A DNA stretch of 63,959 bases, counting the filler, from Lenisia limosa (taxonomy: Eukaryota; Protista; Breviatea), in the NCBI GenBank assembly GCA_001655205.1. It is 13 parts of 13 records of this genome, joined end to end, with 100 filler letters (N's around TTAATTAATTAA, not from the genome) between each part and the next. Parts side by side here need not be neighbours in the genome. Positions count along the whole stretch, not along the records: positions 43,453 to 46,001 come from LPNZ01005183.1; 12 more parts are not named here. One strand, written 5' to 3'. The notes beneath the pieces are model-generated. The model ran no database searches. It was not told where the DNA came from and saw only the letters and a list, made by a program, of their open reading frames with translations. Both the position numbers and the translations under genes were made by a program. Below, one piece after another: positions 1 to 63,959 of the stretch (its first letter is position 1; the number at the start of each line of letters is the position of its first letter).

Positions 1-1039
1 ATGGAAGTCATGGTTGCACACGGTGGTCACGTATGAGGTGCCCTAGTTAGCGTGATTTATTTTAAGCTAGATTTAGAACGTCATTTTTAGATATTAGTTA
101 AGCAAGGTTTACAACGTGTGATTTTTGGAGACTATTTGAGCAGGACCTAGGAACGCGATAGTTAAAGATATAATATAGATCTATAATTGATATTTCTTGA
201 GATTTTTTCAATCCGATATCTTCACCGATTGAGAAATTGATTTCAAAATATGAAGGGAGGTGGGCATAACGTACTCCGTCTACTCTTCAAATTGTGTTAA
301 CTATTTCCAAAATAATAATATTCACGGAGTCCAAGATGTACCGACTCGAACGCGTATATAGAGTATATGATGGATAAATTGAGACAAGGAAAATGATATG
401 ATAAATATCTACAGAATAAAATGATGAATGCTTAACTATTGAAGAATTGTTATTCTCAGACTGGATTGTTCGATTTGATCATGTCAATTCCCCAAGGAAA
501 ACAGGAAATATAATATTGTCCCGAATTATCACAACTANNNNNNNNNNNNNNNNNNNNNNNNNNNNNNNNNNNNNNNNNNNNNNNNNNNNNNNNNNNNNNN
601 NNNNNNNNNNNNNNNNNNNNNNNNNNNNNNNNNNNNNNNNNNNNNNNNNNNNNNNNNNNNNNNNNNNNNNNNNNNNNNNNNNNNNNNNNNNNNNNNNNNN
701 NNNNNNNNNNNNNNNNNNNNNNNNNNNNNNNNNNNNNNNNNNNNNNNNNNNNNNNNNNNNNNNNNNNNNNNNNNNNNNNNNNNNNNNNNNNNNNNNNNNN
801 NNNNNNNNNNNNNNNNNNNNNNNNNATATTCATAATCAATCATAACCACCTATAGCCACGAAAAAAGCCTAATAAAGCGAGAGAACCCTCATAAACACAT
901 CAATCAGACATACCCGACCCCCATTTTCCCTTCTCAATCCCAATCTGCTTACACCAAGGAGAAAAATATTAACAGCCCCAAATAGGACAAATACATATTA
1001 GCCCCAAAATCAACCAATCACTATCAATCCCCACTATTC

Positions 1040-4000
1040 CACCAACCTCAGAAGGTACATCCGTGATCATCGTGACATCGCTTACAAAACCAAGATTCAA
1101 CGAGCCGTTTCCCTGAGAAGATAAGATTTTTAATAGTCCTTGAGAGGCTAAAGCCTCGTGCAAAAGAGCAATACAATACATAATAATAATCGAGGAGGAA
1201 GAATAGCAAGAAAATTCATATTAAAAATCTAGAAAAACGAAAAATATGGAGAGCCCTTTATCGATTAAGGTCACCTATTTCACCTATTTTGCCACGTTTA
1301 TTCGCACAACTTCGGGAGTGGCTTGCCGTTATACTCCCCAAATCCACCATGGAATAATCTGGTTTACTAAATTAATTCACCCAAAACCACGAATAAATAG
1401 TCCAATTCACCCATACCACCCACTTATTATCCCCAAATCCACAATCAAATTTTCAAATTTTTAGCCCAATTTTACCCCTTTTCACCATTATCCTCCTTCG
1501 ACCCACCACGACTTCAGGCAAGGGCTTGCCGTTGTTTTCGAGGTAGTATACGTCCGCCGCCGCACTCGATGATAAAACTATCACCACCCGGAGGAAGTCG
1601 GGGTTGAGATCCCTGGATGAATCAGTTATAGTTTTGTTCAGGCACAGAATTGTAACATATTATTTTAGATTTGAGAAGGTACAAAGGACAAGTTTCTCGA
1701 ATGCATATCATCGATATATGCAAATGCATATCTTCTTGTTTATTGACTATTGCATCATGCGATAATATTATACCAGATACAGATGATATCATGTTTTCTT
1801 GTCCTTCAAAAATAACCACAACCTTCTCGTAATCTTCTTCTTTCTATCCATAGATTGTAATGAATATTCCAGTTCTTAAAAAGCCCCAGTAGAGCACTGA
1901 ATGATAGCAGTTTCTTTGAAGGGGTAAAGACAAGTTCCATTCAAATATCGATTTTTTAATTTATTCATTATAAAAAGGTAGCAGCCCGTGATAAAATTAT
2001 ACAAACTAAACACAATAAGTCCCGACACGGATATTTAGGTTTATCTTCAGTCAATCGTGTTAGCACATAAAACGTTTAGTTTATCTCATCCTTTAAAAAT
2101 GATACATATGGTAACCTAAACAGCCTTACTCTGACTAAACCGAAGCCCACCGGAATACTCTGAAAGACAGTACAGTTTCTTCAAACGGGTATAGAAGCCA
2201 CACGATGTCTGCCATGCTGAGAACAGCTGGAATTTGTGTGACACATATACAGTGGCTGCGGTACTTCTGAAAAAAAGGTTAGTAGCATGGTCAAAAGAGC
2301 AGTTAATAAATATCATATGATGATAATAGTGATAATGGTGATGATGGATAATGATTATAACAAAAATAAAGATGCTGATATTTGGAGAGTGGGGTAAGTT
2401 GGTGGGTGTGCAACAAGATTGAGGTTTCTGTGTGTGTGTGTGTTTGTGGGGGTGAACTAGTCAAATGAAATAAGCAAATAAACTCTGTTAGCTCCTAACA
2501 CAGGGTTTAAAACAAACAAAGCCCAGGTCAGCGCACCGCAGCATCCCATCACTCCAGCGTAACGGGATGTGGGGTAAAAATGCAAGCATAATTGGAACGT
2601 GAGGGGGGTATGACAGAATGCTGGGAACGCAAATACAGCCCCATCCTCCACATAATAACACATATATAAATACACTCCCAAGGGTAATAATTACCTCCCC
2701 CCCCCCCTTTGGGCTTCNNNNNNNNNNNNNNNNNNNNNNNNNNNNNNNNNNNNNNNNNNNNNNNNNNNNNNNNNNNNNNNNNNNNNNNNNNNNNNNNNNN
2801 NNNNNNNNNNNNNNNNNNNNNNNNNNNNNNNNNNNNNNNNNNNNNNNNNNNNNNNNNNNNNNNNNNNNNNNNNNNNNNNNNNNNNNNNNNNNNNNNNNNN
2901 NNNNNNNNNNNNNNNNNNNTATTGGTGGAGAGTAACATTACGGGATTACCTGGGGGTGTAACGGAGTTGGGTTAAAATTCCAAATATCGTCAAAATAAAG
3001 GGATATCAGCAGCGAATTCGAATAATAGCTTACCTTATTGCCAGCTCAAATACAATGTAATGGTATAACGCTTATAAGAGATATTGGATTATTGTATAAT
3101 ATACTATGATAATAGAATTGCCAACCCGAGTAAAAGAGGGTCTCATTGAGAGCCAGTTCGGTTGCCCCCTTAGTTTTGGCCTTGTCTTTCTCCAGGGGTT
3201 TTGGAGCGGTTGGGCTTATCGGGAGAGGCACTGTTTGGGTGTGAATGACAGGGGGGTGGGGGGGTGGAGTAAAGCTGGCTTTTCTTGTCATAAATTTTCC
3301 AATTTTACTCCGATTTCATTACAGCACTGTATAGTTTTCAGATACAATCCACCATTACCACCATAATCCCCAATGTGTCTTCTCAACTCCGTATCTCCGC
3401 TCACATAAAGGTACATTAACACTAGGACTTCAGGTTACAAAATACTTGTAAAATATCGATAGCTATCTAGGATTTATTGAGAAATCCAGTAATTGTTTTG
3501 AAACGAAGTGAAGCCCTACATAACATACAACGGAATTCCCCAAAAAATCCCCCCACAGTCCACGTCGCTCAATACGGGAAGGTCGAAGGTCACTTTTGGG
3601 TTAACGTGCAGCGGCCTTACTGTCCTATACATTCAGGTGCAGGTGCAGGGGGGTAAAATTGGAAAATTTATGAGACAAAAAAAAAAGCCCAAAATCAATT
3701 CTGTTGGCTGATGAAACACCAGGGTTGATAATTATCAACAAAACAAACAGACCCAGACCAATCGCTTCTGACCGCATCCCATCACTCNNNNNNNNNNNNN
3801 NNNNNNNNNNNNNNNNNNNNNNNNNNNNNNNNNNNNNNNNNNNNNNNNNNNNNNNNNNNNNNNNNNNNNNNNNNNNNNNNNNNNNNNNNNNNNNNNNNNN
3901 NNNNNNNNTGGTGGCTTGACCAATATTATCAAAACTTCCCCATAAAAAAACTCGAACACTTATCATCAGTTGTTATCGGTAATAAATGAGCCAAAATATT

Positions 4001-4700
4001 TTTGTACATTATAGAACGCCAACAAGTGCTGCGCAAAAAGACCCCACTCAACTTTGCCTGCTCCTTCTTCTGTGCGTCTTTCTGGCCTCGATATCCCCGC
4101 GATCGCCTTTCTTTGTGCTTTCGTCGATGTTTGGCGTTTGGGGAAACCACTTTAGGGGGCGGGGACATGATCACCCTTTGGGGCATGTTTGGTGAGATCG
4201 GCGATGACAGGAAGACTGGTGGCGGAGTTGGGAGAAGAGCATTTTCGTCAGGCTGTTGTTGAACGTCTTTAGGCTCAACATGGGGAGTGAAAGACTGGGA
4301 CATTTCGGCTGGTGCTCAAATCTACATTATTTATTAGAGGAATGCTGGATGTTGTGACTCTGTACAACGTTTACCGCGATTTCCCAGGAAATTCCGTTGT
4401 ATCTTAAGTGAATCTTGATATGAACGGAGGGGAAAGTGGGAAAGACTGGAAACTGACCAACTGGAAAGAGGAGGTACACTGTCGCGGATCGGTTAAAACT
4501 GGTTTGCCCGGAGGGCAAGTTGCCTCGGATCTGACCGAACCGGACAGGGTCTATTTCAATTAAATTATCCGGTTTTCGGCAAAGTCTTTCACGATGAATA
4601 CTACCTCGATATTGATAGAGAATCAAAAGTTATGCTTAATGATGAGCGGAGAGACGATGCCGCTCTTACCGACGCTTTCATCCCGAAGTTACCATCGGCA
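1040..4700 (-). CDS. Spliced gene with a BRAP2 (BRCA1-associated protein 2/IMP)-like N-terminal RRM-type domain; partial, boundaries approximate
   Basis: Joined exons (~2280-2150, ~1610-1510, ~1115-1045) read HCICVTQIPAVLSMADIVWLLYPFEETVLSFRVFR-DLNPDFLRVVIVLSSSAAADVYYLENNGKPLPE-GNGSLNLGFVSDVTM. This resembles the BRAP2 pattern (C+L.VP..++..D+..F...+R++R...VL+.F...A..FY..NG+.F). Pro/Lys-rich exons lie upstream (ORF 3929-4303). No RING or zf-UBP seen. Confidence 0.55.
3625..3785 (-). repeat. Intron-repeat R2 (whole intron); related copies at 2428-2552, 63862-63959, 44345-44411, 44690-44737, 56005-56040, 11318-11350
   Basis: 5' GTGATGGGATGC...(TT)TGTTTGTTTT...CAGCCAACAGA(A/G)TTGATTTT...CATAAATTTTCCAATTTTACCCCC...AG. 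Confidence 0.8.
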
Positions 4701-4984
4701 TTTCGCTTTTAAGTGTGAGCAGAGACCTTTTTTTCACCATCTATTTTGAAATTGTTTTCATTATACGTCTCTTTCTTCTGGTAGGTACCCTTCTGCCCTC
4801 GTTTCCTCTTGCTTAGGCTTCTCTTGCTCCCCTTCTGCTCAACTCTTACCTCACTTTTACTTGTCTTTGTGATTAAATTCTATTCTCGGCTTGGCTATTG
4901 GCTATTTTATCTAACCGTTCAGACTCTTGACTTGACTGTGTGAACACCTGCACTTTGACTGGAAGATCCCTACATTGCCCGACA

Positions 4985-7847
4985 ATGGTTGATCAAACTA
5001 CTGAAAGTAGGCAAACATAGAGATGCACTTTCACTTCTGGATGAAATTTGAGAGACGCCGATGATTTCATGTATCATGCATCCAGAGATATTGGTTTATT
5101 AATTCATAATAATGTTATTTTCCATTTCCATTATGACTCCCAGGACAACTGGCAACAGCCTCAACAGCTTCTAAGATCCCCGTTGCCCAGAAAGCAAATT
5201 GTCAGAATAGTGGTGGGGGGAGGTAGAAAGCACCATTATTTCCACAGTAGAACAGCCTTTTTTTATTATTGATTATATGACCAACAGAGTGATTGTTGTG
5301 ATGCCTTTTGTTCCATAATTGTTCCATTATGACACACCCTCCAGCTGCACCTTCGCCCGATGTTTACGAGCTTCGATGGGGCAACATGACCCTTATCCCT
5401 TCCCTGATTTATGGGTAAGCCATTTTTGGAGATTGTGGAGATACGCTTCACAGTCTTATCTGTTATTTTAGTTTTGTTTTGCGATAATTTCTCCTCCCCT
5501 CCCAGGTTTATTGTTGGATTCTTCTTCCTGTACCTCTTCTATCATCTTGTCGACCAGGAGTGGACCTATGACTACTTCCTTATCTACCTTGGGTACTACA
5601 TCAACGCTGGTGAGCTGGGGGGATGATGTGTGGAGTTGATTCCAGTTTTATTTGTTGTTTGTTTCATCCCATTTTACTCCTCTAAGGCATCATCATGGCG
5701 CAATACTACCCCATTAGCCCTATTCCGAGCCCAGTCAACCTCTATCGTCATCTTATTGCTGTTGTTTGTTCTGCCATCTTCTTTGCGGTTCATAAGATGT
5801 TCTTCCAATTGATCAATCTCGACATCGATAATCTTGCTGTGAGAAGGGGATGGGTTTTTATTATCTTTCCTCTTTCACGTGACTCTCTTGATTTGTCACA
5901 TGAAACTCATTGTTTAGATTGAGAAAACCGCGCATTTCACATGGATTATCCTAGGCTTCACAATGTTCGGGTATGCCGATATATTGGGTTATTTTGAAGA
6001 TTTTCTTTCCTTTCCTCGTGTATTTATGTCTCTCATTCTCTTCTTCGATGCTGTTTTTTGTTTATCTATTTTAATTTCTATTTCTCTGACGTCTTAGATT
6101 CGACCATGCTCACTTCCACAACCATCTCACCGGATGGATGAAGATCTCCACCCTCAGATGGATCACCTTCGACCTTGTTGCCTGGGCTATTTGGTTCCTT
6201 GTCTTCTACTCTCCGATCAATGCTGATGCTGGTAGGGGGTTATAGGGATAATAATGGTACTTCTGAGAGGGGGGGATGACAGTTTATCTTGATTTATTTT
6301 GTACATTCTCTAGTTATTCTAACATGCCTTGTTTATCGAGAAAGTCAAGGCTCTTTCTTTGAATCCTTTTTATCCCCCCCATTAGTTCATTTTGTAACCC
6401 ATTAAATCATTGCTCTAAATTCATTTCTTTTATATTTCAGGTGGTAACTTTTCGATCACTGGTGCTAATGGCTGGAATGCTTTCCTCCAATGGGTGAATG
6501 GGGGTGCTATTTGGTAGCGTTTGTAATTGCTATTCTGGTAAGACTTTCGCTTAAACTTGAATCCAAGGGGATACCGAATTCTAATGCTGATATTATACTC
6601 TGATTTTAGTTTGATACCCAAATGTTTATACATTTCATATCTGACAATTCAGTTCGTGATGTGTCAGCTGCTTCTCGAGTTTATGTGGACCGACTGGTTG
6701 GAAACAGTGACCTTCTTCAAAAGACACTCGGTGGGGGGTTGAATAAGAAATATGGCCTTTTTTTGAACAATTCAATCTGGACACAAGTTTTCTGTTTCAC
6801 AAAAGATATATGGTGATAGAATAGCTGGACTTGTTCTCAAATTGAAGACTCATATATACATATATTATTATTTGTAACTTTCTCTCACCCTTTCAGTTCC
6901 ACCGTGGAGCTTGTACTGTCTCAATGTGCGCCTTCGTGGCCCTGTTCTTCACCTTCAACTCATTTGTCGTTCTCCACTTCTTCTTTGGTTGCGAAGATGA
7001 CTCAGTTCATACTTCTGAGGTTGGGAGGGGGGGTGTAAGGGTGGTCCAAAGCCGGTAAAACACTTGATTTGAACAAAAAATTTGAGTTATCCTTCTTGTT
7101 TCACCCCACAGTTATGGCATGCTGTTCTCGCGGCAGGAACGTCTCCTATTATTCCAATGTACTCCTTCGGTATTTTCTCAAACATGTTCAACGATACTCG
7201 TCTCAGCCCACTTAACAGAAGCCTTTTGCGAAGCCTAGTCACTCTTGCTGGTGGGTGGTTAACACCAGTTATTTTGTTGCACAAATACAAATCATATTTA
7301 TGATTCTAGTACTAGAAACTTTTCAAAAATCCACATCTAAAATCTTTCATATTTCACAAATCCTGATTTTGATATTCCCAGGAATGGTGGTTGTCTACTT
7401 CGGCTGGCATTTTGCAGTCGCGAAAACAGGCATTGCTGGCAACCATGAGTGGCTTCATGAGGAAGATGTGGTATGAGTGGCTTCATGAGGAAGACGTGGC
7501 ATGTGGGGAGCTTTGGGAAAACAGTTAAATGTGTTTATTGCTTTATAATGTTCATACTATAGGATGTTTTGTTGTGTGGGTGGTGTAACCATTGGGGTGT
7601 TCGTGAGGATAGTGTATGTGGGGTTTCTATGCGTGAGTTTACTATTCATTCTGTTGATTCTTGTATTTGAAACATTAATCTAATGACTTAGGCTTTCAAT
7701 TTCCTCTGCGGTTTGCCCCTCTTAACACACAAATGGTTTACCAACAACGTGTGGGCAAAGAAGAAGGTCTCTTCTCTAACCCGTGTGATGAGTACCCCTT
7801 CTGAGCTCTCTGCCATTCGTGAAATGCCAGCTTCCTCTCAAGTCTAG
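4985..7847 (+). CDS. Uncharacterised polytopic membrane protein, about 12 exons
   Basis: GT-AG exons give a continuous hydrophobic protein: FIVGFFFLYLFYHLVDQEW, FDHAHFHNHLTGW, FVMCQLLLEFMWTDW, GMVVVYFGWHFAV; stop TAG at 7845-7847. No family recognised. Confidence 0.65.
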
Positions 7848-8299
7848 GAAAAGTTTCACATTCTGCTGTTGTTCTTATTGTTCTTGTTTCTATTTCGTGT
7901 TGTTGTCGATTTTTTGTTGATGAGTGGGTCGATCAGATTGAGTTTATTATTATTATTCAAATGGTGACGGACGTCATAAAGGGGACATACTTTTCAGCTA
8001 TCCATTACGATGATGGTTGGACAAATAGCACAACATAATCATCAGCATGGTGCCAAAATACATCAAACCATGTCCAAACACAGTAGATGCACCGCCAGAG
8101 AGTGTCTTATGCAAGTTGTTTTGTTCATAGCAACATGTCAATCGTTTGTTGCCTTATGTATTACAATGATCCTAATTGCAGAGATGGCAAAACATGAAAC
8201 ACTAAAATTACATTGAAACGGAAACAGGGAAACAAATACCATTACATTACTTCTCAAGAAGCCCTCTCAGATGCTCACTCACCACCACCCACCACTAAA

Positions 8300-11200
8300 G
8301 AGGTCAACGTTGTGCAATAAAGTTGAGGTTAAAACATGGTACATAAAGATCCGGCCGTTAAAGCAGGTGTCACTCAAGAACGTTATTAAATTGGAAAACT
8401 TGATTTCTAGATCTGGGTACAAATCCCGACCTTTCAATTATTGGTAACATACTTGCTATAAATCCAGCAATACTATCACCAACACATTCAGGGACCCTCA
8501 ACAAACCATCATCAGATCAACAGAGCCAGTCGGAGCCACTTTGTACTGAGATGTTATCTGATCACCAAGATCTAGAACCATGATTTGGTGATTTGGTGGG
8601 GGATATGGGTTATTTAAAAATAGGGAATAGTGTGCAATATCGGAAGACGTGAGGGGTGGATGAATGGCTGCAATTAAGAAGCATAACAAGGGGGGGGGGG
8701 TAAAACGAAGGAAATTTCGATGAATATTGGCGTAAAGTTAATAATCACGAACCGAATAAACTGAAACTCCAAACAAACAAAAACAAACAATAACAAGCAC
8801 GAGCAACCAACGTGCGGCGGCGGCGGGACGGGGGGGGGGGNNNNNNNNNNNNNNNNNNNNNNNNNNNNNNNNNNNNNNNNNNNNNNNNNNNNNNNNNNNN
8901 NNNNNACAACACACAACTTTTGATAACTACAAAACAAACAAAGCTAGGCCAGTAGGGTGAGGACCGTGGGCGACACTTATATATAGAAATTTGCTTAATG
9001 CTCCTAAAAGAGGCTCATACCGAAAACTTGCTCAGCCCATTCATTCCGCCGATTACGCCAGGATTCCAATAAAGCACTAGGGGCAGAAAGAGGCAAAACT
9101 GGGGAGGGTCAATGGCAAGGTTTTCTATGAAGTATACAGTTACCGGGATAAGTATTGACCGATGATTGAGTAAATCGGTCAAGGCGTATCCCGGTCAGTG
9201 TACATACACCGACTGCACCCGNNNNNNNNNNNNNNNNNNNNNNNNNNNNNNNNNNNNNNNNNNNNNNNNNNNNNNNNNNNNNNNNNNNNNNNNNNNNNNN
9301 NNNNNNNNNNNNNNNNNNNNNNNNNNNNNNNNNNNNNNNNNNNNNNNNNNNNNNNNNNNNNNNNNNNNNNNNGGGCTTCACTTCGGTTCGAAAAAATGAA
9401 TTTCTCGATAAATCCTCAAAAACTATCGATATTCTACCGGTCTTTTTTCGAACCGAAGTGAAGCCTTAGATACAATGAATTTCGATATTTACGATCTGCA
9501 TATCATATCATATGTAGATATATGTATATAAGAGTATGTTGCATTACCCCCCTCCCATCCCCTTGCGAATTGGGGGTGAGAAGGGATGGTCTTTACAACT
9601 GACAGTGACGTTATAACTCCCTGTCACCTCGTAGCCCGTCAGTTCCCTCCATCACACAGTCTAGCCAGCCACCAGCAAAGGAAAACACTAGGACGGTCAG
9701 GGCTATTTTTGTTGCTGAAAAGACATAATCATTGTTTTTGACCAAATACTCTAATCAAAACCTCAAAGCAGTAGTAAGATTCCGCAATACCCCCACTTAA
9801 CATTCCAAATTAATGACAATTTAAAACACAATCTCCATACCAGCAGCAAGATAAAGCAGAAGCAGAGCCGGACCTAGGCTGCCGGACACAAACAGATCTT
9901 TTGATCGTTGGATCCAGTCATGCGAGGCTGTGGAGAATACCGCCCATTTTGCTTTGGTATCAACAATCTCACCCCTGAATCGGATTATCAAATGCATTAC
10001 TACTCAAATGCATTACTACTCTACTCAAATGCATTACTACTCATATGCATTACAACTCAAATGCATTACTACTATATTACGAGTTTAAAACCATGCTATA
10101 AAATCAAGATTAGTATGAAAATCTTTAAAGAACAATAACTTACAAAGTGAAAGTCAGTTTTAAAGAAGAAAAGAAGGACAGAATGAAGGAAATAAAGCAA
10201 AACGTGAAATAAAGGATAAAAGAAGATGAAGATTTATCCCAACCTGTAGATTTCTCCTCCATAGATCTCAAGGCCTTGTTGTCGGTTCACTGCCCAGCAC
10301 CTAAACAATAAAACTACATCGCAGTTGATCTGAACCATCAAACTACATATTTAGCCTTGTGCATCTAATCCTTTTTTTAAGAGAAATAATATGATACATA
10401 CATGTACATATACAGTATTATATGAGAAATCTAGGGACGACAATACATACGCATATATTGAGTACATTTGAACAATAAGACGACAGATTAAACCAAACAC
10501 CTAAGCACCTGTACAATAAAACTAGAGATATCTGATCTTTTGTTTCTGACAACCTTCAAAAGATCTTCGTTGTTCCCAAAATAACGTCACATTATACCCC
10601 CATACTTGTAAAATACACCACTCCACATACTTGTTAAAAACCACACATACTTGTAAAACACTTTTGCCATCGTATGCAAGCTTTCTCCAAAGAACTTCAT
10701 ATTTTGGTTCTTTACCGTACGGACAGAAGAGAGGTCAATTATTGCTTGACAAGCCTCGGCCATGCATTTTCCAGACTACATCGGTAATTTGAATGTTTTT
10801 TGTATAAATAAGGACGAGTAATTATAGTACCAAGTCCAAGGTTTACAACCAACAAATGATGCATTCACAGAAGTGATTCACCCACCCTTTTGTTATCAGG
10901 ATCGTAGATGGGAAGAAGACACGTACTGTTGTCAAGACGATTGACCAGGCCACTCTGTCAAGGTTATATGACTATGGTTAAGATTACTCTTTCCAGGTCA
11001 AAGTAGGGTAGTACACAAAAGCGGTACAATATCTATCGGGATTGTTATGAGAACCAAGGTGTTTTTGGACCGTGGTGAAGCACTGGTTTTAGGTGAGATT
11101 TACTAATCATTTCTATCAAAGTTGTTTTAATGACCTAACCCCTAAAAACCGATCAAAGATTGCGGTTAAGAGTCACAGCGGTCTTTTTGGGGGTATTAGA

Positions 11201-13530
11201 ATGGAAGCCCAGGATATAACTTGCCCTACCTTGACAGCAACACTCTGGTGGTTTCTCAGCGTTTGAAGAGACGAGATCATTTGGACACATCCCTTTGCTA
11301 GCGCCAAACGTCCGGCCTGGGGTTTGAGATTGGAAATTTATGAATTTTTGAGGGGAGTGTGTGTTATTTCAGTACTTCTTGAAATATATATGTATATATA
11401 TGCCACAAAGGTTAAAAACAACAAAATAACACAATGCCCAAGCAAAGAATGGAGGTTTCTTGTGTGAAAGGTGATGAGCTATCTTTTCTCAAAGGCAAAC
11501 AGCAAAAGCTATACCGTCAATAAGAATTACACCCCTTACCGGATGTGTAGAGACCCATGAGGTTTGGTGTCCTGATGCCTCAAAAGCTGCTTCCAAAACA
11601 GTTAACATAACCGAAACTTTACTCTGAAAAAGTAAAACATAATTTTCTTCATTTTGAAAGATATTTACATCTAAATGAGACAAATGTCTTCAAGGAGATA
11701 ATACTATGAACATACTGGAGGAAGTGATTTTGGAATCAAGGTGGGAGAGGGGGCAGGGGCAGAAGCGGGATTTCCCTGAATAATTGTAAGTGATAATAAT
11801 TACCACAAAAACTTGGGCTGATACTAAAAAGACTTGAATAGTAATATCAATACAAGATTTTATCGAAAATATAAGGGTTATTGTCATTTTGAAGTGTAGG
11901 CCTAATACAGTAACAGTACTAAAATAATACCCAAATAGAACTTCATTTGTTTCCAAAAGAATGGGCAACAATTCCCCTTCCCCAAAAACAACACAGCTAT
12001 GTAAATTTGAAATGAGGAAAAAGAAAATTTATAAAATTCAAAAAAGAGACCAGCTAGAAATCCAAGTAATGCTCACGAAAATATCTTTGTGCATCCATTG
12101 CTGTTTGAACGTCTTGCCGACACTTGACGTCTTAATCTCCAGATACTTCTCATAGGGATACTTAATTGTAAGTCTTAATATAGAGGGGTTTAACTTGAAT
12201 TGTTTGTCTTGATGTCACTCCCTCCCCTCATACCTCTAAAACAAGTTCCGGGTCAGAAAGGGCTTGGACAACAGAAGGGGCGAGGTTGAGGGGACGGTTC
12301 ACTGCACCCCAGCCGCAGTCTTTGGGGTTAGAAATGAGAACAGTTAGACAGAGGTTCTGAGTCAAGTTGTTCACTTTAGTACGCAAGATTTAGAGATGCG
12401 AAAAGAAACACGGGGGTAATTGGCAGAAGCAGTCCGCCCATCACGCTTATAAGACATTATTGGAGAAATTTTTCACCCAATCTGAAAGTAATACCATACC
12501 GTGATAAGAGGTAATGGATTATAACTGTGAATTTGTATGTTAAAATAAAGCTGAGACTGCAATCCGCACCATCACGCTAACAAGAGATATGGATTAGTAT
12601 ACGATATAAAATATGAAGAAGAAGAATACCCCATATGTCAAAGCCCACAACGCACCATGAAGCCCGTGGCCCAAATTAGGGTGAAGCTTGGGGACACTAG
12701 ACCACTCAGCCAGCCGACACCGGTGGTGGAACTCCCATTCCTGTAAAAGTAAAACGGGCTTAAAATCTCAAAACGACTCAATCCACTCTGGGGTGGAGAT
12801 GACTCTGATTTCTAAAAAAATATGAATAGAGGAGTGAGGCGGGAGAGTTGAATTTCTCAAATATAAACGAACACCCTCGGGGTGTATTTTTTGCGCAAGC
12901 TAAAAAGAGGCCCACCTGCTGCATTACGGTGGCACGGGCTCGGAGGTGACGGAACTCGGCATCCGCTTCCGAAGGGAAGGCCATTGCAGTCCGGGATTCA
13001 GGAACTATGGGGTATTATTAGAGCTTCACTTCGGTTCGAAAAAAGACTGAAAATCTCGATAAATCCTTGAAATCTATCGATATTTTACTGGTCTTCGAAC
13101 AGAAGTGAAGCCCTAGGTGTTATATCTTTAAGGAGGGGACATTATAAGGAGTGGGGGTGAATTTATATTATTATCAGGTTTTACACATTAAAAGGGGGAC
13201 AAAGCAACTAGTTTCCAAAAAAAGTGCCATCATTAAATCATCATATGAATCCCTAGATTGTAGTAATTTAATATTTTTACTCTTCTTAACAACACCCCCC
13301 CTCCCTACCAGCTCCATTTTCCGCTCCGGTTGTGTAATCTTCATCATCAGGAACCTCTAAAGAGTTTATTCGGATTTTGTAGAAGTGTTCCCTCTGAACT
13401 TTGAGGCACATGGGGAAGAAGCAGAAAAGGTTGGTGGCGATTATTCAACCCCTCAATACCCCTCTCGTATCCGTAAAGCCAATGAGAAAGCGATCCCAAA
13501 AATGAAAACAAACCTGAAAAACACATGATG
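8300..13530 (-). CDS. Uncharacterised multi-exon gene (possibly more than one gene)
   Basis: Series of AG/GT-bounded open exons, e.g. AFPSEADAEFRHLRARATVMQQ, EWEFHHRCRLAEWSSVPKLHP, YPYEKYLEIKTSSVGKTFKQQW, CFTTVQKHLGSHNNPDRYC, CWAVNRQQGLEIYGGEIYR. No family recognised; ends approximate. Confidence 0.45.
9373..9466. mobile_element. MITE family M1 (~90 bp, TIR GGGCTTCACTTCGGTTCGAAAA)
   Basis: Left GGGCTTCACTTCGGTTCGAAAAAA and right TTTTTTCGAACCGAAGTGAAGCC(T), followed by TA. Confidence 0.9.
9988..10080. repeat. Minisatellite (CAAATGCATTACTACT-like unit, about 5 copies)
   Basis: Direct inspection. Confidence 0.85.
13021..13113. mobile_element. MITE M1 copy, TA on both sides
   Basis: TA|GAGCTTCACTTCGGTTCGAA...CGAACAGAAGTGAAGCCC|TA. 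Confidence 0.9.
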
Positions 13531-13656
13531 AAAAAATAATTGATGATGACAGCAGCATTGAAAGCAGCAGAACAAGGGCTAATGTGACCAATGGTAATCC
13601 AGTCGATTATATCAAACACGCATCACACAATATCATCATTCCTGACCCCCCCCCCC

Positions 13657-13756
13657 NNNNNNNNNNNNNNNNNNNNNNNNNNNNNNNNNNNNNNNNNNNN
13701 TTAATTAATTAANNNNNNNNNNNNNNNNNNNNNNNNNNNNNNNNNNNNNNNNNNNN
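13657..13756. other. Artificial contig spacer (44 N + TTAATTAATTAA + 44 N), first of 12
   Basis: Identical 12-mers (stops in all six frames) at 13701, 20473, 26173, 39422, 43397, 46046, 50403, 52190, 55949, 59338, 61075 and 62697, each embedded in N runs. Confidence 0.97.
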
Positions 13757-13800
13757 AGCCTCCTCGAATCGTTTCGTCTTCGACTTTGATCTGGATATTT

Positions 13801-16800
13801 ATGGCATAGTATTAGAAATTACTCTACTTTTGGTTACTCAGGGGGGTATCTTATAATGTTTTATTTCATTCCCCTGTAGTATACAGGCCCTTCCAGTGGC
13901 AACGTCTCGACAGCTGACGTCTGGACAAGTCATTACGGACGTGGCCAGTATTGTCAAGGTGGGGCCGAGGAGTGTTCATCTGCTTTTTTTTAAGAAGCTG
14001 TACTCACCATCACTTTCAAAAATTATCACTTTGTCATGCATGTCCCTTATTTTCAGTGAATGGATAAGTCTTGACCGATTTGCCATATGATTTCCCAAAG
14101 AAAATCGGTCAAGACTTGTCCCGGTCAGTGTATAACNNNNNNNNNNNNNNNNNNNNNNNNNNNNNNNNNNNNNNNNNNNNNNNNNNNNNNNNNNNNNNNN
14201 NNNNNNNNNNNNNNNNNNNNNNNNNNNNNNNNNNNNNNNNNNNNNNNNNNNNNNNNNNNNNNNNNNNNNNNNNNNNNNNNNNNNNNNNNNNNNNNNNNNA
14301 AGTCTCTGTCCACCCCGGCTTGGTGTCTCTCGAGGTCAGTAGGATGACATGGCTTGGTGTATCTCGAGGTCTGGGATGGCATGATGGTTCCCAAAGACTG
14401 AATTCTCAAAAACGCCCCAAGTGGTCTTGTCTTTGGGATGGATTGCACAGTTGTGCCTCATTGGAGAAGGCTGATGAATGTTATCAGTGCTGTTTTTGCA
14501 TTTCATCTTTCATCTCTACCTGATAATATATCAATAATTCAAGTAGCAAACCTTCATTACTACATCTCATACAATTGTAGTAGTGTACCATATGATTGCC
14601 CCAGTATCCTGACGGAATCCTAGGTCTCTGATAATGGGCCTGGAATTGCAGTTGCCGATAGAGACAACATCTGCAAAAGATACAACACAAGTAAACTCAA
14701 AGGTACGACAGAACTATTGGAGTTGGTAACACTTTTACTGTAGATTTCGGCTGCATAGACTGTGTCTCGACCTACGGCTTCCGAGGCGAGGCCCTTAGCT
14801 CCGTCTGTGCTGTGTCACAAGTCTCTATAACTAGTCTGCGGATAAACAGTCGAGTTGGACTATTTGTTTGCCTTCCCATCACAGAATAAGACAACAATGG
14901 ATGATATCCTTGGATGCTAACAAACTCGAATATGATAAATGTAGAATATGGTATGATGTCATCAGTTTTCTATTCGAAACCTCTCATGTAGTTTAGCTCG
15001 AACCAGTTCCGAGCCCATAGCGTTCAAGGCTTCATTTGACCACATGGGATTGCAGTCTCAGGGGTGGGCATTTGAATGGATATAGTTTTCATTCTTATAT
15101 TGAAGTCAACAGCTTTAATTTTGCAGGTTTACGCCTGCGGCAGGCAGAGTCGGCACTTTGATTAAAACTGATCAAATTTTTTCCAACTTCCCCGTGCGAA
15201 GAAAAGTATGATGTGGATTCGTCACCTGTTACCCTAATGGATCAGTTTTAACAAGTGACTGAACTGTGAACTTTGAGGTCTTCATATCCCCCCCCCCGCT
15301 ACTATCACCATCACAAGCTCTTTAAACATGGTAGAATCTCATGAAAACGGCAAGTAAGGCTCTCAAGTTAGTGACTGAAACGTTTAACTCAATTGCCCTG
15401 GCTAACCCTACTGTCAGAATGGTTTTGAGGTTGGCTTGCTTTACTTTGCAGGGGTGCTTTGTAATTGTTGTTTTTTGTTTGTTTTTTATTTTTCATGGAG
15501 ATGAAGGAGAAACACTCATCAGAAGCACATAGATGTTGTATTCTGGCAGTGTTTTTTGTGGTTAAACGACATTTCTCGAGAATTCTCAATATAACATTGA
15601 CACTGTCCCTGAGACTTCAGACTGCCAAAGAAACCCCCCGTCACCAAGCCTTCAGTCATATCGTATAAGGTAAAGGCGAGCAGTCTTTGCTATTGTGATC
15701 CCATAAACTTGGTTGCTAAATTGTCATAAATGGATACGATTGGAACTTGCTATTGTGATCCCATAAACTTGGTTGCTAAATCGTCATAAATTGATACAAT
15801 TGGAACTAAAGGAATCCACTAACTCATTAGGAGGCAGCCGTATCCGTCTTTGGCCCCATTGTCTGCGAAGACCTCCAAGTCGTATCATGGCGACATGTGC
15901 GTATAGATATCGATGCAACACCAGGCTCGTTTGATGAAGGGCATTATTTCCATAAAATACAACACGGTCCTTATTTTCCCTATTAATCTTGTGGTGATTT
16001 CGATTTAGCCGCACATGGTGGTGTCCATTGACGGGCTCGTTTCTAAGTCCGAAAAAGGTTTGTGGAAATTTCAATAATGCAACTCCCACAATACCAATGT
16101 CGCACAAAGTCACATTGTTTAGCCTCGAGGAGTTCATCTGACATGGTCTTTCTTCAGCTCAACAACCGGCCTGTGACTTTGCCCAACGTTGTGAAGACCG
16201 TCACCGCCGTTTGGCGTGCCAGTTCGCCCAATGACTCTCGTTTGGGGGTGCATGATGTGGCTTCATTATCTCGTGACCGGCTTCCCTCTGGTGCATGGCC
16301 AGCTGAAAATTAAAGAAGGAAAACTAAAGACAAAAACAATGCCCGTCAACTCTGAATTCCAATCTGAAATTTTGAAGTGAAATATCGATATACTTTTAGG
16401 GAGTTTATTGTTATATCAGGCAATTGTCACAAGGCCTAATTTTTTGGGGTATTCTAATTGCTGCAAATTCACGTTTCCACTGAGTATTTTCACCGTTTTA
16501 GTTAACTCCAAATTCCCTTTCTCGGTGCTTAACATCCAAGTTCCTCACAATTCCTATGACGGTAAACTGCAATAGGGAAGACACTGGTCTCCTGGTTAAT
16601 TGATCTGACACTTCGGCAAGATGCAACAATTCTTCAAAAACTCCAGGTCTAACATTGTAGTTAATGTAACACCGGACAAGCGCACGGTATTCCTCCACGA
16701 CCCCGTCACTATAGCGGCTGCCTTGTCAGAGGCTCTTCAAACAGTCCTGCCGCCAAGCCCTGAGAAGTCCTTTGCCGTCTTCCAGACCCAATCCGATCCA

Positions 16801-19800
16801 ATGCCCAGTCCCTCAGACGATCTCAAAGCCACACAGATGCCGACCGAGCCTTCCCAAAGAGATCCTTACCAAAGAGAGCCTTCGCCACCGCCGCAGAAGC
16901 GACAGCCTGACCAGGATAAAAGCACCCCGAGCGGTGGGGGGGGGGGGGGCAANNNNNNNNNNNNNNNNNNNNNNNNNNNNNNNNNNNNNNNNNNNNNNNN
17001 NNNNNNNNNNNNNNNNNNNNNNNACTTACTTTATAGCAGCCAAACGACTGCGAAGTATCAACATTGCTGAGTCACCCGCACCTGTTGCCAAGGAGTGGGT
17101 TGCTCAGAATATCCAGGGCTGCGTTGAGTACAAGTTGATATGAATTCATACTTATCACTTGGCATATCAGAGTATAATCTCAGGATAAAGTAGTAACCAA
17201 GTCAGTTACCATTTACTGACCTCAATATGTGTAGGGTGACAGAGTTTCCTTCGCCTGTACAGAACATTACTAAATTCTTTGCCGCTCAGAATCGACATGA
17301 TCCTAATGAGGTGTTTGACACGACCCCCATCCACGGTGGGCATCTCCAACCATTCGCTATGATATTCTGTTCAGGATGTACATACATCATTATGATAATA
17401 TCTAATGTTGGTGAAGAATCTTATCTGGTTCAAAAAGGTTATCTGTTATTTATATAATATAACACATATGCATATCATATAATTATATAGAGTCAAAGCT
17501 CCAGACATCATTCAAAATTCACCGGACACATCAAAGCTCCCGGACACCTTGAGTTTTCCATATAAAATCATCATAAACCCTATTTCCCTTTTATTTTCGA
17601 AAGTAATCTCAATCTTAAGGATGAAACGCCAATTTCACACATTGTCGGGTTAAAACCAAATTAAGTGCCTACACTCTCTGTTTAAGGCCCAAATACTGTC
17701 AAAAACACACAAAACCGTGATAAAAGATCATATTCAAGGAATAAATGGCAAGTGCTATTTTGAGCATTTTTCTCTCAAAATTCACCATTACGTAGCCAAA
17801 GCAAAGGGGGAACCCGGAACCAATTACTCCGAGGGGTACAAATTTTTTCTTTTTTAATACTAAAAGAGGTAAGATTCAAAAAAAATCCTGTGAAAAGGCA
17901 AAAGGGGGACCACCGGGAGACCATATTCACGGATTTTTGACATTTGCTCAGAATTGAAAAAAAAAAAAAAGTTGGGGAACATAGGAGGTCCATTTTTCTA
18001 TGAATCTGTCGAAGCAGTTTTTCAAAAAACACTAACAATGCCCTTTACAAGGTGTCAACTTCAAGCTGTTCGGGAGTTTTGATGTGCCCGGTAAATTTTG
18101 AATGATGTCGGGAGCTTTCAGGACCCACATATAGCTATGCTTATTGTATGATATAATACACTATATGAGATGAACAAAAGATTCACTGATTATCTCACTA
18201 GTGATTCTGACTTCTCAGACATTGCAGAACCCAGCCCAATACATGCCCTTCCGCCACCGCCCATGCCCTGTACCGACTTAGTCGCAGCTGCCCCTGCTCA
18301 CTCCCAAGAACCCTCTCCCCAGGTTTGTATGGCCTTTCTTTAGTGTCCATTGACTTTGCTGTGTACATAGGGGTTGTAGAGCATAAATAATCATCTCAGA
18401 TCCATGAAGCATGATATTTTAAATGAGTAAAATGGTTCTACCAAATCAGTCAGTCTTTTGGACCCCTGATGACCCCCCCCCCCCNNNNNNNNNNNNNNNN
18501 NNNNNNNNNNNNNNNNNNNNNNNNNNNNNNNNNNNNNNNNNNNNNNNNNNNNNNNNNNNNNNNNNNNNNNNNNNNNNNNNNNNNNNNNNGTCAAGGTCAA
18601 AAGTCGAACGTCACAAGTACGACAAATGGCTTCTCAACTGTTCCCAAATCCCATACCGCTCAGCCAAGATGATGAAAGTGGCGATGAAGATCATGAAAAT
18701 CATGAAAGGGACGATGGTGCATCTCCTTCCTACCCTCTTTCCTCTGAAGTTCCCCCTTTTATCAGTCCTGTGCCCCAGACGCCTCACACTCCAATGCAAC
18801 GTCCTGATATTTCTTCCCCTAAACTACTTGATGAAAGATCCCCTGTACCTGAAACTCTGGTGTCTAAACCCCATGAGTTTGTTCCGGACTTCCACGCTGC
18901 ATCTGCCCTACTCCCAAAACCGCTGGAACAAGATCACCTGGTGACGCCACAAAAGCCCACCCCCATCTCTCAGCCTGGTACCCCGGACACCCCCAGAAGT
19001 ACCCCGAAAGACGTGGCTATTCTGGAGGAAGTTGTCGTGGTCGGCCGAATGCTCTGGGTTCCCAAGCCAGCTGATGGCAATGTGGGGGGGGGGGGGNNNN
19101 NNNNNNNNNNNNNNNNNNNNNNNNNNNNNNNNNNNNNNNNNNNNNNNNNNNNNNNNNNNNNNNNNNNNNNNNNNNNNNNNNNNNNGAGGATTTATTGAGA
19201 AATTCTGTCTTTTTTCGAACCAAAGTGAAGCCCCAAGAAGAGTGATTATTGTGACCAGAAATGGTATTATATCATATAGATATGCTTGTCTTTGGAAACG
19301 AATAACTCCTTTAGACTGAAGAGCTGAAGAAGAAGAAACGAAACCCCCTTGTATGGCTCACTCGAGTGGTTGATGATTATCACATATTCTCTCCTGATGA
19401 GTAGGCATCTCTTCTGAAATTATATTATCAAAGTTTAACAGCGCTTCCTTTTCTTCTTGCACATTTTCCAATTCTCAATAAATATTTGCATGATCTGAAG
19501 TACTATATCGATAAATATGACCCCATGCCTCATAGGTACTCCATGCGTATCAGATAGTATAGCTATATATTTATATATGATATATTATGTGATAATCTAC
19601 TGTATGTAGTATTTGTCAGACGCTGACGCGACCCCCGCCAGTGGAAAACTTATAGAATCATATGATATGTAATATGTATATTGGATGACCAACCAAAACC
19701 ATTTCCTCTTTTCACAACACAGAGCGGTCAAAAAACTCAAAAGCTTCGGTTGGTGTGTTCCTAAACCAAAAGATGACTCTAAAGTGGGCGGGGCACTTGT

Positions 19801-20280
19801 GTTCACAATTGCGATTTACTCATTGTGTTATGATTTGATTTTTTTTTTATCCTATTTAGTATATGCGTATAATCAATTGCTGAACAGGCAATATCAATTG
19901 ACCCCATTCAGAAAAATCGACGGTACGGAGTCTCCCTTGAGGAAGTGGAGGTGGGGTTGTAATCAATTAGCTACCTGATGTGTGTTGACCTTTTTATTGT
20001 GTGTTTACCTGCCATTTGGTACGATTTTCTTCGTTCCCCAACCCTTGTGTGTTGTCAGCTAAACGAGTTGATTTGGCCCTTTTTTCCCATAATTTTCCAA
20101 ATATATCCCTCTCGACATTATTCTTCGTCACCCTACCGCTTACTCCTTCTTCTCATCCTCCCTTTCTTTCCCAATTGATATTTAGGCTGGATTCTAGTTC
20201 AATCTATGACCTATGGGTTGATTCAAATGAAGGGTTTATAAAACTACAACTTGTCTGGACTAGGAACGAATTCCTCTCAG
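13801..20280 (+). CDS. PMS1: MutL-family DNA mismatch repair protein, PMS1-type; interrupted by gaps
   Basis: MAYIQALPVATSRQLTSGQVITDVASIVK (exons at 13801 and ~13885-13959); VSDNGPGI...RYNTSKLK; STYGFRGEALSSVC (~14770, GHKL signature); NFPVRRK (~15185); VVNVTPDKRTVFL (16660-16695). The N-terminus resembles vertebrate PMS1 more than PMS2. The 3' end is approximate. Confidence 0.8.
15687..15806. repeat. Tandem duplication, 2 x 60 bp
   Basis: TTGCTATTGTGATCCCATAAACTTGGTTGCTAAAT... repeated with 3 substitutions. Confidence 0.9.
17490..18125. mobile_element. Non-autonomous DNA transposon M3 (~630 bp, ~60 bp TIRs); another TIR at 26229-26278
   Basis: Left GTCAAAGCTCCAGACATCATTCAAAATTCACCGGACACATCAAAGCTCCCGG is the reverse complement of 18070-18123; no coding capacity; sits in an intron of the MutL gene. 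Confidence 0.8.
19186..19233. mobile_element. MITE M1, right half (next to a gap)
   Basis: ...TTTTTTCGAACCAAAGTGAAGCCC. Confidence 0.7.
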
Positions 20281-20659
20281 GTTAGTGGTTCACTTTACCC
20301 GCCCAATTAAATTGGTCTTCTAGTTATTTATTCTGAACATCTGTCCCCATGGGTGTAGGTTTCCCGTTCCTTCTAACCCTCAAGATTGGTCTTTCTGAGC
20401 AATGTGATTTCAAGTAGCTGGACTCATCNNNNNNNNNNNNNNNNNNNNNNNNNNNNNNNNNNNNNNNNNNNNTTAATTAATTAANNNNNNNNNNNNNNNN
20501 NNNNNNNNNNNNNNNNNNNNNNNNNNNNTCCACACAATCATGCTGATAAGAGATATTGGATTATAGTATAATATTAATTCACCCAATCATTTGCCTTACA
20601 AGCTTTCTGCGTGCCTCCCCAGCATACAGCAATATTCTAACACCAGCATCTCACCCCTC

Positions 20660-21367
20660 CCACCAGCATCAATGATACTTGCCATATTGCCTCCCGAAAG
20701 CAGCTCAACAATCAGCCAGATGTGGTTGGCAGTTTCGTACCTGAATAATAGGTAATTCTCTTTTTGATATTTTTGATATTTAATATGCCGCTTGGAAGTT
20801 AGCAGCCATTGTTTCAAGTCGAGAAGGTAGGCAAATGAAAATCAAAAGATCCCATTACTATTCTCTTTTTGCTTTTTAGCACAATTGGGAGGATGTCACC
20901 CTGTGGCTGTTGTATTATGGGGAACAATATGACTATCAGAACTTTTCAATGTTTCTTGTGGAATAGAAGCGAAAAACAGGAGATTTTAACAATTGTTCCA
21001 TACGAGGGCAATGATGTTCTTGCACTAAAATAGTGTCACAATCATTGCACTGGATCCATCGTTTGAAAAAAAATATAATTGCCATAGAGAAAAGTCCTAC
21101 CATGTTTTGAACTGCATCACATTGGGATGGTCAAGCAAATGCAACATTTTCACCTAAACCGGTGTAAGATGCTCGAGAGGTCCCTTAGATCACCCACTTC
21201 GTTGAGGACTCGAGGCTTCTGAGCCTTGTTGACGCTCTTAATCGCAACATAGGAGATTGTCTTCTTTTTTCGGCCCTTATAAACCACACCACGAGGCCCA
21301 CGGCCGACTTCCTCATAAATGTGGAACTAAATTCATAAACTAGACACAGTTGACAAACCTGATTCAT
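20660..21367 (-). CDS. ULK4: ULK4/RUNKEL-type kinase-fold protein, 5' fragment
   Basis: Spliced: MNQ|FHIYEEVGRGPRGVVYKGRKKKTISYVAIKSVNKAQKPRVLNE|VKMLHLLDHPNVMQFKTW|YETANHIWLIVELLSGGNMASIID. Closely follows the RUNKEL/ULK4 N-terminus (VYKGRKKKTI; WYET.NH.W). Confidence 0.85.
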
Positions 21368-21876
21368 GGCTGACTATATATGCTTATATCAAATATTGAC
21401 TTTGTATTATCATATTTACGAGGCTGAAACGCTGTTCAAATTTGCAATATCACCTATAAAGGCTACTTACCTGGGACTGCACCTGAACATTTTACTCCTT
21501 TGAACGCTGCCCCAACCAGGCTGCTTTATAGCACTATGTCTGTTTTTTATTATTGCTATTATTGTTTTATTTGTTAATCCGGTCGGCTTTGGTCCGCAGA
21601 GGTAACTTTTCTCTTGACTCCTTGTGTTTCAAGTTCATTGTTCGAGGTACGTGGGGATTAAGCCCTCTCTGGTTGGAAGATGGTGATAATAGCATGATAA
21701 CATGATTATATTGTACAAATATATATTAAGGTATCTTGTCAAGAATTATGTTACAAGTATATTCCTCAAATCTCCAAGGATTTGGGGCTCTTCTGTTTTT
21801 TTGATACCAGGATACCTTAAACACAACCATGACACGTAATCATTAGTATCCTTTGCTTGATTGATTGTTTTAGGCA

Positions 21877-24800
21877 ATGATGCGCTGGGGAGGTCTGAGT
21901 GGACCGCCCTTCCACCTGAGGGTTGTTGTGGCCGTGCTAGTGGCCGTTTTTACAACCGTGTCCGCGGTTTATTNNNNNNNNNNNNNNNNNNNNNNNNNNN
22001 NNNNNNNNNNNNNNNNNNNNNNNNNNNNNNNNNNNNNNNNNNNNNNNNNNNNNNNNNNNNNNNNNNNNNNNNNNNNNNNNNNNNNNNNNNNNNNNNNNNN
22101 NNNNNNNNNNNNNNNNNNNNNNNNNNNNNNNNNNNNNNCAAGTAAGTTGCGGGGACTAGGGAATAATGTCTCAGCTTAAAATTAACATATATACTGCCAC
22201 TACTCATTTCATTTCCTTTTTTGCTACCTATACAGTCACCGGGATAAGTATTGATAAGTATTAATCACATGGCAAATCGGTCAAGACTTATCCCAGTGAC
22301 TGTACAGTTACCACAATAAGGCCACAAGAGATAAAGCTCAATATCCGTATCATGACTTAGAGTATACGTTGTCAAGAATCCGTGAACTTGAACTTGAACT
22401 TCAATGTATCAATATCTAACGTAATATCATCGCCAGGGAGGAGACGATCTCTTTGTGAAGGCCAATTACGGCCGTCTCGGCACTTGCGTCATGGTGTCGG
22501 CAGTGGCCTTTCTTGTCGCCGCCGTACTGAGTCTCTTTGCAGCTAAAGCATCGTTGAGAGTGGCTATCATCATTGGTGGGAGGATCACAGTTTTGTCCCT
22601 GTTTCGTGTTGGTTAATCAATATTGGTAGGTGGTGGAGTACCATTAGTAATGGGAGTGTAACATTATTATTGTATGTTATTTTATATCATATGATCAGAT
22701 CCATCCCTCATGCAACGTTCTACTTATTGCTTCAAATACACCTCGCTCAAACGACATACTATTGATCGTACATGTACTTTTCACTTCTTACATAATATTA
22801 CGGAGGCATGCAAAAAGCCGTGTGCACAGTAGTAAGGCAAATGATTGGGTGTGTATATTACATATCAATCATCATTATTATTGCGGACGCGACTCACGCC
22901 AAAGTTATCTTGAGCGTCGTTGTTTTCATGACGTCACTGGATTCGGGATCCAACTTTGAGCATCACGGTGCGTTTAACCGTATGGCATTCGTCGGCATCG
23001 TTTTGGCCCTCGGGTTGCCTACGGTCGCGGTTTTAGTCCTGGTTAAGTTGCCAAAAGTTGGTCGGGCTGGGATAAGCGTAGCTGATGGGTATTACACAGT
23101 TGTGCTAAAAATAATATGATATTTTAAAGTATGATTAATATCAATTTGATGTATAAGTTATACAACACACAATTTAACTGAGTAGGTCCGTTCAATTGTT
23201 TTCAACCGGAGATTCTTAGCTGTCTCTGTCATCACCATCACAATCGTTTCTTCTCTGGTAGGTCAACTTCTTGACTTTGTTGGCAGAGTACTAATTCAGT
23301 GTCAAATCAATACTAACTATACAGACATTGGTTAGTTTATCGCATCTTCGGCAGAGCTGGGGAAACGGGCTCTTCAGTTCAATGGACCTACTCTCCGGCT
23401 CTTGCCCCTTAATGTGTATGCAGGCGGTCTTTCTATTCCAACACCCGTAAATTGTTATTATTATGCAATATATAATGATATACAATATTTTATTTTTTTA
23501 TTTCTAAATAATATAGGAAATGTCCATACATACATCAAGGCTGTATTGCCACAATCTAAATACTGCACCTGTCCTAATATCGACTGCATTTCTCTATATA
23601 TCCACGATAAATACAGAAATTTCAATGGTGTTTCCTACGACACCGTGCAATTAGTTTTTGAAGATTAATTGACAAAATTTGAAATTAAAGTGTCTGAAAT
23701 GGAGTTCACATGACTTCAATTTTTGCAATTAATTTTTCAATTAATTACACGGAGCCCTAAAACGTAGATAAGCCCTACAGAATACTCACTGGCTGTAGCC
23801 CCGAGTCCCTATTTCTCCCTGCTCCCTGCCAGGCTTCTCAACTTTTACGACGGTTTTTTGGTGAGTCTGCGACTAAGCCTTCAAATTTGATATCCATGTA
23901 ACGTCCACCCCAGGAATGTTCTGGTTATAAGTACCTTGGTAAAGTTGCATTCGGAAGCAGGGTCGGAAGCGAGGCTCGGTTAGAGATAATGTGTTCCGAT
24001 GCTGTCATCGATATCATGCCGGATTATGTCAGCATGCGAAGCGAATTGCTCTCCATTACCGAAGGTAGGGGGGTCCCGGGGAGGGCTTCACTTCGGTTCA
24101 TAAAAAGACTGAATCTCTCGATAAATTCTCGAAAACCATAGAATATTTTACTGGTATTTTTCGTGAAGCCCTACCCGGGTCTTTTGAAAAAGTTTTGTTT
24201 TCCTCTTCAATCAGCTAACTTCCGGATTGAAGGTGTATCCAACAACTCATTGCTTACACTTCAGACGGGGTGAAACAATCGGCTGATGAACAGATTGTCA
24301 CGGATCGAATTCGTATTTTCCTTGATAAAGTGTGTTTTTTGTCTCCTCATCAGCATTCCTTAAAGGTTATATAGTCATATTTGGCTTGGTCGAAGGGCAA
24401 AAAGAACCTTTTCCGAGCGTGACTTGACTTGTATGATTTAGATTTTTTGTTACAAAGAGTATTATTATCATGATACTGCAATATTTCAAATTCAAGCAAA
24501 AAGTAGTATATTTGTGATATTTTACAACTGCCATCTGTTTTCGTTTTTTTCTTTTCTGACAGTACAGTACCACTATAACACAACAACCCACGCCAAGAAG
24601 GGCGATGTTGTTGACATTGAACATGTCCCGTGGCTCAGGTGAGGGACTACTTCGGCTTTTAACGGGGCTGGTTGCCATTATTTCATAACAATCGATATTC
24701 TACAAATCTATTTATTAGCATGATGATGGACGGCTTCTTCCTGATACAACCTTCAATACTCTTTTTTTAAAATATAAAGAGAATATTTGAAGTAGTATAC

Positions 24801-25727
24801 TGTATAACATGCAATGAGACATTTTATGGTTTCTACGCTTTGCCCTCATACATTTGTTCCTGCACAAAGGCGGGTTGATTTGGGTTCCCCAGTATTTCCA
24901 ATAGAACCCCATGTAATTATGAAATCTGATGAAATGTATGATTCTCAAATACAATATGGATTCCCACGACGATACATGTTGGTTTTTTTTTTTTTTGACC
25001 AACACCCACCCCCTTTGAATTTTTAGCGTCACCTGTGGATCTCAACGTCAGTTCATCACAAATCCTGTGTTCAATAAGACTGCTTATGAGAGAGCTGCAG
25101 ACAAAGTATGATCAAGTGTTTATGTTATCGTTTGTTTTTTTATAACTCAGAATGAACCAAGTGTTTGTCTTTTGTCTTCTGTCTTATTGCCTAGATTATG
25201 AAATTGCACCAGTTCAAGTCATACTTCTCAAGACCACCACCAGTATGCAAAGGACCAGTAAATGCTACTAATGACTCTGCTTTATTCACACAACTACATG
25301 CTCATTGCTTTTCTGATGCTACATATGATATGCGTATACTATGATATACTATGATATCCATATTCAGCTATGGGCACAAGTTTGGATCACCAGCAAAACT
25401 GTTTTATTTATGATGGGCTTTTCGAGAGTTCCAAAAAACTGGATCATTTGATAATTCCTCTATCATGTCCTTTCGATTTTGGGAACACAAGAAAGCCCCG
25501 ATACTAATCCCATCATCAGAGAAATACCTATCAACACTGCTTTATGCATGCTTTAGAACTGAGGCCAGTTAACACTCTCCTTACCTCGAATACTGACTGA
25601 AATTATCAGGAAGTAGTGCCACCGGAATTGGCTCGGATTCCAACACACATGCCCAACGTGATTGTTGTTATGATTGACACGTTGTCGCGTGCGCATTTCC
25701 ACCGCTCACTTCCCCTCTCGGTTAAGG
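21877..25727 (+). CDS. Multi-TM protein with a DUF229-type (alkaline phosphatase/sulfatase fold) domain; 3' partial
   Basis: Hydrophobic exons (~21877, ~22437-22580, ~22900-23050, ~23185-23258), then luminal Cys-containing exons, then PNVIVVMIDTLSRAHFHRSLPLSVKALK (25650-25730), which matches the DUF229 NV+++.+D++SR..F.R.LP motif. That all exons belong to one gene is inferred. Confidence 0.6.
22233..22302. mobile_element. MITE family M2 (~65-75 bp hairpin, TA|CAGT ends, Tc1/mariner-like); also 9137-9200, 14054-14130, 48799-48871
   Basis: TA|CAGTCACCGGGATAAGTATTGA...TCAAGACTTATCCCAGTGACTG|TA; the other three copies share GATAAGT(A/C)TT...ATCG(G/T)TCAAG. Confidence 0.85.
24083..24171. mobile_element. 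MITE M1 copy
   Basis: GGGCTTCACTTCGGTTCA...TCGTGAAGCCC|TA, inside an intron starting at 24065. Confidence 0.85.
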
Positions 25728-26329
25728 CACTCAAGTATGCTGTGGTGAAACTAGAGAAAGATGGTGCTGGGGGAGGGGGAGAGGAGTCACAGGACTATTT
25801 GATTGGCTTCTGTGACCAGTTACATTCTTGAAAGCATGAATAAATGATGAGTACTGGTCATTTAAACCGGTAAAAAATGATGAGCATACCGCTTTATTCT
25901 TTGTTGAATATTAACGTGGATATTTGAAGACTGTTGAATATTATCAATCATGAGGTTTGGGACGAGGGGTTCATGGTATGTGATAGATTATGATGTATTT
26001 CCCATGCGCAACAAATAAAAGCAAGGGGATGATATAGGCCTTCCCTCGCCCCCCCTCCCCTCCAATGGGATACAGAAGCGACTGGCCTGGCCTTTGTTTT
26101 GTTTGTTGTTCTCAACATTCGTGTGTTTNNNNNNNNNNNNNNNNNNNNNNNNNNNNNNNNNNNNNNNNNNNNTTAATTAATTAANNNNNNNNNNNNNNNN
26201 NNNNNNNNNNNNNNNNNNNNNNNNNNNNGAGTTTTGATGTGTCCGGGAATTTTGAATGATGTCCGGAGCTTTGACTATACATATATATGATATATATTGT
26301 ACATGTATTATATTTTATACTATATGAAC

Positions 26330-28250
26330 TCAGAAGTTACCCACTGCTCCCCCCACATTTGGTAAAGTAAGTGCAGCGTCGGTCCAGTGGAAGAAACTTG
26401 GCCGTGTCAGTGTTTGAAGTATCAAAACTGAATTCCACTAAACTTGGTCAGCTCAACAATGTTCAGTCTTAGGCATCACAGAAGTTTTAAACAAACATGA
26501 ATTGGAGACTAATCGGTGGTGATAAAAGAGTGAATTTTCACAGTCTCTTTCTTCAATAGTTTGAGCCGTTGTAAAGTCACAATTTTTCCTGACAATCTAA
26601 AATATCAGCTGATCATGTGGAGATTTTAGTACATAAAAGTGGTTGTTAGCAACTATTACAGTACCTGAAACACACTTCGCTCCAGATGTTTGACGTTGCC
26701 GTTGACTGAATAATCAGTCAAAAGAACAGAAAATCCTCAAGGTGTCATGGTGCCTTACTATCAATAAACTGCACTCCATTTTCATTGTGCTTAAAGTTGG
26801 CAACATCATCTGCCAAAGGGGTCACAGTAACTGACTTCATAATCTGATCTGAATCAGGTATTTGCACGACCTTAGACCCTAGAGGTGTCATGATTTGCCT
26901 TGAATCAATAAGCATATTCATCAAATAACTCAGACTCTTCCCCTAAACAAACCTGATTTTGCTATTAGAATTCCATCAACAAAGTCGTGAGTACTGGGCA
27001 GTATTTGAATGCCACTTATTCCATAAACCTTATCTTTGCTAAAAAAATGATGAGAAACAAAAATCATTTCAAGACAGAATAACCACCAGTTTACCCTGCA
27101 GGGACCAATCCATCAGAATCGAAAGGTATCAAAAAGAGACTACTGTCTGGGAGGTGAAAATGAGTTAATAAATAGTTTCGATCTTCTTTATTATTGTTCA
27201 CAAACGTTTAGCAACAGCCATATCTCCATTGAGACAAAAAAGGTCAACATAAGTACCCGAGTGAGTGATTGGAACAGATTCACTCTAAAAATCATGAGAG
27301 CATAACACAACAAAACATCATTTTATCTTGCTTACATTGACAACATTCGACACATCAAGAGAATAGAGCGTATTGGTATCTGTTAGAAAGTATACAATCG
27401 AAACACTATCTCTAAAGATAATTAACGAAACTATTATCTTTGTTTCTCAGCAAACACCACCAACTTGACAAGACACGCCTTTATCACTGATTCCTCTAGC
27501 ACCAATGTGTTAAGATTCAATACCAGCTGTCAAGTTAATCGAGTATATATAACTCTCTAATAAGGGACAGAATATAGGTTGCAAAATGAGATATCAATAT
27601 CACTTCAAACTTGTTTTATAATATTATAACAACAAATGGTTGCAAATACATAATTTTGGTGCCAGCTGATGTAACATGATACCGTAGGACCATCCAACAT
27701 TGTGTGTGGTATTGAGAGTTCCAGCTTCGCCTCCTAGCGCCTTTCCAATCACCTTGACTACCTGACCATCTGCATCTAAAAGGATCATAATCAGGAAGTA
27801 AGCTGAAGAAAGAGTTCAACACTTCAAAAATCCGCCAGTTGTAGCAATGAAATTCCTCAAGGCCCACATTGGAAAATCTGAGATAAGAAGATCAAAAGCA
27901 AATACGCCCATAAGGGTACATTCCGAAAAGGCATATTGCCAGACCCCAAGAACTGTGCTTGCTTCTCCTTTCTCTAATCTTCTTGTTTAGTAGTTCGTAA
28001 TTAAAGCATGGAAGAAGAGAGAAAGAGGATTACATACTTTATCCATTTGAGAGATTGTCCCAAAAAGGAAATTTCGGTCCGGGTAAGCATTTTTACCTGG
28101 TATTCATCAAAAAATTCCCAGGTACCTCAATCCTCAATCCCTGTGCCTGCTTGCCTTATATGGCAAGTTATGGCTTTAATTTCAAATCCATGAAGCTACC
28201 TCTCGAAAGCAGTGTTCCAATGATAATTATCTCTATTTTATAGTAGAACT
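26330..28250 (-). CDS. Uncharacterised gene with many short introns; 3' partial
   Basis: Exons such as DADGQVVKVIGKALGGEAGTLNTTHNVGWSYG, SESVPITHSGTYVDLFCLNGDMAVAK and QIMTPLGSKVVQIPDSDQIMKSVTVTPLADDV have canonical gtaag/gtact donors on the minus strand. Confidence 0.5.
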
Positions 28251-28293
28251 TAGTAGTAGTTGACCTTATACTCCCCTAATGCTGTAACTCCCC

Positions 28294-31200
28294 ATGTCTT
28301 TTTTTGCTATCCGTTCAATCTTTTTTATTGCTCTTCTCTTTGCTTTTTTCAGTTTTTCCAATGAATTAGTGTTTCAAAAGAAAGTTCTCCCACCAAAAAT
28401 ACGAATCAACAGCGAGAAATCCCGAATACCATGCCAGGTGAGCTCTATCCGTGTACCACTATCCAGAATGTTAACATCAACTTTTTAGTACCATACGGGA
28501 CGCTTATGACTTTGTAGGTGATAAAAGAAGCGGTTGCAAAAAGTAATTCTGAGATTGTCATTAATGATGTGAACATTGCTTTTGCATGCCAACAGAATCG
28601 GAGGGATAATGACACCATTCCCTTCATTCCCTGTATGTCTTGAGTATACGTTCACAATGCTCCATTCTCGGATGATACAATTTGATTTTACCTAATCAGT
28701 GGTTCCCGCCAACACCACAAATATAGAGTACACGGGAATCGAGGAGCTGCCTATCAAAATGGTCTTCATTTTCTTCAGAGTAGGAGGTCTTGTAAACAAA
28801 CAATTATCAAAAATACATAATATTACATTTGGGTCAATATATGACATCTTATGGTCTCTACCATTTGCCTTTAATGCTGTAACTATGTAGGATGGTGGAA
28901 GTGACCTCGGATGGGAGGTTTGTTTATTTCTAAAATTTACCGAAGTTAACTGATTTCCATACCGAATACTTCATAACATGTTTTCTTGACCCTACCAGAA
29001 TAGCTTCAGTAAGGCCAGACTCAAAATTGAAGACACGTTTACAACCGATGTTGTGGTGGGAATCTTAAATTGTCACAATTTACCATTAACTTGAACAAAT
29101 AGAGTATTGTGAAGAAAAATATTTTCACCAGATTTCACAAAGACTCCCCCAGATTTCACGTGTCTTTACCCGAATCCAGAACATTGACCAATTTTTGACT
29201 GTATTTCGAGAAGTGGAGTAAGCATGGTGCTTCTTTGAAATACTTCTTATATGGTAAAAAATTGTGTTTCACTTTCAACAGTTTATAATACATTTTCTAA
29301 CACTGAAGTGACTGGGCCGACATTATAGTCACAACGTCCTTCGAGCTCAAATTCATTGTATGCAAAGAGGCCATTGTCTTATGATGACAGCTTATGACTT
29401 ATCACTGTACCACTGTACAAACTGTGTACTAAGTACTATAGGAAGAGTACTACAGAGAAAACCGCCTGATTAAACGCCTTGTAGTTCTCACCAAGTTGGT
29501 AGAATCTCATGTGTTCTGTACAATACTAATAGTAAACAAGTACTGGGTATGATTCCTCACCACCATTCCATTAGAGTCATTGACGAAAACCCCTTCAGCT
29601 ACCCAAGTCCTATCTCGTCTATTCCTTTCACTGAGTGGGTTATTTGATATATCATACTACCTTCCAGTTTCTGCCCAAGGTTTATCCTTACATTTAACAG
29701 TCAAGACTATTCGCATTTATTGCTACATATTTACAAAGCAGTATTTTGTTGGTCATTTAACTTATCAGTGACGGAGGACGATTTCTTTCGGGTATCACAG
29801 CAGGAGCAGGGTCTCTGACTGGCTGCGTGAGTTCTGAATTGAATTAAACGCAAGCATTTACAATTAAGGTATGTGTCTTTGCTCCAGGAGGTGTAACCGA
29901 GAGAAACAGATCAATGAAAGCGTTCCTGATTGGTATGGAGTGATGGGGAATCTTGGTACATATTTATTTATCTATTGTAATTGTCTTGTAACCTATTTCC
30001 ATCATGTATGGTTTGAATTAAACTCAATATTAACAAAATTTTGGATAATTTAATCTGTATAGGAATGAAAACTGCCAATCCTATGGTAGGTAAATAATGA
30101 TGGAACAGCGTTAACCTTTTAGCTTCGCATTATCTATTACCCAATGGGAGTTGCTTATGACCCAATCCGATTGTTCAATACCGCCCAAAGTGCCAAGGAA
30201 AAATATGTTGGCGTGATTTCAGTGTTTGCCCTTATCAAATATCTTCAAAAAATGGAGGTACATATTTGATATTAAATATGACAATTATTCAGACAGTAGT
30301 GTTCTTGTGAAATGACATGTGCAGGATTGTGACGTTTTTGGTGGCGAAATGGCAACCGATGCGTATCAAAGAGGTGGCCTGTTACTGGGGGTAGTTTCAT
30401 AGATGATATCATATTATGTGTCTTGAATGAATAATCACAATTTTTGGAGTTACATGTTAATTCTTATTATTTCAGCTGCAGCTGATAATGGCGTATACAG
30501 TGTTGGATACCAGTCCAACAGAAGATTATACATTGGTGATAGTGTCCTTGTAAGTGATGTAAGCTGGGATGGGTATTCATTTAAGTTTAAAGTCAGATTC
30601 ACACAATTAATCGGTGTAGTCAGTTAACTGGGCAGTTTATCTCATTAACGTGGTGAGTGGGATGAAAGTCAATGCAACAGAATCTGACATGTTTTGGTCA
30701 ATAACACAACAGGTACAAAACCTGATCAACAACGAGTATGGTATTGAGCCCCTCAGAAGACAGACCCATAGGGAAGGAGCAGTCTCTGTCACAAACTTTA
30801 GCCCAAATGTTCCAGAGGTTGGTTTAATTGAGCTTTTGATAATAACTTAGTATAATTTCTAATCTGTGCATACTCCTTTTGCCAAAGCCCTGTCACCTTC
30901 ACTTCACAACAGGTGGTGCGTTTCCACGTTACTGAGCGCATCAATGACGAAGATATGCTTCCATTTTGCGGACATTTTGTAGACCTCCCAGCTGGTGAAT
31001 GTTTGGTATGCTTCATCCAATTGAAATCTTACATCATTCTATTTAGTGAACTTAATTGATGACATTGTGTATGTTTAATGACTATTGTTTTAGCTGAACA
31101 CAGCTTTGCTGTTTCTCATTAAAACAGAATGAGACAATCACAGACCTCAACTTAACAGAAGAAATTGAGAACTTCATGGACCTTGTCACTCTCACAGACT

Positions 31201-34200
31201 ATTTTGTGGCATCAATAGACACGTTTAGTGCTCGTGGTAGGTTGATTAATCGCATACCTTCCATTTATCATTTAAGTGTTTCGAATGGAGTCCGATTTGA
31301 GACAGTCCAATACACCAAAGTGTGTAACTTCATCTTAGTGGTTTAACTTGGTGGTGTATTCAAAGCTATTCTTGGATTACCATTACCTGTTTAGAGAAAA
31401 GAGAGTTGAAGACGACAGTTCTTCTGAAGAAACTATTGAAGGTTTGCTGATTCTATTTCCTTGATGAGATAACTTGGTATTCTAATCTTCAAGACTTGCC
31501 CCAATGTGCGTTTGAGCCGCAAAACAACATGGAGGGCTGTCTTGACGACAATTGCGCTGTTGTCGCTTTGGTTTTTAGGTCTGAAATTTTTGTTATCATC
31601 CTGAATAAATGTGTCATTACCATAATTCTGGTGTTGCTAACAACCATGTGTAACAGTTTAGTACCTCGACAGTTGTCGACAAAGACACCGTCTTTGAAGT
31701 CCAGCTGGAAAGTCCCCTTGCCTTCATCCAGTCGCCCATTATATGGTATGTTTGCTCTTTCCATGACTCCTTAGCTCGTCAACGGTGAGCGGCACTTTGG
31801 AAGTTGACGTTGCCCCTTCAAATGACGTGAGTGTTTCAGGACAAGGCGGATTAATAGTTATAGACTTCGCTGTTCATTAAGAGAAGTGGTGCAACCACAA
31901 TTCAAACTGGCACTCAAAGACTCTTCATAAACGGTTTGAAGTGACAACGTCCTATTTGAGTTGTGTTCAGTATCATTTTAGCGTATTAACTTTCTAAATA
32001 ATCCATCCAAGGGGTGGTTTGGACCTCAGAAGCATCAGAAGTTGAGGTTATTCTTCTCCAACATTCAAAAAACACAATTGGCGCGTCGTCGTCGACACAG
32101 TTGCATAATCTTGCCAGTATTGCTGACACAAATGGGGTATGGCTTGGATCGATAGGTCGCTGATATCGATATCATGGCATGATACCCTTGATGTAAACCT
32201 CACTACCTATTTAGTCAAATCAAGCACTTATGATTGTGTTGTTTATTCTGGCGTTTCTCTTCATAAGCGCAATTGGTTGGCTATGGACTACGATAAATGG
32301 TACAAAAGTAGCTTATCAAAGTCGTATAAATCCCAGTTTAGACCAGCTGCACTGCTTTTTACAAATAAAACGGACAGTGAACCCTCAATTTCAAACTAAA
32401 ACATCTAAATAAGATAATAACAGTGGTTCAAAGAAAAATTTCCTTCGGTTATACATTCAGCTGGCGCTGTCATCTTTTTGCTGAGAAGACGAACAAGCAG
32501 GTATGTCAATTACGTGAGATGTAATTTGAAATGAACTATCAGTCTATCCAACTATCTAGTACAGTTTCATATCGTATCTGTTTACCCTTCATATCGTGTA
32601 TCTTATCTGTGTAGACTTGAGAAAGAGCTTGAAGAGACAAGACGAGACCTTCTCGTGGGTATCGAGTCCAATTTATAATTCCAAAAGCAGCAGTGTCTTG
32701 AGATTTGCCTACCTACAACGTTCCATCTGCTTCATTTTCACCGGTTCAGGGACCGACAACAAACAATTTCGAGACACCCATGGAGAAGGCGTTGTCCTCT
32801 CTGTCACGAGCAGGACAAATTGTTGAAGGAAAACCAAAAGGTATTGTCCTTGTATACTCACTTTTTAGCTGTTTTACCTTCTCAAAAAAATAAGCCTTAC
32901 TCTTCAGATTACAGTAAAGTCATCCAACTTGTGGAAGACGCAATGTCAATGTTGAGTGACACACGAAGACTGTTCGCACCAGTTATTGGCAACGGTGAGA
33001 GCACTTCAAAGGGAGCTCGATTGTAGTGATTCTGATGACTGACAACACATTTACTGTTCACCACAGACTGTTAAGCTTTTTGAATCCTTTGCACCACTCA
33101 TCTTTCAAGATGCCCAACTATTTGACCCAGAAACAAGAGCCATGCTTTATTACGATTATGGTGCTAAACGTGAGTGATTATTGTAAAGTAATTCATGGAT
33201 TGTAATATGTTGTCGGGAATAGACACAAGCTCATTACTTCAATTATTGATCACAAATTGATCCTGGCATAGAAAACGACTGGGAGGCGCCATCTCCCGTC
33301 CCAGCTGAGACAACAAAGTGAGGGTCTGATAATTCTCTTCAAGATTTGGGTATTCACCTTTTTAGTACACAAGGGACACTCCTTAAATCTGTTATTTCTA
33401 ATTTCTCTGACCATTTTAGTGTAACGCCGACAGTTGCCGTCTTATCAAGAAAGAAGCCGGCCACCCCGTTCTTCCGAGCTAGCCCCAAGCTATCTGAAAT
33501 GATTGAAATCATACTTGACTCACCTGGGTCATCACCCGTGGTTGGCCTTGTGGTGAATGATCAGATCATATTTTTTTATGAGATGCTATGTTTTTTCTTT
33601 TAGATAACTTAACCCTTTCTTTTTGCTTTACAATTGGTATTATTTGTGAAATTGTGCAAGTGTTCAAGTGGCAGTGCATTCACTGTCAGATGCGGACTCG
33701 AGAAGAACACTCAGAGAGTGGCCCTTCAGAAAACGTGTCATCCGACGATGAAAACGAGTGGGAACAGGCTTCAAATTTAATAGCTCAAATGTCTCTGATA
33801 TAACGATATAGAAATTACACAATTCCAAGCGAAGTGGTTGCAATGTGCGCTGAAATGGGCTCATTTACCGGCTTCTCACCTTTTGCAATGAATTTGAAGA
33901 CTGGCGGTACGGGGAAAACTGTGGCCGTCGTTTGAATTCGACAAACAACAAATCACCACATAGGCCGTGTATTGTTCTATCTTAGCATGTACGCGTGTCA
34001 TAAGATCGGGCTTACTCAAATACCTCATTTTTCAAAAGCGAAATTCGCACATTTCCTCACTGAAATTGAAAGAAGGTGGGTGCATAACATTTTTACGGTC
34101 ATTTTATGATGGATGAGCTCATATTTGTGATAGGTACAACAACAATCCATACCACAGTGCAATACATGCGAGCGATGTCTTGAACAGTGTTGTTTCACTG

Positions 34201-36068
34201 ATACTCGAACACAAGAAATTCAACAGGTTGGAAAATGGCAAATGATGACCCCTTGTACATTGTTCCTGATTGACAACACAGTATTCTTGGACCAATGGAC
34301 CGCTTGCTCTTAGTAACTGCGGCTATCTGTCATGATGTTGGCCATTTAGGGTAACCTGGGATTGAACTGGGGTGCTGATGAATTACAACTTATCATAAAT
34401 GGTAACACCTAGTGTTTCGAACCCGTACCTTACCCATGTCTGCCATCCTCTTGACCTGAGATACAATGGAATATCGGTTAGCGAGACTCAGATTACCTGA
34501 TGACTGGAATTCATAGCTACTATGCAAGATAAATGTTATTGTCATCAATAATCTTGAGCATTATTAGACCATAATTGTACAAAGCTATAATATTACGTAT
34601 TATATCTTGTGTATAGTTTACTATACTGACATAATATATAATATATTGTATGTACTAGTATATTATATCATATCATATTACATGTTATAAAAAATATACT
34701 ATAATATGACATTTGGGTTTTGGTTACACTTGAGATCCAAGAATCGTTCCACACTGCAACAACTATCGGAATTCTGATGGAACCGTCATGCCGCTTTCTC
34801 CCTTTCATAGGCGATGTGACAAATGAACAATGGTGAGCTTAAAGAGGATGATTGCAGTTTTGCTTCAGATTCAAACACAACCAATGACCATGAAGGGGAA
34901 GCTTCAGAAGGGACCTTGTTGCCACCATTCTGGCCACGGACATGACTCAACACTTCATGTTTATCGGCTCAGCAAAAGCAAGATTATCAAGCTCTACCCG
35001 TTTGCTTCACCTCCTCATACCGATGTACCTTACCCTTTCAGCCCTAGATAAGTCAAGAAGAGATGACGTGCTTCTTCTCACACAACTCGCACTCAAACTG
35101 GCTGATGTTGGGTATGTCTTGCTGAATTGCAACATAGTCACCCTCATTATGCAGACACACGGGAAAGAAGCTTGAAATAACCAAGATTTGGAGCGCTCTT
35201 GTTATGGATGAATTCTTCAACCAAGTGGGTGCGGGATGAACTGTTCAGTTCCATCCTAACCTGAGAATAAACAATGACCTCTTTCTATGCCTCTTCTTGC
35301 CCCTTAATCCTCTGTAGGGCGACAGGGAAAAGTCTCTTAATCTTCCTGTGGGCTGGCTCACCCAGTCATTGTGATCTGCTCGATAACCCAGATATGTTAT
35401 GTCCACATGTCCCATTCCTTCTGTAACACACCTTCCAGTCTATTTGGTGTTTTAATTCCGAATATTGTTTAACCTTGCCACCCAGGTGTCGCCCTTTATG
35501 GACAGAGAAGGCTCCAATATCCCAAAGTGCCAAGTCGGGTTTTTAAAGTGAGAGGGACAACCTATCCTGGTCTGAGGATATTGACCACCTTGTAATCATA
35601 ATAGTTCCATCCAATAAATATTGACCATTGTAGCTTTGTCATTGAGCCTCTTTTTGATGTAAGGGGATGACAATACCTCAAATGTGCTCTGCCTATTATA
35701 ATTTGGGAGGGGAATCAACTCCAAACAAAATCCTTAATATGTTTCATATCATAGGTATGGGGAAAGCTGATGGAAGACACCCATCTTCTCATGAACCTCA
35801 AAAGAAACTCCGACTATTGGAATCTCCTGAAAGAGCAGGGGGAGGTGCGTCTTTTTATCATACATATGTTTTGATAGTATGGTTCTCCTTTATCTCTTTA
35901 TTCTCCCCCCAGACAGCCATCCCCTTCAGTGTGCGCGAACGAGTGGATGGTGCGTTGGCCTCAGTCCAGCCCGGGAACAACAGCATCATTCATGATCGGC
36001 CTAACGCGTCGCCATGCCCCTCGCCCCCTCCAATCCCTTCAACTGAAGAGGTTGACTCCCCCAAGTAA
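28294..36068 (+). CDS. Receptor-like class I cyclic-nucleotide phosphodiesterase: signal peptide, BMP/PnrA-like domain, TM segment(s), PDEase_I
   Basis: The PDE part is firm: NPYHSAIHASDVLNS (34141-34190), LVTAAICHDVGHLG (~34310-34351), ALKLADVG (~35090), MDEFFNQ|GDREKSLNLP, VSPFMDRE...CQVGFL; stop at 36068. N-terminus MSFFAIRSIFFIALLFAFFS. BMP-like motifs: KMVFIF..DGGSDLGW, DIIVTTSFE, GRFLSGITAG, AAADNGVYSVGYQSNRRLYIGDSVL, NWAVY, GAVSVTNFSPNVPE. TM-like MIVLFILAFLFISAIGWLW (32230) and AGAVIFLLRRR (~32460). Confidence 0.75.
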
Positions 36069-36199
36069 TTTCGATTTTGTACTATAAAGCTATTCTGTAC
36101 TTGGGAAGCCCAGTATTAGCTGAATATAATATCTTCTCACATTGTTATCTACCTCCTTTTATCCCCAAGCCCTACTCAAACCATTGTGTGTCTCACCAA

Positions 36200-36810
36200 T
36201 GTATCTATAAAGGGAATTGTCCTGAAAACATGACTCAAGAGTTCCAACGCTGAGGGGGAAATCAAATCATCATCCAAGCCAATGCTCACTTAGGGCTTCT
36301 TTTCGTTAATAGTAACTTTTTGTGCGTGTCACAATTACTCTGAACAGTGAAGGAAATAAACAGTGAAGGAAATATACTCTGAACAGTGAGGTATAAATCT
36401 GCAAAGAGAAGGCGAACCTTCCTTCTTCTCCTTCTTCTCCTTATTTTCGTGCATAGCGTCAAGCAGATGGTACACAATGACGAGAAGCATGATGGCAACT
36501 CCTTCACAAGTCAAAGGGATGACAACAAAGAAAGCAATGAGGAAACCTGTGACAAACCTCCTCCGATTGAAAGGGTGTACAAAGTGGTATCACTAATCAT
36601 TTTTGGTTTAGGTGGGTGGGGAAAGTGTTCAGAGAGGCAGAGAGAGAACGGGTTAAAAAGTGAAAGTAAAACGGTTTAAATAAATAGGACTAAATACACT
36701 CTGTAGACTAGTTAACTTCAAAAGTACTGTAAAGAGGTAACAGTACGGCCACAATACACAATAAAGGAAACAAATCTGGACCAGTACAGCTCCTTTTGAG
36801 CTCTCGATTT
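36200..36810 (-). CDS. Possible small membrane protein
   Basis: Candidate exons MWKKIESSKGAVLVQICFLYCVLWPYCYLFT and YHFVHPFNRRRFVTGFLIAFFVVIPLTCEGVAIMLLVIVYHLLDAMHENK; gene structure uncertain. Confidence 0.3.
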
Positions 36811-36942
36811 TTTTTCCACATCCTTTAATTCACAGTTATAACAACTAACTCTGTTGGTTCTCCGTTTCCTAAATCTTTATACTTTTGTTTATACATTAGA
36901 AATAGAAGAGTTATACGAAGTTAAGTAACTGAAGAGGCAAGC

Positions 36943-39377
36943 ATGTCGTTTAACGACGATAAAAAGGTGGGTATTGGCAGAAACTAGGCAGTATGACAAG
37001 TCAGTATTTCTTGTAAAGCGTCCTCATTCTCGAAGCCAAGCTATTTACCTCATTCTTAGATGTCGGTGACATCTACCGAAGCTTATGATGCGGGACTGCT
37101 TGGCATGACCCCTGGGTAGGAAATTTTTCGGGAAAAGCCGTCTTCAAGATTGGACTCCAACGCCTTTAGATATCAAACCTCAATTGCCCCTGACATGGAA
37201 GAAGAAGGAGATGATGACTATTCCCAGCAGATCAACGCTCGTAATCCTAACGCTCCCTCCAGACTCCTTTCAGACGTTCCGATTGACGAAGAAGGTCGTT
37301 CAGAAAACGTAAGTGTTCAGAAACGAGGCCTGCAGTCAAAATTTCAATGTGTTTCTCATTGTCCTCAGGCCTTCCAAGATGTCCAAGAGCAACAGGCTGT
37401 TGAGCAACAAAGGAAGAGTCGCTACACAGAGCGTATCATGAAAGACCAGCTCTCCCCCGAGCGTGTTGACCCCTTCGGTGAGTGATCGTTATGCTTCTAT
37501 TTATTTTCAGTCTATCTCACCCACGCTCTCTCACCCTCTTACCAAGTTACTCTTCAGTTGTAGCATATTCTTTCTTGTATTTGTGCTGCTCACCTCTCTT
37601 TTGAGTATAAGAGATGCGCTCTGCTTTAGTTGTTGTGATAAATTATTATTTTTTCTTTTTTTTTTCTGAAGTAGGATAAACGAAATTCTTATCTTTTCTT
37701 TCGTCAATAATAGGAGCGTGCGTTCAGCAAGCAGTTGAAACCCTCTTGGGGTACTTTCACAATGTTACAATTTTTTGTTTTGTTTCGTTTTTTTATATGG
37801 ATGCAGTCCAGTAAAATCANNNNNNNNNNNNNNNNNNNNNNNNNNNNNNNNNNNNNNNNNNNNNNNNNNNNNNNNNNNNNNNNNNNNNNNNNNNNNNNNN
37901 NNNNNNNNNNNNNNNNNNNNNNNNNNNNNNNNNNNNNNNNNNNNNNNNNNNNNNNNNNNNNNNNNNNNNTGTTGAACAGGTTTTGTTTTGTTGTGTTTTT
38001 GTAGAACTCCCCTCCCCACCCCGTTTAGCAACACAATTATTACTTATAATTTGTTTTGTGTTACATCAATTTTCCTTAGAATTTTTCAATTCTACTTCCC
38101 ACCCGCTCTCAGTTGTATACATACCCCTTCGTTTATTTTATTTTGATGATAGAATGGTTTATTTGAAAGTTGAGACCGCCTCTCTCCTGAGACTCACTCC
38201 GTTGACTTTGCAGACATGGCACAAGCCACACCGGGACCTGAAATCAAGACCTACAAGGACGCCATGCGTGAGGCCATCTACAACAAGGATGCCGACCTCA
38301 CCCATCAACAGATCAAACAGAAGCAGGAGGTGCGTGGGGGAGCGGATCCTGCTATACTCTTTGCTGTCCTAATTAGAATATGGAGTTTCTTTTACTCCAT
38401 ATCAGTGTTTCTTTTCTTTGAAGACAATAGTTCACACCCTCTAGGATGCCGAGAAGCGAGGTGAGAAGATCCGGACCTCACGTGACCTGAACAGACCCCG
38501 TGACGAGCCGAAGACTCCCGAACCCGCCACTAAGAAGGCTAGATGGGATGACGAGACACCCTCAAAGAGCTCTAGCAAATGGGACGACTCCCAGGCAACC
38601 CCCTCTTCCTGTCAGCGGCGTAACCTGAAGGATATACCATTAAAGAATGATAAGGCATCGTTGTATTTTTCGTATATTAAGTATGAGTAGCTCTTCTTTC
38701 TATTAATTTGATACTATCTCCATTATCTGATATTGGATATGAGGGCCACTAACACTCCTAGCTGCAGTCCGCAAGTCGAGATGGGACCAGACCCCGGCAC
38801 GCGAGGACACCACTGCCAAATCCAGATGGGACCAAACCCCTGCTTCTGAGGGTGGGGGGTCTGACATAAATGCTCTTCAATTCTCTCATTGGCTTATTCA
38901 AAACCCAGCCCACGTGCGTTTTTAAATGTCTACCCAACAAAATGATATTGGATTTTTTTACTATTATTTTGGTTTTTTGTTTCANNNNNNNNNNNNNNNN
39001 NNNNNNNNNNNNNNNNNNNNNNNNNNNNNNNNNNNNNNNNNNNNNNNNNNNNNNNNNNNNNNNNNNNNNNNNNNNNNNNNNNNNNNNNNNNNNNNNNNNN
39101 NNNNNNNNNNNNNNNNNNNNNNNNNNNNNNNNNNNNNNNNNNNNNNNNNNNNNNNNNNNNNNNNNNNNNNNNNNNNNNNNNNNGCTCTGGCTTCCCTCTG
39201 GCCAGATAGTGCCGTCTTTCATTCCAAAGTCTTATTCAAAACTCTTCTTCTTGTCCCCGCAGGGATATCATATGAGTATCACAAGGCTCACCCCCAGGGA
39301 GGCAGCGTAGCTATGACCCCCGATCTGTCGCACGCCCTCCGTTGGGAGCGCGATTTGGCCGAGCGTAACTTCCCGTG
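36943..39377 (+). CDS. SF3B1: Splicing factor 3B subunit 1, 5' part only (contig ends)
   Basis: FRYQTSIAPDMEEEGDDD; LSPERVDPF; KTYKDAMREA; KKARWDDETP and KWDDSQATP (RWD/TP repeats); MTPDLSHALRWERDLAERNFP (39314-39377), matching SF3B1 MTPE...RWEREIDERNRP. Confidence 0.9.
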
Positions 39378-39556
39378 NNNNNNNNNNNNNNNNNNNNNNN
39401 NNNNNNNNNNNNNNNNNNNNNTTAATTAATTAANNNNNNNNNNNNNNNNNNNNNNNNNNNNNNNNNNNNNNNNNNNNATGATTTACTGTACTAGTCATAC
39501 TATATCATATGATATGTAATACTATATGAAAACATGTGAGACTGTCACTAAATGTA

Positions 39557-40434
39557 TTAGTACTTAATTATTGGAGACAAAACAGCTGATCTTGCCTTCT
39601 CCAAAGATTGTAGGCTTACGCTAAAACTGTGTTTGCCTTTGGTCACGTCGACAAAGGCATTGACCGCTGCCGGGAGAATGTAGTTCGAATCAGCAGTGGC
39701 TGTAACGGACTTAACGGCAACACCATCAACAACAAGGCGCATCTCAACAAAGCCGTCCTAAACGGTCACGAAAGAACTTTCAGAGAGAACTCAAAATAAC
39801 CCCTCGATTCCTACCTGGAAAGGGACACTGACAAAGAGAGCCAAGACACCATCAGCTACTGCTGTGACTTCACCACTAAGCCCGCTGATGGCTTCAAATG
39901 AAGAGGCTGGCTGTGTTAATATCTTATGGATTAACATGTCTTGTTATCATGTGCTGTTGGCCAGCTAACTTGCGTTTTCAAGAGTTGCAGATTGCAAATG
40001 TCCTCCAGACACCCTGATAATTAGAAATACGCAACTTGAACAATGGTTTTATTGTATGATGTCACCCCCTCCCCACTTAGTAGCCTTCACAAAAATGGCG
40101 TCTTCCAAGTCACTGATTCGCTGCATCACATCCTCACCACTGACCTATGGAACAATAAGGTCTGAGCCCTGCGATGAGAATGGCCGGAGGAATATGGCAA
40201 ACCCCTTACCAGCAGGGTATCAGTCTCAACTTTGGTGCAGGAAAGACCACCTGAAGGAGTCAAAGGAGGAGTAAAGATATAGAAATAATGGAGGAAAGAA
40301 CGTTCAATTCATGTAGAGGAGGATGGCCAACTAAAAAGTGCAGTGTCTCCGCCTGAGTGGATGCTGATAAACCCTTGACAACAGGCGATCGTAACTACTA
40401 CCAACCAAACTAAGGAAGAGAGGTTCGGCAACAT
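39557..40434 (-). CDS. Small secreted beta-rich protein, uncharacterised
   Basis: Signal-like start MLPNLSSLVWLVVVTIACCQG; exons VSGEDVMQRISDLEDAIFVKATK, FEAISGLSGEVTAVADGVLALFVSVPFQ, DGFVEMRLVVDGVAVKSVTATADSNYILPAAVNAFVDVTKGKHSFS. Confidence 0.5.
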
Positions 40435-40599
40435 GGTGTTTACTCTTGGTACTTTTGTAAATATATATTATTATATACGGTTTACTCAAGCTGTTTCTGC
40501 TAGAGCTGTTTACCATCAGACTGCTTGAACTTCCCGGTACGCACCGGGCATAATTCCTCCGCTAAGCTCTTGGTCTTATATGTAAACTGACCGATAAAG

Positions 40600-43321
40600 T
40601 GGCGTGGAGTTTGCGCGAGGTGGCGTACCGAGAAGCTTGGACTGCTCTGCAAAATTGGTTCCCTGGAGAGGGTAAATTCTCGGAAAATAGTCCCTTATAT
40701 CTCATTTCCTGCCCGGGGCGCACCGGGAAAAAAATTTGGAATTTCACATTAAAACAACGAGGATGTGGGATAACGCCTTGGTAATTATTGCGTATTTATT
40801 TATCTTTTTTGCTGCTGGTTGCAAATACGCCTTTTTATGATAAACGTATTAGTTTAAGAGAAACATAACCAAATTGTTGAAAAGATTTCCAGAATTCGGT
40901 CTCCACAGACCACCAGATCATGAAGCTCATGAAGAAGAAGGAGCCTGAGGTCACAATCCCAGTCCACTGCTCAACAGACCCAAAGAGTCTGCAGACATGG
41001 GTGCTACCCCAAATTAATGTCCATTGGACAAAAGTCAACGACCTTTCAAGGCCGGCAAAGACTCAGGTTTGTGTATTATTCTGTTGAGAACAAGTAAATT
41101 GAGTAAGGAACGCATTCTGAAATTAAAACGTTGCGATGAGTGATATGATATAATATTGCTTGCAATTCTATGAGAAGCATCTTCTGCTGTCTTTGCTTTA
41201 TTGATCATTCAGAATATCGGACGCACTGGAAAGGGTCCGACTAGGGACCCCCGAGAGAAGAACTCTGCCTTCTACAATTACTGGTTCCATCGCTGGGCTG
41301 AAGCCTGGGAACAAAGACCGTGGGGGATGGTGGTTATTGGGTGTTTTCACTACACCCCTCCTTGCTCTACATGTATCAGTGTATAGGATGAAGGCTTACC
41401 CCGCAGGTTCCGAAGCAAGATGTTCACCCGGGTGGACCCTGTTCTGGAGAGCGGCTATACAAAAGCCTCATTTGACACCCCTTACTGCCTGCATTTTGCC
41501 CATGGGGACTGTCTCTTTGTAAGCATCGATTTTTATTATTTTTTAACGCTCCAACCTATCTCCCTTGCATTGATTCAATTCTCAAGGTTTTCCTATCCAC
41601 AAATAGAAGCTTACTTATTGAGAGGACATCGTTCTGAGCTTCATATCATATCGATAGTTTCACAGCTGACTTGACTGTAGGGTGAAAGCTGTTCGTACAA
41701 GCACCAGATCCCTACCCCGGAAGACGATGGAAGATGCTCTCGCGCATTAGACATTTTCGGACGTGAGCGCCACGCGTAAGCTTGGGTTTCGTTGCTTCCT
41801 ATTCAGGCAATCAAAAGTGTGTGTTGCTGGGCGTTGTTTGTTTTGTTTCTTAACTGTTGTACTAAAATGCCCTGCTTTTGCTATATTGAATGATTTTTCA
41901 TAATCTATGCTTACCCCCACCCCCTAGTCGAACGAGAAAAGATGGATGTGGTGCGGGTAGCTACGAGAAGTCATCTAGACTTCTTTATATCTCAGATCTC
42001 CCTCTTCACATTTCTGTGGTTTGTGGTTTTATCGTGTTTAGTTTGCAACTTGTATCTGGGAAATTTGTAGAGTATGACCTATTGTTTTACGCATTTATCT
42101 TTCTGTAAGTAGAACACTGGAACCTCCTGAATTCGTGGAACGGATTTGGGAAGCCGATACTCCTTTTTTATTTCACATTTCGAAGTACTCTTCCTTTATT
42201 GTCTTATTTGAAAATGTACAGACCCACCTTATTCCCACCCAGCAAATCTTGTATTCACACTTCTGCATCTTCGGCCCCATTGACAAAGTCTTCCTCCATG
42301 ACTCCAAGCGATATGGGTTTATTTCATATGAGGTGGGGGTGGAGGCTTTATTTCTAGTTGCAATATCCTTATAATTGCGTAGATGCGCGCCAGCGCAGAG
42401 TTTGCGCGCGAAGCCATGCATCAACGACCCCTCAACCACAAGGATGAGGTATGTTCCGATTTTTTGCTCTTTCGTTCTTAGCCTATTGCTTACGGTTTAG
42501 ATCCCCATTTCACTGAGATGGGCAGAGTTTGACCCCCTCACAGAGGTGGATATTGCAGTTTGTGGGGAATGTCATTTTTTCTTTTTTCTCGTACAGTATT
42601 ATGCCTCACCCAGGCAAAAGTAAGTGAGTTGTTCTCTTTCAGTAAAGTGGCATCACATTTGGGTTTCACCACACCCTTTCAGGTTGAGCATGCCAGATTC
42701 CTTCGACCGGAAGCGGCACATCTCATCAAGCCGCCTCGTGTGGCCGAACCGACGTTCAAGGAAACCTGGTCCGAGAAATGGGACAAGCAATCCGGCCGCG
42801 TGGTAAGTAATGTAACTCATATAAACAATTAAAAACATAACAGCCGTCTAATCACACCCCCCCTCCCCTCCCAGCATTTTGCTGACCATGTTCCTGATTC
42901 CCTCCACTTTGTTGCCAATTCCTCTGACATGGCCATTACTGACGGACCCGATGTTATTGATCTCGACAAAGCAAGGTGAGTGATACTCATCATAGAATGC
43001 AGACGACACTCTATGCTTTTTGATGATGACTTGCAGACTCCCCGGATTACTGCCATTTAACTCATCTTTTCCCATAGACCCTCAAGCATTCTCCCTGGAA
43101 CAGCCCTCAAGAAAGTTGGAACGCAGATCTCACGGTACCATACTGCAGACGGTCTCACTGGAGAGGTGAAGGGGGGGTATTCCACCGATAAGATGACTTA
43201 GCCTTATCTCTCGCGCTTCAGCTCCTCGTAAACCGTTATATTTCCTACACGATTTTGTTTTGAGCTCATACAGTAGATCAGTATTGCCGGACGCCTCCAG
43301 CCCCAAGTCTGCCCCCCTGGT
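40600..43321 (+). CDS. CWC2: Pre-mRNA splicing factor Cwc2 (CCCH zinc finger + RRM); start and C-terminal extent uncertain
   Basis: SRPAKTQ; FYNYWFHRW; ESGYTKA..PYCLHFAHGDCLF|GESCSYKHQIPT..DIFGRERH; GAGSYEKSSRLLYISDL; ILYSHFCIFGPIDK; ASAEFAREAMHQRPL; LRWAEFDP. These are in the same order as in fungal Cwc2. Confidence 0.85.
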
Positions 43322-43455
43322 ATGCGGTGGCGCGCTCCTGTTTTTTTTTTTTNNNNNNNNNNNNNNNNNNNNNNNNNNNNNNNNNNNNNNNNNNNNTTAA
43401 TTAATTAANNNNNNNNNNNNNNNNNNNNNNNNNNNNNNNNNNNNNNNNNNNNCAG

Positions 43456-45946
43456 GAAGAGCTTATTACCGGCCTTGTCAAACGCCGCGCCAAGTACGTC
43501 CGTCTCCAACGCGACCTTGTTGAGGATGCTGAGGAGGTTAAGAAGAGCCTCCCTGTCGAGGAGAAGGCCGAGGTGGGCGGTTGGTGATAGTTGGTGAGGG
43601 GTATAGAGTAGTCACTAGGGCTTCACTTCGTTTCGGTAATATATCAACTATTTTTGAGGATTTATCGAGAAATTTACTCTATTTTCGAATCGAAGTGAAG
43701 CCCTTGTAGAGTGACTAACATGAATGCTAAACGGTTCTTTTTATTGAATATTTGAATAACCTCCATTCAGGGCACTGTGCTCATCACCTTCGCTACCGAA
43801 TCTGGTAATTCCGAGTCCGCCGCCGAGGCTCTTTCTGAGCAACTCAACGCCGCTGGTGTTGCCACTAAGGTACACCCCAGGTTCCCCCTCCCCCTTCTCG
43901 TTTTATTGTTTTTGTTTGTTTGGAGTTTCGAAAAAAAAAAAAATACAGATTTCGATTTCACTCCCCAGGTTGAAGACATGGACGACATGACTGTCGAGGA
44001 AATGGGCTCATTCACCCGCTCCGTCGTGATCCTCTCTTCCACCGGCCAGGGCGAACTCCCTGTTGTAAGCGGGGTTTTATTGTTTCGTGCCCTTTTTTCA
44101 AAAATATAAAACTAATGAAATCCCTTTTTTATGATTTTTCAAAGTTATTTCCATTTTACCCCACTCAGACTGCCTACGACTTTGTTGCCGAACTCGAGGC
44201 TGCCAAGTCCAAGCTGTCCGGCCACAAGTTCGCCCTCTTCGGCCTTGGTGACTCCGTCTTCAAGGCCTCCTACCAGGGCGCTCCTATTCGCGTTGAGAAG
44301 GTAGGATAATTTTGTTTCATATTTTTTTTTCCAATTTACGTGTGTTCTCAGCCAACATAGTTGATTTTGAGCTTTTTTCTTCATAAATTTTCAAATTTAC
44401 CCCCCCCCCCCNNNNNNNNNNNNNNNNNNNNNNNNNNNNNNNNNNNNNNNNNNNNNNNNNNNNGGGCGACGACCGTGCCAAGTCTGGCTACCGTACCGGA
44501 TTCGAGCAGTGGGCTCCCAACTGCGTTGCTGCTCTGACCGGCGGCGAAGTTAAGGCGGTCAAGATTGAGAAGGCCGAGGAGGCCAAGCCAGTCGCTGCTG
44601 CCGCCAAGGTAGGCGGTTCGAGTCGCGACGTGGTCTTTTTTTTCAGAAGGCAGTTGAGCTGTTTCCTAGATCCCCTCACTCACTTCTTTTGTGTTTTTTT
44701 TTGTTTCATAAATTAATTACCCAATTTTACACCCCAGGTTGTTGCTTCTGCCCCCACTACCACCGTTGTCGAAAAGGTTGTCCACGACGGACTTGACACC
44801 CGTGCCAACTGGGGCCCCGACGTGCTTGGACGCAACATTGGCGCTGACGCCAAGGCTCCTGTCTACACTCCCCACACCTACAACTTCTATGGCGCGCCCA
44901 CGCTCAATCGCACGCCTGTTGAAGCCTCTTCTCTCGACCCTGAGAAGAAGGTCGCTGACGGCGTCCACTTTGTCGGCGCTATCGACTGGGACGTTCGTAA
45001 CTGTGAGAGGGCGGTCAGTGTTTTTTCCGATTTTTTTTTCTCGTTTGGTTCGTTTTTTTTTGTTTTGGAGTAGTATTCGGTTCGTGATACGTAGCATTGT
45101 GCTAAGATTCTTCATTGAAATTTCCTTCGTTTGACACCGCCAGTCCACGGATTCGAAACCGACAAGGGCACCTCCTACAACGCCTACTTCATTGACGACG
45201 AGATGCCAACTGTTATCGACTCTGTTAAGTACCCCTTCGCCCAGGTGGGAATGGGGCTGTGTGATAAATTAATGGGGTAATTGGGGGATTTATGAAGGCT
45301 TCACCTCGATTCGAAAATGACCGGGAAAATATCGATAGTTTTCGAGGATTTATCGGGAAAAGGGTCTATTTTCATACCTTCAAGCCCCTTGGTTTTCCCT
45401 TTCTCTCTCTTGACATTTCAGGAATACCTTGACCACGTTGCCTCCCACTGCCCTCTCGACAAGCTGAAGTACGTCGTCTGCCTCCACGCGTGGGCGGGGG
45501 GATAATGGAGTGTTAAATNNNNNNNNNNNNNNNNNNNNNNNNNNNNNNNNNNNNNNNNNNNNNNNNNNNNNNNNNNNNNNNNNNNNNNNNNNNNNNNNNN
45601 NNNNNNNNNNNNNNNNNNNNNNNNNNNNNNNNNNNNNNNNNNNNNNNNNNNNNNNNNNNNNNNNNNNNNNNNNNNNNNNNNNNNNNNNNNNNNNNNNNNN
45701 NNNNNNNNNNNNNNNNNNNNNNNTTCTTTTAATTTTTACATTATCATTGATTTTCCCTTTATCTTTGATTTTTACATAATCAGGATTTTAACTTCCCAAT
45801 TGATCGTAACGTATCATACTACCTCTGTATCTTCTCTGGCAACTTGCCATTTCCCCAGTTTATCGGTCCCATATTAACCATTTCAGGACTTCCTTGAGCG
45901 CCACTACGACACCAAGGAATGGAACTGGAAGATCATCTCCCCTAAG
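43456..45946 (+). CDS. Flavodoxin (CPR/CysJ-type)-flavodiiron protein fusion; both ends missing
   Basis: In-frame exons 43456-43572, 43771-43869, 43969-44064, 44169-44300, 44464-44608, 44738-45002, 45144-45244, 45422-45489, 45887-45946. Flavodoxin: ITFATESGNSESAAEAL, SSTGQGELP, FALFGLGDS, GDDR. FprA/FDP metallo-beta-lactamase domain: [59 protein letters not shown]. Two internal N gaps (44412-44463, 45519-45723). Confidence 0.85.
43618..43703. mobile_element. MITE M1 copy (inverted internal orientation)
   Basis: TA|GGGCTTCACTTCGTTTCG...CGAATCGAAGTGAAGCCC, in intron 1 of the flavodoxin-FDP gene. Confidence 0.85.
45003..45143 (+). repeat. Intron-repeat R3; related copies at 8690-8830(-), 55800-55905(-), 43870-43968(+), 56040-56085(-)
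   Basis: Shared TTTGGAGT..TATTCGGTTCGTGAT..TTCAT(C/T)GAAATTTCCTT(C/T)(G/C)TTT(T/G)AC..AG at intron 3' ends. Confidence 0.8.
45296..45387. mobile_element. MITE M1, diverged copy
   Basis: GGCTTCACCTCGATTCGAAAATGACCGG...TATCGATAGTTTTCGAGGATTTATCG...CAAGCCC. Confidence 0.75.
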
Positions 45947-46169
45947 GTACGCTGGAGGGCTGCGATGCTGAACAGTCTTTGTTTAGAGTGATGCGGTGCT
46001 GNNNNNNNNNNNNNNNNNNNNNNNNNNNNNNNNNNNNNNNNNNNNTTAATTAATTAANNNNNNNNNNNNNNNNNNNNNNNNNNNNNNNNNNNNNNNNNNN
46101 NGAAACAAAAAAAAAAAAATCCAGAAACAAATGGGGGGTAAATGGAAAATTGTAAGAGAGCAAAAGAGA

Positions 46170-49100
46170 ACGTCACAATGCCAAAGAATACCAAGTGAAG
46201 TCCCTCACATTTGGCAGAGCGCTGCATTCTCGACACTCCTCACTGAATCGATAGTAGCCATTGCTGCACGTTGCGCACATGTGACCTTCGTAACTGTGGA
46301 AATGATGGGGGTATTATTCTAATAAAAACATATTTCGATATATCAAATAATATATACAAAGATATCGATATAGGATATACAATGATATATCTAACATGAT
46401 TATAGGTGATGACGAAGAACATGATTAGAAAGTACATATATCATGTAGGATACATAAATAGGACTCTTATCTCTGATCCTGTCGGATCCCATGGATCCGC
46501 CGGATTTTTATCCGGATTTTATAATACTATTATTATTTATTAACATTGATGTATTTTGTTTGGTTGTTTTTACCATGGTTCCCTATTTTTTGCCAATAAT
46601 ATCTTTCTTTTTTTGTGCAGTATGCGTTTTAGAAAGAGCATATGTGTATAATAATAGTTGTAAGTACTGATTGTTCGATAATAATAAATATTATGATTAT
46701 AATGAATTAGAGCCACAACGGATCTTTGAATTTTTTTTAAACTCTTTTTATGACTCTTTTAATAGCAAAAAAAACGGATCTAATTTCGGATTATATCGGA
46801 TCTTTTGTCGGATACTAGGATCCGGATCCTCGCTTTTTTATCAGTCGGATCCTGATCCGGGTACCCGGAAATATAGCCCTACACATAGATAAAACTACTA
46901 TGCATATCATATATATTATAAATTAATTGTAGGGAACTGTGCAATTATTTTTTTGAGGAAACTATTGGAGTGATAGTGTGACCATACACTCCCAGTTTTT
47001 CAGTAAATTAAATGTGTGTCACCCCCTCCCCCTCTCCATATCAATTTTCGTTTTCCTTTTATCCCCTCACCCACCCTGACGCACAGGCCCCATCAGCCTG
47101 ACAGCTATTTATATTGGGACAAGCCAGAAACGTGTCACTCTTGAGGTCACTTGGGAAGAAACCCGTGCTTGATCTCGGGACGGCATCACCGCCGTCACAT
47201 ACCCCTCCTGTTGGGCAGATCGTGCACTGGGTCGTGAGGAATGATCATGACGACGAGCATGATTAAAGAGAACAATATGATTATAAGGTGATGATGATGA
47301 TGAACACTATTATAAGGTGATCAGGAAGTGTTTGATCAGATGTTGGTAGAGTATCACTTCGGTCAAACAAAAAAACAGGAAAATATCGATAGTTGAGGAT
47401 TTGTTGATAAGACAATAAAATCAAAAAGAAAGAAAAAGAAACACATATTTTATTTGAGATAAAAATATGTCATTGAGTAACCTACTGATTCGACCGTTTC
47501 AGTCAGGCGATTCAACCTCGTGTAGTAACCTTTAATACACAAGCAAAGGCTCTGTGACGTTGCCCCGATTCCTTCCGTTTTCATCGTTTCCTACATCATA
47601 AATAAAATAATACAAAAAAAAAAAAGGACAAGAAGGAAAAGATAAAGGCTTTAATAAGGTATTGTACACTGTAATATCAACCCTCCCCACNNNNNNNNNN
47701 NNNNNNNNNNNNNNNNNNNNNNNNNNNNNNNNNNNNNNNNNNNNNNNNNNNNNNNNNNNNNNNNNNNNNNNNNNNNNNNNNNNNNNNAAAAAAAAAACAA
47801 AACAAAAAAAAACAAAAGCCCCATTCCAACAATTTCACTTCGGTTTGAAAAAACAAACCGGGAAAATATCGATAGTTTCGAGAAGTTATCGAGTAATGCC
47901 GTCTTTTTTTTTCGAAAAGAAGTTAAGCCCTACTCCCCAAAAAAAATAAAAAATAATGTTCCCTGGATTTCTTTTCTCTTGTTAACAAAAAAAAAGGCCT
48001 CAAAATAACATTCACCCCTCCGCCCCAATCCCACATGACACGCCGTACACGGGAGTGTGTCATATGTGGCGCTATAGGTTCCGGTGTTACAGGGCATGCA
48101 CATTGCCGACGTCGTTTCAATGTAGTAGGTTCCTACGGGTGGATAAATTGTCTGTGTGTGTGGGTCATACGTATCTTGTTCCCTCCACTCTCAACTGATC
48201 AAAGCTATTTAATATACCCTCAAATCAGAGCTTTGTAATATCCCCCCCAACCAGGGCCACAATGGCAGTTTGTAGAGTTGGTGTCACTAGGGTCCAGCAT
48301 GAAGCCGTCCTAAATAAATAATGGACATTCCTATTGGGCCAAGGAAGAACATTGGATAATCATTAGTTCCTATTCGAGAAGCTTAAGCTTGCGTTTTTTA
48401 AGCAAATATGTAAAAATTTTGCACACATGATAAAATATGTACCGACAATGGCAACACTTTTTTTGATAAACGTGAACGTAAATCTTGCATTTGATTTAAT
48501 CCCAACGATAAAACAAAACACAAAACCCTCCCTCCAAAAACACAATTGAAATACCCCCCTCTTCCACAGAGCATGGGTATTGAGCTTGGAAATAGACAAA
48601 AACAAACATGCCCCCCCCCGCCCCCACAAAAAAAAAACAATGATTCAAACAAACAACTCCCCCTAGCGCACATAGCACGTGCAGTTCAGCTTGGAAATAG
48701 AAGTGTCAGTCAGGGTTGTGGTTCGACTTCCGGGGCATGATGTGCATTGCTCCTGGGGGATTAAGGATTATGTATAGCTATACTATATTGATGATGTACA
48801 GTGACCAGGATAAGTCTTTACCCGATTTGCTCAATGATTTCCCAAGGAAAATCGTTCAAGACTTATCAATGTATACAAGATAATATATCAATATACGACA
48901 TTATAGCTTAAACGATCATATAAAAATAATCATGGGCATTAGTCCTGGGGGATTAACCAATAATTGGTTCAATAAAAACATCCTCCAAATTTGATTGAGG
49001 AATATTCCAACCACAAAATTGCATTTCGAGTATCGATACCCCCAACCCCCCTCTCTACCCACATTTGATTTTGAAGATTTGTAGGTACCAATTGGACAAG

Positions 49101-49950
49101 GCTCACAAACGGCCAACGCAGCGTTGAACTGGTATCCTGGGTGAATGAAATAAAAAAAACACATGGGGTGGTGAATGGATACGGCAAATTTATGAAATTT
49201 TTTTAAAAAACCATGCGAAATATCCAGAGCTAAAAACAACAAAGCTCAGGCAAGTCGCAATTGCAGCACCACATCCCAAGTAAAATATTTTTGAATCGGA
49301 AAACAAAATAGAGAAACAGACCACTGAGATATAGCAAACACGCAGGCAAGAGGTGTTGAAGACTATAAGCAAATACGAACGTATTGGCCATAGTTTCCCT
49401 CAACTTAAAAATACACACAGACCCTCCCCCTACCTATCAAAAATGTAATCAAATATGTTCCCAAACAAAGACACCACTCCAACCTATCAAAAATGTAATC
49501 AAATATGTTCCCAAACAAAGAAACCACTCCAACCTATCAAAAATGTAATCAAATATGTTCCCAAACAAAGACACCACTCCAACCTTCCCCTCATGAATAT
49601 ACCAAATATAATAACTAAAACAGACACACCCACTCCTTGAAAATATTAATATTCACCTTCGACACAAACACAGCCCTACATCTCCACCTTGAATATACAT
49701 AAGTAGGGCTTCCCTACGACCAAAAAAGTCCAACTCTCCCGATAAATCCTCGGTAACTATAGATATTTTGACGGTCTTTTTCGGACCGCAGGGAAGCCCT
49801 AATAATAACAATACCCCATCAACCTTCGACACAAACACAAGAGTTGAGTTCGTCCGTGAAGCCCAAAGTGACACTGTTGTTATGGCAAACGTCACAGATG
49901 TCGTCCAAAGTCAGCGTATAACCTGGGAAAATGAAGTGACAGGGTGTTAA
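46170..49950 (-). CDS. Cys-rich (GCC2/GCC3, ephrin-receptor-like repeat) surface/membrane protein; partial
   Basis: Exons GYQFNAALAVCEPCPIGTYK, GTYYIETTSAMCMPCNTGTYSATYDTLPCTAC, GIGATSQSLCLCIKGYY, CTICPTGGVCDGG..CPNINSC, YEGHMCATCSNGYYRFSEECREC. Confidence 0.7.
46470..46881. mobile_element. Possible MITE with GGATCC/CCGGAT-rich subterminal arrays
   Basis: Two clusters of GGATCC/ATCCGG motifs (46480-46520, 46775-46870) around an AT-rich core; ends ATAGCCCTA; left TIR not clear. Confidence 0.4.
47832..47930. mobile_element. MITE M1, diverged copy (another partial copy at ~47353-47410)
   Basis: TTCACTTCGGTTTGAAAA...TTTCGAAAAGAAGTTAAGCCC|TA. Confidence 0.75.
49432..49583. repeat. Tandem repeat, 3 x 50 bp
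   Basis: ACCTATCAAAAATGTAATCAAATATGTTCCCAAACAAAGACACCACTCCA x3 with one mismatch. Confidence 0.9.
49706..49799. mobile_element. MITE M1, diverged copy with TA on both sides
   Basis: TA|GGGCTTCCCTACGACC...CGGACCGCAGGGAAGCCC|TA. Confidence 0.75.
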
Positions 49951-50968
49951 AAATAGTACGTAAAACCAGAAATAGAAAAAAAAACATTCAGCATTGCGTT
50001 TAATAGGAATTTTAAATCGTCGAATTTCATAGTGTAACCTAAAAAAAACACTTAAAATAAAATAGAGTACTGTGTTTAAAATGAAGTGACAAATGATGAA
50101 GGTGTTTTAAAAAGTTTTAATTTCAGAAAGATCGCCCAAAAATAAAGTAAAACCAAGAAACCGGTAAAAATGAAAGAGTGAATAAGTGAGTGGGGTATCT
50201 AGAACAAGCGCCAGCAGTGAGTTTAATTCTTTAACACAGAAAGAAGTCCTGTATTCCTACTTGAAGAAAACAAATGACATAGTAAACCCTCAAAAGGACA
50301 CATCCCCCTCCTCCAATCAGTACCTTGGGAGCACATCCCCCTCCTCCAATCAGTACCTNNNNNNNNNNNNNNNNNNNNNNNNNNNNNNNNNNNNNNNNNN
50401 NNTTAATTAATTAANNNNNNNNNNNNNNNNNNNNNNNNNNNNNNNNNNNNNNNNNNNNGTAAGTACTTATTGCACATGGCTCACAAACAAGAGTAGTACT
50501 CGTATCCCCTGAAGGAATAAGGTTTACTTTTATAATAATAAAAAAATATATGATATAATTTGAAAATAACAAAACAAATCATTGATTTTGCTTACCAACA
50601 CTCCCTGCGCCGGGTTCACAAACGCACTGGCCAACGGTAGTGGAATCAAGACTTAGAACTTGGACTTGCCTGTTATGGTAAGTAGAATATTGGAATATTG
50701 AATGACTTGCCTGTTATGGTAAGTAGAATGTGTTGTAAACTTCATCGCCCAATATAGTAAACACCCCTCTATTTTCGTAAAACACCGCCATATTGGTTAG
50801 CTGTATTAACCCCCATGATATATAGCAATGAGAAATAAAAAAATAAGGTTGTATCTGGCCAAAGTCGTCCCCACCATCACGCTTATAAGAGATATTGAAT
50901 TACAGTATAATATTAATTCATAAACATACATATATATAGCATAGCTATATATATAAGTCCCTCAGTCT

Positions 50969-51018
50969 GAGTGCGATCGCAAGTATGAGTGCGATCACCA
51001 GTATGAGTGCGATCACAG
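50969..51018. repeat. Minisatellite, about 3 x 18 bp (GAGTGCGATC.C.AGTAT)
   Basis: Direct inspection. Confidence 0.8.
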
Positions 51019-51339
51019 AGGTGCCTACTTGTGATGCAAAATTCCATTTCGACCAAAAATCAATAAAAATTCCTAAAAAACGAGAATTATGTACAATATA
51101 TAATTTCTGAAGAGGCAAGCAATGAAACATTTCAGAGACTAATTTTGAACTGAACTACGTGGTCACCCAGTTGCCTTATAGCCTTTTTTTTATTTTAAAA
51201 ACCCCCTTTTAAAGTGAAAAAAGAAGTTTTTTACAGCGTTGTTATTGAGGTGTCCTTCATTTGGCATTAATACACAAGAACAAAGCCCTCGAACAAAAAG
51301 TTTGATTTCTTTCATTCAACCACTCGTTTAACCTCTCTA

Positions 51340-52145
51340 AAGCTATCAGCAAGAACCAAGAATGACCCACTATCCTGGTAATGTGGGTTCTAACCCCGGT
51401 ATGGTGACTTTTTGTTAATTCCCCTCTTTGTTGTTTTTTCTTTTTTTCTTTATACTCTTAGTAAATAAGCTTCATTTTCATCCGGAGTGTGTTCCGACCG
51501 CAAGGCGCGCAATTGATGCAATGATTGTATCGACTTACTCAGTAAACTACCATTCAGCAGGTCCTGTAGAACAGGTATGGATGGTTTAGTACCCCTTAGT
51601 GTGATTAATATTTTAGGTGCATGCACTGAAAAAAGTTTGGTTTTATGATGAGAAAATTGGCAGACGTATAAATATGACCAACCGTTATATTGCGTCGTAC
51701 TGCGGAATATCAACCTCTACAGTTTGGAACTCAGCCCCTCGATTTGGTGACATTTGTCGCTTTTAAGGCATAGTTATCCGCAAAACTTGACCGCATTTCA
51801 AACCCCATCCAGTCTGACAACAAGTCTTTGGAGCTGCGTGTTCTGCTTCTTGCAGCCGGTCTCCGCACTTACACAGGTTTTGGACCCGATTTCTGTCCAG
51901 AATGCATTTGAGCGTGCGGGGATCTTTGGCAATACCCTTACTTCTGATGACCCACGTGTTGCGATTAGACCGTCAGTCCTTCTCAAGCGTTGCCCTGGTG
52001 TGACCGATCTTGACGAACCTGTATCTCCACTGAAGCGGAAGTCTTTGGAAAGCACTGTCCTCAACGATACCCCTACCAGAAAGAGTGTCCGTACGTACAA
52101 GGAAGGCACTGCACAAGGAGACAGTATCAAAACTGCTGTTTTATT
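51340..52145 (+). CDS. Uncharacterised gene fragment
   Basis: AG/GT-bounded open exons (LHFHPECVPTARRAIDAMIVSTYSV; VLDPISVQNAFERAGIFG...SPLKRKSLE). Confidence 0.35.
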
Positions 52146-52848
52146 NNNNNNNNNNNNNNNNNNNNNNNNNNNNNNNNNNNNNNNNNNNNTTAATTAATTA
52201 ANNNNNNNNNNNNNNNNNNNNNNNNNNNNNNNNNNNNNNNNNNNNCGTCCACACCATCACGCTCTTTAAGAGATATTAGACTATTGTATAATATGAGTTC
52301 ACCCAATCATTTGCCTTACAACTGTGCACACAGCTTCCTGTGTGCCTCCTCGGCACATTACATTGGGATACCATATGCTCAAGGTCCAAAATTATGTCGT
52401 TATTTCGAATTCATGTCGTTAATTATTTACGGTCGCCAAATCAGCTATTCCCCTTCAAAATAGTACTATATTTCTGAGATATACACACTTAATTTGTTTA
52501 AGAAGGAAAACAAAGAAAAATATAACCTTTCAAAATTTTTCTTTTTTTTATGCAAAATCAGCACTTTATCGTGGAAATTTAATTTTTTTTAGCGCCACGC
52601 TCGCGCAATTTTTTTTCAGTTTATGCGCTCGCATTCTTCTCATATGTCCTTTTTTACGAGTTAAATTGTTGTGAAGTTGACCGTAACATGAGAAAGAGAC
52701 AGTCACAGAAAATTGAATTAACGACAATAATTCGAATTAACGACATAGTTTTGGACCTCGAGCATATATAAAAATACAAACACGAACCCCTTCGCACTGC
52801 ACAACAGGGATGAAATGCACCATTATTTCTTTCAACAATTGACATGCT

Positions 52849-53155
52849 GTAGAAGGGCGTTCTGCTACAAGTCATTGGGCGATGTGGTGGGAGCTGCCAA
52901 GGACTTCCAAACTGCTCAGGTGAGAGAGGGGCAAGTTATTCGAGGAGTGGGGAGGACAACTTCACCACTCACATGTGTTCAATGTTGATGGGTCCTTGTA
53001 GCTGATTGAATCAAACGTTCGCGTCTGTTTTGAGGAAACTGACTTGTTAATCTCAATACCCAGGCGTTGGACCCCACAAACCCCCTGCTAGTCGTCAACA
53101 TGAACACCATCAAGGACGTCGATTGTTTGGTGCTGGCACGGCCAGGGGATAAGTA
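52849..53155 (+). CDS. TPR-containing protein, C-terminal fragment
   Basis: RAFCYKSLGDVVGAAKDFQTAQ|ALDPTNPLLVVNMNTIKDVDCLVLARPGDK fits the TPR consensus (RA.....LG....A..DF..A..LDP.N). Confidence 0.5.
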
Positions 53156-53589
53156 GGGGGTATCATAGTTGACCTTTTTCCTGACAATTACTACTGGTTT
53201 ATTTTTCCAAAGTTGTTTTTTTTTTTGCTTGTGTAATATCTGTGCAATTCCTCCAACCCCTTCAGCGGCCTTCCTTTGGAGACTGATGTTCGTAAGCACA
53301 CATTACCGCAGGTTAGACTAGTGCTTATATATTCATAGCTTTCTTATTTTTGAGCAGGAAATATGTATGTACTATTCATCATCAAGGGAAACAAATATAT
53401 CGTTCCATCTCTTTATATATTATCTACTAATACAAACATAATAATATACATAGAATATGATATGATTATGTATTGTATATGAGAAGCAGTTTGTATTGCT
53501 AATATGTCGTATGCTTCAAGAATTTTGCACCAGACATGTTTATAGCTGGATTTTGAACCACAATACGGCATAATATGCTGACATTGTAG

Positions 53590-55800
53590 GTGGTAATCAA
53601 GCGACAAGAAGAGGTTCTCGCCACGCGCAATATTGTGGCGTCCTCGCGCATCCTGCCGAGTGAGGAATCTTCAGGTTAGAGGGGGGGGGGGGTCATGTAG
53701 CCTTGGGGTAGGAAGTGATGATGAATGGTCTTTTTTTTTTTTTTGATTCATTNNNNNNNNNNNNNNNNNNNNNNNNNNNNNNNNNNNNNNNNNNNNNNNN
53801 NNNNNNNNNNNNNNNNNNNNNNNNNNNNNNNNNNNNNNNNNNNNNNNNNNNNNNNNNNNNNNNNNNNNNNNNNNNNNNNNNNNNNNNNNNNNNNNNNNNN
53901 NNNNNNNNNNNNNNNNNNNNNNNNNNNNNNNNNNNNNNNNNNNNNNNNNNNNNNNNNNNNNNNNNNNNNNNNNNNNNNNAAAAAAAAAACGCAATTGCAA
54001 AAATGAAATAAATCAAGAAACAAGGTGATACAGGAGGTCTAATCGTCCACCTCAGCCGATATGTTGGCGTTATGTACAGGGGGGGCTCGTGATGATGACG
54101 AGGAAAGCGTCACCTCAGGTTCGACCTAAGGGAGTGAGTGGAAACTTTATGTAGCAAAAAAAACCTTCATCAACCCCACTGACTAAACAGTTGAGCCATA
54201 TTGCTCAATAGCACTTTAAAAAAAAACATAAAAAAAAATACAAGCCTTTTCTTTGAATTTTCAACTGCCCACCGAAGAAATGACATCATCCTTCCGGGCT
54301 TGCACCAAGAAGTGGCTATCTTCCAATGGCAGTCTTAGGGGTCAGGTATACATGTATCAGGGATCAGGGATGATATTGTGTCAGCATCTAAACCACATCT
54401 CATATCATTTGATCGTAGAATATGCCTTTTCGTACGACCAAAATTGTTTGTATTTCCCCCCTCCCACAGAGTCTTTGGGACCCAAATAATATGATGAGAC
54501 CCCCTCATCGCCTACATTCTGGGTGATCCTAATTTCTCCAGCTTTTCTGTCATCTTTTCAAGACGTTTTCGGGCGATGGACTGACCGCGGTTAGAGACCA
54601 TTGGAAGGAGGTGAAAAAAAGGAGTAAAGAAAAGGGGACACTAGGCTGTGCGGTTAATAAAAGAGGTTCATTACACTTAAAGGGATAAGAAAGCGGGTTA
54701 TTAGACTATATAGTAGCTAATAAAAGGGAGCAATATAAAGGGTTAGAAATAGGGCTTCACTTCGGTTTAGGAAAAGACTGAATTTCTCGATAAATCCTCG
54801 AAAACTATCGATAATTTACCGGTCTTTTCAAACCGAAGTGTTAGGAAAAGATACCACGAGTTAAGAGTACCCGGGGAGGCATACGACAAGATCATGGAGC
54901 AAAGGCAAGGGATAGCGAGCAGTGGCAATATGTAACATCATCCTTAGACCCCACATATGACACCTCCGAGTTGGCAGGTCGATAAGAGCCCTCGCGGTAG
55001 AAGAAGTCCTGGCTGCCCTCAACGTAGAACAGTCGGAAAGATGCCACGCAGATCTTGCATTCTGGGGAGTGAGAAGAAGTACTCTGGGNNNNNNNNNNNN
55101 NNNNNNNNNNNNNNNNNNNNNNNNNNNNNNNNNNNNNNNNNNNNNNNNNNNNNNNNNNNNNNNNNNNNNNNNNNNNNNNNNNCCATTTTACGTAGCAAGA
55201 AAATATATGAAATAAATCCTACTCCTCACCCCTCACCAAGTCCATTGTGGATCTTCAGCCCGAGAAGGTGGTTTTCCGCCTCTTCAGAACCGTCAAAGAT
55301 GCGTACAGACCTGAACAGCGTCAGAGAGGGTGGGATTGGAAAAATTTTGAAACACAAAAAAAAAGACCAGATCCAACTTGTTGGGAAAAACAAAACGGAG
55401 GAGAGTTATATTGGGTTAGTGGGGGTAATGAATAGAGTATCAGCCACCTTCTTAAGTAGACCCTGCTCTTGAATGGATCGATTCGAATGATGTCGCTATG
55501 TACGTAGTTGGCCACGTAGTGGCTCCAACTGAACCGTTAAAACCATCAAGTTAAAACAGCACGTTAAATTCAGCATGTTAAAACAGTTTTTATTTTAAAA
55601 AATTGTTAAATACTGCCAACAAAATAAAATAAAACGGGATAGTTAGAAGAATGTCGATGTATGTGATGGAAGCCCTACTATTCTGTTATCTTTACCCCCC
55701 CCCTCCCACTTCTCGGCCATTTCCTTGTTATCTTGAACCGGATCATATTTGGTGGTGTTGACCATTCCAAGGCGAACTTCAAGCTCGTCTGTCAGCTGTG
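53590..55800 (-). CDS. Uncharacterised multi-exon gene, partial
   Basis: Exons TDELEVRLGMVNTTKYDPVQDNKEMAEK, WSHYVANYVHSDIIRIDPFKSRVYLRR, LHIATARYPLPLLHDLVVCLPG, MVSNRGQSIARKRLEKMTEKLEKLG. Confidence 0.45.
54752..54840. mobile_element. MITE M1 copy, right TIR truncated
   Basis: TA|GGGCTTCACTTCGGTTTAGG...CAAACCGAAGTG. Confidence 0.85.
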
Positions 55801-56137
55801 GGAGGAGGAGGTAAAAGAAAGGAAATTTCGATGAATATCACGAACCGAATAATCTGAAACTCCAAACAAACAAAAAAAAAAACAAGCAGTAACAAACACG
55901 TGGGNNNNNNNNNNNNNNNNNNNNNNNNNNNNNNNNNNNNNNNNNNNNTTAATTAATTAANNNNNNNNNNNNNNNNNNNNNNNNNNNNNNNNNNNNNNNN
56001 NNNNAACAAAAGAAACAAAGCCCTAGCACCGCATCCCTCAAGGGAGGGGGTAAACGAAAACAATTTCGATAAAAAAAAAAATCAGCGAAGGTACTCATCA
56101 TGAAATACAATAATTAAAACAAAATTAAATGCCCCAT

Positions 56138-57569
56138 TCACCCACCACTGGGAGAGAGGGGCGGGGAGAAGGGCTTGAGGACGGCAGGGATGTGGGAAGG
56201 AGAGAAGACGCGGAGGGTGCTTCGAGACTTGGGGAGCTGATATCTATCAGTTGCATGTTGACTATCCGGAGGTACAAAAAAAACAGGTCAAATGAGTGAT
56301 GTTTTATTTCTTGAAACAAAAGTGGTGACAAATTGGATGAAATAACAATATCAAATCAAATGCTATTTTGAGATACTAGTAATTAAAGCCCTTCTGTGTC
56401 ACAAATGGCCATGTTATATGGTTGAACCTCACATAATATTGAAACTAGTTTGAAGTGAGACCAATTATACATGAAGCTCACCTGAGTGATGGTGATGCAA
56501 GAGAGGGGGTAGCAGGAGACTTGCTTTGGTTAGCCCTGGCGTTTTGAAGAAGCCTCTTTTGATTTTCGAGTAATTGAGCATCACTCAACCCGGACGCCTT
56601 TGCTGCCTTTTTGTTTTTCGCAGCCTTTTGGGTGAATGTTTTTGGAAAGAAAATCGTTGAAGAGAATAACTCAATAAAATGACTACATGATCCTTAAACT
56701 TTGAGTGGGTTCAGTAAGTGATGCAATTTTCAATTCCTGAGAATTGCCTACTTTCCTTATTCCGCTGATGTGGCCTTAAAGAAAGCTGATCTCGAATATG
56801 GTATACAACATCTTTTGTCACTTTAAGTCTCTTCCACATCTCTTTTAACAACAGCTTTCAATCATAACACCATGGTTTGCAGGTTTTCTTTTGAATGATG
56901 TGACACAAAATAACTATTGATGTGATTGCACGTGATAAGTCCACACATAATGCCAGCATTGGTATTCCGTAGCTATAGGTGACACAAAATGACAACACCC
57001 AGGACTACCTGATCGCTTTGTTTTGTGGATTCAAGTGAGTCAACTGCGACTTGTCTTAATCGAGGCATGTCAAGGTTCTGTTATCATAAAAAAAAACTGC
57101 CTATCATTGGGGGATTCTCAAAAAAGCAACTTGCCAATATAAAATGAGTCCAAACAACTTAAAAAAATTAAAAAAATTAAATGATTTGTGATTATAGAAA
57201 TGGTGGGGGGTGTCATCTTTCACTCTCTCTCCCAACCTTGAGAGCCTGGGTAAGATGTGGTCCAGCAATGAGGTTCTTCTTATTTGCATTGGCAACGTCA
57301 TTCATTTCAGTTGTGATCACTTGGAGAAGCTCTATATGGGTGTAAGGCTATTAAGGGAGGTCTGAAGCAGTAATTGAAGAAACCACTACTGCATAATTTA
57401 GGCAACTAACCATTACAAGACTCTCTAATTAATTCTTTAGCAGCATTAGCCATCGAAATGTCCTCTGGGAGGCTTTCTTTAATTAAAGCAACCACTGGAG
57501 CTACATACATTAGATGCCGTCATATGAATCGTAATATTTACCTTTAGGTAAAGATAGATCTTCACTCAT
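56138..57569 (-). CDS. DR1: Negative cofactor 2 beta (Dr1), histone-fold protein
   Basis: MSEDLSLPK|APVVALIKESLPEDISMANAAKELIRESCN|...TEMNDVANANKKNLIAGPHLTQALK|...SGLSDAQLLENQKRLLQNAR; TGA at 56138-56140. Confidence 0.85.
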
Positions 57570-57846
57570 TATGACAGGAGTGCGAAAAAAAACTTTCACA
57601 AAATTACTCAGCCACCTGAATTCGAATCTAGATAACTATTATTACTTTTTTATTAATGTAAGTTATGGTTTTCCAAAATCAGTGTCTCTGGTCTATTTTC
57701 TCTGCTGACCAAAATACCTTTTTAAGACCTGGGGTGTTTATACAATCTAAAAGTGACAAAATGTGGTGATTTCTTCATGATAACAGTGATTTTACTGCAT
57801 TTACACATTTACACGCACAAATAGATAATAGTACCGGGGGTCTATA

Positions 57847-59293
57847 ATGGCAAAGACCTGGAATCACTTGACAAACTTGATTATCCGACCAGACAGGTAC
57901 TCTTCTGTGCTATGCTCCATTGAAAATTAATCTTCATTGTAGATACACCTATTCTGAAGATGACCTTGGACCCAAACTCTTCACATTGCGTATGATGCCA
58001 CCTTACCCAGTTTTTCTCTGACGCTTTTAGAAGAGAGAATGTTTTGCAGGCAGGATCTCCAATTAAAGAATAGTTATGGAGACACTATTGAATGCTCACA
58101 TTATATGCCAGTAGATGGCCATCGCCCTGCCGACCAACTTCCTTGTGTTGTCTATCTACATGGTAAACGGTTGCCAAAAGTCTGGTCGTTATTTTTCCAC
58201 GAATTGAAATTTAATATTTATTGCAGCATTATGCGCTCTTTTCTCAAATCTCAATTTAAACGACTTGCTTCTCGCTTTTGGCATTTTGTTTATTCTATTC
58301 AGGTAATAGTGGATGTCGACTGGAAGCGTTCATGACCGCTGAAATGCTGCTTCCCCTAAATATCACGGTCTTTTCCCTTGACTTTGCGGGGTGTGGCAAC
58401 AGCTCAGGTTTGAAAATAATCTAGTTTTTTTTCCTGGACAGTTTAATTTTGTTCTCATCAATCAGGAGAATATGTGACATTAGGAGTGAGGGAGGTGGAT
58501 GACGTTGCCACCGTGATTCAATACTTGAGGGACAGTGGCTGCGTGTCACTAATCGGCCTTCACGGGCGGTAGGTTCTTCATGTTCATGTTCTCGTTTATC
58601 TATAAAGCTCTATGGGTGCTGTTTCCGCTTTGTATTACTCTGCGCAAGACCCATCAATCGCAGCAATAGTCCTTGACAGCCCCTTTTCAAGCCTTAAAAA
58701 GGTAAGATGATGGGCTTGGGACTCTTGTGACTATTTCAGGTTTGTTTTGAGCTTGTGAAGCAATACAAGTCTTGGATCCCAAAAAGTGTTGTCTCAATGA
58801 GTCTGGGTGTAATGCGCAACGCTATTCAAAAGAAGGCCAAATTCGACCTTTAGTAGGAATCATTGAACTTATGGATTGTTTTTTTGACTACTTCTAATGA
58901 CCCACCAGTGATGTCAATCCCGAAGATGTTGTTGGATCATGTTATGTTCCTGCTTTATTTGGGCATGGTGAAGATGATGATTTCATTCCAATGCATCATT
59001 CCAAGACTTTGTAAGTGGGACATATCGGAGTCCTTTGCTTCCGACACATTTTGTCATCCTTCAGATTTAGGTATTATGCAGGGGACAAGCGGTTAATGAC
59101 TTTTGAAGGTTTGTAATCGCCTACCAATGTACATCTGTTAATTGCTTAATTTACTTGATTAGGAGATCACAATAGCAATAGACCGGAAGAGTTCAACTCA
59201 CATCTCACCATCTTCTTCTATACAACACTGGTACAGGGTCATGATTTCGACCCTTATCAGCCTAAAGACAGCAGTCCTGTCCCTACTGGCTCG
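57847..59293 (+). CDS. Alpha/beta hydrolase (serine aminopeptidase S33/YqkD-like); 3' partial
   Basis: NLIIRPDRY..DDLGP; PCVVYLHGNSGCRLEA; FSLDFAGCGNSSGEYVTLG; IGLHGR|SMGA nucleophile elbow; VLDSPFSSL; GHGEDDDFI (Asp); FEGDHNSNRP (His). Confidence 0.9.
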
Positions 59294-59399
59294 NNNNNNN
59301 NNNNNNNNNNNNNNNNNNNNNNNNNNNNNNNNNNNNNTTAATTAATTAANNNNNNNNNNNNNNNNNNNNNNNNNNNNNNNNNNNNNNNNNNNNCCCCCC

Positions 59400-60860
59400 C
59401 CCCCCTTCACCAGGGCTGAGGTATCATAGGGACTTTCATTCGACAAAGCAGTGGACGTTGCAACCATGGCCGACTCTGGAGAAGTTAGCAGAAAGATAGG
59501 TTGACTCTGATACCAACATCACACCACACCCTACTATCATTACCTTAACACAGCAATATAACACCTTAACCCTACACCATCATCATCACCATTATCATCA
59601 CCATCATCATCATCATCATCGTCATCAGTCCAGCCCTCAGCTTCAGCTAAGGGGGTTTTGTTCACTGAAAGGTTCTGTCGTTTCTTCCCTTCACTGACCT
59701 GTTGAAACAGTCACTCGGAAATAAAAACTAAATAAATTTATTGTTTTAAGCAAATCAAGGGAGAAAAACAGAAAGACTTCCATAACCCTCAAAAATGTCG
59801 TATACTATATGAATGAATAGAAAATACCTTCATAAAAATAAGCAGTTAATTTAACAAAACATGAATTTCCTTCAGATTCCCCTTCACTTTCAAGTTTTAC
59901 CTTATCTAATCCACCCACAGCTTTATTGATGATTTTTTCGATTTGTTCAGGGTCCTCGACCCCTAGTTCCCCAGCCTTTTCCATCAGCTGCGAGCGAAGG
60001 AGACTTTCCTTTTATGGTAAGTAGAGCAGAAATCATGGGATAAGTTTGTGGCGGACTTTCCAAGAAAAAAAGCCACCCAAAGCCCAAAATGGAAGTTTTA
60101 TGTTTATAAGTGAAAGAAAGGAATGAACAACGCATAATTCAAGCACAAAGTAAAATGAAATACTCAAAACAAAACAAAGCAATTAGGCTCTAACTTGGGC
60201 TTCACTTCGGTCAAAAAAAGACCAATAAAATAAAGATAGTTTTCGCGGATTTTTCAAGAAAATCAGTCTTTTTTGAAACGAAGTGAAGCCCTGATCATAG
60301 ATGATCCAAAGATGCTTCAAAAACAGGAATAAACACAAGGTAGTTCAGTAGTTGTTTGAAAATGGAAATGTAATTTTCCGCTATCTGAGGCCATATTACA
60401 AGAAAAAAAACCCCTACTGAATCCTAAATGGGTTTACTTTCTAAACTGCACAGATGGCTTCAAATTATTTGCCAATACACACCAAAGACTACCGAATAAC
60501 CTTACAGGTAGGGCTTCACTTCGGTTCGAAAAAAGTCTGAATTTTCTCAAAAACCGTCGATATCTTACCGGTCTTTTCGAACCGAAGTGAAGCCCCAGTT
60601 GCAGGCCTATTTACCTGTTCATCTGATAGCTCAGTTGGCTGCTCCTGAGGCACGAAACCACTGTGGGTGGAGCCTGGGGAATGATTAAATGTCCTGATAG
60701 GTATGCTGGGGAGGCACGCAGAAAGCTGTGTAAAGAGTTGTAAGGCAAATGATTGGGTGAATTAATATGATACTATCACCCAATATCTCGACTAAGCGTG
60801 ATGGTGTGGACAGCTTCGGCAGAACCTTATTCTCATTGATAGAGTTTACTATATACTACA
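59400..60860 (-). CDS. Uncharacterised gene fragment
   Basis: In-frame splice chain NSINENKVLPKL|TFNHSPGSTHSGFVPQEQPTELSDEQ|IAENYISIFKQLLNYL; further exon ESLLRSQLMEKAGELGVEDPEQIEKIINKA. Confidence 0.5.
60197..60291. mobile_element. MITE M1 copy
   Basis: GGGCTTCACTTCGGTCAAAA...TTTGAAACGAAGTGAAGCCC. Confidence 0.85.
60511..60595. mobile_element. MITE M1 copy with near-perfect TIRs
   Basis: TA|GGGCTTCACTTCGGTTCGAAAA...TTTTCGAACCGAAGTGAAGCCC|CA. Confidence 0.9.
60701..60813 (+). repeat. Intronic repeat R1 (~113 bp), full copy; others at 3067, 12432, 12557, 20529, 22803, 50867, 52247, 61131, 63107
   Basis: Shared core GGAGGCACGCAGAAAGC...GTAAGGCAAATGATTGGGTG...CCAATATCTC...AGCGTGATGGTGTGGACAG in either orientation; no TIR seen. 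Confidence 0.9.
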
Positions 60861-61209
60861 TAACATATAGATGAGAAATAAAGCAAGATTCAATGATATG
60901 CATCTGGAAGGACTCTGCCAAAATTTTGAATTGAAGTGTTTGAAAAAGGGCTCTTCCCAACCTTGCAACGTATTAGTTATTCGCTCGACAATTTGAACAA
61001 TATGAGTGACGTTTTTCCATCCTTTTTCGGNNNNNNNNNNNNNNNNNNNNNNNNNNNNNNNNNNNNNNNNNNNNTTAATTAATTAANNNNNNNNNNNNNN
61101 NNNNNNNNNNNNNNNNNNNNNNNNNNNNNNAAGAGATATTGGATTATGCACACAGCTTTCTGCGTGCCTCCCCAGCAATTGACTATATTGACTATAATCT
61201 TGAATGCCC

Positions 61210-61345
61210 ACCTTGGATATACTGAATTCCTTGATTGAGCTTGGCAAATATGAAAAGGATGTTTTTAATAGCATGATAGTGTGGCGTCGCGGCGTCTTGA
61301 AGTTCCTGGGGGGTGGCCTGGAGGAAGTGAGAATAAGATAGTGTT
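61210..61345 (-). CDS. TBC-domain Rab GAP (TBC1D13-like) exon
   Basis: HYHAIKNILFIFAKLNQGIQYIQG matches the TBC motif ILF+YAKLN.G+.Y+QG(MN). Confidence 0.75.
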
Positions 61346-62053
61346 NNNNNNNNNNNNNNNNNNNNNNNNNNNNNNNNNNNNNNNNNNNNNNNNNNNNNNN
61401 NNNNNNNNNNNNNNNNNNNNNNNNNNNNNNNNNNNNNNNNNNNNNNNNNNNNNNNNNNNNNNNNNNNNNNNNNNNNNNNNNNNNNNNNNNNNNNNNNNNN
61501 NNNNNNNNNNNNTGAAAAGGAACTCATTGAAGTCTAATGCATATCATCATTATTTTTCGTTTTTTATCTTTGCACGTATTTAATATTTGGAGATATCATA
61601 TAATATAGTATACATACTATATAGTATGTAGTATATAATATAATATGTAAAATTTGGTGTAATATCGCATATTTTACATTTTACCTATAGGTCCTACCGG
61701 TATGACAAACAACCTGATTCTGTCAATAAATCAAGTAGGATTATCATTACTGACATTTAGCCGCATTCTGGACGTGATATGATCTAATAATTCTTCTTTG
61801 TACATATATATTGTCAATGATGTACTGTGTCACCCGCTTTAGTTTATTGATTTATTGGTTAATTCTTCATCAATTGAAGGAATTTTCTAAGGATTGAGTT
61901 TAGTTAGAGTATAAGAGTATTATAGTAATAGAAGCAAGGGAGAGGCAAGGAGAGAAGAGGGGGTGTGGTGCGAAAATATACTGCTCCGGAGGGTTCCATA
62001 GCCCTTAACATATAGATCTAAGGTTCAGCGGCTACCCGACGACACTCTTCGTC

Positions 62054-62429
62054 ATGTCTTCCGTGGAGCCCAATGGCGTCATCTCCCAATACTGCAGCGT
62101 TGGGGCCGAGCGCCTGATGGAGGCGACTTCCAGTCTCCTTCTGATGATGCTTGGTTCTGCTACAGGGGAGCTCGGCGGTGCGGCGGAGAAGGCGGCAGCA
62201 GCTAGGGACACATTTATCCGGTTGTATAACTCATTTCAAAGTATGTGCTGGTGCCATTATTCAACCACAACTCCAAGGACGTTGTAAATCTTAATGATAT
62301 TGTGGTATTATGTCTGATGCTTTAGATCCTCCCTCGTTCTCATCCTTCGTTGGGAACATCCCCGAAGACGTGTTACAATGGAGTGCGGAGGAGACGTACA
62401 GGATCGTTGCCGCACTCTACGCCCAGAAG
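62054..62429 (+). CDS. Uncharacterised gene, first two exons
   Basis: GC-rich exons MSSVEPNG...RLYNSFQ|DPPSFSSFVGNIPEDVLQWSAEETYRIVAALYAQK with gtatg and gtaaa donors. Confidence 0.5.
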
Positions 62430-62752
62430 GTAAATTGTTGTTTTGCTCACTTTTTTTGGAGTACCTTTTTTTATTATTATTTTGACTTGGTTACCAAATT
62501 ATGACATTATCATATGATATTATGTCTCCTTATATTTTGTGTAACATATCCCTTCATACTCTATTTTATTTTTTAAAACTGAAACTTCTCATACAGACAT
62601 ATCATATGCAGTAATTTATAATTTTTGAAATACAAACTATGATATATGATATNNNNNNNNNNNNNNNNNNNNNNNNNNNNNNNNNNNNNNNNNNNNTTAA
62701 TTAATTAANNNNNNNNNNNNNNNNNNNNNNNNNNNNNNNNNNNNNNNNNNNN

Positions 62753-63862
62753 TGGCCTTGAACAGCAGAAGCGTGATAAGGGACACCTGTGAGATGGCGG
62801 CACTCCCGTCTGCAGGGTCAAAAACAGGTGTCTGGATATTCAACAGACAGATAGGACTGTATAGAAGGATTGTATATGAGACCATGCTTCAGAATTATAT
62901 GAGACCATGCTACAGGATTATATAATATGAGATTATGCTAAAGTACTGCTGTATCTGCGAACATTCGACACTCCATTGGGACCACCAGATGAATCCTAGC
63001 CCCCCCCCCACATATAGAGAAATGAATAATAAGGTTGTACCTGGCCGANNNNNNNNNNNNNNNNNNNNNNNNNNNNNNNNNNNNNNNNNNNNNNNNNNNN
63101 NNNNNNCCACATCATCACGCTAATAAGAGATATTGGATTAGATTATAGTAGTATCCTATGAAAGATAGCCAACCCCATACCAAGATGAGCCGAGGCGATG
63201 GCTGAAAAGAGGGCCACAGCAACACTACCACTCGCCGAGAACGCTGAGGACATGACAGCGGAAGCAGCCAGGGGGTGTGACCTGATGAATGCCGCAGTGG
63301 CCGATACTGACGACGCCCTGATGTTCTGGTCTGTGGGAGGAAATTCAATGAACATTGGTGTAAAGGTACTAATCTTCTTATTTTGGTAACTAATGAAGCA
63401 AAAAAGCAACTCTGTTGGCTAAACGCTCTGGGGAGGGAATATGGGTAAATGATGGCGTATATGTGGAGTGTAATTTTTTTTATTACTGTATCACAAGACA
63501 ATTCAGACACCCCTCCCTCACCCTCGGATTTCAGTCCAGCAAGCAGAACGGCCATGACCGGTCCTTCAGGGGAGGCACAAGAACTGTCAAAGGGCTTGCC
63601 GTGCAGCAGCGACGGGATAGCCTGAGGGTGAGTATGGGGATGGTGTCAAAGAAGGGCCTATTTTTGGTGGCATAGCGTTAGATACTCTCAATTGTCTCGA
63701 AATTACGATATCAAAATACGCCTGATTTAACCCATAGTTAATTTTCCAACCCGTTAACACACAAGTCACCCCCCCCACAGCGAAGGCGGCCCGGTTTAGA
63801 GCAAGGAACCCGTTTCTTGGCCTCACAAACTCGCGTCCCTGTACTGCGCATCCCGTCCTGAA
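62753..63862 (-). CDS. Uncharacterised helical protein fragment
   Basis: Exons TGCAVQGREFVRPRNGFLALNRAAFA, AIPSLLHGKPFDSSCASPEGPVMAVLLAGLKSE, IRASSVSATAAFIRSHPLAASAVMSSAF. Confidence 0.4.
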
Positions 63863-63959
63863 GGGGGGGGGGTGAAATTGGACAATTTATGAAACAAAAA
63901 AAGGCCAAAAATCAACTCTGTTGGCTGACATACAACAAAACAAACAAAGCCCAGGACAG

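Follow-up and report, generated by a model that had tools for sequence, protein, structure and literature searches.

A probable N-terminal flavodoxin-flavodiiron fusion gene in the breviate Lenisia limosa

Exons, introns and assembly gaps of the locus

In this study, a window of 63,959 nucleotides of DNA from Lenisia limosa (assembly GCA_001655205.1), filler between its joined parts included, was analysed around a locus on record LPNZ01005183.1. Three segments of the window at this locus match exactly within a public contig without N (ENA ERZ3820729 NODE_2683, 6776 nt; hereafter L005), on which 18 GT-AG exons join into 2040 nt, that is 679 codons in a single frame ended by TAG. The product comprises, in this order, a 39-aa helical and acidic exon, a CysJ/CPR-type flavodoxin, a linker of ~90 aa and a complete class-A-type flavodiiron core. 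Exons have a GC content of 0.58 (GC3 0.71) and introns of 0.38. An earlier note, made from the window, had listed nine exons, and all nine are present where it had placed them, with GT-AG borders and in one frame.

The exons lie on the plus strand, as does the intron acceptor CAG (43453-43455), the final 3 nt of an upstream intron that L005 1-67 extends by a T-run 33 nt or more in length and the module AAATTTTCCAATTTACC...CAG. These 67 nt share 97.5% identity over 40 nt with the 3' end of intron 15, and L005 together with all RNA and DNA contigs ends in this T-run. Exon 1 (43456-43572), directly behind the acceptor, encodes 39 aa, namely EELITGLVKRRAKYVRLQRDL and an acidic linker (GC1/2/3 of.77/.28/.67), and, containing no Met, it must be preceded by another coding exon. 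It would be joined in phase 0/0, at GT-AG borders, to exon 2 (43771-43869), which carries flavodoxin strand 1 and the FMN phosphate loop TFATESGNSE (Pfam Flavodoxin_1, TIGR01753), and the flavodoxin continues through exon 3 (43969-44064, SSTGQGELP loop) and exon 4 (44169-44300, FALFGLGDSVF loop) into exon 5 (44412-44608; L005 1028-1216), where its end and the start of an Ala/Lys linker read AMLAAGAEIVLPRGE-GDDRAKSGY.... Exon 6 (44738-45002) contributes 65 aa of linker and then, from ~44936, the start of the flavodiiron core, whose metallo-beta-lactamase-like domain extends through exon 7 (45144-45244; GTSYNAY, Lys328), exon 8 (45422-45489; ending ...VVCLH-A, CAC GC|gt), exon 9 (within an assembly gap) and exon 10 (45887-45946). 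Past this piece, exons 11-14 were placed at L005 2856-2951, 3110-3205, 3388-3513 and 3682-3741, and exons 15-18 at 3993-4094, 4295-4402, 4534-4666 and 4786-4895. A MITE-like element with 28-nt inverted ends was recognised by its inverted repeat within intron 1 (43614-43707), with a summed word depth of ~3e4 in DNA run X1 against ~25 in its flanks; a second copy, within intron 7 (45295-45390), reaches a summed depth of up to 1.5e5 in the same run.

Both assembly gaps are closed by L005. The first, which holds the opening 44 nt of exon 5, is 48 nt long rather than the 52 N of the window, a DNA contig of run X1 spanning it likewise with 4 letters fewer than the N run. Its letters (...CCCCAG|GCAATGCTC...) supply a splice acceptor and 15 codons that finish the flavodoxin in frame and place AMLAAGAEIVLPRGE ahead of GDD. 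The frame that had been assumed across 44412-44463 is thus correct. The second gap (45519-45723, plus strand) measures 279 nt instead of 205 N and conceals the 82-nt exon 9 (L005 2261-2342), (A)ESDHSSSIPHLCKAAPQIEVVTSVKCK, which extends CLHA to a complete H-x-E-x-D-H, here H-A-E-S-D-H. An RNA contig carries 80 additional letters precisely here, between 45489 and 45885, and because 2+80+2 = 84 nt the reading frame is kept. Exon 9 shares 50% identity with the L002 flavodiiron protein (tblastn).

Seven joints are confirmed by polyA RNA contigs (E2/E3, E3/E4, E6/E7, E7/E8, E8/E9, E9/E10 and E10/E11), and the loose RNA end past 45948 is the beginning of exon 11. Exon 1, exon 5 and the E1/E2, E4/E5 and E5/E6 joints occur in none of these contigs, and we infer these three splices from frame logic. 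A 1443-nt RNA contig, which begins at 44753 in exon 6 and is spliced to exon 7, has a length that fits exons 6 to 18 and ~50 nt of 3' UTR.

Flavodoxin and flavodiiron modules and the known classes

The N-terminal module fits, by its sequence, the FMN domain of diflavin reductases of the CysJ/CPR type. Its matches to Pfam Flavodoxin_1 are collinear (exon 2 to positions 1-27, E=5e-4; exon 4 to 68-111, E=1.8e-3; exon 5 to 115-143), and the spliced product, exon 3 included, aligns with residues 64-226 of the E. coli CysJ FMN domain (BLASTP E=5e-11, 27% identity). The TESGNSE phosphate loop and the SSTGQGE loop are present, as are the two aromatic residues that flank the flavin, a Phe and a Tyr at the CysJ Tyr positions. 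This type of FMN domain is common to CysJ, cytochrome P450 reductase, NOS reductase and the Lenisia protein, and in the first three, as in pyruvate:NADP+ oxidoreductase (PNO), a tethered FMN domain carries electrons. In diflavin reductases and PNO, however, an FAD/NADPH-binding FNR-like domain follows the FMN domain, whereas in the Lenisia protein the linker and the flavodiiron core stand in its place, and no FNR-like domain was found between the FMN domain and the stop.

Flavodiiron proteins (FDPs) form head-to-tail dimers that set the FMN beside the di-iron site and have O2/NO reductase activity. The spliced product aligns with residues 5-393 of NorV (BLASTP E=1e-69) and with residues 5-394 of a bacterial class A FDP (E=1e-66), so that the earlier description of a CPR/CysJ-type flavodoxin followed in one frame by an FprA-type flavodiiron enzyme holds. 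At the level of exons, the last 20 aa of exon 6 match residues 5-24 of FprA/ROO structures, exon 7 matches positions 27-57 of the NorV model NF008887 (E=1.9e-5), and single exons match the Giardia FDP 2Q9U (E=4e-9) and Moorella FprA 1YCF (E=1e-6). Exon 15 matches positions 2-32 of Pfam Flavodoxin_1 and, with the alignments to NorV and the class A FDP, puts the core FMN domain directly behind the beta-lactamase-like domain. All seven di-iron ligands of the FDP list (PMC13133992) are kept, as His355, Glu357, Asp359, His360, His422, Asp441 and His502, aligned to NorV 79/81/83/84/147/166/227. The H-x-E-x-D-H, H, D and H ligands together with the flavodoxin-like FMN domain assign the protein by sequence to the FDP family. 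Lys328 and Tyr538 occupy the positions of E. coli Asp52 and Ser262, whose meaning as second-sphere positions is set out in the same source. Because this Lys/Tyr pair is as in the O2 reductases of Giardia and Entamoeba, the predicted substrate is likelier to be O2 than NO, bearing in mind that in a 2026 study of E. coli variants the two positions alone do not fix substrate preference (PMC13133992).

Class A FDPs (Giardia intestinalis 2Q9U, Moorella FprA 1YCF, Desulfovibrio gigas ROO 1E5D and the core of E. coli NorV 4D02) have the same two-domain core of ~400 aa as the Lenisia protein, with the seven ligands, the flavodoxin-like FMN domain and a stop right behind the core, and the protist O2-reductase FDPs also share its second-sphere Lys/Tyr. 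Class A proteins begin at the core, however, whereas the Lenisia protein has ~280 residues before it, with a second FMN domain among them, and further exons upstream. Multidomain FDPs include flavorubredoxin, the cyanobacterial and algal Flv with flavin reductase, the FDP-ferredoxin of Stygiella, class F (Rd+NROR) in Trichomonas, Histomonas and C. difficile, and class E (Fe-S domain) in Syntrophomonas. In every described class from B to H/I the added modules follow the core, in agreement with the earlier note, which had called the extra domains mostly C-terminal, while in Lenisia the module precedes it and the TAG (L005 4893-4895) stands right behind the core, with no C-terminal extra module. 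The listed module types are Rd, short Rd, NROR, flavin reductase and Fe-S, and flavodoxin is not among them. An N-terminal flavodoxin-FDP arrangement was not found in the literature on FDP classes, and judged by its domain order the Lenisia fusion would be a new arrangement within a known enzyme family. FDP classification would thereby gain an N-terminal module, every extra module described in the literature found being C-terminal.

A fusion gene or two transcripts

We propose that the locus is probably a single intron-rich gene for a CysJ/CPR-type FMN flavodoxin, a flexible linker of ~90 aa and a complete class-A-type FDP with intact ligands, as predicted from the spliced sequence. Alternatively, a flavodoxin protein and an FDP might be made from two genes or transcripts, without a fusion protein, which we regard as highly improbable. 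In favour of separate transcripts, the E5/E6 joint is among those absent from the RNA contigs, the FDP contig starts 15 nt into exon 6, and RNA word depth is ~6 on the flavodoxin exons against 76 on the FDP exons, a gap that could reflect a second, shorter transcript instead of 3' bias. However, the FDP part cannot start alone, because an in-frame TAA lies 21 nt 5' of exon 6 and no in-frame ATG occurs before residue 320. The 129-nt interval between exons 5 and 6 contains an in-frame stop and lacks an ATG, and use of the first in-frame ATG downstream would remove ~40 core residues. Exon 6 moreover starts with 65 coding-like codons foreign to FDPs (GC3 0.62) that are present in RNA, the contig carrying 60 linker codons ahead of the core, and the phases of exons 5 and 6 agree at canonical splice sites. 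An FDP start codon inside intron 1 or intron 5 was also considered and ruled out, as the frames misfit and stops intervene.

Searches for relatives of the linker and the exons used large libraries. Exon 6 (88 aa), the FDP side of which is too short as a query, found no relative but a repeat-protein artefact among 1.84 billion representatives, and the same exon, used to scan metagenomes, found a single bacterial class A FDP, an ordinary one adjoining rubrerythrin. The intron-read-through ORF P0123 matched itself only, with no close fragments of 60-192 aa in the library searched. When exons were anchored on the NorV template in a 5.8-billion search, the matches were dominated by NorV relatives. 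Since these queries were at exon level, orthologues of the fusion may exist.

The upstream exons and the electron path

The earlier note saw in exon 1 a resemblance to the terminal helix of pyruvate:ferredoxin oxidoreductase (PFO, PFOR) and suggested that the locus may be the end of a PNO-like polyprotein (PFO-flavodoxin-FDP) channelling pyruvate electrons to O2 or NO on one chain. Exon 1 is coding, lacks Met and lies behind an intron, which implies more protein upstream, and its charged helix and acidic linker before a CPR-type flavodoxin had looked to that note like the PNO junction. Bacterial PFORs reduce flavodoxins, and when exon 1 was aligned locally with the C-termini of three PFORs, the best alignments shared the register R[FY]xxLxxxxPExAxxL (shuffle p of 0.30, 0.05 and 0.016). 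A profile built from the C-termini of 77 phylogenetically diverse bacterial PFORs, however, gives exon 1 a score of 1.1 bits and the reversed exon 1.8, and 19% of 5000 shuffles of exon 1 reach its score (p=0.19), which leaves the terminal-helix assignment unsupported. Exon 1 has no family match in Pfam, NCBIfam (which presumably includes a full-length PFOR model), the ESM Atlas or the PDB with its three PFOR sequences, and none in a comparison with whole YdbK. In addition, none of the 77 bacterial PFORs, in frames that reach a stop codon, continues into a further domain, and we found no PFO-FDP fusion described in the literature. The attachment of a pyruvate-oxidising enzyme upstream is thus unsupported, and the PNO-like polyprotein appears quite improbable.

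The 5' part might instead hold no catalytic domain and consist of a brief leader, a targeting peptide or a segment for oligomerisation ahead of a two-module flavodoxin-FDP reduced in trans, and this is a possibility that we entertain tentatively. It would be in line with most eukaryotic FDPs, which are stand-alone enzymes whose donors are unknown, although a 39-aa charged helix with a linker is commoner as an interdomain connector than as an N-terminal leader. The ~60 non-catalytic residues ahead of the FMN domain in E. coli CysJ, the occurrence of class A FDPs in several protists and the lack of a detectable family for exon 1 are consistent with a short 5' part. Less likely, the upstream exons encode another redox enzyme, such as an [FeFe]-hydrogenase or an NAD(P)H module resembling FNR, which would make a self-sufficient O2 reductase driven by H2 or NAD(P)H. 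Self-sufficient FDP fusions are known in classes C, F and H, and anaerobic protists are recorded as having hydrogenases that carry a flavodoxin or CysJ domain at the C-terminus (PMC4989108). In the PDB, however, exon 1 matched no hydrogenase chain, its one match being a designed peptide at chance level (E=9.7). We give a fairly small chance, slightly above that of the redox-enzyme reading just described, to a 5' part that codes for PFO or for an [FeFe]-hydrogenase and so makes the whole protein a self-sufficient pyruvate:O2 or H2:O2 oxidoreductase. If true, each chain would hold the cofactors of three redox enzymes, with an FMN domain that swings from an Fe-S enzyme to a di-iron oxidase; fermentative electron output would be coupled to O2 removal in one polypeptide, with a bearing on the oxygen tolerance of microaerophilic eukaryotes.

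For the flavodoxin-FDP fusion itself, the tethered flavodoxin would take the role that rubredoxin or fused C-terminal modules have in other FDPs. It would be reduced by a low-potential donor (pyruvate:ferredoxin/flavodoxin oxidoreductase, a hydrogenase or ferredoxin, or NAD(P)H:flavodoxin reductase), acting in trans or coded by the 5' exons, and would then swing to the FMN of the FDP core, from which the partner subunit might receive the electrons at its di-iron site, where O2 would be converted to water. To our knowledge, several anaerobic protists lack rubredoxin. The physiological electron donor of FDPs is unknown in many anaerobic protists, and the fused flavodoxin points straight to the type of donor and gives a protein in which the electron-donation step can be measured.

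Exon structure and closure of the assembly gaps

The piece studied (window 43453-46001, 2549 nt) consists of GC-rich blocks with strong third-position GC, between which lie AT-rich, T-run-bearing stretches with GT...AG ends. Its exons are E1 (43456-43572), E2 (43771-43869), E3 (43969-44064), E4 (44169-44300), E5 (44464-44608, with its start inside an N-run, gap 1), E6 (44738-45002), E7 (45144-45244), E8 (45422-45489) and E10 (45887-45946), the last being the ninth exon of the earlier note, while E9 is hidden by a second N-run, gap 2. Logan contigs from the two public runs containing this DNA were compared with the window, and its exon-sized ORFs were looked up by exact sequence. Two ORFs were on record, both on a 6776-nt contig (ENA ERZ3820729 NODE_2683, here L005), which is free of N and in which each of the three window segments recurs without a mismatch (at 65, 1072 and 2406). 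L005 was assembled independently but does not count as independent data, and it may rest on the very reads that gave the window.

Gap 1 has a true size of 48 nt in L005, and a DNA contig of the run X1 bridges it with 4 letters fewer than the N run. It contains an acceptor (...CCCCCCAG) and 15 codons (AMLAAGAEIVLPRGE; GCA ATG CTC GCT GCC GGC GCC GAA ATT GTC CTC CCC CGC GGT GAG) leading into GGC GAC GAC, which fill the flavodoxin at the strand 5 plus loop position of CysJ/CPR. The frame that the earlier note had assumed across this gap is thus confirmed, as the 15 in-frame codons complete the flavodoxin. Gap 2 has a true size of 279 nt in L005 and contains an 82-nt exon, which agrees with the RNA if two letters identical to the intron AG are added to the 80 letters of the RNA contig. 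Together with two leftover E8 bases the exon makes 84 nt, so that the frame is kept, and encodes the peptide A-E-S-D-H-S-S-S-I-P-H-L-C-K-A-A-P-Q-I-E-V-V-T-S-V-K-C-K. Based on tblastn of two FDPs (flavodiiron proteins) against L005 and on splice signals, L005 holds 18 exons, with CAG acceptors in 17 of the 18 and TAG in one, and introns of 99-251 nt. The exons sum to 2040 nt in a single frame of 679 codons, with a TAG stop at L005 4893-4895, and have a GC of 0.58 (GC3 0.71) against 0.38 in introns.

Probable unity of the transcript, and its upstream end

A polyA-RNA contig of 1443 nt joins E6/E7/E8, followed by 80 letters absent from the window and then by E10, and continues beyond it; its 30 loose letters past 45948 are the start of exon 11, and, judging from its length, it would start in E6 at 44753, reach E18 and include some 50 nt of 3' UTR. 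A second RNA contig joins E2/E3/E4. Seven exon joints are present in RNA contigs, and E1/E2, E4/E5 and E5/E6 were seen in none of them. The joining of E5 to E6 is argued from indirect but fairly strong evidence: the intron between them has an in-frame TAA 21 nt upstream of E6, no ATG lies between this stop and E6, E6 starts with 65 coding-like codons that are part of no FDP although the RNA contig contains them, the next in-frame Met downstream of these linker codons is residue 320, within the fold, and the E5/E6 phases agree. Against it stands the difference in RNA word depth between the flavodoxin contig (about 6; 43837-44291) and the FDP contig (76; 44753-45948), which we attribute to 3' bias of the polyA library but which may instead stem from a second transcript. 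No RNA contig was found for exons 1 and 5, and either cause could account for this. We consider it highly probable that flavodoxin and FDP form one fused protein.

The start of E1 at 43456, already given in the earlier note, is upheld by L005, where E1 follows an intron: the preceding sequence finishes in CAG, and the 67 nt before E1 comprise a T-run and a module found again at the end of intron 15 (97.5% identity, 40 nt). E1 shows coding periodicity, contains no Met and follows an intron, thus at least one further exon lies upstream. It had been suggested that E1 resembles the terminal helix of the pyruvate-oxidising enzyme PFO (PFOR), as in the tail of a PNO (pyruvate:NADP+ oxidoreductase)-like polyprotein. 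Against a profile built from the C-terminal 115 residues of 77 PFORs (80 loci fetched from many bacterial phyla), this resemblance found no support: E1 scored 1.1 bits and reversed E1 1.8 bits, and 19% of 5000 E1 shuffles equalled or bettered the score. As the profile consists of bacterial sequences only, it might fail to recognise a eukaryotic PNO junction that has diverged. Pairwise comparison with three PFOR tails gave one register, weakly (p = 0.30, 0.05 and 0.016). Given a score at shuffle level and a bacterial-only profile, the PFO reading is unsupported, not refuted, and a pyruvate:O2 polyprotein with PFO fused upstream seems rather improbable. Among the 80 bacterial PFOR loci (L007-L086), all 77 whose frame reaches a stop end at most about 250 aa past the TPP motif, and a flavodoxin or other fused C-terminal domain after PFOR was found in 0 of these 77.

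Domain composition and class of the product

The Flavodoxin_1 profile is matched in order by E2 (positions 1-27), E4 (68-111) and E5 (115-143), the end of E6 matches FprA/ROO residues 5-24, and E7 matches NorV model positions 27-57 (E=1.9e-5); single exons also match Giardia FDP (E=4e-9) and Moorella FprA (E=1e-6). In local BLASTP of the spliced product, residues 281-670 align with residues 5-393 of the E. coli FDP NorV (30% identity, E=1e-69), and with residues 5-394 of a bacterial class A FDP (33%, E=1e-66), and residues 42-221 with the FMN domain of the E. coli diflavin reductase CysJ (64-226; 27%, E=5e-11). Residues 190-280 form a linker rich in Ala/Val/Pro/Thr/Lys, with no relative among 1.84 billion representatives or in Atlas, and the stop codon directly follows the FDP core, leaving no C-terminal module. 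All seven di-iron ligands are kept (His355, Glu357, Asp359, His360, His422, Asp441 and His502). Two second-sphere positions are Lys328 and Tyr538; according to a 2026 study, which also cautions that these residues alone do not determine selectivity (PMC13133992), Asp52/Ser262 occupy them in the NO-selective E. coli enzyme versus Lys/Tyr in the O2-selective Entamoeba and Giardia enzymes.

Judged by its residues, the product would fully qualify as an FDP in the catalytic sense. The extra modules of published FDP classes (rubredoxin, short rubredoxin, NROR, flavin reductase, Fe-S domain, ferredoxin) all come after the core, and we found no description in the literature of a flavodoxin preceding the core or of a PFO-FDP fusion. 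The product falls outside class A due to its extra N-terminal domain, and outside classes B-I since nothing follows its core; with no FNR-like domain behind its FMN domain, it is not a PNO either. The N-terminal flavodoxin-FDP architecture in a eukaryote is real and, as far as the literature was checked, undescribed. We propose that the tethered FMN domain would receive electrons from a low-potential system acting in trans, or from a 5' part upstream of E1, and would stand in for rubredoxin by handing them directly to the FMN of the core. By crossing the head-to-tail dimer, the electrons would then reach the di-iron site, where O2 would be reduced to water. This putative path is modelled on the known workings of CPR-family FMN domains and FDPs, the cofactor-binding residues being its only observed part.

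Intron elements and flanking sequence

MITE-like elements with 28-nt inverted ends lie in intron 1 (window 43614-43707, L005 226-319) and intron 7 (window 45295-45390, L005 1903-1998). X1 DNA contigs pile up on them, with a summed word depth of 3e4 to 1.5e5 versus about 25 for unique sequence, pointing to thousands of genomic copies. Eight of the 18 L005 introns (0, 3, 4, 5, 6, 10, 14 and 15) finish with related versions of a module, some 35 nt long, that extends into the acceptor (in the window, for instance, at 44385-44411, 44700-44737 and 45105-45143), in the order T-run, CAT[AC][AG]AAATTTCC..TTTTAC, C-run, CAG, and a third module is shared by introns 4, 10, 15 and 16. The intron-end modules look like introner-type elements bringing their own 3' splice site; if so, introns would have been gained recently in this genome. 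The 1.9 kb 3' of the stop (L005 4896-6776), AT-rich at a GC of 0.40 and interrupted by a single GC-rich patch near 6240-6360, yielded no identifiable gene neighbour. L002, a metagenome contig found with exon 6, carries at 9989-13052 a bacterial class A FDP and then rubrerythrin and acyl-CoA dehydrogenase, a gene order echoing the FDP-butyryl-CoA dehydrogenase pairing published for Fusobacterium (PMC12528894).
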